IMG/VR virus record: IMGVR_UViG_3300042398_000969 | Span: 64,001-128,000 of that record | DNA length: 64,000 bases | Source: a virus | Direction: 5' to 3' (one strand) | Part shown: piece after piece, positions 1 to 64,000 of the stretch | Layout of the letters: every line of letters starts with the position of its first letter | How positions within the stretch are numbered: the first letter of the stretch is position 1 | Program-made: the position numbers and the translations under genes | The notes under the pieces: generated by a model | Database searches by the model: none | Seen by the model: only the letters and a program-made list of their open reading frames with translations | What the model was told of the DNA's origin: nothing

Positions 1-199
1 GTGTCATGATTCTAGGTATAAATCCACCACCAGACCCAATACAAACGCATACCTTGGTTCTCATCTGTTGAATCAATGAATATACAACAATACCATCACC
101 GATATGAAGATCGGTTGCACCGTGTGTCCAACGATATGGTACCGGTTCATCACCATTGTTGGTGATATTGTTTTTTATAAATTCATTATTACTTATCAT
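1..199 (-). CDS. Class I SAM-dependent methyltransferase (N-terminal part, runs off window)
   Basis: Manual translation MISNNEFIKNN...VYSLIQQMRTKVCVCIGSGGGFIPRIMT; Gly-rich motif-I-like segment; ATGA overlap with stop of 196..921. Confidence 0.6.
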   Translation of the reverse strand, partial: MISNNEFIKNNITNNGDEPVPYRWTHGATDLHIGDGIVVYSLIQQMRTKVCVCIGSGGGFIPRIMT

Positions 200-921
200 C
201 TCATCCATCTTGGCCACTGACTTTGTGGTGTATGTCTTCTACTTATACTTATCATCTTACCTTCTAATAACTTATACAATTCAATGTCTCTTTCTATTTC
301 AATATTAGTAGACTTACAACTTATTTGTATTGATATACCTTCTCCGGCACCACTAATTTCTTTTTTTAATGGAAGATCCGAATATTCTTTTACTAGTTGT
401 AGTTTTTCATAATAATAGTAAAATGATTCCATATCAAATCCATCTTTATTAATCACTAAAAAATATTCCCACATTGTTTCAAGATTAAAAAATGGTGGAT
501 ATAATTTAGATGCATATTCGACATATGGTTTCCACTCAGGATTTGTTTCATTAAGTAATTCTTTTACAATTCCTTTTTTTGCACTATGATTCAATAAAGT
601 ATCGATGTACGAAACTCCCTTTTTGAAACTATATGTTTTTAATAATTCTAAGAATGTATAATCTGTGACGTGGGTATCAGCATCAAGTAAGATGCAAATG
701 TCATGATTTTTTAAGATGTATTTTGGTAATATCATCTTGTCTGAATATGATTTTAAGTTCCTATCATATTGAATTGTTGTAACATCAGTAAACTCCTCAG
801 GTTTATCTGTAAGTACATACACAGATAACCCAACACTTAATAAATGTTTGATTTTTTCTTTAGTTCCTCTGTAATAGTAATCTTGACCAAAGCAAAATAT
901 TCCAAATCCTATGTTATTCAT
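196..921 (-). CDS. Putative GT-A fold glycosyltransferase
   Basis: YVLTD motif and DxD motif (ILLDADTHV) typical of GT-A enzymes. Confidence 0.55.
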   Translation of the reverse strand: MNNIGFGIFCFGQDYYYRGTKEKIKHLLSVGLSVYVLTDKPEEFTDVTTIQYDRNLKSYSDKMILPKYILKNHDICILLDADTHVTDYTFLELLKTYSFKKGVSYIDTLLNHSAKKGIVKELLNETNPEWKPYVEYASKLYPPFFNLETMWEYFLVINKDGFDMESFYYYYEKLQLVKEYSDLPLKKEISGAGEGISIQISCKSTNIEIERDIELYKLLEGKMISISRRHTPQSQWPRWMR

Positions 922-925
922 AGGT

Positions 926-956
926 GTAATATAAGAAAAAAAAATAAATTAGTAAA
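926..956 (-). promoter_or_regulatory. Bacteroidota-type promoter directly before ATG
   Basis: Sense TTTA-N19-TATATTAC-ACCT-ATG. Confidence 0.5.
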
Positions 957-1542
957 CTCCCAGATACATTCCGGTAAATAATTGATAATCGGAATAAAGT
1001 CGACCTACACCACCACCCCAATATGGTCTAATACTAACATAATCGCCAACAGATAAATAAATTATGGCATGTACGTGGATTCCATCTACGTGGTTGGCAA
1101 CCGCTCCGTGACCATAAATATTGTATGGTGTTCCACCTTGGTTAAATGCTTCAGATCCATTTTTATTTAATAAATAATGAATATAACCAGATGTACTATT
1201 GTTATCATTATAGTAATATGATTGAGCATAAAAATAATAGTTTCCCTCTAATGGTGCAGTATATCTACCGGTACTATTATTAAAACCATATGAACCCGCG
1301 CCAGTTTGTGTTGATGTCCAACCTAATTGACTCCCCATTTCTCTCCATGCTGTTCCACCAAGACTAGATGAATAAATCCATGTTGCTGCGGTTCCTGTTG
1401 CATAAAATGATGGTTGACCGGCAGCCCGTAAACTATTAGCAACGGTTAGGTTTCCATTTAATGTAAATCCATCACCAAAAGCACCTGTGTTTTGATTAAT
1501 GGTTGATTCTGAGTATGTTGCTGAGCCTACATATATTGCCAT
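949..1542 (-). CDS. C1q/TNF-like domain tail fibre tip protein
   Basis: PSFYA...FNNSTGRYTAPLEGNYYF...IIYLSVGDYVSI...FTGMYL is the gC1q pattern. Confidence 0.75.
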   Translation of the reverse strand: MAIYVGSATYSESTINQNTGAFGDGFTLNGNLTVANSLRAAGQPSFYATGTAATWIYSSSLGGTAWREMGSQLGWTSTQTGAGSYGFNNSTGRYTAPLEGNYYFYAQSYYYNDNNSTSGYIHYLLNKNGSEAFNQGGTPYNIYGHGAVANHVDGIHVHAIIYLSVGDYVSIRPYWGGGVGRLYSDYQLFTGMYLGVY

Positions 1543-1544
1543 AA

Positions 1545-2126
1545 TTAACTAATTAAATAACCACAAAATAATGTGTAACTACCATAAAGACGGCCAATAT
1601 TTCCACCCCAATAAGGAATAATACTAGCATAGTCACCAACACCTAAATTAAATATTGCTGACATGTTTATACCATCTGAGTGATTCGCCAATTCTCCATG
1701 ACCATAGATATTATATGGTGTTCTACCATTGTTCCATGTAACATTACCATTTCTAGCCAATTGATAATGAATATAACCTGAGGTACTATTACTATCAATA
1801 TTATAATACGTTGAGGTATGAAAATAATAATTTCCAGCAACGGGTGCCGTGTATCTACCAGTAGATGTACTAAAACCATAAGACCCCGCACCTTGTTGAG
1901 TTACTCCCCATCCCATTGGTGAACCTAATTCTCTCCAAGCACCTCCTCCACCGAAAGATGCTGGATACAACCAAGCACCACTTCCATTTGCATGAAATGC
2001 GGGTTGAACACCTATCGTTGTTTTATAAGTTGATGGCAAAAAAAGGTTATTCGATATGGCCAATTGACCACCCGCACCAGTTATTTGATTTGCCTCATAT
2101 GTTGTACCACCTAAATAAATTGGCAT
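1545..2126 (-). CDS. C1q/TNF-like domain tail fibre tip protein
   Basis: PAFHA...FSTSTGRYTAPVAGNYYF...LGVGDY...FCGYLI; paralog of 949..1542. Confidence 0.75.
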   Translation of the reverse strand: MPIYLGGTTYEANQITGAGGQLAISNNLFLPSTYKTTIGVQPAFHANGSGAWLYPASFGGGGAWRELGSPMGWGVTQQGAGSYGFSTSTGRYTAPVAGNYYFHTSTYYNIDSNSTSGYIHYQLARNGNVTWNNGRTPYNIYGHGELANHSDGINMSAIFNLGVGDYASIIPYWGGNIGRLYGSYTLFCGYLIS

Positions 2127-2410
2127 TATGCAAAAGGGTTTGTATTGTATCCACCGTCAACATCAGGTTGGAATTGGGCGTCTCTTTCTTCCGCCGACAT
2201 TATATCTGCAGCTAAAACAATTTCTTCTTTTGTCCCTGATATTGTTTGACCCGCTGCCAATTTTTTCTGAACTTCCGCATTTACAATTTCTTCGATTGCA
2301 CTTTGACATCTTGCGTTAACAAAATTTTCAATCCAATCTTGTGGGTCTTTTGCTACCCATCTTAGAGCCTTTTCTTGTGCGTCTGTTAATGTTACTGTGT
2401 ATTGTGCCAT
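2126..2410 (-). CDS. Small C1q-associated protein (putative fibre chaperone/adaptor)
   Basis: Homologous to 15830..16096, which also follows a C1q domain. Confidence 0.55.
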   Translation of the reverse strand: MAQYTVTLTDAQEKALRWVAKDPQDWIENFVNARCQSAIEEIVNAEVQKKLAAGQTISGTKEEIVLAADIMSAEERDAQFQPDVDGGYNTNPFA

Positions 2411-2439
2411 GTTTTTCTTTTTTTATAAATATAAATAAT

Positions 2440-3033
2440 TTATCCGATTTTCCAACACCAAAATGCACTATGTGCTGGATATATTCTGGTATCGTTGGTA
2501 TTGATGTATATTCTTTGGTCTACATAATCACCTGAATTAAGATACATAACTCCCGAAATGTTTATTCCATCAGGATAGTTTGCCGCTGCTCCATATGTGT
2601 AAATGGTATAAGGGGTGTTCCCATTATTCCAACCAAGAGATCCGTTTCTTGCAAATTGGGGGTGTATGTAACCCGCTCCCGTGTTATATGGTGCCGATAT
2701 ATCGTTTAACATATAGTGACTCATCATGAAATGATAATAACCATTACTCGGTGCTGTGAATCTACCCGTACTAGTACTAAAATTAGAACCTCTATCTACT
2801 GCCGACCATCCCATTCTTGAATCTAAGACTTGCCAAGTACCTGGCCCGTTCCAACCTGAACTGTTTGGATATCTCCAATCATAAACACCTCCTTGTGCTC
2901 TTACTAATGACTCAGGTCTACCTTTTCTAACCCAACCCGCCATTGATAAATGCGTGCTAGGTAATGTTAGTGTTCCAGATGTCGGCGTGAATGCACTTTC
3001 AGAATATGTTGAACCTCCAATATCTAATGGCAT
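2440..3033 (-). CDS. C1q/TNF-like domain tail fibre tip protein
   Basis: FSTSTGRFTAPSNGYYHF...MYLNSGDYV; third paralog. Confidence 0.75.
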   Translation of the reverse strand: MPLDIGGSTYSESAFTPTSGTLTLPSTHLSMAGWVRKGRPESLVRAQGGVYDWRYPNSSGWNGPGTWQVLDSRMGWSAVDRGSNFSTSTGRFTAPSNGYYHFMMSHYMLNDISAPYNTGAGYIHPQFARNGSLGWNNGNTPYTIYTYGAAANYPDGINISGVMYLNSGDYVDQRIYINTNDTRIYPAHSAFWCWKIG

Positions 3034-3034
3034 A

Positions 3035-6000
3035 TTAAATTATTTCTGTTAAATCTATTTTGAACTTCTTACCATTCTTATTGTTAATAATATATAAGTT
3101 TTCATTACCTTCCTGTATTGTCCAGTTACCTGTTGTTCCATCTATTTCGTTTCCGCCTTCTTTACCTTCATTACTTAGGTGTAAGTCGTTGGTATATAAG
3201 TTAGCCCATCTAAGCGATGCGTTACCTAAATTGTATGAATTGTTTGCAGATGGTAATAAATTCGTGTGGCTTCTAACGTTACCATCACTAGCACCAATCG
3301 AAAATAATACACTACTTAAATCTTCATTATTATAGAAACGAATACCACCATACCCAGGCTGTGCTCCCATACGAATACCTGTATGCCATCTTAAATCTAA
3401 TTTATTATAGTTACCACCATAATCTTCCATGTTGGTACCAATATAATAATTTCCTTGAGCGTCTGCATCACCACCACCAAACATTAATCTTACACCACCA
3501 GCGATTGCATTATATGCATTTGCCGAATAATTACCACCGATAACCAAATAACCACTTGTAACAGCATTACTTGATAAAGTACCGGTACTACCTGCGGTTG
3601 TTGCAGATGTTGCGGTTGATGCGTTACCTATAAAATTACCACTATTATCGATGTAAGATACATCGGTTCCATTTCTTCTAAACTGAACAATTCTATCTGA
3701 AGAACTGTCAGCAACTATGTACCATCTATTGGCATGATATTGTATTTTTCCTTGTACACCAGGATCACCTGTCCAACTAGAAGAAGCGTTACTTCTGATA
3801 TCAGAACTAGTAATTGTTATAGCACCCGCGCCTCCTGTAAATGTTTTTGCCCCACCGATACTTTGGTCACCAACAGTATAAACTCCGTTTGTTACCGTTC
3901 CAGCATTTCCAGATACACTTGTTTGGTCACCTGTGTTAGTTCCTGAAGAAGACCCACTAAAATTTGCTGCAGCCCAGTTACCACTATCATCACAATATGC
4001 TCCCCACGATCCAGCTTGAGTTAAGAAACCAATCCGGTTAGAGTTACAATGTATTTCGCGTTGTCCCTCATCAGAATCACTCATGTAAATAGAACTAGAT
4101 GTACCAGCCCCAGTTACTGTAAGATATCCACCTACCGTTACACTACCACTACTTGATAAAAATGCACCCGTATTTTGATAAGCGGCAGAACCAAGACCTA
4201 AAAAAGATTGTACTTTAGCTGCAGTTGCAGACCGGTGATAGTTATCACCGAACTTAGCCATGATATGGGTTATAGTACCTGTACTTATATCATCGGTTGT
4301 GTTTACATAACCACCTAAGAAATAACGTGCATATAAATCACCACTACCATCTCTATATGCTATTGTGTTAGCAGTAGCGGCTGCTGTTGGATTATTGAAT
4401 CCTGATATAGAACCTGCAGTTGTTGCACTTGACACAGATTGTGAACCAATATTACCTGAATCAATAATCGTTTTCCAAGCTTGTGATGTGTTAATCGCTG
4501 TAGCATTAAAGCTTCTATAAAAAATTGTTCCTGTTGAATTAAAACCTAATTGACTATAGTAATTACCTGGATGTCTATTAAATGTTATAATACTATTTGA
4601 ATTATCACCTGTTGAAAATAATCCTGTCTCACTACTAACAATTGGAGAACTATGTATTAAAGTTCCACTACCCGCTTGCGTTGTTAATGTGCCAGATGCA
4701 GAAAGTGTTGGTGTGCTACTAGCTGTTGAAGCGTTACCACTTAATGCTCCAGTAAATGTTGTTGCACTTACTGTTGAGAATGTTGGTGTTGAGGTTGTTA
4801 ATACCGCTTGATTTAAATAGGTACCAAATCCTGTTGTTGATGACAATGTAATTTGTGAAGAACCTGATACTAAACCGGATGGTATACTACTAATTGATCC
4901 GAATGTTATTTGAGACGAACCCGATACTATACCAGATGGAATACTCGATAAACTACCATATGTAATTTGACTAGACCCAGATACAACACCATCTGCATTC
5001 ATTTTAGTTTTTACACCACTTGTAAAAGTTGCTGATGTTGTATCAAGACTAATTGTCCGTGTTGCTGATATGTCACCACCTCCACTCAAACCATTACCAG
5101 CACTAATTGATACTGCTGTGTGGTCAATATGTCTATTTGCAACATAATTTGTTGTTGCGTTATGATCAATTTGAGATGAACCAGAAACTATTGTTGTTCC
5201 GGTTGAAGTAATAGTACCGTTAATAACTGTATTAGATAAAATAGTTACCGTTGTTCCATTATCACTAATATTACTATCACCCAAATGTTCCGCATTAACA
5301 GCTTTAAGTAATCTATTATTTGTTGGGAACGCTTCATTACCTAAATTATTATACGTTTGTGGCCCCATCAATAATATTGATGATGTAACCGTTGTTTGAT
5401 TTTGGTGTACAAATATCCATTGGTCGTTTATTGAGTCAAATAAGATTGATCCAGACACTTGTGGTGACGAACCACTATCTATTACAGCAAGACCACCAAA
5501 TCTAATACTTGGGTTTTGCGCGTTAACTGTGATAATATTATCGGCGATGTTTACCACCGATGAACTGATGTGTTGTATCGATGATGAACCGGCAATAATT
5601 AAATCTTGTGAAACATATAGTGAACCAGTAATCGTTTGATTACCTTGAAAAATATTACTTCCTGTTGTTGCGTAACTACCTGTTTTTCCTTCAATAGAGG
5701 TTACTCTACCTTGAATGTTTGATGTTGTTGTAGCAACAGAAGAACTTAATGATCCAATGCTTGAACTTAGTCCTGATGTTGTTGTTGCAACTGAAGAACT
5801 TAAACTTGTAATCGTTGATGTTAAACCGCTGGTTGTTGTTGCAACTGATGAAGATAAACTTCCAATACTACTTGTTAAAGAAGAACTTAAATCATTTGTA
5901 GTTGTTGCAACTGATGAAGATAAACTTCCAATAGATGTACTAACAGAAGAACTAAAAGTATTATATCCGGTTGTTCCTGTTATGTTAACCTGAACACTAC

Positions 6001-7135
6001 CTGATATGACATTTTCAGCGTCTAATTTACTTTTAATAGTTGTATTAATTGAACTAGTAAATGAATTTAAACTACCTGTTGATGTCTCAATTGAATCAAC
6101 TCTATTTTTTAAATTTAATGTTGTTGTTGCAACTGAAGAACTAAGTTCACCAAAACTACTTGTTAAAGATGAACTTAACATTGTTATTGTTGAAGTTATC
6201 CCACTAGTAGTTGTTGCAACTGACCCACTAAGATTATTAATACTATTTGAAATACTTGAACTAAACGTTGAATATCCGGTTGTACCGGTTATATTAACTT
6301 GTGCGGAACCAGATATTACAGATTCAGTATCTAATTTAGATTTAATTGTTGTATTGATGGATGAAGTAAAACTATTTAAACTTCCACTACTTGTTTCTAA
6401 CGCATTTAATCTATTTTCTTGATTTAAATCAGTTGTTGCAATTGAACTTGATAAACTTCCAATACTACTTGTTAAAGATGAACTTAAACTTGTTACCGTT
6501 GATGTTAAACCGCTGGTTGTTGTTGCAATACTTGAACTAAATGTATCATACCCCGTTGTTCCTGTTAATACTACTTGTGCACTACCAGAAATAACATTAT
6601 CACCATCTAATTTTGATTTGATTGTTGTGTTAATAGAAGAAGTAAAACTATTTAAACTTCCTGTTGATGTCTCAAGTGCGGTTACTCTGCTATTATTACT
6701 TGATGTATATGATTGGAATGTTGTTTCATCCAATTTACCTGTACCAATTGCAACACCATTTAATGATATTGATCCACTAATCTGAACAGACCCAGTAAAT
6801 TTGTGGGTATCCATCACATCGTCACCAAATGCGGATGAACCACTAGCAAAACTGGTGGTCATGTAAGTTACTGATGAACTTACAATATATTCGTTAGCAA
6901 TTAAAGCCCCACTAACTGATAAATTACCTTGAATTTGGGTATTTTTATTAACAGTGAATCCTGATGTGGTAATAGATGCTGTAGCGTCTCCACTAGCAAT
7001 TTGTGATAGGTTTAAGCCGGTTACTCCGGAAGCTTGAATTCCGAATAAACCTGAACCATCACCAACAAATGAGCCAGTAAAGGCTGAGGCCGTAACTGAC
7101 CCCGAAATATTGAATAACGAACCGTATAATTCCAT
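3035..7135 (-). CDS. Long tail fibre protein (Ser/Thr-rich shaft)
   Basis: 1366 aa; SGS/TGS repeats; three LETSxGSLNSFTSSINTTIKSKLD units; C-terminal DLHLSNE...DGTTGNWTIQEG domain shared with 8272..10683. Confidence 0.75.
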   Translation of the reverse strand: MELYGSLFNISGSVTASAFTGSFVGDGSGLFGIQASGVTGLNLSQIASGDATASITTSGFTVNKNTQIQGNLSVSGALIANEYIVSSSVTYMTTSFASGSSAFGDDVMDTHKFTGSVQISGSISLNGVAIGTGKLDETTFQSYTSSNNSRVTALETSTGSLNSFTSSINTTIKSKLDGDNVISGSAQVVLTGTTGYDTFSSSIATTTSGLTSTVTSLSSSLTSSIGSLSSSIATTDLNQENRLNALETSSGSLNSFTSSINTTIKSKLDTESVISGSAQVNITGTTGYSTFSSSISNSINNLSGSVATTTSGITSTITMLSSSLTSSFGELSSSVATTTLNLKNRVDSIETSTGSLNSFTSSINTTIKSKLDAENVISGSVQVNITGTTGYNTFSSSVSTSIGSLSSSVATTTNDLSSSLTSSIGSLSSSVATTTSGLTSTITSLSSSVATTTSGLSSSIGSLSSSVATTTSNIQGRVTSIEGKTGSYATTGSNIFQGNQTITGSLYVSQDLIIAGSSSIQHISSSVVNIADNIITVNAQNPSIRFGGLAVIDSGSSPQVSGSILFDSINDQWIFVHQNQTTVTSSILLMGPQTYNNLGNEAFPTNNRLLKAVNAEHLGDSNISDNGTTVTILSNTVINGTITSTGTTIVSGSSQIDHNATTNYVANRHIDHTAVSISAGNGLSGGGDISATRTISLDTTSATFTSGVKTKMNADGVVSGSSQITYGSLSSIPSGIVSGSSQITFGSISSIPSGLVSGSSQITLSSTTGFGTYLNQAVLTTSTPTFSTVSATTFTGALSGNASTASSTPTLSASGTLTTQAGSGTLIHSSPIVSSETGLFSTGDNSNSIITFNRHPGNYYSQLGFNSTGTIFYRSFNATAINTSQAWKTIIDSGNIGSQSVSSATTAGSISGFNNPTAAATANTIAYRDGSGDLYARYFLGGYVNTTDDISTGTITHIMAKFGDNYHRSATAAKVQSFLGLGSAAYQNTGAFLSSSGSVTVGGYLTVTGAGTSSSIYMSDSDEGQREIHCNSNRIGFLTQAGSWGAYCDDSGNWAAANFSGSSSGTNTGDQTSVSGNAGTVTNGVYTVGDQSIGGAKTFTGGAGAITITSSDIRSNASSSWTGDPGVQGKIQYHANRWYIVADSSSDRIVQFRRNGTDVSYIDNSGNFIGNASTATSATTAGSTGTLSSNAVTSGYLVIGGNYSANAYNAIAGGVRLMFGGGDADAQGNYYIGTNMEDYGGNYNKLDLRWHTGIRMGAQPGYGGIRFYNNEDLSSVLFSIGASDGNVRSHTNLLPSANNSYNLGNASLRWANLYTNDLHLSNEGKEGGNEIDGTTGNWTIQEGNENLYIINNKNGKKFKIDLTEII

Positions 7136-7151
7136 TAATTTATAGTTTAAC

Positions 7152-7159
7152 TATAAATA
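7152..7159 (-). promoter_or_regulatory. Putative late promoter TATTTATA (one of about 19 copies)
   Basis: Same motif shortly upstream of many structural gene starts. Confidence 0.6.
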
Positions 7160-7189
7160 CTTGAGATATCGGTTATGGGGCGATATTAT

Positions 7190-7552
7190 TTAAGGTATGA
7201 TCAGTTCTAATGAACCATCCCAAGGATCTGGATTCTCTTGATTTGACCAATCTCTGACCGCATCAATGAAAATACCCATTTTTGTAACCTTTTCTGTGTC
7301 ATTTTCTCTAAGTATATTTGATTGCTTCCATGATGGATAATATTTGAAAATATGTTCCTGAGCAAATTCATTTATTTCAGATTGTTCCCATTCAATATAA
7401 AGTTCTTCATCTGTTTTTGTGTAAACTAAAACAGGTGGGTCTTGATTAAAATCATACACTTGTTTAAGATGTAATAAATCATCTTTACAGGTTATACCTT
7501 TATTTTCTTTTGTACCATTCCATATACAAAGTCCGTATTCTATAATTTTCAT
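7190..7552 (-). CDS. Small protein, probable tail fibre assembly chaperone
   Basis: YPSWKQSN motif; last gene of a fibre cassette. Confidence 0.4.
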   Translation of the reverse strand: MKIIEYGLCIWNGTKENKGITCKDDLLHLKQVYDFNQDPPVLVYTKTDEELYIEWEQSEINEFAQEHIFKYYPSWKQSNILRENDTEKVTKMGIFIDAVRDWSNQENPDPWDGSLELIIP

Positions 7553-7568
7553 ATTAATATATTTTAAA

Positions 7569-8270
7569 TTAATTATTCCCTGTGGTACCTAATCTACCAT
7601 GAAGAATATATACTAAATCTATTATTCTTAACCGACTACGTTCATCGGTATTTCCGCCTAAATTTATTATTCTAAGTGTATCTGTACTTCCAAATAAACC
7701 ATTAAAATGGTTAGATAAACAATACCAACCACCATAAGCACCACCAGCATAAAATTGACCACTAACTCTAAAGTTTGCAAATGTATTAAGGCTATTATTC
7801 CCGTCTAATGTTCTAGGTTCACTATAGTTTGGTGAAGGGTCATTAGTTGTTTGAAATTGGTGATATGCACCGGCTTGAGTGCTTAACATCGCAACGTGTG
7901 TGTATGAATAATTATAACCAGGGTGTGGGCTATCTCCAACACCTAATTGTGCCCATAAAGATGCTTTACCAATATCACCTATAGCCGTTCCGGAGTTATT
8001 TCTTCTTCCATAATTTGTATCATGTAAATTATTATACCAAGTACTATGATGTGGAAACATTGGTATTGTTAAATCAATATATGCATTACCTCCAGCCGCA
8101 GCTCCTGGTGCATAATCACCAGCTGAGGTAAATAATTTTGTATCAGCTGTTGAATTATTATATCTTGGATTTAATGTTATAGTACCAACAGTTGTTGATG
8201 CATGTTGCACAATTGGTATTTGTATTTGCATGTATTGTATTGGTAAATTCGCACTTGATAATATTGCCAT
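7569..8270 (-). CDS. Hypothetical fibre tip / receptor-binding protein
   Basis: Beta-rich Gly/Asn/Tyr composition; directly follows fibre 8272..10683. Confidence 0.45.
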   Translation of the reverse strand: MAILSSANLPIQYMQIQIPIVQHASTTVGTITLNPRYNNSTADTKLFTSAGDYAPGAAAGGNAYIDLTIPMFPHHSTWYNNLHDTNYGRRNNSGTAIGDIGKASLWAQLGVGDSPHPGYNYSYTHVAMLSTQAGAYHQFQTTNDPSPNYSEPRTLDGNNSLNTFANFRVSGQFYAGGAYGGWYCLSNHFNGLFGSTDTLRIINLGGNTDERSRLRIIDLVYILHGRLGTTGNN

Positions 8271-8271
8271 T

Positions 8272-10683
8272 TTATTCTATTATTTTTTCTAATTTTATTT
8301 TAAATTTCTCCCCACTTCTATTGTTTAACATATAGATATCATTCTCACCTTCTTGTAACGTCCAATCACCCCATGTTCCATCAACAACGTTTTGTTTTCC
8401 TTCGTTTGATAGGTGTAAGTCAGTTGTGTATACGTGGTTCCATCTTAGTGATGTGGAACCTAAATTGTGTGTTGCGTCACTAACTGGAAGTATTGCACCT
8501 CTTACATTAACTTCGCCGCTAGATTTTATTATAAATCTATCCGCGTATGCCCCACTACTATAACTTCTAAAATAAAATCCATCGGTTCCCGCACTATCCA
8601 TTCCGAATTGTGTTTTACCAGATGAGTATGATATTGAAAATGAAGATACTCCTGGTTCTGTTATTGAAATTGGGCCATATGTGGTAAATCCACCACCAAT
8701 AGGTGTTCTCCACCTCTCAATCCAAGATGTTCCGTTATGATTCCAATATGATAATTCACCACCGCTACTATTAAAATCAAAACTACCTTTATATGTTCCA
8801 CCAGTATCAAATCCCAAACTTGCCAATGTTGATGAACTTGGTCTTGAACCAATTACAATTGACCTATCATTTAAATCGGACGTTCCGATTGTATTTGGTT
8901 TTACTTGTAATGTACCGGCACCACTTACACTTAATCTTTCTGCAAACGCACCACCAGATGCTTGTGTAAAAAATGATAAACCAATTGCATCGGTACCATT
9001 TTTAGATGCTTGAATTTTAACGGTTCCCGAATCGTATAAAAATCTACCCCAACCGTTATCACCATCTCCACTTGCAATTGTTCCTGAAACTTGTAATGCA
9101 ACTGTTGGTGTTAGATATCCCACACCAACTTTCCCATCTCTTAGAACAGAGAATCTACTTGTGTATGCACTACCGTTATAATATCTTAAATTAAGTATTC
9201 TATCTAAATCATTTGCCCCTTGTATATCAACAATCAAACCAATATCTTGGTTTCCATTACCTCCAGCGGTTGTTTGTCTAACTATTAAAGAAGTTCCATT
9301 TGTTGCAAATGGTTTGTTAAAATATCCAGATTGTGCTGTTAGTGATAAATTAAATGTGACATCACCGGCTGGCGTTATTTGATATGAATATACCTCATTT
9401 GTGTTATTATAAAGACCAAAATTACCATTATTTAAACTATATAGGTGCCAATCTCTACCTGTTGTACTTGTTGTATTGTTTATTCTAACACTTGCGGATG
9501 TACCAGTACCTACCGATGTTACAGACCCACTAACAATTTGATTATTTGTAAAAGTGTTTGAACCAGTTGTTGCCAACCGAGCTATATTTGTTGTTGACAT
9601 CACATCAACTTGAACACTACCAGATACAACCGATATACCATTAAAGAATGATCCAGAATGGATTGTTGTTCCGTTTAGCACTTGTGAACTTCCTGATACA
9701 ACTCCACTCGGTAAATTGGCAATTGTTTGTGCTGAGCTAGATACCAATCCCGAAGGTAACTGAGCACTACCACTAACAATACCACTTGGTACCCCACTTA
9801 ATCCACTATATGTGATTTGAGACGATCCTGAGACCAATCCTGAACCAGGAACACTAATACTTCCACTAACGGTTAAGCTCCCTGTAAATGAATGTGTGTC
9901 ACCTAATTCGTCACCAAATTTTGTACTACCACTTCTATATAAAATCGAACTACTAATATATGTTGTTCTTAATTCTTGTGTTTCAATAAATCCAGTCACA
10001 ACTAATGAACCAGTCATTGTTACACTATTACCAAACTGAATAGCATTACCATCAGATGATAATACCTTGTTACCCGCATAAATTGTTGTTGTACCTTTAA
10101 GTGCAATAACACCTGTTGTTGGGTCTAATATAACATCACCACCGCCCGACGTTGCAAGTGTAATGTTTCCGTCGGCTGCTTGTAATGTAATTGTATCTGA
10201 ACCAGCTTCTAATATTTTAAATGATTGTCCAGCATCTGTTGTTATTTGAAGTTCCTGTGTTGTACTTCCTAATACCTTTGTTCCATCGATATATAATGAT
10301 GCAGATGATAAATATAAGTGTCTAAATTCATGTGTTGACGAACCTAAATCATAGGTACCATTAACAGCCGGTACAATTGAACCAGATATTGTTTGGTTAC
10401 CAACAAACACATTAGAACTAGTGGTTGCCATCATCCCTTTTATTGAAGATGAGACGTCGTTCATTGATGTCATCATTGATGACGATAAACTACCTATACT
10501 TGAGGTCAATGACGAAGATAAACTTGTCATAGATGACGCCATTGATGATGATAGTTGACCAATACTTGCCGATACGGAAGATGATACACTTGTAACCGTA
10601 GATGCTACGGATGACGATATTGATGTAATGTTTTCCCCACCACTTTGGAGAGAACCTGTAACTAAGAGATTATGGACTTTCAT
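8272..10683 (-). CDS. Tail fibre protein
   Basis: ~200-aa module shared with 14149..15807 and 16120..19086; beta-shaft repeats; C-terminal DLHLSNE...WTLQEGE domain. Confidence 0.75.
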   Translation of the reverse strand: MKVHNLLVTGSLQSGGENITSISSSVASTVTSVSSSVSASIGQLSSSMASSMTSLSSSLTSSIGSLSSSMMTSMNDVSSSIKGMMATTSSNVFVGNQTISGSIVPAVNGTYDLGSSTHEFRHLYLSSASLYIDGTKVLGSTTQELQITTDAGQSFKILEAGSDTITLQAADGNITLATSGGGDVILDPTTGVIALKGTTTIYAGNKVLSSDGNAIQFGNSVTMTGSLVVTGFIETQELRTTYISSSILYRSGSTKFGDELGDTHSFTGSLTVSGSISVPGSGLVSGSSQITYSGLSGVPSGIVSGSAQLPSGLVSSSAQTIANLPSGVVSGSSQVLNGTTIHSGSFFNGISVVSGSVQVDVMSTTNIARLATTGSNTFTNNQIVSGSVTSVGTGTSASVRINNTTSTTGRDWHLYSLNNGNFGLYNNTNEVYSYQITPAGDVTFNLSLTAQSGYFNKPFATNGTSLIVRQTTAGGNGNQDIGLIVDIQGANDLDRILNLRYYNGSAYTSRFSVLRDGKVGVGYLTPTVALQVSGTIASGDGDNGWGRFLYDSGTVKIQASKNGTDAIGLSFFTQASGGAFAERLSVSGAGTLQVKPNTIGTSDLNDRSIVIGSRPSSSTLASLGFDTGGTYKGSFDFNSSGGELSYWNHNGTSWIERWRTPIGGGFTTYGPISITEPGVSSFSISYSSGKTQFGMDSAGTDGFYFRSYSSGAYADRFIIKSSGEVNVRGAILPVSDATHNLGSTSLRWNHVYTTDLHLSNEGKQNVVDGTWGDWTLQEGENDIYMLNNRSGEKFKIKLEKIIE

Positions 10684-10710
10684 ATGTAAATAAATAGTCC
10701 GATTGACCGA

Positions 10711-10917
10711 TTAGATCTCAACAATTCTGTAAACTCTACCAGACGGATCTGCAGTTTCTAATTCAACCTTTTTGGTTTCAGCCTCTTCTAATGTATCAAA
10801 CTCATCCACAGAATCTTCTGCGTTTAATTTTGATACCCATATTTGTCTTTTTGCCCAATCTGGATCACCATTGTTGGTGTCTACCGGAACGAATTGTTTT
10901 TGTATTCTATATGCCAT
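10711..10917 (-). CDS. Small hypothetical protein in fibre cluster
   Basis: 68-aa ORF with its own upstream TATTTAT motif. Confidence 0.55.
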   Translation of the reverse strand: MAYRIQKQFVPVDTNNGDPDWAKRQIWVSKLNAEDSVDEFDTLEEAETKKVELETADPSGRVYRIVEI

Positions 10918-10931
10918 ATTAATAAATAGTT

Positions 10932-11300
10932 TTATTCTTCAGTATATTCTACCCAAGATTGTTCATCTTCATTCCACGTATAAACTTTACCATCAGATGG
11001 TCTTTCTATTGGTGCTTCCCATAAACAAGTTTCTTCATTTAACACCCAAGAAGAGAATGGTTTTGATGGTAAAAATGCGTCTCTAATTTCATCATACGTA
11101 TCATCTAAACCAGCATATCTTTTTCTAAAATTTGAATTGTATGATGTTTGTTTCCACGTTCCAGTTAACCCAATTGAACTTATAAAATTTTGTCCAACGA
11201 TTTCACTTTCAGGAAATTCTAAATCTCCACAATCCTCGTTTGTAATTACAATAACTTGTTTAACTATATTGTTTTCATCTATTTGTGCAAAATGTGCCAT
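10932..11300 (-). CDS. Gly-rich-fibre-associated small protein (putative chaperone)
   Basis: MAHFAQID...WKQTSYN...FRKRYAG...PFSSW...W pattern, typical of proteins following glycine-rich fibre genes. Confidence 0.6.
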   Translation of the reverse strand: MAHFAQIDENNIVKQVIVITNEDCGDLEFPESEIVGQNFISSIGLTGTWKQTSYNSNFRKRYAGLDDTYDEIRDAFLPSKPFSSWVLNEETCLWEAPIERPSDGKVYTWNEDEQSWVEYTEE

Positions 11301-11313
11301 ATTTTTTTAATAT

Positions 11314-13803
11314 TTAAATTCCGTATTTATTTTTATATGAGTTATAATTTTGTAGAACTTCAGTAGAAGTTAAAATTCGATTATATAATTTAAAAACACC
11401 CATATTACCTTTGAAAAAATCTAAATTCCAGTTCTGCCCTGAATTTGTATTAAAACTTTTTCCGATATCAATAATATTAGATCCAATATACGTACCCGCA
11501 GATGACCATTGTGCATATGTTGCCACATCAAAATTTGCAGTAGCTGATAATACACCATTTAAATAGATTTCCATCAAACCTGTTGTTGTGTTTTTATTGA
11601 AAATAACATGATGATATTGATTTAAAGTAATTGTTGACGTTGTCTGTGCAACAACATAAACTTGTGATGCGGCGATAACCGACGCCCATATTTGATTGTT
11701 TTCACGAATATATAACCAACCAATAGTACCGTTGCTATAACCACCGTTATGTCTATAACCACCCAAACTCATTCTTGTATTGTTTGTTGTTGGTTTAAAA
11801 ATAACCTCAATTGCACTACTACTTAAATGACTATGACTTGTTGGTATACCTAAAATTTGATCATTAACCCCATCGAATAACATTGTACCACCATTTTCAG
11901 GACTATAAGCAATATCACCCGTTAATACCGCATGACTTCCGTATCCGCTTATATCATTCCAACCAGCTCTTGTTGTGTCTGTTGGTGTAAATGTTCCGCT
12001 TGATGTAAATGTATGAACTGTATACCCATTAACTGTTGATATTGTTCCTCCGGTTGCCTTTGGAGCACCGAAGTATCTTACACATACTATACCCGAACCA
12101 CCATTTCCTGAACCACCACCAGCACCGCCTGTTGTTCCTCCACCTATTCCACCAGGCGAACTTGATCCACCACCACCACCGCCAGAAAACCAACCACTCG
12201 CGTTAAAGTTTGTACCAAATTTATCACCATAATATAATCCATTACCACCTCTACCACTCACACTTCCACTTTGGCTATCTTGACCAATACCACCGGCACC
12301 ACCACCACCTGCACCGGGATAATTTGGTTCGGTGTAATTTCTAGCTCTTCCTCCAGCATTTCCTTGCCCACTTGTTCCCGCTCCACCATTTCCTGCGGAA
12401 CCATCCGGACCATCACCACCTCCACCTGAACCACCAGGTAATCGGTTTACTCCACTAACGTTACCACCATCACCCGTATAACTTGCACCACCACCGCCAC
12501 CTGATGCGGTAACACCAAAAGCAGAACTATCAGTTCCTCTATTTCCACTTGCATTTGTTACTGATGTACCACCAGCACCAACCACTATTGTTGAAGCACT
12601 TTGTGTTTGATTTATATTTAAAGTTGTTGTACCATATACTAATCCACCGGCACCACCACCTCCACCAGATCCACCAGGTCCGTGATTTCCACAACCACCA
12701 GCACCTCCGCCAGTATTTGCAGTTCCATCTGGAGATTTTGTACTACCACCACCACCTGCACCACCACCAGCAACTATGAGATACTCAACAGTTAATGTTT
12801 GTGTAAATCTAGTTGGGTAACTCACATCATTTGACGCGTCTAAGTTTAATACAACACCATCTGTTACATTTATATTTTCATTGATTGATGATTGATTTTT
12901 AGTATAACGTATAATAATAATACCCGAACCTCCGGCACCACTACTTCTAGCAGTTGAACCTCCATTGGCTTCAGTACCTCCACCTCCACCACCTCTATTT
13001 GCTGTTCCACTAGTGGCAGTTGCACCACCATGTATTCCACCCTTTCCACCACCACCTAAACCGCCATTACCACTATCTCCTCCATATGATACTGAGTTTC
13101 CGCCACCGCCACCACCACCATAATATGTGATAGTTCCAGATATAATACTTTGCATTCCATTTCCACCAGAACCAGATCCACCGCTTTGTGGTCCAATACC
13201 AGCAATACCGATACCACTAGCGCCGCCACCTCCCGATACAAAATCACCACTACCTCCGTTAGACCCTTGTCCTCTTGTTCCTAACGCTAACGTTGGTCTT
13301 TGGTTACTACCTCCACCGCCAGATCCACCAGCATTACCTCGTCTTCTGTCTGGTATGGTACCGCCGTAAGGTGAACTTAAATCATCACCACCTCCACCGC
13401 CACCACCGATTGCGGTTAATCCTAATGCAGTTGTATTTGAACCATTATTACCCGCAAGTCCTGTTGAACCTTGAGCACCACCACCACCACCAATTGTGAT
13501 ATTGTATGATTGTTTGTTTAATGTCATCATTCCGGTCAATACACCACCCGCACCACCTCCGGCGCCAGGTGTACCACTATTACCAAAACAGTTTCCACCG
13601 CTACCTCCACCAGCAACAATTAGATATTCAACCATTAAAGTTGGATCAATAACTGTGAATTGTCCGCTACCGGTAAATGTATGTATTCTGTAATTGCCAG
13701 ATTCTGTTATAGTCCCACCAACAGCTCTAATACCTTGAGCCCTTAATAAAGATTCAGAATCGAATCCATTTAACCCTCTTTGTTGTGATGATTTTATTGC
13801 CAT
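11314..13803 (-). CDS. Glycine-rich domain + LamG/concanavalin-A-like receptor-binding protein
   Basis: Two VEYLIVAGGG...GGSGI..RY domains; LamG motifs LDA.N..SYP, FDGVND, IYLNG, FKLYNRILT..EVLQNY. Confidence 0.75.
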   Translation of the reverse strand: MAIKSSQQRGLNGFDSESLLRAQGIRAVGGTITESGNYRIHTFTGSGQFTVIDPTLMVEYLIVAGGGSGGNCFGNSGTPGAGGGAGGVLTGMMTLNKQSYNITIGGGGGAQGSTGLAGNNGSNTTALGLTAIGGGGGGGDDLSSPYGGTIPDRRRGNAGGSGGGGSNQRPTLALGTRGQGSNGGSGDFVSGGGGASGIGIAGIGPQSGGSGSGGNGMQSIISGTITYYGGGGGGGNSVSYGGDSGNGGLGGGGKGGIHGGATATSGTANRGGGGGGTEANGGSTARSSGAGGSGIIIIRYTKNQSSINENINVTDGVVLNLDASNDVSYPTRFTQTLTVEYLIVAGGGAGGGGSTKSPDGTANTGGGAGGCGNHGPGGSGGGGGAGGLVYGTTTLNINQTQSASTIVVGAGGTSVTNASGNRGTDSSAFGVTASGGGGGASYTGDGGNVSGVNRLPGGSGGGGDGPDGSAGNGGAGTSGQGNAGGRARNYTEPNYPGAGGGGAGGIGQDSQSGSVSGRGGNGLYYGDKFGTNFNASGWFSGGGGGGSSSPGGIGGGTTGGAGGGSGNGGSGIVCVRYFGAPKATGGTISTVNGYTVHTFTSSGTFTPTDTTRAGWNDISGYGSHAVLTGDIAYSPENGGTMLFDGVNDQILGIPTSHSHLSSSAIEVIFKPTTNNTRMSLGGYRHNGGYSNGTIGWLYIRENNQIWASVIAASQVYVVAQTTSTITLNQYHHVIFNKNTTTGLMEIYLNGVLSATANFDVATYAQWSSAGTYIGSNIIDIGKSFNTNSGQNWNLDFFKGNMGVFKLYNRILTSTEVLQNYNSYKNKYGI

Positions 13804-13806
13804 ATA

Positions 13807-14136
13807 TTATGTTAATTCTGAACCAAATGCGTTAAAACTCATATTTGCAGAACTTGCATATATGGTTACCACATCTGTTGTTGCTAAAGTTATTCCTAGT
13901 GTGAACGTTACCGTGTCATTTGCTGCAATTGCTGAATCATAAACAATATAATGTTGATTCGCAAGTGATGCACCTGATGGCCGAACTGCGATTCTAAATG
14001 TTCCCGCAGAACTATCTCTGTTACATACTGTTAATGTTGACACTATAGTTGAAGTACTTGAGGGTACTGTGTACAGTGTTGTTGCTGTTGTTGCTGAAGG
14101 TGCTGATTGACCTAATACTTTATAAGTTGCTGGCAT
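13807..14136 (-). CDS. Small beta-sandwich fibre adaptor (MPATYKVLGQ type)
   Basis: LYTVP...TIVSTL.VCN...FRIAV...FNAFGSE pattern; follows a fibre ending FLLMGS. Confidence 0.55.
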   Translation of the reverse strand: MPATYKVLGQSAPSATTATTLYTVPSSTSTIVSTLTVCNRDSSAGTFRIAVRPSGASLANQHYIVYDSAIAANDTVTFTLGITLATTDVVTIYASSANMSFNAFGSELT

Positions 14137-14148
14137 ATTTTAAATTTT

Positions 14149-15807
14149 TTATGATCCCATTAATAAAAATTGTTGAGCAAATAAATCATTTGGTAATGAT
14201 AATCCGTTTATTGTTCCTGTTGTTGTTAAGTTACCGGTTATTGTTGCGGAACCAGATGTTAATGTTAATGTTAAATTTGAGTCTCCAACAAAAAATCTAA
14301 ATCCAGATGTGTTATCAGCACCATATATTGACCCTCTATTGACACCATCTTTTCTAAAAAATAAATAAGGTTCTCCGGATGTGCTTCTATTAATTACAAT
14401 ACCGTCTGAGTTTACATTAACATTACCTGTTGTTGTTAAGCTACCACTAACTAATGCATTACCATTAACATCTAATGTTGCGTTTGTTGAGTTTTTATTG
14501 ATACCAACTTGACCGCTACCGCTTGCAAAAATTATAACATTACCATTAGCTGCAGTGGCATCATCTTCTCTGAAAATTCTTAACGCATTCCCACTCCAGT
14601 TATCTACGTTATATCTATTAACTGGTCCTCTTAAAATTAATTGTCCACCTTCTGTTCCTAAATTATCAAAAGATGATTCTATTGACCCACTTACCCTAAA
14701 ACTACCACTAACAATTTGATTACCTACAAATGTATTTGAACCTGTTGTTGCAAGTCTTGCAATGTTTGTTGTTGACATAACATCAACTTGCGCACTTCCT
14801 GACACAACACCTGATGGTAATTGAGCACTACCGCTCCATACACCACTTCCATTTAATATTTGTGATGATCCTGAAACTAAATTAGAATCTGGAACACTAA
14901 TCGTTCCACTAACCAATAAACTTCCTGTGAATGAGTGAGTATCACTTAACTCATCTCCGAATTTTGTGCTTCCACTTCTGTAAAGTATAGACGATGAAAT
15001 ATAAGTTGTTCTTAACTCTTGTGTTTCGATAAATCCTGTAACAATTAAACTACCTGTTATAGTTGCACTATTACCAATTTGAATTGCGTTTCCGTCTGAT
15101 GATAATATTTTATTACCGGCATATAATGTAGTTGTTCCTTTAAGTGCAATTACTCCCGTTGTTGGGTCTAATATTACATCACCACCACCACTTGATTTTA
15201 ATTCAATGTTACCATCGGCGGATTGAAGTGTGATATTGTCACTACCAGCTTCTAATATCTTAAATGACTGACCTGTGTCGGTTGTAATTTGTAATTCTTG
15301 TGCGGTACTACCTAAAACTTTTGTTCCATCAATGTATAATGATGCCGATGAAAGGTATAAATCTCTAAATTGGTGTGTAACACTACCTAAATCGTAGGCA
15401 TTGTCAACTGCAGGTATAATTGAACCTGATATTGTTTGATTACCTTTAAATAAATTGGAACCAGTTGTTGCATAACTACCCGACACACCTTCAATAGAAT
15501 TTAATCTTGTTGTTGCACTTGAGGTAAAACTATTTAAACTACCTGTACTTGTTTGTAGTGTTCCGATAACTGTATCGGTTGTTCCACTATATGTGTTAAA
15601 CGAAGATGTTAATAGATAACTCGCAGCGTGTGAAGCTGATAATGCGTTCTGTGTTGTACCACTTAAGGTAAGATTACCCAAGGTTAAACCTGTCATTCCT
15701 GATAGGTCAAGTGTACCTCCTGAAAATGATATATTTGAACCACTTCCTGAGATAAATGATACCACATTACCCGAATTGTCTTTAAATTTAAATGCTCCGT
15801 TTGCCAT
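14149..15807 (-). CDS. Tail fibre protein
   Basis: Shared ~200-aa module; GQVGIN...TLDVNG repeat; C-terminus FLLMGS. Confidence 0.75.
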   Translation of the reverse strand: MANGAFKFKDNSGNVVSFISGSGSNISFSGGTLDLSGMTGLTLGNLTLSGTTQNALSASHAASYLLTSSFNTYSGTTDTVIGTLQTSTGSLNSFTSSATTRLNSIEGVSGSYATTGSNLFKGNQTISGSIIPAVDNAYDLGSVTHQFRDLYLSSASLYIDGTKVLGSTAQELQITTDTGQSFKILEAGSDNITLQSADGNIELKSSGGGDVILDPTTGVIALKGTTTLYAGNKILSSDGNAIQIGNSATITGSLIVTGFIETQELRTTYISSSILYRSGSTKFGDELSDTHSFTGSLLVSGTISVPDSNLVSGSSQILNGSGVWSGSAQLPSGVVSGSAQVDVMSTTNIARLATTGSNTFVGNQIVSGSFRVSGSIESSFDNLGTEGGQLILRGPVNRYNVDNWSGNALRIFREDDATAANGNVIIFASGSGQVGINKNSTNATLDVNGNALVSGSLTTTGNVNVNSDGIVINRSTSGEPYLFFRKDGVNRGSIYGADNTSGFRFFVGDSNLTLTLTSGSATITGNLTTTGTINGLSLPNDLFAQQFLLMGS

Positions 15808-15811
15808 TAGT

Positions 15812-15819
15812 TATAAATA
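15812..15819 (-). promoter_or_regulatory. Putative late promoter TATTTATA
   Basis: 4 nt upstream of fibre ATG. Confidence 0.6.
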
Positions 15820-15829
15820 GTTTTAAAAA

Positions 15830-16096
15830 TTATTGTTCAGAAGATAATTCCTCGTCAGTTTTTTGTTTTGCTGTCTTTACCCATCCATATTCATATGCGC
15901 CGGCAATAATTTCTTCCTTAGTTGGTGGCACTTGTATATTATTCTCCAAATACTTATCAACTGCAATTCTATATAAATCTTCAATAGCAATACCTGCTCT
16001 GTGATGAGCAACATTTTCTATCCAAGACTTAACGTCATATGCAACATATTCCATTGCTAGTTTTTCCGTTTCACTTAATGTTATTGTATAATTCAT
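15830..16096 (-). CDS. Small C1q-associated protein
   Basis: YT.TL...E..A...VA.D...WIEN....R...AIE pattern shared with 2126..2410. Confidence 0.55.
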   Translation of the reverse strand: MNYTITLSETEKLAMEYVAYDVKSWIENVAHHRAGIAIEDLYRIAVDKYLENNIQVPPTKEEIIAGAYEYGWVKTAKQKTDEELSSEQ

Positions 16097-16119
16097 ATTT
16101 ATAATTTTTATTTTTATTT

Positions 16120-19086
16120 TTATTTTAATAGATACCCACAGAAGTGATTAGCACCAAATAAATCAAACTGTCCGTCCCTAACTAATATTCTAACAGTATC
16201 TCCATAATTAAGGTATAAAACCACTGTAGCAGATCTTTGCGTTAAACCAGAAGTTGCTGCGCCAGCTAAATCATTTCCTCTAAAATGAACCGAATTTCCT
16301 ATATCGGCACTGTTAATTTGCCAATAAGCTCTTGGAACCGTATTCGGATAACTTCCTCCAGCATATGCGTTACATGTTGCAGAGAACATATACATTCCCG
16401 CAACAGGAGCGGTATAAGTTCCGTTAGTGTTATAACCACCACCATAATCATATAATTCATTCTGATATGGAAGAATTGTGTTTACATAGTTAACATCACT
16501 AGCATTATGATATGCAAAAAATCCAATGTCTTGAACTACAGTTTCAGAAGATGTTATTGTAAAATTAGAAACCTCAAGGGTTCCTGTGAAATTTAATATT
16601 CCACAATAACCAAATCCTGGATTATATCCGTACCGGTTGTGATATAAAACACCATCAACCCAAATTCTTACTCTCCCATCGTGGGATAGTTCAGTAACAT
16701 AATGATGCCAATTACCATCCTTTTCATCAAAAGGAACAGCGGCAGATACTGCTTGATCGCTATTTCCGTTGATGTCTCTTATATTAATTGTGTTTGAGCT
16801 TGGTTGAAATACCCATTTGAATCCTGCATTAGAATCAGCACCGAGGGTTGTTTGACTACTAGACCAGAAAAATCCATAATGGTCAGCATTACTAGATTTT
16901 ATATCGGCCTCGATTCTCATATATCTCCATCTTGAAGATTGAGTTCTTAATCCACTATATGAACCGGAGTTTATTATATTGAATCTGTTTGATCCTGCAT
17001 ATCTGATTATTGAAGGGGTTGTTCCTACCCATGTTGTTACTTCATATCCATCATAATCAGGAGATGTAATTTGAAATCCCGCAGAACTACCTTGAAGATT
17101 TACACCTAAATTTCCAGAACTATTAACATTCAAATATTCTTTATTAACAGCCGTGCCACCAGCAACTCTCTGATACACCCCAAAAGAAGATGTGTCGGTG
17201 TTAGATGCACCTAATGACCAGTTACCTGATGTAGAAATTAAATCAATCCACGTGTTTGCATTGGGTGACTCAAATCCTGCCACTTGATTAGCATTTTTCT
17301 TAACATGGAGTGTATATGATGGTGAATCTCCAATACCAACCTGTCCTCCATTTGGAACCATTACTATATTACTTTGAGAGTAACGATTTAAATATAACGC
17401 GGCTCCGTCAATGTTTAAACCAATTCCCGTACCTGATGAAATTTTAGGATCAACACCCTTACTTAAAACAATATCACCACTAAATGTGGCCAATTGATTT
17501 GTTCCTAATGTTAGTGCTAATGTACCATTAGCGGCACCTGCAGTACTAGTGTAAAATCTTAACCTACTAGCAGCAATATCCACATCACGATACCCATTAG
17601 CAACATTATAATTTCCTATTTCTACAATATTGTCTCCATTATATATCGCTCTAAAAATTGCACCTGTTCCGGTATTTGCAATTAAAGTACTACCTACGGT
17701 TACAACTCCTGAGGTGTTTAAACTCCCCGTAATATTTGCACTACCATTAATATCTACTCTTCTTGCTGAACCATATACTGCTAATATTTCTGTTCCACCA
17801 TACCCATCACCAATTCTTACATCTGATTTTGATACAGCATTACTCATACCATACCAGTTGAGCCATAACGTTTTATTTCCCGCAGAATTTAACCATACAT
17901 TTCCGTTATCCGCCATTAATAATGACCCCGTATCATTATGTGTTGGGTTATTTAATGCAATATAATAATCACCAGCAGCGTCTGGTGACGCCGCACTAGC
18001 TAATTTTGTTGTTATTTTAACTCTACCAATTGTGGACAAACTTCCTGACACACTTTCCGTTCCAATAAATGTATTTGACCCTGTAGTTGCAAGTCTTGCA
18101 ATGTTTGTTGTTGACATAACATCAACTTGGACACTACCCGAAACTGTTCCTGACGGTAATTGAGCACTACCGCTCCATACACCACTCGCATTTAATACTT
18201 GTGAAGATCCCGAAACAATTCCAGAAGGGACATTTGATAAACCTGTATAAGATACTTGTGAACTACCCGAAACTAATCCTGAACCAGGGACACTAATACT
18301 ACCACTTACCAATAAACTACCCGTAAATGCATGTGTATCACCTAACTCGTCTCCGAATTTTGTTGATCCTGAACGATATAAAATCGAACTACTAATATAT
18401 GTTGTTCTTAATTCTTGTGTTTCGATAAATCCTGTTACCGTTATACTACCTGAAACTGTTAACCCATCACCAAAAACAATATTGTTTCCGTCTGATGAAC
18501 GAACTTTATTACCGGCATATATTTGTGTTGTGCCTTTTAAAGCAATAATACCTGTTGTTGGGTCCATTATCACATCACCACCTCCTGAAGTTGCCAATGT
18601 TATATTACCATCAGCACTTTGTAATGTGATTGTATCAGACCCAGCTTCTAATATCTTAAATGATTGTCCAGCATCTGTTGTGATTTGTAATTCTTGTGAT
18701 GTGGAACCTAAAACCTTTGTTCCGTCAATATATAATGAACCAGAAGAAATGTAAATGTGTCTAAATTGATGTGTTGATGAACCTAAATCATAAGCATTTG
18801 TTACTGAAGGAATAACGGAACCACTAATTGTTTGATTTCCAACAAACACGTTACTACCAGTTGTTGCATATGAACCAGTCACACCTTCAATTGTATTTAA
18901 TCTTGTTGTTGCACTACTTGTAAATGTATTTAACGAATGTGTCGCTGTCATAACATGACCCATCGTTGTATTCACCGATGAAGTATATGTATTCAGCGAA
19001 GATGTTGTTACTAACACATCTAAGTCGGCAACCGTATCACCATTTAAATTAAAACTACCTGTAATTTGAGGTCCGTCTATTCTCAT
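16120..19086 (-). CDS. Tail fibre protein with lectin-like and C-terminal C1q domain
   Basis: Shared module; DGNWHHY...RIWVDG (LamG-like); YTAPVAGMYMF...LNYGDTV...FCGYLL (C1q). Confidence 0.75.
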   Translation of the reverse strand: MRIDGPQITGSFNLNGDTVADLDVLVTTSSLNTYTSSVNTTMGHVMTATHSLNTFTSSATTRLNTIEGVTGSYATTGSNVFVGNQTISGSVIPSVTNAYDLGSSTHQFRHIYISSGSLYIDGTKVLGSTSQELQITTDAGQSFKILEAGSDTITLQSADGNITLATSGGGDVIMDPTTGIIALKGTTQIYAGNKVRSSDGNNIVFGDGLTVSGSITVTGFIETQELRTTYISSSILYRSGSTKFGDELGDTHAFTGSLLVSGSISVPGSGLVSGSSQVSYTGLSNVPSGIVSGSSQVLNASGVWSGSAQLPSGTVSGSVQVDVMSTTNIARLATTGSNTFIGTESVSGSLSTIGRVKITTKLASAASPDAAGDYYIALNNPTHNDTGSLLMADNGNVWLNSAGNKTLWLNWYGMSNAVSKSDVRIGDGYGGTEILAVYGSARRVDINGSANITGSLNTSGVVTVGSTLIANTGTGAIFRAIYNGDNIVEIGNYNVANGYRDVDIAASRLRFYTSTAGAANGTLALTLGTNQLATFSGDIVLSKGVDPKISSGTGIGLNIDGAALYLNRYSQSNIVMVPNGGQVGIGDSPSYTLHVKKNANQVAGFESPNANTWIDLISTSGNWSLGASNTDTSSFGVYQRVAGGTAVNKEYLNVNSSGNLGVNLQGSSAGFQITSPDYDGYEVTTWVGTTPSIIRYAGSNRFNIINSGSYSGLRTQSSRWRYMRIEADIKSSNADHYGFFWSSSQTTLGADSNAGFKWVFQPSSNTINIRDINGNSDQAVSAAVPFDEKDGNWHHYVTELSHDGRVRIWVDGVLYHNRYGYNPGFGYCGILNFTGTLEVSNFTITSSETVVQDIGFFAYHNASDVNYVNTILPYQNELYDYGGGYNTNGTYTAPVAGMYMFSATCNAYAGGSYPNTVPRAYWQINSADIGNSVHFRGNDLAGAATSGLTQRSATVVLYLNYGDTVRILVRDGQFDLFGANHFCGYLLK

Positions 19087-22000
19087 TTCTTCTTATTTTT
19101 ATTTTCTAATTTAGTAACTCTCTTGGTTAATTCTTTAATTCCCTCAACTAACAATGCATTTACTTTAGCATAGTCTAATAATTTAATTTCCTCTTCTTTA
19201 CCACCTAATAACATTGTTCTTTTAGAAATTAATTCGGGTTGTACTTCATAAACTTCATCAGCTAACATACCGATTTGTTTTGTTCTATCATCACTATACT
19301 CCTCTAACCAATTGAATGTATAACCATTTAATTTTTCAATCTTATCTAACGCACCTTCAATTCTAATTAAATCTGTTTTTAATTTCTTATCAGATGTTGT
19401 GTTGAAAGTATTTGCATCAACATCACCAGTAACAACCAATGAACCCGTGATTCCAATATTATAACTTGTGTTATAATATGAACCTGTTTGAACAAATAAT
19501 GATGTTGTACGAGGTCCACCCACTGTTATAGTTGCATTACCAGATGTTGGTGTTGCAAAATCAATTTGTGTTCTGTTAACAGAAACCGCAGTTATTTTTT
19601 GTGGTATTAATTGTTCGTCAGCACCATCATAAACATTTATTGTTACATATTTGTAACCAATGTTATGGTCAATAACCCACGAACCTGTTGCAGATGTTTG
19701 TGTGTGTAGATATCTATCAGCAGTGCTTGTTGATATACCTCCAACTGACACCAACGCGTATCCATATTCTGGTGTTGCGAATGTTACTTGTGTTGTGTTT
19801 GCATTTATTGATATAACATCGGCAGGTAACATCACCTTATTATTTGAACCATCATAAATTGTTACGTTAGGATAGTTGTAATTTAAGTTGTGTGTAATAT
19901 TCCATGTTGTGGAACCAGTTGTTTGTGTAAACAAGTATCTTGAACTGCCGACATTTGCACTTGATATATCTAATGAACCTGATATAACAACACTACCCGT
20001 TACAGATAAATTACCATTTATATTTTCGTTACCAACAAACGCGTTACTACCAGTAGTTGCATAACTTCCTGTTTTACTTTCCAATGAAGAAACTCTACCA
20101 TCATTACTTGATGTGTATGTATTAAATGAACTTGTTTGTAAAAATCCAAATGCACCTATTTGAGTGCTACTTGAAACAATGTCATTTGGTTTGTTTGCGA
20201 TATTATCCCAAGTTGTTTGTGTTATACTTCCGCTAAGAACATAACGTGTATCATATGAACCTGTTAATTGTTCACTACCACTTACAATGTTGTTAGGTAT
20301 TCCTGTTAATCCTGAATAAATAATTTGTGAACTTCCAGATACAATACCTGAAGGTATTCCTGTTAAACCACTATAAATAACTTGTATCGAACCAGATATA
20401 ACACCATCACTATCTAACTTACTCTTAATTGTTGTATTAATTGAAGAGGTGAATGAATTTAAACTTCCTGTTGATGTTTCTAAATTTACTAATCTACCAT
20501 CTTGATTGAAGTCTGTGGTTGCAATTGAAGAAGATAGTAAACCAATACTTGAACTTACTGAACTACTAAAAGTTGAATATCCTGTTGTTCCTGTTATATC
20601 AATTTGAGATGATCCTGAAACTAACGTTGGTCTATTAACTAAACCTAAAAAATCAAACGCTCCCGTTATTGAATTTGCAACCAAATCACCCGCAACTGTT
20701 ATTGTTGTTCCGGTTTCAGATATGATAGACACGTCAATATGATCTCCACCAACTGACTTTACAATTCTACCATTTATCAAGTTTGGTTCATCACCTAAAG
20801 AACCTGAATTTCTTGGCCCCGAAAGTAACATACCACCAGAATAAGAACTACCACTTGCATTTTGATAAACCCAATGGTTGTGTAAACTATCCCACGCTAA
20901 TGATGCTGTTGCATTTGAACTTCCACTATCATAAACTTTTAATCCTCCAAATCTTTCGGCGGGTTCAAATACATTTACACTTATGAATGAAGCACTTACA
21001 GCTAAATTTGATGAGGTTACATAAACAAGTGATGATGAACCTAATACTGTTAAATTTTGTGTAATTGTTAAACTACCTGTAACGGCATAGTTACCATTTA
21101 AACTTCTACTATTTACCCATACACTACCACTCTTAACCAATAAGTCACCATATGATGAATTGGTTGTGGTATCAACAAAATCGTGTGCTTCACCTAATTC
21201 CGAACCATTATCTATACGAACATATATTGAACCGTTATTTTGTTGAACTCTTAATACTTCACCAAGTCTAACACCGTGATTTGGTGCGGTTGGTGGTGTG
21301 GTGGTGAATGTACCATTAACACCTAAGAATAGTAATTGACCTGCGGTCATTCCATTGGTATTAACACCAAGTAAAACACCTTCAGTAATTACTAAACCAA
21401 AACCATCATTTGGAATATTTTCTGTTGCAATACCTAACGTATTTGCGGATTGACCTTCAGTTAATAGTGATGCCACACCTATTAATGGATTATCACCAAC
21501 CGAACCTACAATTCTTACAACAGTTCCCTTATTTATTTGGGCACCCGACATATTTTTACAATATACATCCGTTTGTAATGTTCTGAATGACATTGAGGAT
21601 GATGGTACAAGTTGTGAACCACTATACGCTTCTAATACATCTAAACGATTATCTATTGAACCAGATACTGTTGTATAAGATGATGTGAATGTATTAAAAT
21701 CACTTCTAATGCTACCACTGGTAGTTTCAAGTGAATCTAATCTACCATTTTGTGTATTATCAATTGAGGCAACGCTTGAACTTAAACTTCCTATAGAAGA
21801 ACTTAGTCCACTAGTTGTTGTTGCAACAGATGAACTAAATGTTGAATAACCTGTTGTACCCGTTAAGTCTACCTGAATTGATCCAGATATTAATCCACTC
21901 GGTTTGTTTGCAATATTATCCCAAGTTGTTTGTGTGATTGATCCACTTAACACATAACGAGTATCGTAAGAACCTGTTAATTGTTCACTACCACTAACAA

Positions 22001-22388
22001 TCCCTGATGGGACATTTGTAATTCCTGTATATGATATTTGTGAAGATCCAGAAACAATACCTGAAGGTATTCCTGTTAATCCACTATAAATAATTTGTGA
22101 AGATCCAGAAATTAATGTAGGCACATTAGTTAAATTATTGAAATTAAGTGAACCTGTTAATGAACTTGCATTAACTTTTCCGTTAACCAATACCGAACCA
22201 GTAAATTCGTGTGTGTCGTCTGATGTGTCACCAAATTTTGTGGAACCAGATTCGTATAGAATTGATGTACTAACGATCGATACATTGTATTGATCTGCGG
22301 TTAATGTACCGCGTACAGTTAGATTTTGTTCGATGTCAGCTGAACCGGATATAATAATCCCGTTCTTGACCTTAAATTCATTTGCCAT
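19083..22388 (-). CDS. Tail fibre protein with C-terminal intramolecular chaperone (Peptidase S74 type)
   Basis: TSDKKLK cleavage motif, GMLADEV...PEL...LDY...LLVEGIKEL; two W.I.HN repeats; internal duplication of IVSGSEQLTGSYDTRYVLSGSITQTTWDNIANKP. Confidence 0.8.
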   Translation of the reverse strand: MANEFKVKNGIIISGSADIEQNLTVRGTLTADQYNVSIVSTSILYESGSTKFGDTSDDTHEFTGSVLVNGKVNASSLTGSLNFNNLTNVPTLISGSSQIIYSGLTGIPSGIVSGSSQISYTGITNVPSGIVSGSEQLTGSYDTRYVLSGSITQTTWDNIANKPSGLISGSIQVDLTGTTGYSTFSSSVATTTSGLSSSIGSLSSSVASIDNTQNGRLDSLETTSGSIRSDFNTFTSSYTTVSGSIDNRLDVLEAYSGSQLVPSSSMSFRTLQTDVYCKNMSGAQINKGTVVRIVGSVGDNPLIGVASLLTEGQSANTLGIATENIPNDGFGLVITEGVLLGVNTNGMTAGQLLFLGVNGTFTTTPPTAPNHGVRLGEVLRVQQNNGSIYVRIDNGSELGEAHDFVDTTTNSSYGDLLVKSGSVWVNSRSLNGNYAVTGSLTITQNLTVLGSSSLVYVTSSNLAVSASFISVNVFEPAERFGGLKVYDSGSSNATASLAWDSLHNHWVYQNASGSSYSGGMLLSGPRNSGSLGDEPNLINGRIVKSVGGDHIDVSIISETGTTITVAGDLVANSITGAFDFLGLVNRPTLVSGSSQIDITGTTGYSTFSSSVSSSIGLLSSSIATTDFNQDGRLVNLETSTGSLNSFTSSINTTIKSKLDSDGVISGSIQVIYSGLTGIPSGIVSGSSQIIYSGLTGIPNNIVSGSEQLTGSYDTRYVLSGSITQTTWDNIANKPNDIVSSSTQIGAFGFLQTSSFNTYTSSNDGRVSSLESKTGSYATTGSNAFVGNENINGNLSVTGSVVISGSLDISSANVGSSRYLFTQTTGSTTWNITHNLNYNYPNVTIYDGSNNKVMLPADVISINANTTQVTFATPEYGYALVSVGGISTSTADRYLHTQTSATGSWVIDHNIGYKYVTINVYDGADEQLIPQKITAVSVNRTQIDFATPTSGNATITVGGPRTTSLFVQTGSYYNTSYNIGITGSLVVTGDVDANTFNTTSDKKLKTDLIRIEGALDKIEKLNGYTFNWLEEYSDDRTKQIGMLADEVYEVQPELISKRTMLLGGKEEEIKLLDYAKVNALLVEGIKELTKRVTKLENKNKKK

Positions 22389-22393
22389 ATTTA

Positions 22394-22415
22394 ATTAGTT
22401 TCACTCTCCACTAAT
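22394..22415 (-). promoter_or_regulatory. 5' leader hairpin
   Basis: Sense ATTAGT-GGAGAGTGAA-ACTAAT, 5 nt before ATG. Confidence 0.45.
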
Positions 22416-22439
22416 GTGTTACTAATAAATACTTTGTTT

Positions 22440-24407
22440 TTAACAAGCGTATGAATTAATTACGTAACCAGATGAATCAATTTGTAGTGTTGTCCCAAAG
22501 GTTAATCCAAAGTCTCCATAATATAAACTGTTACCGTTAAATGGTGTTGTCATTCCGCTATTTGTATAGAATCTTGTTACCGATGTCCACACATTACTAT
22601 TCCCATAAACAGAGACAGTAAATGGTCCACCTAATCCATCACAATAATTTGGCGCGGTAGTACCGGTTGCACTAATCATATAGTTTGTACTAGCTGGTGT
22701 TGCTGTTGGCGTTGCCGTTGGTGATGGTACCGATGTTGCTGTTGGTGTTGGTGTTGCCGTTGGTACAATAGTTGGTGTAGGTGTAGGGGTTCTTGTTGGA
22801 GTAGGAGCTGGTGTTGCTGTTGGTGTCACAATTCCATTACCTAAAGCTCTATATAACACCTCAACTAACCATGTACCTGAACTCACGGTTGCATTTAATC
22901 TACCTGTACCAGAAACATTAAAACCAACAGGGTTTGTGTTACCCAAATCCATTGTTGTAGTTTCATTGAATGTTGCATCAGTACCATTCCAAGCACTCAT
23001 TATACTACCGGCTCTCATGTTAGTACCATTCTTAACAACATAGTCAAAGAATGCACCATCAAAAGAACTTAAATTAAAAATTTCTGTGTTACTTGATATT
23101 GTAACAGCTGTTGAACAAATCTTAGCATTATTAAGTGTTAAGCAACCATTGATTGTTTGACTACCAACAAATGTGTTAGACCCTGTGGTTGCATAACCTA
23201 AATTGGAAATCTGTGAACTACCAGTAATTAAACCTGATATTGACTGAGCCGATCCACTTAATATATGACCACCTCTAGATACACTAACATGACCACTAAC
23301 CGGCATGCTAAAATAAATTTTTATTTGATTTGCAGTTATAGATTCAATTCGATTAGGGAAAATTATATTTCTATTAGAATCCCAAACCGTTACATCTGGA
23401 TAATCTGTTCCTAAATTATGATTAACGGTCCACAAATTTGAATTTATAAATTCTTGTGTAGTTCCATTACCACCACCAAGAGAAGCAATAACAATACCTG
23501 TTTGTGGGCTTGGAAATATGATTTCAGCGAGATCTTCATCAATCGCTCTTATTTGACTTGGAATAACAACAAGACCGTTACTATCAAAAACTTGAAATAT
23601 TGGATATTGTTGTCCGGAATTATGAGCAAAACTCCATGTTGAGGCCGCACTTGTAACTTCTAAAGAACTATATGAACCTATTGCTGAACCACCTCCTCCA
23701 CCAGCGCCGGCATTTAACGCAAATGCTGCGGTAACAGCATATGATGCACTTAAGACCGTCATTGAACCAGTTTGTGATGTTAAAACAACACTTGAAGTAA
23801 AATTATTTAAAGTATTAATGGAACCGGTAATGGTGTCCATTCTGGTATTTAATGATGATGATAGGTTTGTAGTACTAATTTTTAGCTCTTTAACATAACC
23901 ATTACTATTTGTATCTGTAATTGACGTTGTAATCTCAATACCACCTAATGGTATAATTTCAAAAGCATCAGATCCAGTAGCACTTAATATTGGTGAACCA
24001 GAAACAAAAATATCTTTAAAATGTGAACCTATTGAAATAAATGCAGTTCCAGGAGTGTTTTCATTAACGTTTAATCCTGTACTATCGTCAAATTGTAATT
24101 TTGTGAATGTTTTGTTATATGTGTTACCACTAATATCCGAACCTGATATGTGAAATGGTACGTTTGTTAAACCAAGTGCACTACCACTAAATGCGGATGC
24201 TGTAATCGAACCTACTAATTGTAAAGACCCCGTATTAACCGTGTTTGTTGAGATTAATTCCTCAACTGATGGTCCGAGAGAACCTGATTTAGCCATATAA
24301 ACCTTACCATCGGTAGTGTTTAAAGCTAATTCACCTAATTGTAAATTTGAGTTAGTGGGTTTTTGACCGGATACACTACTCCTACGCAGTTTTACTATTT
24401 GTGCCAT
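22440..24407 (-). CDS. Tail fibre/connector protein (Mtd_N-like start, PT linker, C-terminal tip domain)
   Basis: MAQIVKLRRS...LQLGELALNTTDG; two W..HN repeats; PT linker; PFNG..LYY...QIDSSG end. Confidence 0.7.
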   Translation of the reverse strand: MAQIVKLRRSSVSGQKPTNSNLQLGELALNTTDGKVYMAKSGSLGPSVEELISTNTVNTGSLQLVGSITASAFSGSALGLTNVPFHISGSDISGNTYNKTFTKLQFDDSTGLNVNENTPGTAFISIGSHFKDIFVSGSPILSATGSDAFEIIPLGGIEITTSITDTNSNGYVKELKISTTNLSSSLNTRMDTITGSINTLNNFTSSVVLTSQTGSMTVLSASYAVTAAFALNAGAGGGGGSAIGSYSSLEVTSAASTWSFAHNSGQQYPIFQVFDSNGLVVIPSQIRAIDEDLAEIIFPSPQTGIVIASLGGGNGTTQEFINSNLWTVNHNLGTDYPDVTVWDSNRNIIFPNRIESITANQIKIYFSMPVSGHVSVSRGGHILSGSAQSISGLITGSSQISNLGYATTGSNTFVGSQTINGCLTLNNAKICSTAVTISSNTEIFNLSSFDGAFFDYVVKNGTNMRAGSIMSAWNGTDATFNETTTMDLGNTNPVGFNVSGTGRLNATVSSGTWLVEVLYRALGNGIVTPTATPAPTPTRTPTPTPTIVPTATPTPTATSVPSPTATPTATPASTNYMISATGTTAPNYCDGLGGPFTVSVYGNSNVWTSVTRFYTNSGMTTPFNGNSLYYGDFGLTFGTTLQIDSSGYVINSYAC

Positions 24408-24431
24408 ATATATGGTTCTCTCCTATGATTT

Positions 24432-24474
24432 GTGGTATATACCACGGTTAATTTAGACCTATATAGATCTTAAC
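24432..24474 (-). promoter_or_regulatory. Tandem leader palindromes centred on TATATA
   Basis: GTGG-TATATA-CCAC (24432-24445) and AGATC-TATATA-GGTCT (24455-24470). Confidence 0.5.
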
Positions 24475-24499
24475 TATAAATACACAAAAATTTAGATTA

Positions 24500-24535
24500 A
24501 ATAAATAAAAAAGGGAGGTTTTTTGGACCTCCCTT
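24500..24535 (-). terminator. Intrinsic terminator
   Basis: 9-bp stem aagggaggt/acctccctt followed by U-rich tract on minus strand. Confidence 0.75.
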
Positions 24536-24557
24536 ATTATTTTATATTGAACTACGT

Positions 24558-27062
24558 TTAGTAAGTTCCGCCATCGATGACTGTTGAGAAAACTAAGCCA
24601 CCGTTTGAATTTTTATAACCTAAGATTCCATCAAGCACATCTTCAGTTTCTGTTGTTGAAACAAAACCAACAAGATTGTTTGAGTTTCTGAACATAATTG
24701 CAGATGTGTTAGAATTTGTATCGGTTCCACCAGAGTATGATAATGTGAAATTACCACTTACTAAAGTATCACCGTTATCAGAATTAATTGTGAATTTATT
24801 TGTATTAAGTGCTAATGTTGTTCCACTATAAGTTAATAAACTATCACCAATTGTATTGTTTGATGTTGCAATAGGGAATGTTCCAGAAGTTAAACTATTT
24901 TCAGAACCATATGTTCCAGCAGTTGTACCAATAATTTTACTTGACTGACCGCTTGAAGAAACAAACATCCAATAATCGCGTAATGAATCCCAAAGTAATG
25001 AACCAGATGCTCCACCAGATCCTGAATCATATGCTGCTAATCCAGCATATTGTTGGAATGGAGAGTATGCATTAACTAATATAATGTTGTCACCAATTTC
25101 AACTGTGCTTGATTGTAAGCTTACGTTTGTTGCTGTACCTAAAACTTCTAAGTTACCAGAAACATATAAGTTAGCTCCTAATTGTGTGTTACCAGTTACT
25201 GTTAGTACACCATTTACTGTTAAATCTCCATTACTTGTAAAGCCATTAGCTGTTAATGAACCTGAAGTTCTGATATCACCATCAGCGTTGTCAACTTCAA
25301 ACTGACCACCACCGATTTGTAAAACTGTACCGTTATATGTTAATCCACTGTAATCAACTAATGCGCCGCCAGCACCAACACCAACAATTCTATTTTGTGT
25401 TAAGTCTTCAACAACTGAAGAAGAAACCGTTGCAACACCATCAACATTAATTGTTGATGAGAATTGAGCCGATCCGCTAACCCCTAATGATCCTGTAACA
25501 TCTAATGAACCAGTTACTGTTGTACCGCTTTTAACTATTAATGAGCCTGTTAATGTTGTATCACCTTTAACATCTAAAGGACCAGCTACGTTTGCTGAAC
25601 CACTAAGATTAAATGAACCAGTTACGGTCGCACCACCCTTAACCAATAATGAACCTGACATTCTTGTGTCACCACTCATGATGTCAACCTCGAATGCCCC
25701 AGCTCTTAATGTAACTTCATCATATGTCAAATATTGGCTATCACCAACTAATCCGTTAGGGCCAGCTACTAAAACTCTATTGTCTGTTAATTGATCATTA
25801 TATATTGAACCAGTTACTTGTAATGAAGAACTAATAATTACACCGTTTACACCAACAAGTGTTGCTGTTTGTGCATAATTATCTATTTTTAAATAATTTG
25901 TATCATCACCGAAGAAATTTAAATCTGCATTACCCACAAGATGAATATCTGTATAACCTGAAGGTCCTGCACTATTATAAATTTCAAATAATCTAGAGTC
26001 ATTTAAATCGGGTTTCAAATATAATGAACCAGTACCTTGAATGTTTGTTACTTCAAGAGCACCAGATAAATTTAAATTACCATTATCAAAAGTTAAACCA
26101 CTATAATTTGTTAATAAACCATTGGTACCAGCAACTACTAATCTTTTTTCTGTTAATGCATCATTATAAATTGAACCAGAAACAACCACGTTGTCTCCGC
26201 CACCTTGACCTAAGAAAGATGAACCACTAACAACCAAATCTTGGAATACTGTGATACCGCTCAAACTAATTGTTCCTGCGTTTAATGTTCCAACATTTGC
26301 TGTTCCAGAAACATGTAAATCTCTCCACGCTTGGCTTGGAGCACCTAAATCAAAAGCATTATTAACTTCAGGTAAAATTGATGAACTAACTTCACCTTGG
26401 AAAACAACCAAATCACTTGTTTGATTACCAATGAATATATTTCCACCTAATGTTACATTACCTGTTAAATCAATAGAACCAGTTTGAATGATATTACCAC
26501 TAATATATAAATCACCGTCTAATCTTGTTGTTCCGGTAACATTTAATGTTCCACCAGTTAATGTACCAACATATGCATTGCTACTTGTTAATGCAGTAAT
26601 ATTACTATTTGTACTAGTAAACGTTACACCAGTTAAATTTAAAAATTTACCGTTACTACCACTGATTGAACCAGTAATTGATGTTATATCAGCGTTACTA
26701 CCAGTTAAAGAGTTAATTGTAACCCCAGAAATGGTGTTACCCTCGATGTTACCAGTAAGGTCTATTTTTGAGTTACCTGCTTGACTAAGAATATAGAGAG
26801 ATTTATTACCAGAAGCATAGAATGGTGTACCATCAAGTACTGAACCATATGAACCAACTGTAATAGTTGGTGCCGCCGCTCCTTGGTAAATCTTAGAAAC
26901 TGGTCTATATGCACCAGCCACACCTTCTGTTTCACCAACAAAAAGGAACGGTCCATTTAGATTTCCTATCGATCCAGTTGCAACAACAAGTTCACTGATT
27001 CTGGCTGTAACATCCTTTAATTGGGTTATACTACCTCTTCTCTGTTTAATTATTTGTGCCAT
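24558..27062 (-). CDS. Tail fibre protein (Mtd_N-like start, DGGTY end)
   Basis: MAQIIKQRRGS; three LT..R.V.AG..G repeats; C-terminal IDGGTY. Confidence 0.7.
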   Translation of the reverse strand: MAQIIKQRRGSITQLKDVTARISELVVATGSIGNLNGPFLFVGETEGVAGAYRPVSKIYQGAAAPTITVGSYGSVLDGTPFYASGNKSLYILSQAGNSKIDLTGNIEGNTISGVTINSLTGSNADITSITGSISGSNGKFLNLTGVTFTSTNSNITALTSSNAYVGTLTGGTLNVTGTTRLDGDLYISGNIIQTGSIDLTGNVTLGGNIFIGNQTSDLVVFQGEVSSSILPEVNNAFDLGAPSQAWRDLHVSGTANVGTLNAGTISLSGITVFQDLVVSGSSFLGQGGGDNVVVSGSIYNDALTEKRLVVAGTNGLLTNYSGLTFDNGNLNLSGALEVTNIQGTGSLYLKPDLNDSRLFEIYNSAGPSGYTDIHLVGNADLNFFGDDTNYLKIDNYAQTATLVGVNGVIISSSLQVTGSIYNDQLTDNRVLVAGPNGLVGDSQYLTYDEVTLRAGAFEVDIMSGDTRMSGSLLVKGGATVTGSFNLSGSANVAGPLDVKGDTTLTGSLIVKSGTTVTGSLDVTGSLGVSGSAQFSSTINVDGVATVSSSVVEDLTQNRIVGVGAGGALVDYSGLTYNGTVLQIGGGQFEVDNADGDIRTSGSLTANGFTSNGDLTVNGVLTVTGNTQLGANLYVSGNLEVLGTATNVSLQSSTVEIGDNIILVNAYSPFQQYAGLAAYDSGSGGASGSLLWDSLRDYWMFVSSSGQSSKIIGTTAGTYGSENSLTSGTFPIATSNNTIGDSLLTYSGTTLALNTNKFTINSDNGDTLVSGNFTLSYSGGTDTNSNTSAIMFRNSNNLVGFVSTTETEDVLDGILGYKNSNGGLVFSTVIDGGTY

Positions 27063-27087
27063 CTTACGTGTTTAATTGTTTTATTTA

Positions 27088-27095
27088 TATAAATA
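27088..27095 (-). promoter_or_regulatory. Putative late promoter TATTTATA
   Basis: Upstream of 24558..27062. Confidence 0.6.
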
Positions 27096-27107
27096 CTTTA
27101 TTTTTAA

Positions 27108-27899
27108 TTAGAAAAATCCATCTCCACAATCAAGAACACTAATTTGTGCTCTATCTGATAATGCTCCAAGATTCTCTATTTTCAATTGTGCTCTAACCAA
27201 TTGTGCACCTATCTCATTTTTAACTATGTTCATTGCACCAGACACAATAAGGGTATCAAGATTCGGATCATTTGGTTGTCTCAATGTTGTTGTACCGTCC
27301 ACAATTAAATCACCTTTAATTCTCATTGAACCAGTAACTTGTAAATCGTGAGTTGTTGCATAAAATGAACCAGTTTGTCTAAATATACCAACATTATTGA
27401 TTAATGTTGCTACCGAACTTGAGTATTGCTGTAAATCTGGTTGTAGAACAATTATTGATTCGTTTCCTAAAGGTCCACCAATCCATCTATCATTTGTACT
27501 ATCCCATAAAAGTGATCCAGATATAGTATTTGGGCTGGTAACATCTTTTACCATTAAACCACCATAAGCGGCTTCACTACCATTTAACTCAATTACATTG
27601 TCACCAATAGACACAGTAGTTGAATTAACAGCTGTTGTTGTTCCTTTTACTAATAAATTCCCTTTAACTGTTAAATTGGACCCTGTTGTTTCTATTGCTG
27701 CTTTTAACGATGCGCTATAGAGATTTAATTGAGCAGTACCTGAGTTCTCAATATATTGTTGAAGGGTTTGTCCAGAAATAAACAAGTTATCGGCATATAC
27801 CGAATGTAAAGCCCCAGAAACCGCACCTAAATCTATTACCGATCCGGATGGGACTGTTGCTGTGTCAATCTGTAACCAATTAATTTGTTGTAATGCCAT
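27108..27899 (-). CDS. Proximal tail fibre/connector protein
   Basis: GNLLVKGTTT.VNST.V.IGDN.I.LN and SGSLLWD motifs shared with other fibres; ends DCGDGFF. Confidence 0.65.
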   Translation of the reverse strand: MALQQINWLQIDTATVPSGSVIDLGAVSGALHSVYADNLFISGQTLQQYIENSGTAQLNLYSASLKAAIETTGSNLTVKGNLLVKGTTTAVNSTTVSIGDNVIELNGSEAAYGGLMVKDVTSPNTISGSLLWDSTNDRWIGGPLGNESIIVLQPDLQQYSSSVATLINNVGIFRQTGSFYATTHDLQVTGSMRIKGDLIVDGTTTLRQPNDPNLDTLIVSGAMNIVKNEIGAQLVRAQLKIENLGALSDRAQISVLDCGDGFF

Positions 27900-27948
27900 G
27901 TAAAAAGTAAAGTCTTTTACATAAATACTTTTATTATAGTTCTTGGCA

Positions 27949-27987
27949 TAAAAAAAGGGATTTTTTTTAAATCCCTTTTAGTTTTTT
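27949..27987 (-). terminator. Intrinsic terminator (possibly bidirectional)
   Basis: aaaagggattt/aaatccctttt inverted repeat at 27953-27979 with A/T tracts on both sides. Confidence 0.7.
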
Positions 27988-28260
27988 TTAAATATACTTT
28001 CTAATTTTCTCAATTGCTTCCTCTTTTGAGTTAAAATCTCTACCGGCAACAAAGATTGGCCCAGATTCTGTTTCCGGATTTTGTAAATAAACTGTTGGTA
28101 ACGCATCTTCTTTTGTAACCTCTGTTATCGCTTTGTACAAATCTCTAAATTTATTAATTTCAAATTCAGTATATTGTATACCTTGTTTTTTTAATTCCTC
28201 TTTTAGAGTTTTACAATGAGAACAACCATCTAATGTGAAAATATTGACAGTATAAGCCAT
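27988..28260 (-). CDS. Glutaredoxin (NrdH-like)
   Basis: CSHC active site, cis-Pro loop LPTV. Confidence 0.8.
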   Translation of the reverse strand: MAYTVNIFTLDGCSHCKTLKEELKKQGIQYTEFEINKFRDLYKAITEVTKEDALPTVYLQNPETESGPIFVAGRDFNSKEEAIEKIRKYI

Positions 28261-28261
28261 T

Positions 28262-28567
28262 TTATAAATCGTTTAAAATATCTTTATAGAAAGAGTCTGA
28301 GTTGGCACCAGTTGATCTGTTTATTAAATCCTCACCTTTATAAAAAATGATAGTTGGAACAGATCTAATACCAGCTTCAACCGCATGTGGCATATTTTCA
28401 TCCACATCTATTGAAACAAATTTTACATTAGGGTAATCGCTTTGTAATGCTGCTAATCTTGGCATAAGTGACTTACAAGGGCCACACCATTTAGCGAAAT
28501 AATCCACTAAAATTGCATCCCCATTTGATTGTAATTGTTTTAATTGTTCTGATGTAATGTTTTCCAT
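28262..28567 (-). CDS. trxA: Thioredoxin
   Basis: WCGPC, DVDEN, IRSVPT. Confidence 0.92.
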   Translation of the reverse strand: MENITSEQLKQLQSNGDAILVDYFAKWCGPCKSLMPRLAALQSDYPNVKFVSIDVDENMPHAVEAGIRSVPTIIFYKGEDLINRSTGANSDSFYKDILNDL

Positions 28568-28570
28568 ATT

Positions 28571-29638
28571 TTAAAATCCTATTTTTGATCCTTTATTTTT
28601 TGATGATTTATGAACTTCAACGTCTATATTATATATATCAGCAAGTACCATTCCTTCCTCTGAAACGTGATCTTTTTCTAAATGTTTTAATAAATTGTTG
28701 GTTTCGTCTATTGATAATTTTTCGAACTTATGTTCAGCAATTAATCTACCTTTTCTAAGTAAAGCTTGATCAATTTTTTCTTTTTTCATGTTGAAAGTAG
28801 CAATTACCTGAATATTAAGACAGTCACCAAGAATACCATCGGTTAGGTTTAATATATTAGAAACACCCGCTGGAGACCCGTTACCTTCTCTATCTGATAT
28901 CACTCTTTCAGCATCTTCGATTATTAGAATACTATTTCTGTGATCCATTAAGAATGGAATAAAACTAGGTTCAGATAACATCTCGGCCATTGATGGTGGA
29001 ATAAATAAAATAACTTTATCCTTAATTAATTTGGTTAGATACTTTATGTATGATGTTTTTCCTGTTCCCGGATCTCCGTGAAGTAGAATAATACCCTTAT
29101 CGTTTGGTTTATTTAATCTTTCAATAATAACATCATGAACTTTAGTAAATTCTTCACCATAATTTAATGTCAAGTCCATATCGGGAATCTGTAAATCATA
29201 TTCTTCTGTATCCATATGACCCATTTCACTTTTAACTAAATTAATATTAGCTTTTCTTTTTTGTCTCTCAAAAGTTTTAATTTCCTCTAAGTTTATTTGT
29301 TCACCCAATTCACCTGAAAGTAAATTATATAAAAACTCAAGACTAACTAAATCATTTTTACTTTCATTTCTTGTTGAAATGTCAATAAAAATATTTTTAT
29401 CTTGATTGATAAGTACTGTTTCCCATGAGCTTTCGCTTCTTCTAGAAGATGCTACTCTAACTACCTCAACAAATCCCGTTTGTTTTAGATGATCTATGAT
29501 TTTAGGATCATACATTGTTTTATTAGTAAATTTTGATGGTACAGCATCAAAGTGTGTTAAATACAATTGTTCACATGGTATATCATTACCATATGATGTT
29601 TCGTAAACAACAAAATTATGTGGGAGTTTCATCTTCAT
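28571..29638 (-). CDS. AAA+ ATPase
   Basis: Walker A GDPGTGKT, Walker B LIIEDAE, SRH ATFN...DQALLRKGR. Confidence 0.88.
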   Translation of the reverse strand: MKMKLPHNFVVYETSYGNDIPCEQLYLTHFDAVPSKFTNKTMYDPKIIDHLKQTGFVEVVRVASSRRSESSWETVLINQDKNIFIDISTRNESKNDLVSLEFLYNLLSGELGEQINLEEIKTFERQKRKANINLVKSEMGHMDTEEYDLQIPDMDLTLNYGEEFTKVHDVIIERLNKPNDKGIILLHGDPGTGKTSYIKYLTKLIKDKVILFIPPSMAEMLSEPSFIPFLMDHRNSILIIEDAERVISDREGNGSPAGVSNILNLTDGILGDCLNIQVIATFNMKKEKIDQALLRKGRLIAEHKFEKLSIDETNNLLKHLEKDHVSEEGMVLADIYNIDVEVHKSSKNKGSKIGF

Positions 29639-29642
29639 GAAT

Positions 29643-29673
29643 CTAATATAACGGAAAAAAATTGATTTTCAAA
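29643..29673 (-). promoter_or_regulatory. Bacteroidota-type -33/-7 promoter
   Basis: Sense TTTG-N19-TATATTAG-ATTC-ATG. Confidence 0.65.
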
Positions 29674-29675
29674 AA

Positions 29676-29969
29676 TTAATTCATACAAATTCCTGGGTAG
29701 TCATCTAAAAATAAAAATAATTTATCATCACTATAGAAAACCCTCTGTTTGCTAATTGTTGTTGCTAAAGCAGCAACCCTTAATAACTCAAACTGTTCTT
29801 TGGTTAATTCTGGTTGTCCGTTTGTTTCAAAATTTTTTTCAGAAACGGTTGTTAATTGTCTGTAAAATTCATCAACATCAGATTCACCAATGAAATATTT
29901 GCTGGCTTCTTCGTTTGTTTTTAAAAAGCTTTTTACTTTTTGTAAATAAACTAAAATCTCAGTATCCAT
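29676..29969 (-). CDS. Hypothetical protein
   Basis: Packed ORF in operon. Confidence 0.65.
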   Translation of the reverse strand: MDTEILVYLQKVKSFLKTNEEASKYFIGESDVDEFYRQLTTVSEKNFETNGQPELTKEQFELLRVAALATTISKQRVFYSDDKLFLFLDDYPGICMN

Positions 29970-29970
29970 T

Positions 29971-30495
29971 TTAATATACTTTTGAAATTTGATCTAAATT
30001 AACTTCAACTGAGGTATCTCTACCAAACACCTTTACATTCAATTGAACCTTCTCGTTTTTTATTGAACCAATAACTCCATTAAAAGATGAAAAGGGACCT
30101 TCAGTGATAACTACGTTTTCCCCTGAAATAAATTTAATTGATTTACTTTCCTTGTGTTTTTCTAAACTATCATCCTTTAATATCTTTTCGATATCATCCT
30201 CTCTCATTCTTCTAGGTGTTTTATCACCTAACATTCCCATAATAGAAGGATTCGCAGCAACCGTTTTTAATTGATCATCAGTTAAGGTGTTTTCAGATTC
30301 AAAATAAAGATAACCATTGTATATGACCTTTTCTCTTAATGTTTTCTTCTTTCTAACTACAACAAATTCTTTCTCCAATGGACATACGAATCTATTAATA
30401 AACCCTATTTTACCCATTGTTATTTGCGTATTAAATTGCTCAGATAATTGTCTTTCCTTACCCGGCATAACCTTTATTACATACCATTTAGACAT
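29971..30495 (-). CDS. nusG: Transcription elongation/antitermination factor NusG
   Basis: NGN domain (WYVIKV.PGKE, GYLY) plus KOW (GE.V.I.EGPF..F.G, VKVFGR.T.VE). Confidence 0.9.
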   Translation of the reverse strand: MSKWYVIKVMPGKERQLSEQFNTQITMGKIGFINRFVCPLEKEFVVVRKKKTLREKVIYNGYLYFESENTLTDDQLKTVAANPSIMGMLGDKTPRRMREDDIEKILKDDSLEKHKESKSIKFISGENVVITEGPFSSFNGVIGSIKNEKVQLNVKVFGRDTSVEVNLDQISKVY

Positions 30496-30618
30496 AAAAA
30501 TAAATTTAAGTTGTTAATATTGATAAATATATACCAATTTTATTAACACTAATATATGGTTTTTTTGGTAAAATACAAAAATATTTGTTTTTTAAATTTA
30601 AATTATTTATATTATATC

Positions 30619-30771
30619 ATGGGCTGTAGTAAATGTAAAAATAAAAACGAAATTAAAGACGAATTTATGGCTAAGGCTAACTTCTTTGAGAAGGTTGGTA
30701 TTGCTATATTAGCCATTTTATTAATCCTATCTAGCTATGGGATATATTCCTTAATTCAAAAAGTAATATGA
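30619..30771 (+). CDS. Small CxxC + transmembrane protein
   Basis: MGCSKCK start and C-terminal hydrophobic helix; start set at ATG 30619, after TTTG-N20-TATATTAT. Confidence 0.55.
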   Translation: MGCSKCKNKNEIKDEFMAKANFFEKVGIAILAILLILSSYGIYSLIQKVI

Positions 30772-31451
30772 CCGATAAACCAAAGCACAAATACTCAATT
30801 ATAGTAATGCTACAGGATCCTGAAAATCCTAAATTGTGGGTAAGAAAAAAGGTTTTATATTCAACCAATAAAAGAACTACAATACATGAAAAATGGAGAG
30901 AATGTAAAACTCAAGTTAAGCCATTATATTGGGCTGAAAATAGAGGTAGATCTAGGGCTAAATTAATTTTTAAACTATTATTAATTTATCCTAGAAATAG
31001 GTGGACAACAAATGACATTTATCAAGAAAGAGATGAGTTGGGTAGATTAGAGGATGTTAAACTAGATCCAAAGGAGAATCCTTATCAAGTAATTAAAGAA
31101 AGTATGAAATGGTGGGAGCCGGAAAAAATATATGATGCACAACAAAAGAAACATATATTCTTTGAGGAAATGCTAGAAATAGTAAGTAATATAAAAGAGA
31201 ATGGAACAATATATACTTTAAATAATAAAGTGATTATTCAGGTGGATAATGATGTGTGGTTATATCAAAACAAAAATGTGAATGACACAAAAAGATTATT
31301 TTTTCTTTTAAGAGAACAAATTTATAAGAAGGGAAAAACAAATTTTATTTTTAATAATCCAACAACGGTAGCATTCAAGAAACAGCTATATGATATGCTG
31401 GAAGGTATGGGATTCAAGAGGTCTGAGCTGCTTAGACATTATTCATATTAA
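30768..31451 (+). CDS. Hypothetical basic protein
   Basis: 227-aa ORF, ATGA-coupled to upstream gene. Confidence 0.7.
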   Translation: MTDKPKHKYSIIVMLQDPENPKLWVRKKVLYSTNKRTTIHEKWRECKTQVKPLYWAENRGRSRAKLIFKLLLIYPRNRWTTNDIYQERDELGRLEDVKLDPKENPYQVIKESMKWWEPEKIYDAQQKKHIFFEEMLEIVSNIKENGTIYTLNNKVIIQVDNDVWLYQNKNVNDTKRLFFLLREQIYKKGKTNFIFNNPTTVAFKKQLYDMLEGMGFKRSELLRHYSY

Positions 31452-31671
31452 AAACAATATTAAGATTTCCAATCTTAACATTAAATGTATCTTTAGGAAA
31501 TCCGGTTGTGAATCTTACCTTGGATTGTACAATTTTATAAATTCTATCAAACTCTTCTTTAGATACTTCAATAACAATAGTTTGGCTTACAGAAACTAAA
31601 TTACATTTCTCTATTAAGTCTGATACAATAGCTAACTGATTAAATAAGTCACCCCTTTTTTCCATATCCAA
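31432..31671 (-). CDS. Hypothetical protein
   Basis: Packed ORF. Confidence 0.55.
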   Translation of the reverse strand: MDMEKRGDLFNQLAIVSDLIEKCNLVSVSQTIVIEVSKEEFDRIYKIVQSKVRFTTGFPKDTFNVKIGNLNIVFNMNNV

Positions 31672-31852
31672 AAATTATTAATATCTTATCCCAAATAGAT
31701 ATTTTCTTTTTTGGTTTTATTGCAAACATTTCGGTCTTATCTAAGGACTTAATTTCTTTTACCAGATTTTTTTTGTGGTTCTGGATCTCCGTCTTGTCCT
31801 TCTCCATCTCCTTCGATAGCCAATCCAATCCCTGTTGAATCCTCTTGCTCAT
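31649..31852 (-). CDS. Hypothetical protein
   Basis: Packed ORF overlapping its neighbours. Confidence 0.55.
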   Translation of the reverse strand: MSKRIQQGLDWLSKEMEKDKTEIQNHKKNLVKEIKSLDKTEMFAIKPKKKISIWDKILIIFGYGKKG

Positions 31853-32222
31853 TGTTTTCTAAAAAATTAATATCTTTTAATTTATCTAATGATTCATTTC
31901 TGAATAACGTTTCAAGTTCTCTAACCTTTTCTTTAAATAATCTATCCTTCTCTTCTAGTTCAATGTTATATTTGATTATTTCAGTTGCACAAGATCTAGC
32001 AGTATCATAGCCTTCTGCTGTTGCAAATGATACTAATGATACCAATTGGTACTTGTCATTCTTGTCCTGAACTTTTAATGACATTGATTTATATTGTGAA
32101 ACTACTTGTTGCACATGCTCTAGTCGCCATGTTGTTGGTATCTTTAGATCCAAGCTAACGTTTTTTTCTATCTCCCTTAATGAGAAGAAATATGGTCTAA
32201 GATTTGAAATTAGTTCGTACAC
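31749..32222 (-). CDS. Hypothetical protein with coiled coil
   Basis: 157-aa ORF. Confidence 0.65.
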   Translation of the reverse strand: MYELISNLRPYFFSLREIEKNVSLDLKIPTTWRLEHVQQVVSQYKSMSLKVQDKNDKYQLVSLVSFATAEGYDTARSCATEIIKYNIELEEKDRLFKEKVRELETLFRNESLDKLKDINFLENNEQEDSTGIGLAIEGDGEGQDGDPEPQKKSGKRN

Positions 32223-32404
32223 TATAATGTAATTAAAAATGTTATTATATAGGAAACTGCAAAATAAATAATAATTTCAGTTACCTTGTTTATTGTTATC
32301 GGTTTTGGGTTTTCATCTCGCAGGGCGAGTAAAAACTCTGAAACATATCTTAGTAAAAAAATAATACTAAGTATGAAAAAAAATATACTAGCTATTTTCA
32401 TCAT
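32222..32404 (-). CDS. Small two-TM membrane protein
   Basis: Two hydrophobic segments. Confidence 0.6.
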   Translation of the reverse strand: MMKIASIFFFILSIIFLLRYVSEFLLALRDENPKPITINKVTEIIIYFAVSYIITFLITL

Positions 32405-32576
32405 GTCTTTTTATTTCTTCTAAGATTTCTTTTCTGTAAACCCCAATCATAGCTTTAAGCTCCTGGGCGTGTTTTCTTGCTCGGATTGATGCGCTTCGAT
32501 TACCCTTATCAAAAACTTTTTGAGTATCAACGGACATCTTCTCCACCAAATCTTTTATTTTCTTTAAAGTTTCCAT
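32388..32576 (-). CDS. Histone H1-like (Hc1 family) protein
   Basis: D..K..DKGN.SA..RARK..QELK......RKE pattern of Hc1. Confidence 0.75.
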   Translation of the reverse strand: METLKKIKDLVEKMSVDTQKVFDKGNRSASIRARKHAQELKAMIGVYRKEILEEIKRHDENS

Positions 32577-32649
32577 TAAAAATATGTTTTTATTTAATAC
32601 AATATAAATAAAAATATTGGTTTTTTAAAGTAAATAACAAGGTTTTTTT

Positions 32650-33105
32650 CTACTTTTTAATATTTGATTCTAAAATTTTGTAGATTTCGGTGAGCATGTC
32701 TAACTCAGACCTAGTTTTTCGGTAATCAAACTTGAATAATTTTGTAAAATATTCTCTGATCCTGTTTTGAGTGGTATCATTCATATAATATGCTTCATTA
32801 AAGAAATTCCACATATAATCATGATGTTGACCAGACTCCCTAAAGTGTATTGATTCTTTTTCGAAACTGTGTAAGACTTTTTTCCAACACCAATCAAAGT
32901 GTTGTTTTTGTTGTGCTTCAGTGATCACAACATCCGGACCCAAATAAGTTTCGTCTATAACATCATATAATGAGATAACAAAATCATAGAACAATTCAGT
33001 TTTCTCGTGAATGATATTATAGGCTTTATACCAAACCTCTGCTTGATTACGAAAATTTTCGGATGCAATAAACTCTAAATAACCTTCATCTTTTCTCATA
33101 TCCAT
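32650..33105 (-). CDS. Hypothetical protein
   Basis: 151-aa aromatic-rich ORF. Confidence 0.7.
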   Translation of the reverse strand: MDMRKDEGYLEFIASENFRNQAEVWYKAYNIIHEKTELFYDFVISLYDVIDETYLGPDVVITEAQQKQHFDWCWKKVLHSFEKESIHFRESGQHHDYMWNFFNEAYYMNDTTQNRIREYFTKLFKFDYRKTRSELDMLTEIYKILESNIKK

Positions 33106-33148
33106 AACATACCTTTAATATAAGGATAAAAGAATCGAAAAAAAAGCG

Positions 33149-34432
33149 TTACTGAGTTTTTTTGTTGTATGAAAACATCTCCTTCATTCTATTAACTTCT
33201 TCGGAAATTACTTTAGATTCGTTAACATTTATTGATGGGGATGGATCTTTCACGTACATTGGGGCCTCTTTTTTTGCCTCTTCCTTTCTTTTAACCTTCT
33301 TGATCATCTTTTCTCCTAACTTGCTAGGGATAACGTTCCCTATACCTTCTTGGGCATTACCCATTTTGGTGTGACCCTTAAGAGACATTTCTAATCTTTC
33401 TTTAAACTTATCAGATGGTTCAACGTCATAATCTAAATCTTCTAAACCTCCGCCTCTGTTGTCAGCAATCTCATCAGCTTCGTCGCCGGTTGATTGTCTT
33501 GCTTCAACATCACCTTCGTTGTGACCAGGAAATTCTGGATTATCGTTACCATCAAATGTCAAATATTGTTTTATTTTCTTTTCTACATCTGAAAGCGCTT
33601 GATCGTTTTGTGATCCACTTTCTTTGTGTGCTTTTTGGAAAGCTGTTAAACCAGGTACAGCTTCGTTAACCATTTGTGAAATTAAATTAACAAGTTCAGC
33701 TTCAGTTAATCTAACTGATTTTTTAGACTCATACATACCACTTCCACATTCACACATCTCTTTACCACATGTTTCACAAATTTCAACTTCTTCTTCCATT
33801 GAAGACATTCCACTACCACACTCATAACAATCTTTCTCTTCTTCAACATCAAATTCTTTACCGTCAACAGTAAAAGAATCGCCACCATCTTCTTTAGCTT
33901 TTGCTAAAGCACCAGTAAATGCGTTACCTTCTTTGGTTTCAACCTTTTTAATTTTAATTTTAGATTTTAACTCTGGCATATCATAATCATCTAAGATATC
34001 AAAAACTCTACCTGCTGGGATTTTATCACCATACATTTCACACAATTCCTTAAGATCATCTTCAGCATCAGGTACAACGTCACCAGCTTTTTTTGCTAGC
34101 TTCATTACTTGATCCATTGTAAAATGACCCTTATGTTCTTTTGATGTTTCTTTAATATTTTCCATGTTATCTAATTTTTCTGACATTGCGTCTAATTCGT
34201 CGAACGTTGGTTCTTGACCTGGTTCGATTATTAATTCTTGTTCTGGGTGTTTTTCTTCGTAACCTAATTTTTTTTCTTCAGCCTCTTCTTGAGTCTGACA
34301 AACTTCAATTGGTTCGCCCTTTTTATTTTTTATGATATAAACTTCTTTAGAGTCTGTATTCTCTAAAATAGCTCTTTTAACCTCTCTTCTTATGGTTTCT
34401 TCAATTATATCTTTTAATTTAATGTTTTCCAT
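33149..34432 (-). CDS. Acidic head-internal/scaffold-like protein
   Basis: Very Glu-rich; repeated [ILV]-x-E sites; CxxC motifs; ends ISEEVNRMKEMF. Confidence 0.5.
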   Translation of the reverse strand: MENIKLKDIIEETIRREVKRAILENTDSKEVYIIKNKKGEPIEVCQTQEEAEEKKLGYEEKHPEQELIIEPGQEPTFDELDAMSEKLDNMENIKETSKEHKGHFTMDQVMKLAKKAGDVVPDAEDDLKELCEMYGDKIPAGRVFDILDDYDMPELKSKIKIKKVETKEGNAFTGALAKAKEDGGDSFTVDGKEFDVEEEKDCYECGSGMSSMEEEVEICETCGKEMCECGSGMYESKKSVRLTEAELVNLISQMVNEAVPGLTAFQKAHKESGSQNDQALSDVEKKIKQYLTFDGNDNPEFPGHNEGDVEARQSTGDEADEIADNRGGGLEDLDYDVEPSDKFKERLEMSLKGHTKMGNAQEGIGNVIPSKLGEKMIKKVKRKEEAKKEAPMYVKDPSPSINVNESKVISEEVNRMKEMFSYNKKTQ

Positions 34433-34433
34433 A

Positions 34434-35495
34434 CTAGATAAATATACCTTTAATCTGATTTAATACTAAATTGTTTACTTCTTTATGTGATAATCCGTAT
34501 TTTTTTGCTGTTTCTTTTATCGCTATTTTAATTTCTTCTGATTCTAGCAATTCAAGGGCACTCATATCACCCTGAGTACAATATGGATATTTTTTACACT
34601 TATCTTTTATCTTAACAAATTTACCACCTGGACCACCCCATTTAGGGAAATTCTTATCTTTAACCGCTCTACCCTTATAAATGGTATCTGGGCCACCAAT
34701 ACTTAATGGACTCTTACGTCCCTTGGTACCACCGAATAATGGTACATCATATGAACCGGAAGAACTAGCATCAGTTATCTCATCCAGTTCCTCTTCCTCA
34801 TTCATGTTATGTATTTTATTGACTACAGTTTTTTTACCTCCGAAAGCAGGGGCACTAAATGCACCGGCTGAATCAGCACCAGTCATTTCTTTAGTCTCCA
34901 TTTTTTTTAACTTAGTGTAGTATGTTGGATCTTCCCATAAATGATCCATTACAATTTCTTTGGCTTTATCCTTATCATCAGTATGTTCCATCTCAACTGG
35001 TATACCAATGGCTACTTGTCTTTTAAGAGATTGAACCATATTATCAATATGATAATAACCTTTAGCGTCATGCTTTTTTGCAATTTGGATTAAAGATTTA
35101 TTATCAGCATTACCACCTTTTAATAAATTAGAGCTATCCGATTCTTCATCTAATTTAACAACCCACAATTTGGGGTTTATTCCGTTTTTTACTAGGCCGG
35201 CCAATCTGGTGTTGCCACCTACCAAATCATAATCATCCTCATTAAACTTAACCACGATTGGTATTTCTACCACACCCTTTTCAAACGCCACCTCAAATCT
35301 TTCCTTTTTATCTTCTTCTAAGCTATCAAAATCTAAATTAACATTACCTAATACATCTTTAATTGCTTCGTAATTTGTTATTTCAAAATTATTTTGCGCA
35401 ATATCTAACCACCCCTTCTTACCCATCTCTTCGAATTCCGGGTAACGGATCGCTTCATTCCACTCTCGTTTAAAATTAGGTTTTGAATATTTCAT
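34434..35495 (-). CDS. ParB-like domain + DUF5661-like domain protein (probably packaged in head)
   Basis: PIVV...YDLVGGNTRL; GIPVEMEHT.D...A.EI.MDHL.EDP.YY.KL; two E.T.A.S.G repeats. Confidence 0.6.
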   Translation of the reverse strand: MKYSKPNFKREWNEAIRYPEFEEMGKKGWLDIAQNNFEITNYEAIKDVLGNVNLDFDSLEEDKKERFEVAFEKGVVEIPIVVKFNEDDYDLVGGNTRLAGLVKNGINPKLWVVKLDEESDSSNLLKGGNADNKSLIQIAKKHDAKGYYHIDNMVQSLKRQVAIGIPVEMEHTDDKDKAKEIVMDHLWEDPTYYTKLKKMETKEMTGADSAGAFSAPAFGGKKTVVNKIHNMNEEEELDEITDASSSGSYDVPLFGGTKGRKSPLSIGGPDTIYKGRAVKDKNFPKWGGPGGKFVKIKDKCKKYPYCTQGDMSALELLESEEIKIAIKETAKKYGLSHKEVNNLVLNQIKGIFI

Positions 35496-35734
35496 TACTT
35501 AACACTCTTTAATGCAGATTCCCAGAAGCCTTTTCTTTGCCATAAGGTTTTAAAAAGTTCAACCACAACTTTGGTAGATAAATCTATAATCTTATCATCG
35601 ATTTTTCTAACCCCAAGTTCTTTCTGAATTATTTTAACAACAATATCATGAGCTTTAGTTGTATCTAAAAAGTTTGTGATCTCTTTCTTGACGATCTTTT
35701 CAATTTCTTTTTTGTCTTCGTTATTTAAAGCCAT
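35495..35734 (-). CDS. Hypothetical protein
   Basis: Packed ORF. Confidence 0.6.
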   Translation of the reverse strand: MALNNEDKKEIEKIVKKEITNFLDTTKAHDIVVKIIQKELGVRKIDDKIIDLSTKVVVELFKTLWQRKGFWESALKSVK

Positions 35735-35736
35735 TT

Positions 35737-36225
35737 TTAATTAGTTTTTCTAGTATTCATCATTTCATTAACCACATCTTCGAATGTGTGTTGAAACTTA
35801 TTTAACTTCTCAATTATTACCGTTGTTTCGTCATTTAACATTAACATGTCAGAATTGATATATATACCTCTATCTTCTCCAGCAATAAACACAAACCCTA
35901 AGTCTTCGCTTATTGATCCGTCTAATCTAATGCTGTTTGTGTATATATTAAATCCCTCCTCAAACGTAGCTATTTCACTAACCTGAGTTTTAAAGTTCTC
36001 AATTAATTGGTTTAGGGCATTCTTTTCCTCATCACTAATATTAAGATCTTCTTGATCAGCGCTGTGGACTTTGATTTCAACATTATTGTTTAGAACTAAA
36101 TTGTTTACTTTCTCTTCTTCTTCTTCTTTTAGGGTTGCTTTTGATGCTGTATTTTCGTTAAGGGTTCTCATTGTATTGAGCATCCTTTTTATACCATCAT
36201 ATCCTAGATTCTGCTTGTTTGACAT
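35737..36225 (-). CDS. Hypothetical, probable virion protein
   Basis: ATG at 36225; IKRMLNTMRTLNE-type N-terminus; TATTTATA upstream at 36268-36275. Confidence 0.55.
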   Translation of the reverse strand: MSNKQNLGYDGIKRMLNTMRTLNENTASKATLKEEEEEKVNNLVLNNNVEIKVHSADQEDLNISDEEKNALNQLIENFKTQVSEIATFEEGFNIYTNSIRLDGSISEDLGFVFIAGEDRGIYINSDMLMLNDETTVIIEKLNKFQHTFEDVVNEMMNTRKTN

Positions 36226-36811
36226 TTTCTTCAAATATATTAAAATTAAACGAAGGGTTTATATCTGTATAAATATCAAAGAAATTCGATTTACTGACTA
36301 TTCCATCAATGTTTTTTGCGTTTTCGATATACCCAGACGATGGTACGCAACGATATGTTATGCTGTAATTGATACATAATACGAAACAAAGCTCCGCTAA
36401 TGCGTTTAATTGGGCTTCTGTGTACACATCCCAGTAAAAGTAACCCCTCCATCCTCTGATGTGCGGGGTGCCCCTAAATGGATCGTTAATCCAATTATTG
36501 TATATTCCTGTGATTGTGTTTCTATTAAGCCATCCAAGGTTCTCGACGGCTATTTTGATTTGCTTTCGATCTATACTAGTGTTGTCAAAAGTAGTTGAAC
36601 TATATTCGGGCTCCAGTATTTTATAAATCTTACCAGCTTTTGTAATGCAAAAATGAGGGATGTCATCATAATTCCCATTTCTTCTATATTTTAACATTTT
36701 AATGAAATCATCATACTTTCTTTTAGTATCATATAAAAGGATCTGTGATTTCTTATATTTTTTTCTTTTTGTATTCGGTTTAAAAGCTTCTGCGTCTAGA
36801 ATTTCTAACAT
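36197..36811 (-). CDS. N-acetylmuramoyl-L-alanine amidase fold (Amidase_2), apparently degenerate
   Basis: PHF.I...G.I, IAVEN.G, YTEAQ..AL..L motifs; expected Zn-binding His residues replaced. Confidence 0.7.
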
Positions 36812-37019
36812 TTCTTTGTATTGTTTTGTAACCACCAATAATAATTCTTGGTGTGTCCCCAACAAAAGGTGTTGGTTCTGGCGTTTCAGTTAGTGTAGGC
36901 GTCGGTGAGGGTGTCTCGGTTGGTAATATTGTGCTTGTTGGCTCCGGAGTACTAGTTGGTGTACTTGTTGGAGTTTCCGTGGGTAAAGGAGTTTCTGTAG
37001 GTGTGGGACTCGTTATGAT
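36780..37019 (-). other. -1 frame PT-rich extension (79 codons) of 37013..38257
   Basis: Open frame [17 protein letters not shown]...RRRSF* with no start codon; entered via T-TTA-AAA-AAA-AAA. Confidence 0.65.
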
Positions 37020-38257
37020 TTTTTTTTTAAATCATCTTCTTCTTGATCTTGTTCTACTTCTTCATAAAGGTGGTCTCTCCAAAAACTATCGTCGGTATTT
37101 TCAGATACAGGTTCTTCAACCTTTTCATCAAAATACTCCTTAACTGATTCATCAATATTATATTTTTCTACTTCCTCTGGTGTTGCAAATGGTTCTGGAA
37201 CTACCCCATCAAACTCCTCATTCATATCTAAATCTCTTTCATATTCCTGTTGGTTCATTTCCATTATTTCTTCATCAGATAATGATGGAATATATTCTTC
37301 CTGGAAAATATTTGTTGGTTCGGGAGTTATAGTGGAAAAATTTTGTTGAATTTCTTCTTCTGTTGGTTCTTGTTGTAAAATATTTTCTATTTCTTCGTCA
37401 GTAAAAAATGGCGGTTCGTCTTCTAAACCATCCATGAGTGTAACGTCCCAATCAGAAACATCTTCTTTATCTTCTTTAATTAACGGATTATCAAATGGTT
37501 CATTATATAGACCTAGCTCTTCATCATTCTTCATCATCTCAGCCAATAGTTCACCACGTTTTTCACGTTCAGCATCAAAATCATTGATGTGGGTATGTTT
37601 CTCTCTTACTTCATCACTGTATCTTTGTGCAGCTTGTTTTAACGCTTCATTTGGTGGATTTGGATTCAACAAATGCTTTTCTAAAATCTCTAAATCGTTT
37701 TGTGATAATTTTAATCTATTAGTTTCATCAGCAATATCTGCAGATGGAACATTATCTTGAATCTTTTTATCTATATTATCTCCTTTAAGTCTGTCTTCTT
37801 CTGTAAACTGAACTAGCATGTGAAGAAAAGAAAGTGAAATTATTGGTAACATACCACCAGCAAAAAATGCTAGAAATCTTTTATGACCTACAAAATCAGT
37901 TGGATCAACTCCCATGAATTCAACAAATGGTGAAACTAATCCAACCCAATCTTTAAATGATTGAGCATTTATATCAATATATGAATAGGCAAAATATATA
38001 TTACCTATAAATTGAACAATGGTTACAATAGCAAACGGGAAATAAACTTTCTTACCCATATTTGCTGATATTGCAGCTAATGCTGATAATGCAGCTATCT
38101 CAATACCAATAGACAAATATATCGACCAGCTAACTGGATTAGATATACCATACCATTTAGTAACGTGCGAGATAGAAACAATTGCCACGGTAATGATCGG
38201 AACCAAGAACGCGGCAATTATTAATGTCTTATAATTTTTTTCTAACCAATTTTTCAT
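37013..38257 (-). CDS. Multi-TM membrane protein with long acidic tail
   Basis: About four N-terminal hydrophobic helices, then Glu/Asp-rich region ending LKKKS. Confidence 0.75.
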
Positions 38258-38547
38258 TTAGACTCTTGTTCTTTTTTTAGATTCTCTTTAACAATAAAAT
38301 GTAGTTCCATTAATTGCGGACCTCTATCTTTTTGTGTAATCCAATTATCATAAAAACTATGAATTGCTATCTTTTCGTTTTTATGTGCTATCTTAATACT
38401 ATCCATCATAGCAGTATTTTGTTTTTCAATTTTTTCTAACTTACTAATTTTACTTGAACTAGCACAAGATCTAAAAAAGAAAACAACTGTTAAAAATATC
38501 AGTATCTGTAGTTTATATGTTTTGATTAATTCTATTAACTTTTTCAT
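38254..38547 (-). CDS. Membrane-anchored/lipoprotein-like protein
   Basis: Basic N-terminus, hydrophobic stretch, FFRSC. Confidence 0.55.
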   Translation of the reverse strand: MKKLIELIKTYKLQILIFLTVVFFFRSCASSSKISKLEKIEKQNTAMMDSIKIAHKNEKIAIHSFYDNWITQKDRGPQLMELHFIVKENLKKEQESK

Positions 38548-38559
38548 AATGTTATATTG

Positions 38560-39372
38560 TTATAAATATTTTAGGAGAGAAAAGCTCTCGTTTCTTAATT
38601 TTTTTATTGCTTTATCTTTTAATTGACGAATCCTTTCTTTGGTGCAACCAAACTCTTCACCAAGATCCTCTAAGTTTTTTTCTGTACCCATCAATCCAAA
38701 GTAACCATCAATGATTGCTCTTTCTCTTTCATCTAGAAAAGACATCATGTAATTAATTCTGTGTTTAAGATCCTCCGCACTATTCGCTATTGTATCTGGT
38801 AATTCGGCGTTTGGATTTGCAATGATCTCAACCAAAGTATCACCATCCTCATTAATCTCTCTAAATAAATCAATTGTAGATGGTATACCTGTTAATGGAA
38901 CTTCAGAATATTCAATAAAATATTTGTCCTCATCTTTTGCAATTTCTTTCTTTGCCTTTTGTGCATCTTGAATAATGTTAGATGGAACTCTAATTGTTCT
39001 TGAGTATTCATTTAATGAATATAATATTTGTTGTTTTATCCACCACACAGCATATGAAATGAATTTAAAACCAGAAGTCACATCAAACCTTTCTATTGCT
39101 TTGATTAATCCAATATTTCCTTCGGATATTAAATCACTAATATCTAATCCTTGATTTTGATACGTTTTGGCAACCGAAATAACAAAACGTAAGTTTCCTT
39201 CTACAACCTCATCTGTTAACTTCTGTCGATCAGCTTTCGTCAGACTCTTGTTTTCTTTTAAACTTTTGAAAATTTCATACTCTCTTTCGTGAGTAATAAC
39301 AGGGATTTTCTTTAAATCCTTTAAGTAGTACTGAATTTCTTCAGTTTTAACGATGGGTGCAGTCTTCTTCAT
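38560..39372 (-). CDS. RNA polymerase sigma70-family factor (short Bacteroidota RpoD type)
   Basis: NLRFVISVAK.Y, DLISEGNIGLIKA.ERFD, FISYAVWWI.Q, TKERIRQL. Confidence 0.93.
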   Translation of the reverse strand: MKKTAPIVKTEEIQYYLKDLKKIPVITHEREYEIFKSLKENKSLTKADRQKLTDEVVEGNLRFVISVAKTYQNQGLDISDLISEGNIGLIKAIERFDVTSGFKFISYAVWWIKQQILYSLNEYSRTIRVPSNIIQDAQKAKKEIAKDEDKYFIEYSEVPLTGIPSTIDLFREINEDGDTLVEIIANPNAELPDTIANSAEDLKHRINYMMSFLDERERAIIDGYFGLMGTEKNLEDLGEEFGCTKERIRQLKDKAIKKLRNESFSLLKYL

Positions 39373-39390
39373 GTAAAGGTTATTATTATG

Positions 39391-39422
39391 CTAAAATAAG
39401 TAAAAAAAATCTATTTTCCAAA
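39391..39422 (-). promoter_or_regulatory. Bacteroidota-type -33/-7 promoter of sigma gene
   Basis: Sense TTTG-N20-TATTTTAG. Confidence 0.6.
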
Positions 39423-39860
39423 TTCATCCAGAAAATTCTTTTCTCCCTCTGTTAGACTTTCAATACCGCTAGCTTGGATCTTCTCTAAAATCTCATCTAG
39501 GTCATAGTTTGTGTCAAGATAGGTTATTCTGATTTTAATGGGTGTTTCGTCTTCCTTACTTGTTTCGGCTGGTTTGAAAATAAAATTACTCAAACTTTCT
39601 GGTAATTCAGCAAAAAATACTTTGTCTTTTTCAAACATTAAATAAAATTTAATATGCTCAATGGCTAAAGTTTCTTTAACGTCTTTTATTAGCTCTTTCC
39701 TATCCTTTTCAGAATCGAAAATAATAACACAATTACCGCCACTTTCAATAACGAATTTAATACCAGATTCTGATACCTTAGTAAAATGTTCTAGACAGAA
39801 GAATTCCAGATCTTCATGATCTTCAAACGCACCAAAAATGAAAAGAATGTATGAACCCAT
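39411..39860 (-). CDS. Hypothetical protein with C-terminal DUF6576-like helix pair
   Basis: LDEILEKI...GIESLT..EK.FL; ATG 39860 lies 3 nt after TATATTTG. Confidence 0.6.
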   Translation of the reverse strand: MGSYILFIFGAFEDHEDLEFFCLEHFTKVSESGIKFVIESGGNCVIIFDSEKDRKELIKDVKETLAIEHIKFYLMFEKDKVFFAELPESLSNFIFKPAETSKEDETPIKIRITYLDTNYDLDEILEKIQASGIESLTEGEKNFLDEFGK

Positions 39861-39905
39861 ACCCAAATATAGGTATTAAATTCATTTTAATACAGAGAAA
39901 TTGTA

Positions 39906-40550
39906 TTATTTTTTACTACCTATTTTCCAGTAGATACCGCCGCCAAGGTATGGTGTAAATGAGCCGCTTATTCTATCTGGGCCAACTGTGTTTTCAATAC
40001 CACCACTTATTCTATAAATTCTATCTCGTTTGTCTTTGATTATAAAGCCAAGACCAAGAAGTCTTACGTAGTTAGGGTCATCAAACTTAGAGTCAAAGCC
40101 AAAATAATAAGTTGTTTTACGTGGCTCCGGTGTATATACTGTATCTCTAACAGTTGTTTGTTTAACTTTTGCATCTATTTTCCTAGACACAATTTTGTTC
40201 TGTGAAATTTCATCAGTTACAGCAACAGTACCTTGATTATTCGGTAAAACCAATAAATCTTTATGTTCTGTTTTAGCTGTATATATTTTTAAAATTTCAG
40301 CAGTATCAACCTTCTGCATTACCGGTACTTCTACCAATTTTTCAACCTGAACCTCAACTTCGACTGGAACTTCAACCTCCACCTCAACCTCCATCTCTAC
40401 GGTATCGTGGACTGGATACGGAATTGAATCAATTCTGTGAAGGTATTCAACTCTGTTTGGCATTATTCCTTTTGGGTTAATAGCTACCAACGCTGTTGAT
40501 GCTGTTAATACCAAAATTATTATGTTTCGAATGTCTAGGTATTTCTTCAT
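39906..40550 (-). CDS. N-terminally anchored protein with beta-rich C-terminus (lysis accessory/spanin-like)
   Basis: N-terminal TM, EV repeats, C-terminal YLGGGIYWKI amphipathic strand. Confidence 0.45.
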   Translation of the reverse strand: MKKYLDIRNIIILVLTASTALVAINPKGIMPNRVEYLHRIDSIPYPVHDTVEMEVEVEVEVPVEVEVQVEKLVEVPVMQKVDTAEILKIYTAKTEHKDLLVLPNNQGTVAVTDEISQNKIVSRKIDAKVKQTTVRDTVYTPEPRKTTYYFGFDSKFDDPNYVRLLGLGFIIKDKRDRIYRISGGIENTVGPDRISGSFTPYLGGGIYWKIGSKK

Positions 40551-40551
40551 T

Positions 40552-40971
40552 TTATTTAAGTAATAACATTGATGTTGCTATAACACCAACAAATGAACCA
40601 ATCTTATACAAAAAAGTCTTTCTTCTTTGCCCCTTCAACTCTTTTAATAAGCCGTCAGATTTAGCCCTTTCTAAAGAAAATTGTTCGTCTTTCTTTGAAA
40701 TGATAAGTTCTAGATTACTTATTTTTTGATCTTTTAAGGTGTCTTTTTGTTTAAATAGATTAATTTGATCGTCTTTTAAACTGATTACTTTTTTCAATTC
40801 AGCGATTTCTAGCTTAGCACCATCATAACGAAGTAGATCTTGGTATACTAATCTAGCAACTCTTGTTGATAAGACCACCTTAGTTGTATCTTGCTTATTT
40901 AGAGTATCTGTCTGTGAATAACTGCTCAAGCTCAGTGTTACCAATAGTGTTAACAATATTAACTTTTTCAT
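40552..40971 (-). CDS. Signal peptide + coiled coil + C-terminal TM (spanin-like)
   Basis: MKKLILLTLLVTLSLSSYSQ; overlaps upstream gene by 77 nt. Confidence 0.5.
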   Translation of the reverse strand: MKKLILLTLLVTLSLSSYSQTDTLNKQDTTKVVLSTRVARLVYQDLLRYDGAKLEIAELKKVISLKDDQINLFKQKDTLKDQKISNLELIISKKDEQFSLERAKSDGLLKELKGQRRKTFLYKIGSFVGVIATSMLLLK

Positions 40972-41233
40972 CTGTTTCGTTTTTAATTAAGGTTATGTTT
41001 TTAGTCACGTTATTGATGTTTGCATCAACTTTATTAATGTCTTTATCAATTGTAACAATTTGTTCGGTTAATTTTTCATTAATTACCTGAACAGAATCAA
41101 TCTCATTTTGGATTGAATCAATTTTAGCATTATAGCCGGCCACATCGGTTTTGATACCACTTCCTTGGAAAATGCTATAAGCCGCTAAACAAGCTATTAA
41201 AACTAGTAAAATGTTGGTTTTATTAATTTTCAT
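40895..41233 (-). CDS. TM-anchored coiled-coil protein (i-spanin-like)
   Basis: N-terminal TM then heptad pattern; upstream TATTTATA. Confidence 0.5.
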   Translation of the reverse strand: MKINKTNILLVLIACLAAYSIFQGSGIKTDVAGYNAKIDSIQNEIDSVQVINEKLTEQIVTIDKDINKVDANINNVTKNITLIKNETDEKVNIVNTIGNTELEQLFTDRYSK

Positions 41234-41249
41234 CTTTATGTTTTACTAT

Positions 41250-41279
41250 AAATACAAACGGGGTACAAAAAGTACCCCG
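41250..41279 (-). terminator. Intrinsic terminator hairpin
   Basis: 8-bp stem CGGGGTAC/GTACCCCG (41259-41279) followed by TTTGTATTT. Confidence 0.65.
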
Positions 41280-41307
41280 AATGCCTGACCTTGTGATTAG
41301 TTTATTG

Positions 41308-42153
41308 TTAAAATTTGGTTCCGCAATGTGGACAGAACTTATGTGTGTCTTTCTTTCTTTTGCTACCACACTCTGCGCAATATGTGACCAAATCCTCCCT
41401 AGTTTTCAATTTAGTTGATTCTGGCTTGATTTTCCACCAATTAGTGGTTGATGGCCAAGTATTAAATGAAGTGTTGTCATATGTAAAGGATTGACCAGAA
41501 ACCGAACCTTTTTCTACTCTACCAGTTTCGAGACTTTTTTTACCTATTGGTTCATTGTATAAACCTTTATTTTTAATATCCCTTAAGATTGAATTAGTAT
41601 TTATACCACTTGTATATGTTGCGTTATTGTAAAACGCGGTACCAGTACTTGTTGTGGTAAAAGTCCCGTGAGTTGGTATTGATGTACCGCCTAAGGTATT
41701 ATGCGTTGTGTATGTATATGGTGAACCTGTATTTATCCAAGCTGGATTACTAATTGTTAGTGTAGAACTACCGCTTAAATAAGTTGGTGTAACAATTTCA
41801 TTATAAAACTTTACTGTTACATCGCCATTATTGGCAATAGCTTGTTGTACTTCTTCAGTATCACCATTTACTGCGTATGTTTCAAACAAAAACTTCTTTG
41901 CCTCGTCAAGATACCTTTCGAGGAAAACACGTTCACCTGGACGAAGTATAATACCATTACCAATGGAATTACCATTCATCTCGATTTTTGCTAAAACTTT
42001 ATTTTGTGTGGGATTGTAAAGTTCGATTTCGAACTCATCACCGTTATTAAGATAAACGGTATCAACGTGCTGTTTTAATCTTTTTTTACTTTTAGTAATG
42101 AAAGATTGTGGTACAGCGAAACCAGTTGTGTTAACTGAAATTCTTCTGTTCAT
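41308..42153 (-). CDS. Hypothetical protein with C-terminal zinc ribbon
   Basis: CAECG...FCPHCG at C-terminus; Thr-rich central linker. Confidence 0.8.
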   Translation of the reverse strand: MNRRISVNTTGFAVPQSFITKSKKRLKQHVDTVYLNNGDEFEIELYNPTQNKVLAKIEMNGNSIGNGIILRPGERVFLERYLDEAKKFLFETYAVNGDTEEVQQAIANNGDVTVKFYNEIVTPTYLSGSSTLTISNPAWINTGSPYTYTTHNTLGGTSIPTHGTFTTTSTGTAFYNNATYTSGINTNSILRDIKNKGLYNEPIGKKSLETGRVEKGSVSGQSFTYDNTSFNTWPSTTNWWKIKPESTKLKTREDLVTYCAECGSKRKKDTHKFCPHCGTKF

Positions 42154-42169
42154 TTTTCCTTATATTTTT

Positions 42170-42250
42170 TTTGTATTTGAACCCGAATTCGTTGGTATCA
42201 ATTCCAACTCAAATGCCTCAAGGACACTTCGACTTCAACCACAAGGTCTA
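42170..42250 (-). promoter_or_regulatory. Structured 5' leader RNA candidate
   Basis: GC-enriched leader with stems GTTGG/CCAAC and ATTTGA/TCAAAT; complementary to the same gene's 3' UTR. Confidence 0.5.
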
Positions 42251-42271
42251 TTATAAGTATATGTAAATTAA

Positions 42272-42301
42272 TAAAAAAAGGGAAGCCTAAAAGACTTCCC
42301 T
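42272..42301 (-). terminator. Intrinsic terminator after clpP
   Basis: GGGAAG/CTTCCC stem followed by T7. Confidence 0.8.
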
Positions 42302-42327
42302 CCACACACAAAAATGGACACACAAAA

Positions 42328-42999
42328 CTATTTCTTTTTAACTATCTCATCAATGATACCATAAGCTAGAGCATCGTCTGCTGATAACCATAAGTCTCTA
42401 GATGCATCTTGTTTTACTTGTTCTCCAGATTTACCACAATATTCACCCAATAAGTCAAATAAAATATTATTTAACTTCTCCCACTCAATCATATCAATCT
42501 TAGCGTCTTGAATGTTACCTCTAAATCCACCAGAAGATTGGTGTAACATAGTTCTTGAGAATCTCAATGATCCACGTTTACCTTTCGTTCCTGCACCCAA
42601 CAAGATTGAACCCATAGATGCTGCCATACCTGTATTAATAGTTCTAATATCAGACTTAATATATGCCATAACATCAACCATAGATAAACCAGATTTAACT
42701 GATCCGCCAGGACTATCAATATGCATTGTAATATCATTATTATCTAAACTATCCAAGAACATTAACTGAGCTTGTACAACAGTTGACATGTGATCATTAA
42801 CTTCTCCAGCAACCCAAATGATTCTTTCCATCATTAATCTACTGAATACATCCATCACCGTTACATTTAAACTTCTTTCTTCAAGAATGTATGGTGTTAA
42901 ACTGCTTTCAATACTTTTATTGAAATTGTGGATGTTTAAGGAGCTTACTCCAAAGTCTTTTGCGTAAAGACCGAAATCTTTGTAATCTTTAGGTGTCAT
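42328..42999 (-). CDS. clpP: ATP-dependent Clp protease proteolytic subunit
   Basis: DVFSRLM.ERII, IDSPGG, GMAASMG (Ser), MLHQ (His), RD.W (Asp); ATG 42999 follows TATATTTG box. Confidence 0.93.
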   Translation of the reverse strand: MTPKDYKDFGLYAKDFGVSSLNIHNFNKSIESSLTPYILEERSLNVTVMDVFSRLMMERIIWVAGEVNDHMSTVVQAQLMFLDSLDNNDITMHIDSPGGSVKSGLSMVDVMAYIKSDIRTINTGMAASMGSILLGAGTKGKRGSLRFSRTMLHQSSGGFRGNIQDAKIDMIEWEKLNNILFDLLGEYCGKSGEQVKQDASRDLWLSADDALAYGIIDEIVKKK

Positions 43000-43041
43000 A
43001 TCTATTAATTGTTTAAGCAAATATAATTAATGTTTTCCAAA

Positions 43042-45378
43042 TTAAGAAATTTTGGTAGAAATGTAATCGATTGAAGACACGTTTTCCTCTTTTTTAATCA
43101 TGATAAGGTTATCGGACCAGTTCCTAATCAATGGGTTATGCGAAATTACGAAAATATGTTCAAAATAATTTTTAATTTTCTTAAAGAACTCACCAACCAT
43201 CTCTAGGTTCTCATCAGCAACTTTACCAAATACCTCGTCCATTACAACTATGTTTGGTTTAGGTAGTGAAGATACTTTTGTTAATACACTTCTCAATGCT
43301 AAAGATGAAATTGTTCTTTCATAACCAGATCCAGCATTTAATGGTTTAATAACTCTGGTTTCAGAATCAATCATGATAAATTCTAATTCGTTCTTATCAT
43401 TAATGTTTAATTCTAAAATAAAATAACAGCTTTCTGATAGTAATCGACTCAATTCCTGATTGATTAGTGGTATCATGTTTTTTAATATCGTTTTTGATAT
43501 ACCATTTTTACCATAAACCAATAGGTATGTTTTAAACACTCCCTGTAGTTCTTCCTCGGCTTTAATTTTAGAAATTAAATCATTAGCGGTACCAATCTTT
43601 TCTTCCATTGAGGTGATATTGTTTTTGTTTCTCTCAATAGTTGTGTCAGATATTCTAATGTCAGCGTTTATTGTTTCTATTTTTGTTTTTAAAGTAACCA
43701 TCTCATTGTGAATCTTTTGGTTATCTTCAAGTTTCTTTCTGTTAGCTTCGTAGTTGTCTAACTTTTGCTGCTTAGTGTTGATCTCAAGTTGTTTTTGTTC
43801 AACCTCCAACTCGTATCTTTCTTTACGAAGTTTGTTTCTCTCGTAATTATCAAATTCTGTCTTCAGGGCCTCAAAAGATTCGGACTCTTTTCTTAAAGTT
43901 TCCAATTCTTTATCACAATTTTCTCTATCTTTTTCAATTTGTTCAATTTCTTTCTTTGTCTCTTCAATCTCATCTGTATGATCAACCTCATCTAAGGGTC
44001 TATTACACTTAGGACATATCTTACCCTCTTCTAATAGCTTAATATGTTTTTCTTTTTCTGTTTTCTCTCTCTCACCTAAACGATTCTCCATAACCAACTG
44101 ATTGATTTTCTCTTTCAATTGTCCGTGTTCTTCTTCAAGATAATAACGTGATGGCTCTATAACTGAAATACCGTCAGCATTTTGTTGACTTGCTTGTTTT
44201 TGTAATTTTAAGCCAGCAATATCTTTTTCTAATGTTGTTGGATTAGTTCTTATTAGTTCTTGATCAATATCATTAGATCTTAAACCTAATATTAATTCTT
44301 TTCTATCCTCAAATTCTTTAAGTGAGATTTTATATTCACCTAATAACCTAGTATGATTTGTTATTTCACCCTTAGAGTTTGTAATTGCATTACCATAAGA
44401 CTCTATATCGATTTGTAGCTGTGCAATGTTGTGACTATTACTGATTAATTTCTTAGCCCAATCATTGTAGATGTTTCTACATACTTCTTCCTTTTGCTTT
44501 AATGATTCTAAGCCCAAAAATTTAGTCAATATTTGACCTCTAGCTGTTGGTTTAGATTCAATCAACTCTTCTAAGTTGTAACCTGTTGTAAGAATTGTTG
44601 ATAAGAAATCTTCTTCGGTACCAATAGCTGACGCAATAAAGGTTTCTGTTTCTCTTCTTTGTTCTCCAGTTAAATTTTCTAATTCCCCATCAGCTTTTTC
44701 TTTATAGAATTCTAATTCACTCTTAACTGTATAGTCACCAGATCTTCCTTTCTTTCTAGTTAATGTTCTTACAATAACATATTCTTCACCATCAATTGTG
44801 ATGTATCCTTTAACAGATACTGTATCAACATCAGTAAACTTGTTAAAGATTTCAGCATTTGTTTTTGTCTTTGTTGTTGAATTAAAAAACAAAAACATTA
44901 ATAGGTCAACACTAGATGTTGACTTACCACCAAAGTTTCTTGGATTGGATTCAATTACAGTAATCCCATCCAGACTTGTAAAATCAATAGTATTATTATC
45001 ACCAAATGAAAGAAAATTGGAGAATTCAACCTTCTTAATAAACCACTTATTATACCTGACTTTATTTTCATTTTCTTTATTGATTTCGGTGTTAACACGA
45101 TTGTCTAATCTATCAACTAATTCCCACTTAATTTGAACATCATTCTCTGTTAAGAAATCTTTCATTAATTTCTTTTGAAATTGATTGTCCAATATATTAT
45201 CACTAACCTCTAGAGTTTTAAGTCTAGTGTCCTGCTTTTGGCTTAACGTCTTGGTGATTACTTGAACATGTGTTGTGTTATACTTTGTTTGAAAGTATGT
45301 TTTAACACGTTTGATACGTTCTGGGGTAAAGTTTTCTGCAACGTCTTCCCACTCTACTTTTATAAAAGGATTGTTCAT
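43042..45378 (-). CDS. sbcC: Rad50/SbcC-like ATPase (gp46-like)
   Basis: NFLSFG, Walker A GGKST, coiled coils, CPKC hook, SGYE signature, MDEVFG, ISH. Confidence 0.88.
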   Translation of the reverse strand: MNNPFIKVEWEDVAENFTPERIKRVKTYFQTKYNTTHVQVITKTLSQKQDTRLKTLEVSDNILDNQFQKKLMKDFLTENDVQIKWELVDRLDNRVNTEINKENENKVRYNKWFIKKVEFSNFLSFGDNNTIDFTSLDGITVIESNPRNFGGKSTSSVDLLMFLFFNSTTKTKTNAEIFNKFTDVDTVSVKGYITIDGEEYVIVRTLTRKKGRSGDYTVKSELEFYKEKADGELENLTGEQRRETETFIASAIGTEEDFLSTILTTGYNLEELIESKPTARGQILTKFLGLESLKQKEEVCRNIYNDWAKKLISNSHNIAQLQIDIESYGNAITNSKGEITNHTRLLGEYKISLKEFEDRKELILGLRSNDIDQELIRTNPTTLEKDIAGLKLQKQASQQNADGISVIEPSRYYLEEEHGQLKEKINQLVMENRLGEREKTEKEKHIKLLEEGKICPKCNRPLDEVDHTDEIEETKKEIEQIEKDRENCDKELETLRKESESFEALKTEFDNYERNKLRKERYELEVEQKQLEINTKQQKLDNYEANRKKLEDNQKIHNEMVTLKTKIETINADIRISDTTIERNKNNITSMEEKIGTANDLISKIKAEEELQGVFKTYLLVYGKNGISKTILKNMIPLINQELSRLLSESCYFILELNINDKNELEFIMIDSETRVIKPLNAGSGYERTISSLALRSVLTKVSSLPKPNIVVMDEVFGKVADENLEMVGEFFKKIKNYFEHIFVISHNPLIRNWSDNLIMIKKEENVSSIDYISTKIS

Positions 45379-45415
45379 GTATTAAAATTACATTATTAAA
45401 ATTAAAAAACAAAAA

Positions 45416-45730
45416 TTACTTGATTCTGGATTCTTCAAAGAATTCCACGATACCATTAATAGCCCATACCATACCACAGGTTGCCATACCATCGAAAAAT
45501 ATCGAGAATAACCAGTTGGTATCTAATATTCTACTAGCTAGTCCACCCAAAACGATAGACATAAAAAAACCAACCCAAGTTGATGTACACATCATACATC
45601 CAATTAGATCACCGAAAAACTTTGAGTTTCTCTTTATCCAAGCTCTTGGCTTGTCAAAAATTGAACCGTAAACCAAAATGGTGGTCATACCGTATCCAAT
45701 AAACGCCCATAATACTACAATACTAATCAT
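45416..45730 (-). CDS. DUF1360-like membrane protein
   Basis: GDLIGCMMCTSTWVG plus TM helices. Confidence 0.6.
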   Translation of the reverse strand: MISIVVLWAFIGYGMTTILVYGSIFDKPRAWIKRNSKFFGDLIGCMMCTSTWVGFFMSIVLGGLASRILDTNWLFSIFFDGMATCGMVWAINGIVEFFEESRIK

Positions 45731-45741
45731 ATATTTAATTT

Positions 45742-46236
45742 TTATTCTTCGTACAAATTATTGAGATCACTTCCTTTAAGATATCTTGCTTTATTCATTT
45801 TTTCAAGAGATTCTGTGATCTTGTTTAACTCGTCTTTTAATTTTTTATTTTCTTCTTTTAGTAATTTATTTTCAGCATCGTCGCTAACGATCTTTTCAAC
45901 TATAACCTCTTTTATAACTTCTTTTGTTATTACCTGAGTTTCGCCTTTTATCTCAACCGGTACCTCTTTTATTACTTCAACAATCTTTTCAACAGGAACT
46001 TCTTTTATTATTTCAACAATTTTCTCCACCTCGATAATTTTTTCAATTTCCTTGATGACTTCTTTTTCAATAATAGTTTCTTTCCCTTTTGATGCAACTG
46101 GTGTTTCACCAAATTTAAGAATTGTGAAACCTCGCTGAAATGTTTTTTTAGCTAGGCCCTCAATATCTACAATTTTATTTAATTCACAATATCTGGTGAA
46201 TTCATCATCCAGCATTAATGATTGTTTCTTTTTCAT
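45742..46236 (-). CDS. Hypothetical protein with EVIKEVPVEK charged repeats and coiled coil
   Basis: Repeated KEVIKE/EVPVEK motifs. Confidence 0.7.
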   Translation of the reverse strand: MKKKQSLMLDDEFTRYCELNKIVDIEGLAKKTFQRGFTILKFGETPVASKGKETIIEKEVIKEIEKIIEVEKIVEIIKEVPVEKIVEVIKEVPVEIKGETQVITKEVIKEVIVEKIVSDDAENKLLKEENKKLKDELNKITESLEKMNKARYLKGSDLNNLYEE

Positions 46237-47023
46237 CTTCTATGTCTTTTATATCTGATATGCTAAAGTGCATAAAAGGTTTTTCATTTTGCAAATCAAA
46301 AAATTGATAATCATTATTATCAACGTCATATACACCGTACCCATGATGTTTTATTGTTTCACCAAAATTCTGTTGAATTAATGACCCAATCATTACAGCT
46401 AATCCACCGCCAGGTAATTTAAATGTTTGTCTCTTATGAATGTCACCACATAGTAATAAATCCAAACCAACAAAGTTTAAACGGTCATAACCATCTTCAA
46501 ATTTAAACCCAAGATCAGTTGACATTCCTTGAATTGCGCCATGGAATAAACCAACATTTAGTTTATCTTCTGTGTTCTTAAACTCTGGTCTCTGGTTATG
46601 TTGGTACAATGAATATACCACCCAATTAACGTTTTCATCCGGATACACACCCATATCTTTATAATAAACAATATTATCATTGTCTAGTAATTCAACAACA
46701 GGTGTGATACTATCTAGTCTTTGAGTATTATTCTCTAAGAAGTCATGATTACCAGGAATGATAACAACCTTACCATATGAAGTTAATTCTCTTAAGAACC
46801 AACTAGTTAAAAGAAGTTGTTCATTCGAGATATTAATCTTTTGATGTGCGATGTCACCCGCAATAACAATTCTAATTTCGTTGTGCGATATACCCTCATC
46901 TGTCCATTCTAAAAATTTAGCTCCAATTTCTTTTAACAATTTTTCAAACTGTTCTTTATACAAATCATGTAACTGAATTGTACGAATGTGGAGATCAGCA
47001 ATGTGTATTATTTTCTTTATCAT
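46205..47023 (-). CDS. sbcD: Mre11/SbcD-like metallophosphoesterase (gp47-like)
   Basis: ADLH, AGD, PGNHD, HG, GDIH motifs. Confidence 0.88.
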   Translation of the reverse strand: MIKKIIHIADLHIRTIQLHDLYKEQFEKLLKEIGAKFLEWTDEGISHNEIRIVIAGDIAHQKINISNEQLLLTSWFLRELTSYGKVVIIPGNHDFLENNTQRLDSITPVVELLDNDNIVYYKDMGVYPDENVNWVVYSLYQHNQRPEFKNTEDKLNVGLFHGAIQGMSTDLGFKFEDGYDRLNFVGLDLLLCGDIHKRQTFKLPGGGLAVMIGSLIQQNFGETIKHHGYGVYDVDNNDYQFFDLQNEKPFMHFSISDIKDIEDEKETIINAG

Positions 47024-47787
47024 TATGCACCATATTTAAACATGTCCTCAATTTCTTTACGCATATCTTGGCACTTGAATACCTTGTATGTATCGTTTCC
47101 TTCAAAGAACCAAACAAAATATAAGTCACCAACTTTAAGGTTAGTATTTTTTTCGATAATGTATTTGTAAAGACTTGTCTGTAAACTATACGAGTTAAAC
47201 TCACACTCTTCTAAATGTGAAATTGGTCTTTTAAATCTATTACCAAATGCACTCTTTGTGTTGATCGCTTTATTTGTTTTCCAATCCCATATCTGCAATT
47301 GATTTGTTTTCTTATTCCAGAATATTTGGTCAATCATTCCACAGATACCTAACTCAGCATCACCAATAACAAACTCATTTTTGATTGGTACTAAATTAGC
47401 TTTACTGTCATTATAGAACTGATCAAATAATTTAACACACTTATCATAAGCGGGTTTAACAATATCTTCACCAAATCTATTCAATGCTGGTGCCGAATCA
47501 TACGGGAATATTTTATTGTTCCAATGATTTTCAGCATAGTCATGCACTGCACTACCTTTAATAGTGCTGTAATCTCTTTTGTGATCCCATTCTGCTAACA
47601 CCTCTTCTTTGATAAGACCGTGTTTGTTTGCGTATTTTTCCGCTTGACCATCACTGTCGAATTTGTTTTTAAATTGTCCAATAAATGTTGTAGCTGATGT
47701 TAACAAACGATCACCAATATAATAGTGATGTGGTTCATCATGGTATTTGATGTGATCAAATTTGTTTAATTCTAATAGTAAATCCAT
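47023..47787 (-). CDS. PD-(D/E)XK nuclease
   Basis: GSAVH, GMIDQ...IWDWKT, YSLQ...Y. Confidence 0.82.
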   Translation of the reverse strand: MDLLLELNKFDHIKYHDEPHHYYIGDRLLTSATTFIGQFKNKFDSDGQAEKYANKHGLIKEEVLAEWDHKRDYSTIKGSAVHDYAENHWNNKIFPYDSAPALNRFGEDIVKPAYDKCVKLFDQFYNDSKANLVPIKNEFVIGDAELGICGMIDQIFWNKKTNQLQIWDWKTNKAINTKSAFGNRFKRPISHLEECEFNSYSLQTSLYKYIIEKNTNLKVGDLYFVWFFEGNDTYKVFKCQDMRKEIEDMFKYGA

Positions 47788-47788
47788 G

Positions 47789-48730
47789 TTAATCTAATTG
47801 TATTTTATTTAAGTTTTCAAAATTTCCTTGTAAGTCCGCAATATCTTTATCTTCTGGCATTTTAACAACCCATACTTTAAAAAACAGTTTTCCGTTGTTT
47901 AATTTATGAAATAGTTTTTCAGCATCATTCCACGCATCACCATCTAATACTATAATTAATTCCTTTGCTTTATCATATAACTTAGAATATAAAAATTCAC
48001 TCATTACTTTACCTAATAGTGGTATTGAGTTTGGAACGAATATACTATCAAATGCCCCTTCAACCAAATAGATTGGTTTATCCCAATCAATCAAATATTC
48101 GTTAAAGATAATAATTTCTTTTTGAACATCTGGGTTCTTGTACTTCATTTTAGTTCTAGGTAGATATGATCTAGCAATAAAGTAATTTAACTTGTTCTCG
48201 GCATCATATGATGGTATAATAATTCTATTAGCATAATCACCCTCATATGCAAATCCAATATTATATCTAGTAAGCATCTCGTCAGTTATGTTTCTACTTC
48301 TGATGTAGTTATATGCTTGTTTATAATAATGTGTTAGCTTTAACCCTAGTGATGCTGTTGTAAATGACACAAATTCTTTTGGTAACCCCTTGAGAATCTT
48401 TGGTTTAGGTAATGTTGTATCAACCTCTTCAGGTCTCATTAATTCATAAAAATGAATTTGTTTCTTATTACCATATTTTTTAATAAGTCTGTATAATGTC
48501 CCTCTTGTGTTATGTGTTTCGCTACAAGACCAACATTTGTATACCCCAAGTTTGTAATTAATTTCTAGATTACCCTTACCATCACCCTCGTCTAAACCCT
48601 TGATTTCATGGGAACATACGGGACAATCAAAGGATATTTGTCCCTTACCATCGTTGTGCAGTTTGTAGTCTCCAAGAATGTCTTCAAGGATCTCAATAAT
48701 AGGTTCGAATTCGGTGTCAATTGTTGCCAT
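47789..48730 (-). CDS. DNA primase (Zn finger + TOPRIM)
   Basis: CPVC...CWSC, RIIIP, KYKNP, LVEGAFD, LDGDA. Confidence 0.88.
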   Translation of the reverse strand: MATIDTEFEPIIEILEDILGDYKLHNDGKGQISFDCPVCSHEIKGLDEGDGKGNLEINYKLGVYKCWSCSETHNTRGTLYRLIKKYGNKKQIHFYELMRPEEVDTTLPKPKILKGLPKEFVSFTTASLGLKLTHYYKQAYNYIRSRNITDEMLTRYNIGFAYEGDYANRIIIPSYDAENKLNYFIARSYLPRTKMKYKNPDVQKEIIIFNEYLIDWDKPIYLVEGAFDSIFVPNSIPLLGKVMSEFLYSKLYDKAKELIIVLDGDAWNDAEKLFHKLNNGKLFFKVWVVKMPEDKDIADLQGNFENLNKIQLD

Positions 48731-48757
48731 GGTTTAAATATAGATAAAATATTTGAC

Positions 48758-48791
48758 AAAAAAAAATCCCCAGAGACACCACCCTCTGGGG
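48758..48791 (-). terminator. Intrinsic terminator
   Basis: 8-bp GC-rich stem plus T9. Confidence 0.8.
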
Positions 48792-48834
48792 AACCAACCA
48801 AAATGCAGTTTTTCGCTACATTCCCGCCTACTTA
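48758..48834 (-). ncRNA. Candidate two-hairpin small RNA
   Basis: Own promoter (TTTC-N20-TATATTTA, 48837-48868); hairpin AATGTAG/CTGCATT; terminator CCCCAGAG/CTCTGGGG followed by A-T9. Confidence 0.55.
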
Positions 48835-48860
48835 CTTAAATATAAGTAAATTATTTTTGG

Positions 48861-49064
48861 TTACGAAACATTAGTTGCCATATTTTTTTTCTTTACCTGA
48901 CCAACCGGATAATATGTTGTTTCACCTATTCTAATTGAATCAATTCTGTTACCTGTTTGTGGATTTAATATAATTGATTTCTTATTCACACTAGTATCAT
49001 AGATCACATCTTCTAATACAATTTTACCATCAGTCATTCTTTTAAATGTTTTTTGCTCTGTCAT
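48861..49064 (-). CDS. Small hypothetical protein
   Basis: 67-aa ORF with A-rich leader. Confidence 0.5.
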   Translation of the reverse strand: MTEQKTFKRMTDGKIVLEDVIYDTSVNKKSIILNPQTGNRIDSIRIGETTYYPVGQVKKKNMATNVS

Positions 49065-49084
49065 TTTTTGTTTTTTAAATAAAT

Positions 49085-49687
49085 TTATTCTGTTTCTTTT
49101 AACATATTAATGTAACCAATCACACAACATGCAGCATCTGCCATGTCATAATTTTCTTTTTTAAGGGCTCCGGTTTTGCCATATAACCAATTAACATCCG
49201 GACAAACCGCATTTACGTGTTCCCAAATAACATGTTTTTTATCTATGTCTTTTGGGTATCCACCAAATAGAACATTGCGTCCCTTGTCATTTGAACCCAC
49301 TAAATCGGGAAATGCATATTTTCTTGAATTATATGTTGAGATGAATGTAGGAACAATACCTAGAATATCATAGACAGCTTTGCAGATCATTGTATTGTAA
49401 CGCAATAATGTGCCAACCGTATAAACGTTATTAGAGTTCAATAATGGCTCTTCAATAATAACCTTAACGATACCCATATCTCTGTATCCTTCTAGTTGTT
49501 TTTGGAAAGCAATCGCTTTTTTGATTAACTCTTCTAGTTTGTCTTCTGGTTGTGGTTTAATCTTTGGTGAAAAATGTGTTAATTCTAACAATTTCTTACC
49601 AGTTAAATCAAATAGAGCCCACCCAATAGTTTTGGTTGAAATATCCAAGCCTAATATCTTGGATTTGTTTTTAAATTTTACATCCAT
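49085..49687 (-). CDS. RuvC-like Holliday junction resolvase
   Basis: LGLDIS...GW, IIEEP, DMADA acidic catalytic motifs. Confidence 0.82.
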   Translation of the reverse strand: MDVKFKNKSKILGLDISTKTIGWALFDLTGKKLLELTHFSPKIKPQPEDKLEELIKKAIAFQKQLEGYRDMGIVKVIIEEPLLNSNNVYTVGTLLRYNTMICKAVYDILGIVPTFISTYNSRKYAFPDLVGSNDKGRNVLFGGYPKDIDKKHVIWEHVNAVCPDVNWLYGKTGALKKENYDMADAACCVIGYINMLKETE

Positions 49688-49726
49688 AAATCAATTATAT
49701 GGAAAAATAAAATTATTGTAAAGTCT

Positions 49727-51865
49727 TTAGAAGTCTAATCTAACAGAAAATACCTGATTTCCAATTCTTTGGATTGGTTTAGGACATTTAGCCATTACTA
49801 TGGGTTCCTTATTGTCATTTAATAAAGCCACTTCGGTAATTCTTTTTTGTTGTCCTGTAACATAAGTAGGGTTCTGTGTTGTAATAAATTGTGAAGATGG
49901 TAAGTTTACCATGAAATTTAACACCTGAACATCCGTTGCTCTTGTTAGTTTAATGCTACCTGGGAATGGTTGTTGATCACCAAATTGTGGCGATGTTGTT
50001 TGTGTTTTATCTGGTAAAGAACCTAAATATGTTTCAAGATTATATGTTGACGCACCATTTACCATATCGCCGGTAACAACAAATTGGTAACCACACATAT
50101 TTGTGTTAGAAATAAGATTTCCAACAGTATGGCCAGATATTTGTGATGTTAAATCAATTCGCTTCCAGTTGTTTGGTGAAGGTTGTGATCCAGTTGTTGT
50201 TACTTGAACTAACGCAAAAAACTTATTAGCAGTAAATCCAGTAAATTGAGAAGATGAACTTAAAAATTTAAATTCACCAGTATTAAACTTGAAGCCAATA
50301 TTTGAATTGGTTGATCCTGTTATCTCACCATAATAGTTACAGTGCATGCCGGTGATACCAGTTGTTGATGTATTTTGGAACATATATGTTACCCAAGCTG
50401 TTTGTCCTGTTGTGATTACCGGATCTAAATCATAGAAAGTTGGTAAGTCCAAAGGTACAGTACTAAATCTTGGTGCAGGTAATGTCCATTTTCTATTTGT
50501 TTTATATTCTAATGCCGCAACTAATTCTTGATCATCAAAAACAATAATTTTTTTGTCAACAAAAACTTTACCGACATTAACGCCTTGTTGATCAACTAGG
50601 TATCTAAACTTAAGGTTGTTTGAGTTTGGTTTAACGTTTAAAGCGGATGATACATAATAATCAGTTGTCCCCATAGTAAATACTGCTCCAATTGTAGAGC
50701 CTGTGTTTCTATGATATAATAAAAATGGGATATAAACTTCGAAGTATTCCGAGTCAGAAATTGGTTCTCCATATAATGTTTCGTTATCAATTGTACCATG
50801 AGCAATATAGTCATCATACTTATAAAATCTTTCTGGATCATTTACAATATCACCTAATTCAGAATAATGAATAACAGCAATTGCTCTTTGGTTAGCTGGT
50901 TTAACATCAACTTTTTCACCAAATGTGTTTGTATATGATGTTGGGTTAGTTATTGTACCACCAGTTGTATTTGTAAATGTTTGGCCAGTATTTGATGTAT
51001 AACCAAGATATTCTTTTAATGATGCAAATTGAGATCCAGTATAACCTGAAATATATTCATCATCATCTGTTGTGTCTAAACCAGCTGGTTCTTGTGTCCA
51101 AACTAGTTCTAATTGCCAAGGATCATGTTGTGCTAAATTATCTGGTTGGAGTGGTGAACAAACATCAGCAACTTCGGTGTCTTGTGGGTAATCTAATTTA
51201 CATTTATTACATACCACACGAACAATTCCGGTATTTTGTGCAGAAAAATCTGGCATATTTCTATCTAAAGTGATTGTTTGCCCACTAATACTTACAATTT
51301 TATAAACTAAACTTTGTGAATTTCCGCTTATTGTCTTTTCTGAACCAACAAAATCTGATTTAAAAACTAAAGTAATATATTGACAATTTGAAAAATCATT
51401 TGTTGTTGCTCCCGTCATTAATGATGTTAATAAATCTTTACCACCATTAACTCTATTAAGAAGTATTGCACCAGATACACATTCAACTGTTGATCCAGTA
51501 CATGGATCAGCAACATATGGAATAAATTCTGAAACAAATCCCGCTGGTCCCATTGGGTTTTTTAATGTGTCAACATATGATTGTTGTGCAGCATTACCAA
51601 AATTAATTGTCTCATTAGCATTAATTAAATATGGGTACTTAACATGTTGATCACCATCAACAGGAGATAATACTCTTTGATGTGGTGCTCTCGTGCCACC
51701 CGTTATTGCTCCTGTAAATCCACTGAATTTTGTGTTATAGTCAAATTCAGAATCTCCGATCTGAAAATATTTTATAATAAAATTACCTTCAGCAATAGAT
51801 TGTCTACCTCTTCTTGTTATTCTTGCGGATAAAAACTCTGAATTATTACTATTTAAAAAGCTCAT
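49727..51865 (-). CDS. Baseplate/tail structural protein
   Basis: ITRRGR...YFQIGDSE.DY start; ITEVAL.ND.....MAK..KPI.R...VRLDF end, typical of baseplate/fibre-collar proteins. Confidence 0.65.
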   Translation of the reverse strand: MSFLNSNNSEFLSARITRRGRQSIAEGNFIIKYFQIGDSEFDYNTKFSGFTGAITGGTRAPHQRVLSPVDGDQHVKYPYLINANETINFGNAAQQSYVDTLKNPMGPAGFVSEFIPYVADPCTGSTVECVSGAILLNRVNGGKDLLTSLMTGATTNDFSNCQYITLVFKSDFVGSEKTISGNSQSLVYKIVSISGQTITLDRNMPDFSAQNTGIVRVVCNKCKLDYPQDTEVADVCSPLQPDNLAQHDPWQLELVWTQEPAGLDTTDDDEYISGYTGSQFASLKEYLGYTSNTGQTFTNTTGGTITNPTSYTNTFGEKVDVKPANQRAIAVIHYSELGDIVNDPERFYKYDDYIAHGTIDNETLYGEPISDSEYFEVYIPFLLYHRNTGSTIGAVFTMGTTDYYVSSALNVKPNSNNLKFRYLVDQQGVNVGKVFVDKKIIVFDDQELVAALEYKTNRKWTLPAPRFSTVPLDLPTFYDLDPVITTGQTAWVTYMFQNTSTTGITGMHCNYYGEITGSTNSNIGFKFNTGEFKFLSSSSQFTGFTANKFFALVQVTTTGSQPSPNNWKRIDLTSQISGHTVGNLISNTNMCGYQFVVTGDMVNGASTYNLETYLGSLPDKTQTTSPQFGDQQPFPGSIKLTRATDVQVLNFMVNLPSSQFITTQNPTYVTGQQKRITEVALLNDNKEPIVMAKCPKPIQRIGNQVFSVRLDF

Positions 51866-51882
51866 ATTTTATATCATTAATT

Positions 51883-53067
51883 TTATGTTAAACCACCACT
51901 ACCACTACCACCGCCTCCGGCACAATTTCTTAATGCTGTTGATATTATATATCCATCGGTATCAATTTGTATTGCGTTAAATTGTCCATCATTTAGTGTG
52001 TTTATATTGTCTGTTGCTACAGCATACCATAAATTAAAACCATTAAATGGTTCATAATTTGTATTCGCATACACCCTAGTATATGAAATTGCAGCAGGTA
52101 GTGTTGCTCCAGTACTGAACCATCCTGCTGATGTCTGATAGCCAGGGCTAGAACAGAATGTATCTATAGATGATTGACCACCGCTCCTAAAATACCCATA
52201 AAGTGGTGGTGATGTTGGGGTTGGCGTTGGTGTAGCCGTTGGTGATGGAACCCCAAGACATTGAATACCAACCTCCCAGAAATCATTTACTTCATTAGGC
52301 GGAGCTAAGGCCGGAGCTGTTAATACATCAATATAATATGTTTTAGTATTATCATATGTGATTGATAATGTTATTGGCCCCATTGCTGTTGGATACCAAT
52401 AATCCTGTGAATTATATCCAGATGAATTACCAAACCATCCCGTACTTTCAAGAACTGTTAAAGATGTTCTAATTGAAATATTATTTGGTCTATCATTTGC
52501 AGTACATGTGAAATTAATTATTGAACCATTTGCTACTCCGGCAAAGTTTAATTGAATGTCATCATAGTTGTTCATTGTTGAGCCAGTGAACGTTCCCGAA
52601 ACTGTAGAACCACAACCAGGTAATGCTGTTGGTGTTGGTGTTGCTGTCGGTGTTATTGGTGTAGCAGTTGGTGTCACCGGTGTTGCTGTCGGTGTTACTG
52701 GTGTAGCAGTTGGTGGTACTGGTGTAGCAGTTGGTGGTACTGGTGTGGCAGTTGGACCAGGACCTGCTGTTGCTGTCGGTGCTGGAGTTGCTGTAGGTGC
52801 TGGTGTTGCTGTTGGACCAGGGAACCCAGTAACTTGTATATTTTGAGTGGTACCACTACAAGCCCCAACAGGTTCTACTTTAAGCCACGTTTTACCATCA
52901 GTTATTCCTGTTATTGTATAAGTTGGGTTAAATAATGACACTGCCACATTACCATAATTTGTTAAAGCAATGCAATTGGTATTGTTACCTTCACATTCAT
53001 AGAATTTAACAGATGTTATACCTAAACCTATTGTTGGACCTAATCTTACTGATGCTATATATGCCAT
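51883..53067 (-). CDS. PT-linker virion adhesin-like protein
   Basis: ~80-aa N-domain, PTATP repeats, two beta domains, PFNG..WY..QID.DG tip. Confidence 0.65.
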   Translation of the reverse strand: MAYIASVRLGPTIGLGITSVKFYECEGNNTNCIALTNYGNVAVSLFNPTYTITGITDGKTWLKVEPVGACSGTTQNIQVTGFPGPTATPAPTATPAPTATAGPGPTATPVPPTATPVPPTATPVTPTATPVTPTATPITPTATPTPTALPGCGSTVSGTFTGSTMNNYDDIQLNFAGVANGSIINFTCTANDRPNNISIRTSLTVLESTGWFGNSSGYNSQDYWYPTAMGPITLSITYDNTKTYYIDVLTAPALAPPNEVNDFWEVGIQCLGVPSPTATPTPTPTSPPLYGYFRSGGQSSIDTFCSSPGYQTSAGWFSTGATLPAAISYTRVYANTNYEPFNGFNLWYAVATDNINTLNDGQFNAIQIDTDGYIISTALRNCAGGGGSGSGGLT

Positions 53068-53091
53068 ATGTTATAAATATTCTTATTTAAT

Positions 53092-53736
53092 TTAACGATT
53101 AGTGTTATTTAGAAAATAGTTCTTATCGTTTGACAAAAACTCATTAACGCTAAATGTTGTTATTGTTTCCGAGTTTGGGTTATTTTGAACTTTATTTATC
53201 ATTTTTTCGGTATGTCTACCGTTTATACCATAATTTCCTTGAACCAAGTAATCACCCAATAAAATAAAATTTGGATCATTTCTTAAATCCTTCTCTTCAA
53301 AATCATCATTAATTTGTTTTTTACTATAACCAATTTTTTTATGAATTATATTATCAGGTTTAAACTCGTTTTCAACCATTTCGTCATATATTAAATTTGA
53401 TGGCCTTTGTTCATACCACGTAACATCGACTAAAAGATTATATTCATTTAACCCCATATTCATTATAAAATTTAAATCATTTTCAATTTTTAAATCTGTA
53501 TGGTTTCCACCAACAATACACATATCCAAATCCCACGTGTTGTTAAAGTCAAATAAAACTCCACCCATTAAGTACATATCATATTCTTTTATAATCATTG
53601 ATTTAACATATAAATTAAATAAAAAATCATAAACTTTTTGATATGACGGTCTTGTCCAATGACTTGTTGTTGTTACAACCCCTCTTTGAAAAAAAATACT
53701 ATCTTTTAAATTTGCTACTTTATTAAATGTGCTCAT
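53092..53736 (-). CDS. Putative Pol-beta-superfamily nucleotidyltransferase
   Basis: LMGG-x9-DLD plus third Asp (LVDV). Confidence 0.5.
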   Translation of the reverse strand: MSTFNKVANLKDSIFFQRGVVTTTSHWTRPSYQKVYDFLFNLYVKSMIIKEYDMYLMGGVLFDFNNTWDLDMCIVGGNHTDLKIENDLNFIMNMGLNEYNLLVDVTWYEQRPSNLIYDEMVENEFKPDNIIHKKIGYSKKQINDDFEEKDLRNDPNFILLGDYLVQGNYGINGRHTEKMINKVQNNPNSETITTFSVNEFLSNDKNYFLNNTNR

Positions 53737-53747
53737 AATTTATATTT

Positions 53748-55280
53748 TTAACCACTATATCCTCCGGAACCTCCTCCAGAACCTCCTCCAGAACCTCCAC
53801 TGTCTGGAACTGGTGTTGCAGTTGGACTCGGTGTTGATCCATCGCAAGGTGAACATCCTGTATCTAATATAGTAAATACCGGTGTACTATAAACAACCGA
53901 TTTATAGTTATCTTTTGCAATTACCTTCCAACAGAATGTGTTTAAGAACGAATCGTTAACTCTAAACGTACCATTAATTCCAATTGTTGGTAATGTATCG
54001 GACCATACTGTTACACTATAGGATGCATTATCACATCTCACACCATCCATTTTATATTTTTTTGGCGTTGCATTACAACTTGAACAATCACCATATCCTT
54101 GGAACATTGGTTGACCTAAAACAAACGGTCCAGAATCTGTAATTTGATATCCATCAAAACCTTCACTTGGGTCTGTAATTACAAATTGTGGTCCTAGATT
54201 TTTATTAATGGTCATACATCTTGGATTCCCAGCAACAACGCCGTTTTCATATAATTGTATTCCATATGTTCTACCGGTGGTCATACCTAATAGCGAATAT
54301 GCTATAATATTTTCACCCGTATCACAAGTTACACCGCTATATCCAGTTATTGTGAAACCAGTAAATGGCGGGTCACAAGCAGCACAAGGATTTGCACCAG
54401 CTACTGGTGAAACACCATCTAAATTATATGTATAACCCGTAACATATTGTGTTTGGACTGCAATGATAGATAAACATGAATTACCAACTTGATATACCGT
54501 TCCTTCTGTTAACTGTGTTGAACTTCTTGCTATTGCCACGCCACCATAATTTTGACCAAAACCACAAGGATCTAGTGGATTTGAAAGTACGTATGATGTC
54601 GATGCTGGATTTTGCATTGATAATGTTCCAATATTTGCTAAAGTATCACAACCAGGTATTTGTATTGGTGCACTAAATCCAGTTGCAGTTATTGCTGTAT
54701 ATGAATATCTCATATCATTACAGTCGCCCATTGCGTAATAATAATATGATGGATCAATAACAACATTTGTTGTTGGTGTTGGTGTTGGTGTTGATGTTGG
54801 TATCACTGTCGTTGCTGTTGGTGTAGGAGTTGCTGTTGGGTTAGGTGTTGGCGTTGGGCCAATAACAACAGTCGCTGAACCACCAGAGAAATCGCAATTA
54901 GGTGTAGGGCTAGGTGTTGGACTAGGTGTTGGTGTTGGTGCAATATATACTGCGCTACCAACATTAGGAAAATAACAATAATTTATACAGTTATCATAAA
55001 CTTCAGCCTCATTCGTATATATATTTTCTATAACGTAATTAACATCACCGGTATCTCCAGTATATGTTAATTTAAACCAATATTGTGTATCAAAAGATGC
55101 GTCTGTAAAAATAATAGGATTTGTGTTATAGTCTCTACTTGAACTATTAGGATACAAAGAACCATAAGACGTGTATCCTGTTGCTATAACAGAGTCATCA
55201 CCAGCAGTTTTACCTGTTTTATATGATAAGGTAAAAGCTTTAGGTGAATTAATTCCATATAATCTTATGTTTAATCCCAT
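53748..55280 (-). CDS. PT-linker, Cys-rich virion protein
   Basis: PT tracts, CxF strands, CxxC-terminated small domains. Confidence 0.65.
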   Translation of the reverse strand: MGLNIRLYGINSPKAFTLSYKTGKTAGDDSVIATGYTSYGSLYPNSSSRDYNTNPIIFTDASFDTQYWFKLTYTGDTGDVNYVIENIYTNEAEVYDNCINYCYFPNVGSAVYIAPTPTPSPTPSPTPNCDFSGGSATVVIGPTPTPNPTATPTPTATTVIPTSTPTPTPTTNVVIDPSYYYYAMGDCNDMRYSYTAITATGFSAPIQIPGCDTLANIGTLSMQNPASTSYVLSNPLDPCGFGQNYGGVAIARSSTQLTEGTVYQVGNSCLSIIAVQTQYVTGYTYNLDGVSPVAGANPCAACDPPFTGFTITGYSGVTCDTGENIIAYSLLGMTTGRTYGIQLYENGVVAGNPRCMTINKNLGPQFVITDPSEGFDGYQITDSGPFVLGQPMFQGYGDCSSCNATPKKYKMDGVRCDNASYSVTVWSDTLPTIGINGTFRVNDSFLNTFCWKVIAKDNYKSVVYSTPVFTILDTGCSPCDGSTPSPTATPVPDSGGSGGGSGGGSGGYSG

Positions 55281-55285
55281 ATTAC

Positions 55286-55293
55286 TATAAATA
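55286..55293 (-). promoter_or_regulatory. Putative late promoter TATTTATA
   Basis: Between terminator and ATG 55280. Confidence 0.6.
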
Positions 55294-55304
55294 CAATAAT
55301 TAAA

Positions 55305-55341
55305 AATTTAAATAAAAAACCCCTTTAAATAAAGGGGTTTT
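55305..55341 (-). terminator. Intrinsic terminator
   Basis: aaaacccctt/aaggggtttt inverted repeat, U-rich tail on minus strand. Confidence 0.72.
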
Positions 55342-55373
55342 AATAATATTAAATTTAACCTTTTTTTAATTTA

Positions 55374-55949
55374 TTAGACTATCACACCGCCACCACAAGT
55401 GTTATCTACATTACATTGGTTCATTACTGACTGAGCAACACCATTTAAACCTATTTGGAACATATATCCAGAAGTGTGATAATACCAACCAGCACTTGCA
55501 TAATTTGAAGGTGATGCTATATTTTGTGTATACATAGTACCCTGTAATGATGTTAGATTATTTAAATTAGCTTCAGTTATATAGAATGTAGTATATGATT
55601 GTAAGTTATTGTAACCTGAACACGCATTAGTACAGTCTTGGTATGGACCTTGTGCTTGCATTCCCGTTAATGCTACACCAGACTCTGTTGCTGTTGGCGT
55701 AGGTGTTGGTGTCGGAGGAGCCACAGACCAAGACTGAGTTGTTGAGCATGTTCCAGTACTAGCTATTGTACCACCCGTTAATGTTTCAAGCGTTGTGTTT
55801 ATTGTATAACCTGTTGTTAATTGTGATTTGGTAACACCAGTGGCCAACCAGTGTGCTGCTCCAGCGCTAGTTGTACCTGAAATATTAAAAGGACCAGCAA
55901 CAAATGTTGCGCCTGTATAACTTGGACTTAGTGTGAATGTAATTTGCAT
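55374..55949 (-). CDS. PT-linker two-domain virion protein
   Basis: AGPFNI..A.GVT.SQL..G N-domain; PT linker; GWYY..FQI..NG.....C tip. Confidence 0.65.
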   Translation of the reverse strand: MQITFTLSPSYTGATFVAGPFNISGTTSAGAAHWLATGVTKSQLTTGYTINTTLETLTGGTIASTGTCSTTQSWSVAPPTPTPTPTATESGVALTGMQAQGPYQDCTNACSGYNNLQSYTTFYITEANLNNLTSLQGTMYTQNIASPSNYASAGWYYHTSGYMFQIGLNGVAQSVMNQCNVDNTCGGGVIV

Positions 55950-55994
55950 TGTTCTTCTTTTTTAATATAAATATCTGTTTATTTTGTTTTTTTT

Positions 55995-58900
55995 TTATAC
56001 TTGTGCACCACCGCCGCCACCAAGACAATCATTACATGATGTCCATACACTTGAATATGATCCATCCGTTAAATGTGTCGCCTCTTGATCACATGTAGTA
56101 CCAACATAATAATCTACTTGTAAGCACACATTATTTACTTTAACAGCTTTAGTTCCACCTAAGAATGCACTAACCAATAAATCTGGTGATGTCATATATC
56201 CAACTAGATTATTTGAACAATTAATTACTTGATATTTGTAATATGATGCTGGTTCAGGTATCGCTGTTATACCACTGTTTACCACACAACCATTTGCGTC
56301 TGTAACCTCTAAACAATACCCATATGTTGTTAAATTATCTACATTGAATGTTGTACCAAAAGTTGATGTGCTATATGTTCCAACTAAAGTTCCACCACAT
56401 GTTGTATATGGTGAACTTGTGTCAGCATATAATCTATATGTTTTAGGGAATACACCACCACTTGATGTTAATTCTAAAACACCTGAGCTTGGTGAAGCAC
56501 ATGTTGGGTATGTAATAATTGTTAACGACGCAGATTGTGCCGTTGGTTGGCTAATTCCTTGACCATATGATGCCACACAATTATTACCATCTTTAACAGA
56601 TATTGTATACGTATCTGATATTAAATTATTAAATATCTTTGGAGGATAATAATAATTGTAACCATCAATTGAAACTTGTCTAGGTGATGTTCCGCCAACT
56701 AATGTTGTCACTTCAATAAAACCATTTGAACCACCATAACAAGAAACATTACCAACATCCACTATTCCAAGCGCTGGTGTAGATACTGTTAAGTTATATG
56801 ATACAATTGCAAAACAACTATTATTATCTAAAACTTGTATTGAATGATTACCACTTGGTAAGTTATTAAAAGTATGTGAAAATTTAAATGCTGTTAACGC
56901 TGAATATGAACCACCATTACTACTAATACAAAATTTATATCCTGAAGCATTTGGTGTTCCACCGCTACCCTGAATTGTTAATGATCCATTTGTTGAATTG
57001 TAACAAGTTGGAAAAGATGCACTAGTAATAGTGCCAGCCACCGCTGACGGTATAGTTACGGTTGCTGAATATGATTGTTCACAACCGGCACCATCTTTAA
57101 TAAAAATACTATATGTACCGCCACCTAATGATGAATAAGTTACTGGTAAGTTTGCATATGTTCCACCAGAGCCAAGTTTTGCTTGATAACCAGACCCAGA
57201 TCCTCCAGATCCACTAGAAACACCAATGGTGCCTGTTCCCGCATTACAATCTGGATTTGTAACAGATATTGTTGCATTCGGAGCTGATTTGGATAATAAC
57301 ACATAATCTATGGCCACACAACCATTACTGTCTTTAGCATATAAAGTATATAATCCTGTACCTAAACTACTAAAAGTTCCGCTGGCTTGATAATTTGAAC
57401 CATCTCTTGAATATGTAAAACCACCCACACCGCCTGAACCTGAAGCTGTTATTGAACCATTTGTACCATTCCAACATGTTGGATTTGTACCAGATACTGA
57501 TATAGATACCGCACTTGGTTGTGTTACTGTTTGATTATATGTTTGAACACAACCCGCGCCGTCTTTAATATATATTGTGTATGTTCCCGCAGATAATGGG
57601 TTGGAGTATGTAACTGGTAAATTTGCATAAGTTCCACCTACTCCGTTTTTAGCTTGGTATCCTGAACCACTTCCTCCAGTTCCATCACTAACCGTGATTG
57701 CACCTGTTCCACCACCATTACAAGCTACATTTGTAATTGAAAAAGTTGCATTAGGTGCTGATTTAGATAAAGTTGTTGCCGCTGAAGTTACACAGTCATT
57801 TGCATCCTTAATATAAATTGTTTTAGTCCCAACGGTTTGCCCAGTAAATGTTGCACTAGATTGATATGTTAAACCATCTGAAGAATATGTGTATGGTGAT
57901 GTACCACCTGTAGGAGATGCTGTAACGCTACCATCACTACCATTATAACATGTTGGATTTGTTGATGAAGATATTGAACCAAAAAGTTGTGTTGGCTCTG
58001 TTATTGTTACAGAATATGTTCTAGAACAAGCAGATTGATCAATAACAGTTACTGTGTATGTTCCAGCAGTTGGTACACCAAACGTTGCTGGTAAATTCTG
58101 ATATTGAAATGCACCATAATTTACTTTTGCTTGATATGTTCCACCGTTACCACCACTACCATTTGAAATTGTTATTGAACCGCCTCCATTTTGATAACAT
58201 GGTAAATTTGTTTGTGAAATAGTTGCACTTACTTGTGTTTTATTTAAACCGGTTGTATTTGTTCTAATACATCCACTAGCATCTTTAACATATGTGGTAT
58301 ATGTACCATTTGTTAAACCTGTAAATGTTAAACCAGATTGATAATTTGAACCATCTATTGAATATGTATATGGCGAAACACCACCACTTACACTAGATAA
58401 TGTTATTGAACCGTTTGAATTACCATTACAAGTTGGTTCTGTACCTGTAGCAGTGAAACTAATAATTGCAGGTTCTGTTATCGTTAATGATGTTAATTGA
58501 CCAACTTCATTATTTGAATCTTTAACATATAATGAATATGTTTGTGCTGTTAAACCTGTAAATACGTTACTTGATTGATAGGTAGTACCATTTATTGAAT
58601 ATGTATAACTACCTGAACCACCACTTGGACTAGTTATTGTTATTGTACCATTAGATCCTCCATTACATGTAACATTTGTTGAAGATCTAGATGCTGTTAT
58701 AACAACATTGGTTATATTGATAGTTATAACCACATCAAAATATAAACCTAAAGCATCAGTTGATCTAACTTTAATTAGATATGTACTTTTTGTTTCATAA
58801 TCAAATACTACTTTAGATTTTAAAACATTTCCAGCAATAGTAAAACTAGTATAATCTGGATATGATGAAGTATCTACAAATGAATATGTAAAAGTATCAC

Positions 58901-60122
58901 CCGCATCAGGATCTGCTGTTGAAAAAGTACCAATTGTTGTACCAGTTGCAACATTTTCAGATATTGAAGATGATGATAAATCAATTCCTGTTGGAGCCTC
59001 ATTAACACTAGTTACGGTAACTGAAACAAGACCATCATATGTTAATCCACCAGCATCTGTTGTTCTTATATTTAATAGATACGAACTTTTTGTTTCAACA
59101 TCGAAAACTTCTTTTGATGTTAATTGACCGCCAGAACTTAAATTAAAACTATTATTGTCTGGATATGAACCAGTATTAACAAATGAATATGTAAATGTAT
59201 CACCGGCATCTGGATCTAACGTTGATAGTGTACCAGCGTTTGTACCAATTCCACTATTCTCAGGTATTGTGCCAGATATGCTAATACCAAATGGTGCTTC
59301 ATTTACGTTATCAATATAAATTGTAAATTGTTTATCAAAGAATTGACCAACACTATCGGTAGTACGAATTGCCACTGTATATGAAGTTCCTGTTTCATAG
59401 TTAAATAATATTGAGTTAACTAAAGTATTACCACTAGTAGTGAAAGGTGCAGAATTTACTATAGAATATGTATGGGCATCATTACTATCACTTGACGCTG
59501 TTGCTAAATAACCAATCACCGTACCAATAGCTGAATTTTCGTTTATTCTATCATAACTTAATGAAAGATCTGTTGGTGCATAATTAACTGTTGTATCAAT
59601 TAAAAATAAACAATTAGGTGTTGAAGTTGGACTCGGTGTTGGCGTCGCTGTTGATGTCGGTGATGGTGTTGGTGTAGGTGTGGCGGTTGAACTCGGTGTT
59701 GGAGTTGGTGTTGCTGTTATAATATTTGTATCTATTCCAAAATCACAATTAGGTGTTGGAGTAGGACTAGGTGTAGGACTAGGACTTGGAGTTGGACTTG
59801 GAGTTGGACTTGGTGATGGACTTGGAGTTGGTGTTGGACTCGTTGTTGGAGTTGGTGTAGGTAATATAGTTTCATCAATATTTGATTGACATTCTGCAAT
59901 AACCCTAGCATTTGTATTGTATACAATTATTTTAGTTGCACTATCTGGTACACTAACGTGTAAACCTAAATTTGATATTAATTCAGTGCGTGTAACACCA
60001 CTAGCAAGAAATGATGTATCAAAATTGGTTGCAAGATTTGCAGCGTTAACTTGGTCATAATAAACATTATAAGGACCCGCGTCAGTACCAGAAACAATCT
60101 TTACATAAAACTTCTTTGCCAT
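55995..60122 (-). CDS. Large adhesin-like protein: PT linkers, three cadherin domains, SprB-like repeats
   Basis: [29 protein letters not shown] (cadherin); C..GS.G.I....SGG..PYTYS..G...F..L..G.Y...KD..GC (SprB). Confidence 0.8.
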
Positions 60123-60129
60123 CTATAAT

Positions 60130-60408
60130 TTATTTTCCGCAACCACAATCTGATTCATTATTTGTTGTGATTAACGATTTTGTTACACTATTAAAATAGT
60201 TTTTATTATTTTCAATGAAATCATTCGCTTTCTCCATTAATAACTCATTTACTTGATCATTGATATAGCTAATGTACATCTCATCATTTAAAGTAAATAG
60301 TTCTCTAACCATAACTTTAACACCATTAATTGTAAATAAATCATTTATATCAATGGTATAACCGTCATTTGTGTATGTTAAAATTTTATTTGTTATTATT
60401 ACTTCCAT
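60130..60408 (-). CDS. Small hypothetical protein ending CGCGK
   Basis: 92-aa ORF packed between adhesin genes. Confidence 0.6.
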   Translation of the reverse strand: MEVIITNKILTYTNDGYTIDINDLFTINGVKVMVRELFTLNDEMYISYINDQVNELLMEKANDFIENNKNYFNSVTKSLITTNNESDCGCGK

Positions 60409-60409
60409 A

Positions 60410-62134
60410 TTAAACTACTTGACCTGTACAAGGATTTATTGTTAAGAAATTATTGTTTGGACAACCACTATAAATTGTTTCATTATTAAGTTTTAACGTA
60501 ACCCAGGTTACGTTAGTGTGACATTGTCCATTTCCAAAACCAAGATTTACATTTATTGGTGTTGCACAAACTAATGCAAAACTTATATTACCACCAGTTG
60601 ATGATGCTGCAATATCTTGTGCTTGTTGCGTTGTTAGTGTTAATGAGTTATATCTAGCATTACCACTAGTAACCCCAGGAGGATAATTAAATTGATCATT
60701 TGACCCACCAGTGTTACTTAAATAAACTGTACCTATATTAATATTATTACCTCTTAAATAAAAAGTTGCAGCATTACATGTGTGTCCACCAGGACAAGGT
60801 CCTAATGTTGGGCTATATTGAACAATAAATTCCATATTAGCCAAACAGTTTACTACTTCAGTTAATTCAGGTGTAATTGTTGTATCTAAAGCGCAATCAA
60901 TAGTTGCTGTAGGTGTTGGACTTGGAGTTGGTGTTGGACTCGTTGTTGGAGTCGGTGACGGTGATGGGCTAGGACTAGGCGTTGGCGTTGGTGTAGCCGT
61001 TATAATATTAGTATCAACACCAAAATCACAATTCTCGGTAGGAGATGGTGTTGGTGTTGGTGTCGCTGTTGCTGTTGGGCTCGGCGTTGGGCTAGGAGTT
61101 GGTGTTGGGCTTGTTGTTGGAGTTGGCGTTGCTGTTATTATATTAGTATCAATACCAAAGTCACAATTAGGTGTTGGGCTAGGTGTTGGAGTTGGTGTAC
61201 TAGTTGGTGTTGAGCTTGGTGTTGGTGTTGGACTAGGACTTGGGCTAGGTGTTGGGGTTGGTGTGGCAGTAATAATATTTGTATCAATACCGAAATCGCA
61301 ATTAGGTGTTGGACTCGGTGTTGGAGTTGGTGTACTAGTTGGTGTTGAGCTTGGTGTTGGACTCGGTGTTGGTGTAGGTGTAGCTGTAATAATATTTACA
61401 CCAACGTTAATATCACAATTAGGGGTTGGACTTGGGCTCGGAGTTGGACTAGGACTAGGTGTTGGGCTCGTTGTTGGTGTTGGTGTTGCTGTAATAACAT
61501 TAACTCCCATTCCAAAGTCACAATTAGGTGTAGGGCTTGGAGTTGGTGTAGGACTAGTTGTTGGTGTTGGCGTTGCTGTTATAATAATAACACCAACGTT
61601 AATATCACAATTAGGGGTTGGGCTTGGAGTCGGTGTTGGTGTAGCTGTAATAATATTTACACCCACACCAAATGTACAATCATTGGTCGGTGTAGGAGTT
61701 GGTGTTGGTGTGGCAGTAATAACATTTGATGTTACTTGAAAAGTACAATCAGATGTTGGCGTTGGTGTTGGGGTTGGCGTTGCTGTAACAACATTAGTAT
61801 TAACACCAAAATTACAATTTGCTGTTGGACTTGGTGTTGGTGTAGGTGTGGCAGTTGGACTTGTTGTTGGTGTTGGGGTTGGTGTTGCGGTTGGTAATGG
61901 ACAGCTACCCAAATTAAGATTTATTGATGTAACACTACTTGTCCCATTAATTGTCCATCCAGTATTTGGTGAATCACTTGTTGTTGTATTTCTAGGTTCT
62001 CCACCATATGGCCATGGATTTATTGTCCAATAGTCACTACCATTCCATCTAACATTACATGTAATGCCACTAAGACTACCTTGCCAAGAAGGTTTTCCGT
62101 TATAGTGCCCGTTATATGTAAAGGTTGTTAACAT
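60410..62134 (-). CDS. Cys-strand/PT repeat protein with Cys-rich C-terminal domain
   Basis: Ten Cys-initiated strands (e.g. [10 protein letters not shown]) separated by PT spacers. Confidence 0.75.
60866..61816 (-). repeat. Coding tandem repeat: [10 protein letters not shown] + (TP/SP)n
   Basis: Nine complete units visible in the translation and as (ggtgtt)n tracts. Confidence 0.9.
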
Positions 62135-62155
62135 TTTTTTATTTTATTTTTAAGT

Positions 62156-64000
62156 TTAAGGACACGCACCAAGATAACATGCAACACTTAGAGTTATTGT
62201 ATCACCACTATTAATTACCACTCCAGTTATTTGTGGGAATGGATTAGATGTGAAATATGATGTATATGATGGACTTGTTGATCCATTTTTATATATGAAA
62301 ATCACACCACAATTTCCGTTACCTGGTAAATTGGTTGTAACATTACATTGGATTGTATTTGTTGATCCATAATTAATACCACCAGGATTTGTTTTACCAC
62401 CAGCTAGTGTTGATGTTAATGGGAATGTAGATGGCCCATTTAATGTGTTCATAAATGTACCATTAATACCAACATCATTTAACGTCCCATTACCACAATC
62501 ATTGTTTCTAACCGTCCAAATTGATGTTGGTGGATTAGTTGCTGTTGGTGTTGGTGTTGGTGTTGAAAACGAAATATCAACACAGAAATCATCAGCTGCT
62601 GTTGGTGTAGGTGTTGCTGTTGGCGTTTGAGTAGGTGTTGCTGTTGGTGGCACCGGAGTCGCTGTTGGACTTGGGGTTGGTGTTGGAGTCCTAGTAGGTG
62701 TTGGTGTAGGAGTTCTAGTTGGTGTAGGTGTAGGTGTTTGTGTAGGAGTTGGTGGCGGTGTTACTATTGGATATGACCCCACACAAGTATATGCCGCAGC
62801 ACCGGTACAAACATTTGAATAATTTCTTAGTAAAGATCCTATTGATGGTACTGTTGTACAAGCAATATTATCAGTGTAATATTGTTGCATTGATGAACCA
62901 ATAACCTCAAAACCAACATATTCATGTTCTACTAAAGCTAAATAATTAGAATTACCATTAAAGGTTATTAAATTTGTTGGTTTAGTTCCTGCTACATTTA
63001 TGTTATAATACATATTAATGTTACAGTAATTTAAATCAACGGCGGTTACTTCAATTAGTTCTCCTTTCTCTGTTATAATATAATCACCAGTGTCATAATA
63101 ATCAGATGGATAATCACAACATGGCTCTATTGGTGTTTCTGGTTTTATTTGTAAAAATTCTGGTGATCTTGTATCAAAAACATAACCACTTCTTTTTGTG
63201 ACCTTGCCCGTATTTTCGTTAACATCTTTATTTGTATAGATTCTAAATTTAGTTGTTGGTAAAACATCAAAAACAACTGTTGTACCACTATTTGTAACAC
63301 CACTAATTACACTAGTTTTAACGGAACCTAGTGAATCCATATCATGTATTGTGTATGTTGTATATGTGTATGAAAAAGAATAATTGTTTGTTGATTCAGC
63401 AAAATCAAACGCACTACTTGATAGTGATGAGCATGAAAGATAATTTGCGGATACAACTACATTTCCATTAGAAAGATCTTTAACAGATCTCTTTACTAAA
63501 GTACCTGCAGTAATATAATTTTGTATATCAGCCGATGTTGTTGAACTATTAATTGTTGCGCCGCTTACTACTAAAACTTTGGTATCATGTTTTAAACCAT
63601 AATTGTATGAATTTCTATATTGAACCCTTGGATGTATAGTAAAACCAGTATTAACAACAATTGGTTGATCCGGTACTTCTGTTGGAAATTCAACATATTG
63701 TAAATTCAAACCATCAATTCTCACTTTTTTATCACAGTTAGCCGCATCAGTAAATAATAAATCTATAACCTCATCTTCATACACGTTTGATATTTTAAAT
63801 TGACATGTATTCCCGCTAACTTGTGCAAAGGTTGTATCGGTGTATACTGGGTTATATCCAGAAAATGCATTTATAACCGGTATTGAGTTTCTTTGTACAT
63901 AAATTCCCCAACCATATGTTTCACCAGATTGGACAGTAGCACCAGTAATATTAACAATAATATCAGATTTTAATTTACATGCGGTAGATCCAGTATAAAC
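62156..64000 (-). CDS. Large structural protein, C-terminal part (5' end outside window)
   Basis: Frame stays open from 63784 to 64000 by manual translation; PT linker near C-terminus. Confidence 0.75.
   Translation of the reverse strand, partial: VYTGSTACKLKSDIIVNITGATVQSGETYGWGIYVQRNSIPVINAFSGYNPVYTDTTFAQVSGNTCQFKISNVYEDEVIDLLFTDAANCDKKVRIDGLNLQYVEFPTEVPDQPIVVNTGFTIHPRVQYRNSYNYGLKHDTKVLVVSGATINSSTTSADIQNYITAGTLVKRSVKDLSNGNVVVSANYLSCSSLSSSAFDFAESTNNYSFSYTYTTYTIHDMDSLGSVKTSVISGVTNSGTTVVFDVLPTTKFRIYTNKDVNENTGKVTKRSGYVFDTRSPEFLQIKPETPIEPCCDYPSDYYDTGDYIITEKGELIEVTAVDLNYCNINMYYNINVAGTKPTNLITFNGNSNYLALVEHEYVGFEVIGSSMQQYYTDNIACTTVPSIGSLLRNYSNVCTGAAAYTCVGSYPIVTPPPTPTQTPTPTPTRTPTPTPTRTPTPTPSPTATPVPPTATPTQTPTATPTPTAADDFCVDISFSTPTPTPTATNPPTSIWTVRNNDCGNGTLNDVGINGTFMNTLNGPSTFPLTSTLAGGKTNPGGINYGSTNTIQCNVTTNLPGNGNCGVIFIYKNGSTSPSYTSYFTSNPFPQITGVVINSGDTITLSVACYLGACP

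Follow-up and report, generated by a model that had tools for sequence, protein, structure and literature searches.

What purpose is served when the leader and the 3′ untranslated region (UTR) of one phage message pair with each other across the gene between them? The question is raised by a 281-aa open reading frame (ORF) in the window (the whole 64,000-nt stretch of DNA analyzed here), which sits on a 169-kb virus record. An earlier note on this DNA had reported a 13-bp duplex between the leader (42248–42236) and the 3′ UTR (41299–41287), 8 nt after the stop codon, and both the sequence and the pairing pattern are as it described: nine Watson–Crick pairs, a G–U pair, two Watson–Crick pairs and a second G–U pair. 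This helix is referred to as P1, and the features of its transcription unit are as follows.

42277–42303, minus strand: intrinsic terminator of the upstream clpP gene (assigned by Pfam PF00574), which insulates the unit
42253–42261, minus strand: A/T motif resembling a promoter, separated by 4 nt from the 5′ strand of P1 that follows it
42236–42248, minus strand: 5′ arm of P1, the switch strand, of which 42246–42240 alternatively pairs with the initiation region
42228–42238, minus strand: 5′ strand of P2, pairing with 42187–42177, with a 3-nt overlap with P1 and compensatory changes at most pairs
42213–42227, minus strand: P3 hairpin
42209–42212, minus strand: junction strand U-N-G-A, putative k-junction loop, G1b and A2b
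42191–42208, minus strand: P4 hairpin, whose loop engages the 3′ end in a kissing contact in other lineages
42188–42190, minus strand: junction strand R-A-W, putative 2n and A1n
42177–42187, minus strand: 3′ strand of P2
42158–42164, minus strand: initiation-region element UAUAAGG at –11 to –5, the local partner of the switch strand and not a generic Shine–Dalgarno sequence
41308–42153, minus strand: 281-aa ORF with Ig-like β-sandwich, disordered insert and C-terminal C4 zinc ribbon
41287–41299, minus strand: 3′ arm of P1, 8 nt after the stop codon
41278–41286, minus strand: window-specific AGGCAUUCG stretch, not conserved and outside the element
41259–41279, minus strand: intrinsic terminator hairpin of the 281-aa gene, followed by a U-rich tail

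The ORF is flanked by the clpP gene with its own terminator and by a cluster of membrane/coiled-coil genes. Transcription of the unit presumably starts just downstream of the A/T motif at 42253–42261. In 48 of 55 representatives a similar motif is found no more than about 12 nt from P1, with the 5′ arm beginning a few bases after it, and this motif and TATTTAT are enriched upstream of ORFs in the genome G000 (6 vs 0 and 23 vs 1 of 129, respectively). Near the locus, the window also holds genes for a phage sigma-70-type factor, ClpP and SbcC/SbcD-like proteins (38560–39372, 42328–43020 and 43042–47023), and the three downstream membrane/coiled-coil genes (39906–41233), two of which overlap, resemble a cysteine-free spanin-like module. 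A tRNA/tmRNA search returned none.

Very large freshwater phages carry homologues in abundance (40 close loci; 2760 proteins; 2463 clusters at 50%), and others occur in Lak phages of Prevotella and in phages of 460–735 kb. From 375 fetched loci, 209 non-redundant complete loci were kept, of which 201 could be parsed. The genes surrounding them belong to 157 neighbor families, and among the 33 closest loci, 11 have clpP upstream; the variety of neighbors indicates that the transcription unit is self-contained.

Conservation of the end-to-end helix

Within its own genome, the 5′/3′ complementarity of the window gene ranks second among 146 ORFs (score 29; mean 15.8, sd 3.1). The sole gene above it, at 45416–45730, owes its rank to 16 A/U-rich pairs that look compositional. 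In the folded 1000-nt window mRNA, the first 11 pairs of P1 have probabilities of 0.98–1.0. Whole-region duplex energies compared with shuffles are dominated by the terminators and carry no information. As a single-gene event P1 is unusual, not unique; on comparative grounds it becomes certain through conservation together with covariation.

At a fixed threshold, P1 is found in 128 of the 201 parsed loci, a loop–loop (kissing) contact in 57 and neither in 16. Among these 16, a longer spacer precedes P1 in L099 and L130, P1 of L078 contains a mismatch and L331 combines two clades in one chimera; end pairing is undetectable in about ten loci. The spacer from the stop codon to the 3′ arm is mostly 5–14 nt, with 46–54 nt tolerated. 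In the 3′ UTR of L130, a tandem duplication stretches it to 54 nt with a 17-bp P1 retained. The L331 gene has an N-terminal half identical to a kissing clade, a C-terminal end 90% like L225 and a mismatched leader and 3′ UTR; it may be an assembly artefact or a recombinant.

The complementarity is maintained by mutually compensating changes in at least 12 sequence types, which are not fully independent: each 5′ strand scores 26.0 with its own 3′ UTR against 12.0 in cross-combinations, a difference reached in 0 of 200,000 permutations. Conservation of the end pairing in homologues, which the earlier note had put forward as a check, is thereby borne out. The same note had favored pairing at the RNA over the DNA level, and this too holds, through covariation and through the mismatches in the leader helices described below, where G–U outnumbers A–C by 204 to 23, pointing to selection on the mRNA strand. 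Comparison of the homologues thus indicates that the 13-bp duplex is real and is selected as RNA. A DNA-level inverted repeat serving gene inversion, excision or mobility would suit the widely varying neighbors, but it is barely credible and has largely been refuted already: G–U is tolerated on the mRNA strand and A–C avoided, the sequences of the two arms change together, the orientation with respect to promoter and terminator never varies across the 209 loci, and no recurring recombinase was found among the top neighbor families.

Beyond the 13 bp, the nucleotides 41286–41278 had been read as a strand-exchange partner, able to pair with 42231–42221 and duplicating the AGGCAUU of 42218–42212. 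These matches are present in the window, but AGGCAUU occurs in the 3′ UTR of only 1 of 209 loci, the window itself, and AGGCAUUCG is rejected as an exchange partner. Likewise, the proposed overlap of the 3′ element with the terminator applies to this non-conserved extension (2 nt) and not to the conserved 3′ strand of P1, and the AUUUGA/UCAAAU helix proposed near the start codon is rejected as not the conserved one: UCAA pairs with 42238–42235 in P2, and 42212–42209 forms an unpaired junction strand.

The leader junction and its kissing contact

Helices P2, P3 and P4, arranged around U-N-G-A and R-A-W with zero bases between P2 and P3, are common to all clades. In these helices 97.5% of cells are paired and 10 pairs show double changes (0 of 500 shuffles), and in the junction no more than four bases come close to invariance. 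Reading the leader as a pseudoknot was dropped, as the same pairs make the nested P2, and pairing of the P3 loop with the 3′ UTR shows no overall excess. The junction resembles the k-junctions of the TPP riboswitch and the DUF3268 RNA, three-way junctions in which a short loop is followed by GA opposite RA and the third helix lies on the non-bulged strand (PMC4005666, PMC10573300). With letters and lengths left unconstrained, the best three-way fold places GA opposite RA in 65 of 71 representatives, where a k-junction has its tandem G1b·A1n and A2b·G/A2n positions at the foot of the NC helix, and abuts P2 to P3 at 0 nt in 61 of 71, the topology of PMC4005666, in which the third helix is coaxial with the C helix. 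When G and A were imposed, position 2n was G in 41, A in 29 and U in 1. Two unpaired bases and a terminal G–U pair (55/71) could correspond to L1:c1, L2 and L3, with one base after A1n. Judged from sequence, both its topology and its bases agree with the k-junction pattern, which makes the junction a candidate further natural k-junction, and by Rfam it belongs to neither the DUF3268 nor the TPP family.

The leader is specific to this gene. A covariance model built from nine close leaders found 16 of 27 distant leaders in the correct place and on the correct strand with zero other matches, and it detects one copy in the genome. In a pattern scan of IMG/VR, 105 of 119 matches precede this gene and 4 its truncated start; the remaining 10, which lack P2/P3, are chance matches, and no leader was found before other genes. 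The earlier note had called for an Rfam search for a structured RNA; Rfam 15, including DUF3268, TPP, hammerhead and twister, gave no family for the window or for the leaders of 15 diverse loci. The RNA catalogue of Fremin 2023 is said to hold more than 10,000 viral candidates; the leader, absent from Rfam, may already have an entry among them. A 68-nt contig covering only the leader (42166–42233, 100% identical, depth about 50) occurs in the freshwater RNA run X3 and runs into adapter at 42233, immediately beyond P1, although neither transcript ends nor levels can be read from contigs.

Loop–loop pairing between the leader and the 3′ end takes the place of P1 in 57 loci, which belong to three or more lineages. 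In the largest of these clades, the P4 loop is invariant (50/50) and so is the complementary terminator loop (49/49), while P3 has 25 variants and the terminator stem 7; 0 of 47 unrelated 3′ UTRs score as high. The second clade carries a compensatory change and a G–U variant, and the third (L123) uses an unrelated loop pair, CUUGGG with CCCAAG; for L208 and L123, 3 of 47 unrelated UTRs score equally high. The starred branches of a quick tree force at least three changes to the kissing state. In L292 the loop is lost with the 3′ word kept, so the contact can lapse. As judged from these alignments, end-joining itself is under selection and is kept by two different means.

Replacement of P1 also bears on the suggestions, made in the earlier note, of mRNA circularization or a split structured RNA. 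Paired ends around an insert do resemble processing stems, and P1 could be such a stem, or part of a split ribozyme, that releases or covalently circularizes the RNA. We consider this highly improbable and found no support for it: the sequence of P1 is free across clades and can be exchanged for a loop–loop contact, near-invariance is confined to the four junction bases, and neither an Rfam match nor a hammerhead core was found (CUGANGA, GAAA and UH are absent, and the junction strands are 4, 3 and 0 nt). RNA runs yielded only Logan contigs of related strains (shares 0.05–0.15). None of these joins the two ends, but contigs reveal neither termini nor strand nor abundance, and the result therefore counts neither for nor against.

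A competing helix at the start region

The 5′ strand of P1 has a second, local partner. In the window, CCUUGUG pairs with UAUAAGG at about –12 to –5 of the start codon, and the 3′ arm, which repeats this start-region motif in the same sense, pairs with the same 5′ strand. Across clades both sides of the local helix change together (GCCUG/CAGGU, CCUC/GAGG, UCUUAU/AUAAGA, UCUGG/CCAGA, UUAACU/AGUUAA and UCCUUUU/AAAAGGA). Own combinations score 12.6 against 9.4 for cross-combinations (0 of 200,000 permutations), in comparison windows that were picked after inspection; the own partner ranks first or second in 11 of 12 types, and type L372 shows no start-region excess. Five controls, four coding windows and an upstream strand, give no signal (p 0.36–0.998). 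In all P1 representatives the local helix overlaps the P1 site by 3–7 nt on the 5′ strand. Within the compared sequences, the 5′ strand, the start region and the 3′ arm form a three-way covariation that is kept over hundreds of phage genomes.

Folding of leaders alone with RNAalifold recovers the start-region helix unprompted, also in 4 of 8 further P1 clades, in the largest kissing clade and in L253; in the consensus folds of 4 of 9 P1 clades, by contrast, the 5′ strand is part of a local hairpin or located elsewhere. In the L253 leader, an 11-bp local helix spans –16 to –6 relative to the start codon, and a 3′ partner was looked for in 120 nt and not found. The paired element is unusual for its genome, where AAGG occurs at –14 to –4 in 3 of 104 ORFs and A peaks at –3 and at –11 to –13, an A-rich initiation profile without Shine–Dalgarno sequence as described in Flavobacterium (PMC6847099).

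Energies of the window leader are –16.7 open and –20.0 closed, the local helix being worth 3.3 kcal/mol; for the joined ends they are –35.1 closed and –44.3 with P1, which is better by 9.2 kcal/mol. Modeled accessibility of –13 to –6 rises from 0.49 to 0.64 once the 3′ UTR is added (19 loci, p 0.011). In the folded full window mRNA the start region is predicted to be unpaired; in a message cut at the stop codon it is also predicted to be open, and the local helix is not predicted.

This weak modeled occlusion would suit a different role, in which end pairing mainly stabilizes the mRNA by setting its 5′ end flush in a duplex and the start-region helix merely parks the 5′ strand until the 3′ end has been made, with little translational effect. 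P1 indeed begins a few nucleotides from the presumed transcription start and ends just before the terminator, and the monocistronic hbs mRNA of B. subtilis offers a precedent, with a UTR–UTR helix of about 14 bp that shields an RNase Y site (PMC5737220). Parking, however, does not call for a partner that recurs at –14 to –4 of the start codon in one clade after another, and a kissing contact at P4 leaves the 5′ end unburied; we regard stabilization as the main role as unlikely on balance. Conservation of the hbs 3′ UTR does not extend to relatives (PMC7821165), whereas the phage helix is conserved with covariation across huge phages including Lak and is accompanied by a competing start-region helix and a junction.

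A further possibility concerns the protein. The model of a short homologue (pLDDT 88.5) shows an Ig-like sandwich with a low-confidence insert and the C4 ribbon at its end; in the 281-aa protein, a disordered Thr/Ser/Gly/Asn-rich insert (about residues 120–205) splits the sandwich. PHROGs gave no match, and sequence searches of the PDB gave matches at the level of the zinc ribbon only. The best VIA Z-scores (6.5–7.1) are to generic Ig-like domains, with no specific solved relative, leaving a p35-like or p53-like assignment unsupported. Foldseek matches the fold to uncharacterized proteins of giant viruses, nudiviruses and iridoviruses, some of the relatives from large eukaryotic DNA viruses being fused to RING domains, and more weakly to nimavirus wsv390 and ranavirus ICP-18; the modeled fold thus appears to define a cross-domain viral family that includes large eukaryotic DNA viruses. 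In the Atlas, the protein links to bacterial clusters bearing DUF7918. One clade has SHOCT in place of the zinc ribbon, and its leader and P1 persist; the RNA element therefore does not depend on the ribbon, and for the earlier idea that the zinc-ribbon protein binds the RNA, binding by the ribbon is disfavored. In L507, a 179-aa ORF with a zinc-ribbon end (635–1174) lies directly upstream of a SHOCT-ending homologue (1288–2247), a possible exchange of tail modules between neighbors. Nine homologues of different clades (L039, L105, L122, L159, L167, L175, L283, L285 and L348) share an extra 65-residue domain after the ribbon, with no Pfam match in L039.

The loop might bring the stop codon to the leader, for re-initiation on the same mRNA or for binding of the fresh protein to its own junction (cis autoregulation or RNP assembly). 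Two unrelated contacts both set the 3′ end at the junction, the spacer after the stop codon is mostly short, the junction occurs only before this gene, and a basic N-terminal motif is conserved in the protein family. Against this, structure comparisons found no RNA-binding relative of the fold, the C-terminal module is exchangeable, the long spacers are tolerated, and a loop alone does not explain the start-region covariation. This role appears clearly unlikely as the explanation, and it is compatible with, not exclusive of, a completion switch.

The proposed completion switch and known systems

Comparison across loci shows the junction, P1, the local helix and the kissing contact, and from these elements we propose a switch that restricts translation to full-length messages, a reading toward which we lean slightly. 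The mRNA would be a two-state closed-loop RNA whose leader forms the three-way junction within a self-contained unit. Its first 10–13 nt can pair either with the start region (5–7 bp, extending P2) or with the 3′ UTR (10–14 bp, P1), and compensatory changes conserve both pairings as well as the junction. During transcription, the 5′ strand would close onto the start region and dampen initiation, which in the presumed Bacteroidota-type host, without Shine–Dalgarno sequences, would need an unstructured A-rich region. Once made, the 3′ UTR would displace the start region, with a gain of about 9 kcal/mol; translation would thereby be switched on and the 5′ end buried, and unfinished, prematurely terminated or 3′-trimmed messages would remain mostly off. 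The probable role of the junction is to hold the ends in position or to bind a protein by which the balance is adjusted. It is probable that only complete messages give protein, an on/off effect that we infer from the competing helices; as precedent, pairing of a distant sequence with the start region blocks translation in vivo (PMC12697547). The earlier proposal of a strand exchange coupling completed transcription to translation thus survives in outline, with the 3′ strand competing with the translation-initiation region rather than with an AGGCAUU hairpin. The switch model alone is an insufficient explanation given two means of end-joining: strand displacement cannot release the start region in the kissing lineages, and about ten loci show no end pairing, so the joining of the ends may have a different purpose.

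The predicted switch is distinct from known systems. In rpoS-type activation, a trans-acting sRNA pairs with an inhibitory leader strand and frees the ribosome site, whereas in the phage each message would be activated in cis through its own 3′ UTR. Type I toxin mRNAs such as hok and H. pylori aapA likewise have a 5′–3′ long-distance helix, which on completion replaces nascent structures that hide the ribosome site (PMC6733600). By comparison, their full-length form hides the ribosome site and is inert until 3′ trimming, whereas the phage 3′ arm, being of the same sense as the start region, is expected to release it, and in the full mRNA the start region is predicted unpaired; toxins are also small and hydrophobic, and the phage product is a 281-aa soluble β-sandwich protein. 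In S. aureus icaR mRNA and RNAIII/hld, the 3′ UTR pairs with the 5′ part of its own mRNA and represses translation as an anti-RBS (PMC7821165); the icaR 3′ UTR is complementary to the ribosome site, whereas the phage 3′ arm repeats the start-region motif and is predicted to be an anti-anti-RBS. In the MS2 maturation gene, closure of a multibranch leader by a complementary sequence upstream covers the ribosome site (PMC4615214), and translation occurs in a kinetic window before the helix forms; here, release is predicted after completion.

Characterized bacterial 5′/3′ UTR pairings repress translation or protect from decay, and 3′ UTRs are mostly unconserved between species (PMC7821165); a non-exhaustive literature search found no case of an mRNA's own 3′ UTR activating its message in cis. 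The predicted sign, by which the 3′ end switches translation on, is opposite to that of these characterized pairings. The phage element itself is real, conserved and absent from Rfam, with a specific testable mechanism, which we hold to be a little more probable than improbable. The broader picture falls just short of an even chance: a cis completion switch across huge Bacteroidota-type phages, in which the 3′ UTR strips away an inhibitory 5′ strand and end-joining is so important that several lineages have re-invented it as a kissing loop, would be an RNA-only prokaryotic functional counterpart of the eukaryotic closed loop. If true, translation of this gene would be deliberately uncoupled from transcription. 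The family would offer a compact natural system for asking whether bacterial ribosomes profit from closed-loop mRNAs, and may provide a portable 'full-length only' expression module for Bacteroidota.

Follow-up and report, generated by a model that had tools for sequence, protein, structure and literature searches.

Gene neighbourhood of the fibre gene

The window analysed here is a stretch of 64,000 nucleotides that corresponds to bases 64001-128000 of a 169-kb IMG/VR virus record with a CheckV completeness of approximately 50%; a related contig has a size of 251 kb. All large ORFs (100 aa or longer) in the window were located on the minus strand, except one ORF of 227 aa and short ORFs that overlapped minus-strand genes. 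The gene content of the window included tail fibre proteins, one of which carried a Peptidase_S74 chaperone domain, SbcC/SbcD-like nucleases, a primase and a sigma factor, and the genes for ribonucleotide reductase and a DnaB-like helicase were found just outside it.

The gene under study encodes a protein of 574 aa (P0001), and its features are collected in Table 1. Six large ORFs lie between this gene and an upstream gp6-like baseplate wedge gene, which has the same operon direction; the last of the six encodes a protein of 1617 aa. Downstream, we found a 92-aa ORF followed by a 1375-aa protein (55995-60122) with cadherin and SprB repeats, whose PHROG match was annotated as 'virion structural protein'. 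This position is that of the baseplate/tail-fibre module of a tailed phage, and the synteny was kept in related contigs (L002 and L007-L012). The product of the 574-aa ORF is a baseplate-module fibre of a large phage and is probably a receptor-binding protein. The SprB repeats, together with homologues from Chryseobacterium, suggest that the host of the phage probably lies within the Flavobacteriia.

Table 1. Positions of the fibre gene, its parts and associated elements in the window
Feature	Position	Strand	Remark
Fibre gene (P0001), very probably fused	60410..62134	-	Open 574-aa frame; without Pfam family
Putative N-terminal anchor domain N1, aa 1-78	61901..62134	-	88-91% identity to the N-domains of P0158 and P0159
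Probable gene-A-derived part: first linker and strands 1-5, spacers 13,13,13,19,25	61403..61900	-	Alignment to the 380-aa gene of L008
Probable recombination junction, aa 244-271 (strand 6 and start of spacer 6)	61322..61405	-	Overlap of the gene-A and gene-B alignments
Probable gene-B-derived part: strands 7-9, 35-aa spacers	60896..61321	-	Collinear with the 403-aa gene of L002
Neck strand (tenth 'strand'), aa 414-423	60866..60895	-	Cys414 in 70% of C-domain relatives
C-terminal tip domain (tip A, C-dom A), aa 424-574	60413..60865	-	Beta-sandwich in the AF2 model
Conserved 92-aa partner gene, Cys-rich C-terminus	60130..60408	-	Next after the C-dom A gene in relatives
19-aa island peptide copy in the SprB/cadherin gene 55995-60122	59700..59756	-	6-8 silent and 0 replacement differences from two P0001 copies

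Sequence searches placed the protein in no named family. The only PHROG match of the 574-aa protein was a weak one to phrog_15511 (function not known) at aa 327-569; this PHROG also matched the Pro/Thr region of the 1617-aa protein, and part of the match may therefore be low-complexity. No curated Pfam family matched the island/Pro/Thr array. Searches of GenBank phages with megablast and tblastn, with the low-complexity filter on and in a set that may lack close relatives, gave no match, PDB sequence searches matched only low-complexity Pro/Thr stretches, and a literature search on Pro/Thr-linker/Cys motifs in phage fibres returned nothing relevant.

Several further observations were made on the neighbouring frames. 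An ORF of 214 aa among the fibre genes (53092-53736, minus strand) carried a GG...D.D nucleotidyltransferase-like motif and matched neither Pfam nor PHROG at the thresholds that were applied. Opposite the Pro/Thr arrays, long GVGVG-type ORFs were present as mirror artefacts, both in the window (61263-61739, plus strand) and in L002 (7880-8677, minus strand); in L002, the public gene call chose this artefact and missed the true 339-aa fibre gene A at 7734-8753 (plus strand).

Domains and Cys-led islands of the fibre protein

The first-pass annotation of this DNA had listed ten Cys-led strands in the 574-aa protein and had counted the spacers between them by hand. A script recovered exactly the same strands, starting at aa 107, 130, 153, 176, 205, 240, 279, 324, 369 and 414, and the same Pro/Thr spacers of 13, 13, 13, 19, 25, 29, 35, 35 and 35 aa. 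Nine of the 10-residue strands stood as free repeats, whereas the tenth was found to be the N-terminal neck of the C-terminal domain. At the DNA level, the repeat units measured 69, 69, 69, 87, 105, 117, 135, 135 and 135 nt, and Tandem Repeats Finder detected the same periods. Low complexity prevented any useful reading of gapped pairwise identities between entire repeat units. The strand cores of the units shared just 61-89% DNA identity with one another, the gene was collinear with independent metagenome contigs, and a 10-strand relative was base-for-base identical in two different samples. Misassembly of the repeat region is therefore unlikely.

AF2 modelling of the full-length monomer gave pLDDT values below 50 across aa 92-400, with no secondary structure and no pairing of strands. 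Within N1, beta strands were placed at aa 4-40 with pLDDT values of 62-75. When the N-terminal 82 aa were used as a query, we retrieved P0158 and P0159, which had a like array and a different C-terminal domain (tip B). Modular combinations were seen on both sides: N1 was joined to tip A in our phage, L009 and L012 or to tip B in P0158 and P0159, and tip A was joined to at least four different N-termini among homologues. In the monomer model of aa 405-574, the neck strand lacked regular structure (pLDDT values of 62-65), and its Cys414 was also kept in tip-A relatives without Pro/Thr linkers.

The C-terminal region was predicted with much higher confidence. The AF2 model of aa 405-574 had a mean pLDDT of 89.1 over the whole model, with core blocks of 81-97, and the C-terminal 150 aa adopted a beta-sandwich with two helices. 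The tip A family is small: clustering at 90% identity gave 42 clusters, and 123 representatives were obtained at 50%. Among 47 diverse relatives, H451, C453, N474, R494 and H539 were invariant; these residues could bind a metal or ligand, or could make up a catalytic-looking Cys/His/Asn set. The Cys pairs 430-569, 447-558 and 523-538 covaried, being gained and lost jointly in a disulphide-like manner, and neither C453 nor the neck residue Cys414 had a covarying partner. The three covarying pairs imply an oxidised extracellular state, and they leave the island cysteines unpaired within the chain.

Foldseek searches of the tip A model against PDB and BFVD returned nothing at an E-value of 0.001 or better. 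The best fold matches in the VIA wide search were the C-terminal domain of 1olp (Z-score 5.0, rmsd 4.0, 100 aligned residues) and the carbohydrate-binding module 2xhh (Z-score 4.9, rmsd 2.8, 85 aligned residues), both within the background range. All fold matches in PDB, BFVD, VIA wide and the ESM Atlas (by shape) were weak (Z-score of 5 or less) and were CBM36/60-, PLAT- or C2-like or generic beta-sandwiches, with the exception of a Bacteroidota 'PKD domain' cluster that belongs to the same family. A feature search of the Atlas gave no match, and no solved or named relative of tip A was found by fold or PDB sequence searches.

The small gene that follows the tip A gene was conserved. We found the 92-aa gene after the tip A gene in L002 and L003 (90% identity) and also in L008, L009, L011 and L012; the protein ends in a CGCGK tail, which is CKCDSCQ in the Chryseobacterium homologue. 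The tip domain also ends Chryseobacterium proteins of approximately 990 aa that carry the source label 'PKD domain' and have no Pro/Thr/island array. One of these, P0028, lies in a contractile-injection-system cluster after tube, VgrG-like, PAAR and gp25 genes and two large ORFs without family match, which by their position are presumably baseplate genes, and an 87-aa homologue of the 92-aa ORF (26% identity) comes next after the Chryseobacterium fibre gene. From the gene order of Afp and PVC, we take the position of P0028 to be that of the fibre. The joint occurrence of the tip domain and the small ORF in phages and in the Chryseobacterium cluster points to a conserved fibre-tip cassette, in which the 92-aa protein may act as a fibre chaperone or tip partner. 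The likeness to the fibres of contractile injection systems (Afp13/Pvc13 position) thus lies in the same C-terminal domain and the homologous small ORF after baseplate genes, while the Chryseobacterium proteins differ in their length and in the lack of the array.

The Cys-led strands, hereafter islands, have the consensus T-P-N-C-D-F-G-V-D-V-x-I-I-T-A-T-P. A set of 56 distinct copies taken from 16 proteins gave the module T-P-[N/D]-C-[D/S/N/E]-F-G-[V/I]-[D/G]-[V/I]-x-[V/I]-[L/I/V]-T-[A/P]-T-P-T-P, with F at +2 in 51 of the 56 copies and G at +3 in 41, followed by T-x-T-P-T-P. Cys was present in 56 of 56 copies; however, the copies were gathered from Cys positions, so that this count holds by construction. 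The island is amphipathic: C, F, V, V and I line a hydrophobic face, and the other face is polar. The same motif forms the neck of the tip domain in relatives without a Pro/Thr linker, such as 'DCDFIPSFTNVII' in P0007. Additionally, the related strands reported earlier in 55995-60122, 53748-55280 and 62156-64000 were all located, and in neighbouring genes Cys-led strands also close N-domains or open the next domain. The Cys-led strands are real and conserved elements, isolated within Pro/Thr linkers and recurring in neighbouring fibre genes.

A second island type, C-[DE]-[FL]-[SG]-G-[GN]-[SA]-x-x-V-x, was observed between Pro/Thr linkers in 53748-55280 (NCDFSGGSATVVIG) and in P0013 and P0014 (CELGGNAVYI). 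Among known short elements, an RTX-like calcium roll did not fit the hydrophobic register of the islands by eye, and a lipobox, an intein N-C junction and the Bacteroidota D-S/T-x O-glycosylation sequon were ruled out by eye on the residue pattern.

Comparison of the island copies gave clear signs, at the level of sequence, that the islands are selected as peptides. An identical 19-aa peptide was found in two copies in the 574-aa gene and in one copy in the SprB/cadherin gene, and the underlying DNA differed at 6-10 of 57 nucleotides, all of them silent. The dN/dS of the islands against the closest fused relative was approximately 0.1, which is similar to that of the folded domains. Furthermore, N was present at +7 in 20 of 21 islands (two genes) in our phage and L009 and in 0 of 35 islands in four other phages, where L stood at +9 in 31 of the 35. 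These silent-only differences, the low dN/dS and the clade-specific residues all argue for selection on the island peptide. The +7/+9 change left residues specific to single units in place, for example Q or E at +3 in unit 2. The shared change points either to short-patch gene conversion or to co-adaptation, in which the islands became matched to each other or to a partner that they share.

Two adjacent fibre genes and the spacer series

In related contigs, the DNA matching the 574-aa gene was distributed over two genes with a protease-like gene between them. Gene A consists of N1, a short-spacer array and tip B, and gene B consists of a different N-domain (N2), a long-spacer array and tip A. 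In the contig of P0159 (L007/L008), the order in aa was 1621 - 380 (gene A with N1, six islands and tip B) - 405 (protease-like) - 480 (gene B with N2, islands, a mid domain and tip A) - 92 - 1370, and L002 and L011 had the same unfused layout; the corresponding order in our phage was 1617 - 574 - 92 - 1375. The 405-aa protease-like gene (phrog_20754, GDSGS-type motif) was located at L008:11145-12362, L002:8755-9972 and L011:3849-5063, and it was absent from the fused loci L009 and L012.

Upon alignment, nucleotides 1-812 of the 574-aa gene (aa 1-271) showed 83.5% identity to gene A (the 380-aa gene of L008), and nucleotides 731-1712 (aa 244-570) showed 82% identity to the 403-aa gene B of L002. 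DNA collinearity with L008 ran to nucleotide 780 of gene A and picked up 2.5 kb further on, within gene B. We also found a second fusion in L012, whose 569-aa gene was composed of aa 1-231 of L002 gene A (93.6%) and aa 63-403 of L002 gene B (93.8%); its junction lies at the gene A neck and the first island of gene B and differs from ours. The 574-aa gene is very probably a recombinant in which the island/Pro/Thr arrays of two adjacent fibre genes crossed over. Such a crossover would have removed tip B, the protease-like gene and N2, so that N1 with its short-spacer array came to precede the long-spacer array and tip A. The simpler route is that one array recombined with the other and the 2.3-2.5 kb in between were lost; insertion in the relatives is the alternative direction. 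Neither tip B nor the protease-like gene was found in the 169 kb of our phage; because the record is about 50% complete, their loss holds for those 169 kb only.

A variable end was also observed in the 1617-aa upstream protein (62156-64000 and beyond; G000:C1:126156-131009; L005:57-4910), which has Pro/Thr linkers, a 'DDFCVDISF' island and a small domain at its C-terminal end. The small domain varied among relatives (L009, L012 and L002), which suggests that the exchange of Pro/Thr/island modules reaches that gene too.

The two parental arrays account for the spacing that had drawn attention to the gene. The first-pass annotation had regarded spacers that never decrease as unlikely to arise by chance. 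The nine spacer values can be arranged in 10,080 distinct ways, one of which is non-decreasing, so the order is indeed not random, although the units are not independent given their mosaic origin. The view that the series needs a functional explanation is not supported, since it follows from the A/B fusion. Gene A arrays had spacers of 13,13,13,17,23,20 or 13,23,23,20 aa (13,13,13,17,23 in the 380-aa gene of L008), and gene B of L002 had spacers of 33,33,33,37 aa. In our fused gene, 13,13,13,19,25 came from A and 29,35,35,35 from B. The fused 569-aa gene of L012 had 13,23,23,27,33,33,33,37, and the fused 588-aa genes of L009 and L010, with ten islands, had 13,13,13,13,19,19,29,29,41,29. The gradient thus arises from the fusion of a short-spacer array to a long-spacer array, together with slippage of xP dipeptides. 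As read from these series, it is the footprint of the A/B join and not a designed ruler. The fusion does not account for the mild rise within gene A arrays themselves (13 to 23), which is common to orthologues. Inter-island spacers were nearly all odd (13 to 47 residues), as expected if the ends are fixed (T-A-T...P-N) and slippage proceeds in xP dipeptides; the exceptions were one spacer of 36 in P0013, next to a CELGG-type island, and the 20-aa spacers to the tip B neck.

A graded spacing that is itself functional, with nodes dense near the baseplate anchor and sparse distally to give a tapering stiffness or a molecular ruler, appears rather improbable. All three fused genes rise from the N- to the C-terminus, ours and that of L012 without any decrease and that of L009 with one inversion, and all gene A arrays begin with 13-aa spacers and finish with 17-23 aa. 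However, the join of a short- and a long-spacer array explains the rise, the gene A orthologues amount to one evolutionary observation, and the gene B arrays are flat. In more distant proteins with this tip domain, the series were flat or decreasing, namely P0013 (36,31,27,31,27), P0014 (47,31,31), P0015 (37,31,27), P0016 (37,31,27,31) and P0049 (31,31,35,41,35,35). Such non-monotone or decreasing series among homologues are an outcome that the first-pass annotation had named beforehand as speaking against its view.

Possible role of the islands

The number of islands among relatives was 1, 2, 3, 4, 6, 7, 8, 9 or 10, and two proteins (orf1375 and P0006) contained a single island. An island must therefore be able to work without sister islands in its own chain. 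As the likeliest of the roles considered, we tentatively propose that the islands are nodes at which parallel fibre chains associate or become cross-linked, although on its own this reading falls short of being probable. The fibre would be built from an N-terminal anchor, an extended Pro/Thr shaft of about 335 aa with amphipathic islands of 10-12 residues, and a disulphide-rich beta-sandwich tip. In an oligomeric fibre, the islands of parallel chains would meet in register and bury their hydrophobic faces (C, F, V, V, I). Outside the cell, under oxidising conditions, the lone island Cys would cross-link the chains and the Pro/Thr rods would be held in register; with several nodes, different chain pairs could be linked at different nodes. 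Taken as a whole, a recombinant baseplate fibre with island nodes is, in our judgement, the probable explanation of the locus and the best of those considered.

As points against the nodes, one Cys per chain per node cannot fully pair in a trimer, and the clade-wide +7/+9 change could reflect short-patch gene conversion instead of co-adaptation. The disordered array in the monomer model is compatible with any model in which a partner is required. In a docking reading, other virion proteins, for instance the 92-aa protein or the N-domains of nearby fibres, would take the islands as donor strands or docking sites, and the fibre would be a scaffoldin-like platform. In favour of this, a lone island is too short to fold, several genes of the cluster carry islands of one type, the clade-specific residues are common to the islands of a genome as expected for a common partner, and a conserved small protein always comes next after the gene. 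Nevertheless, we consider docking unlikely. Apart from SprB and cadherin, the cluster proteins contained no cohesin, dockerin or other Pfam domain, a copy number of 1 to 10 among close relatives would let the stoichiometry shift freely, and the 92-aa gene tracks the tip domain and not the islands, as it also occurs in the Chryseobacterium cluster, where the fibre lacks islands in an array.

It is less likely still that the islands have no role in the protein, as DNA cassettes that aid module exchange or as hitch-hiking copies of the domain-boundary (neck) strand. Both junctions seen fall at islands or neck strands, N- and C-domains are variously combined among homologues, and the tip neck carries the same motif in proteins without Pro/Thr linkers, including P0007; yet the coding DNA of identical peptides differs at 10-18% of its sites, and only silently, which is the reverse of DNA-level conservation, and the dN/dS of about 0.1 points the same way. 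An intramolecular core, in which the strands of a single chain stack as a beta-sheet or through disulphides and the Pro/Thr spacers form loops, as the first-pass annotation had offered, is very improbable: the alternating hydrophobic pattern would suit it and a 13-aa extended linker may be roughly long enough to run back along a 10-residue strand, but the full-chain model predicted no such core, island number varies down to single-island proteins, and islands are freely gained or lost by recombination.

Relative to the node reading, a bolder form of the proposal is that the array represents a new type of fibre shaft, in which polyproline-II-like Pro/Thr rods are stapled by 10-residue beta/Cys nodes that pair between chains and possibly between virion fibre proteins. 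We regard this as doubtful at present. If true, it would explain the concerted change of islands across separate genes, and the spacing of the nodes could tune the reach and stiffness of the fibre. The hinges of IgG3 and IgA1 consist of repeated rigid Pro/Thr-rich segments punctuated by Cys residues that link parallel chains. The Pro/Thr-rich segments and Cys residues of the fibre resemble them by analogy; there is no homology, and interchain disulphides are only proposed here.

The Pro/Thr linkers of cellulases and cellulosomal scaffoldins are similar in that long extended linkers join modules of variable number. In scaffoldins, however, the modules are cohesins of about 140 aa that bind dockerins, while the 'modules' here comprise 10-12 residues. 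Pfam searches assigned P0001 to no family and matched its neighbours to SprB and cadherin alone, with no cohesin or dockerin among them, and the protein was thus not recognised as a cellulosome-type scaffoldin.

Mosaic tail-fibre genes of T-even phages were reportedly described by Tetart et al. in 1998 and 1996, the 1996 work dealing with duplications of a small adhesin domain. The two cases are alike in that short conserved motifs are interspersed in a fibre or adhesin gene, that exchange at such motifs reshuffles anchor and specificity modules, and that copy number changes by duplication. In gp38, glycine-rich motifs separate hypervariable segments (PMC3157838). The motifs found here differ in being Cys-led beta-strand islands in Pro/Thr linkers, not His boxes or polyglycine motifs, and the exchange differs in that two neighbouring genes are joined and those in between are lost; the sequences are unrelated. 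The behaviour of the fibre gene matches known phage fibre mosaicism, in which modules are swapped by recombination at conserved motifs. The island/Pro/Thr shaft element, its concerted change across genes and the recurrent A/B fusion are apparently not described in the libraries searched.

These results indicate that a pattern that looks designed can stem from ordinary recombination between neighbouring fibre genes, and they document that, within a group of large uncultured phages, receptor-binding proteins have repeatedly been fused and split. If the islands are interchain staples, they would represent a simple fibre building block of programmable length and would provide an annotation marker for such proteins in Bacteroidota phages and contractile injection systems.
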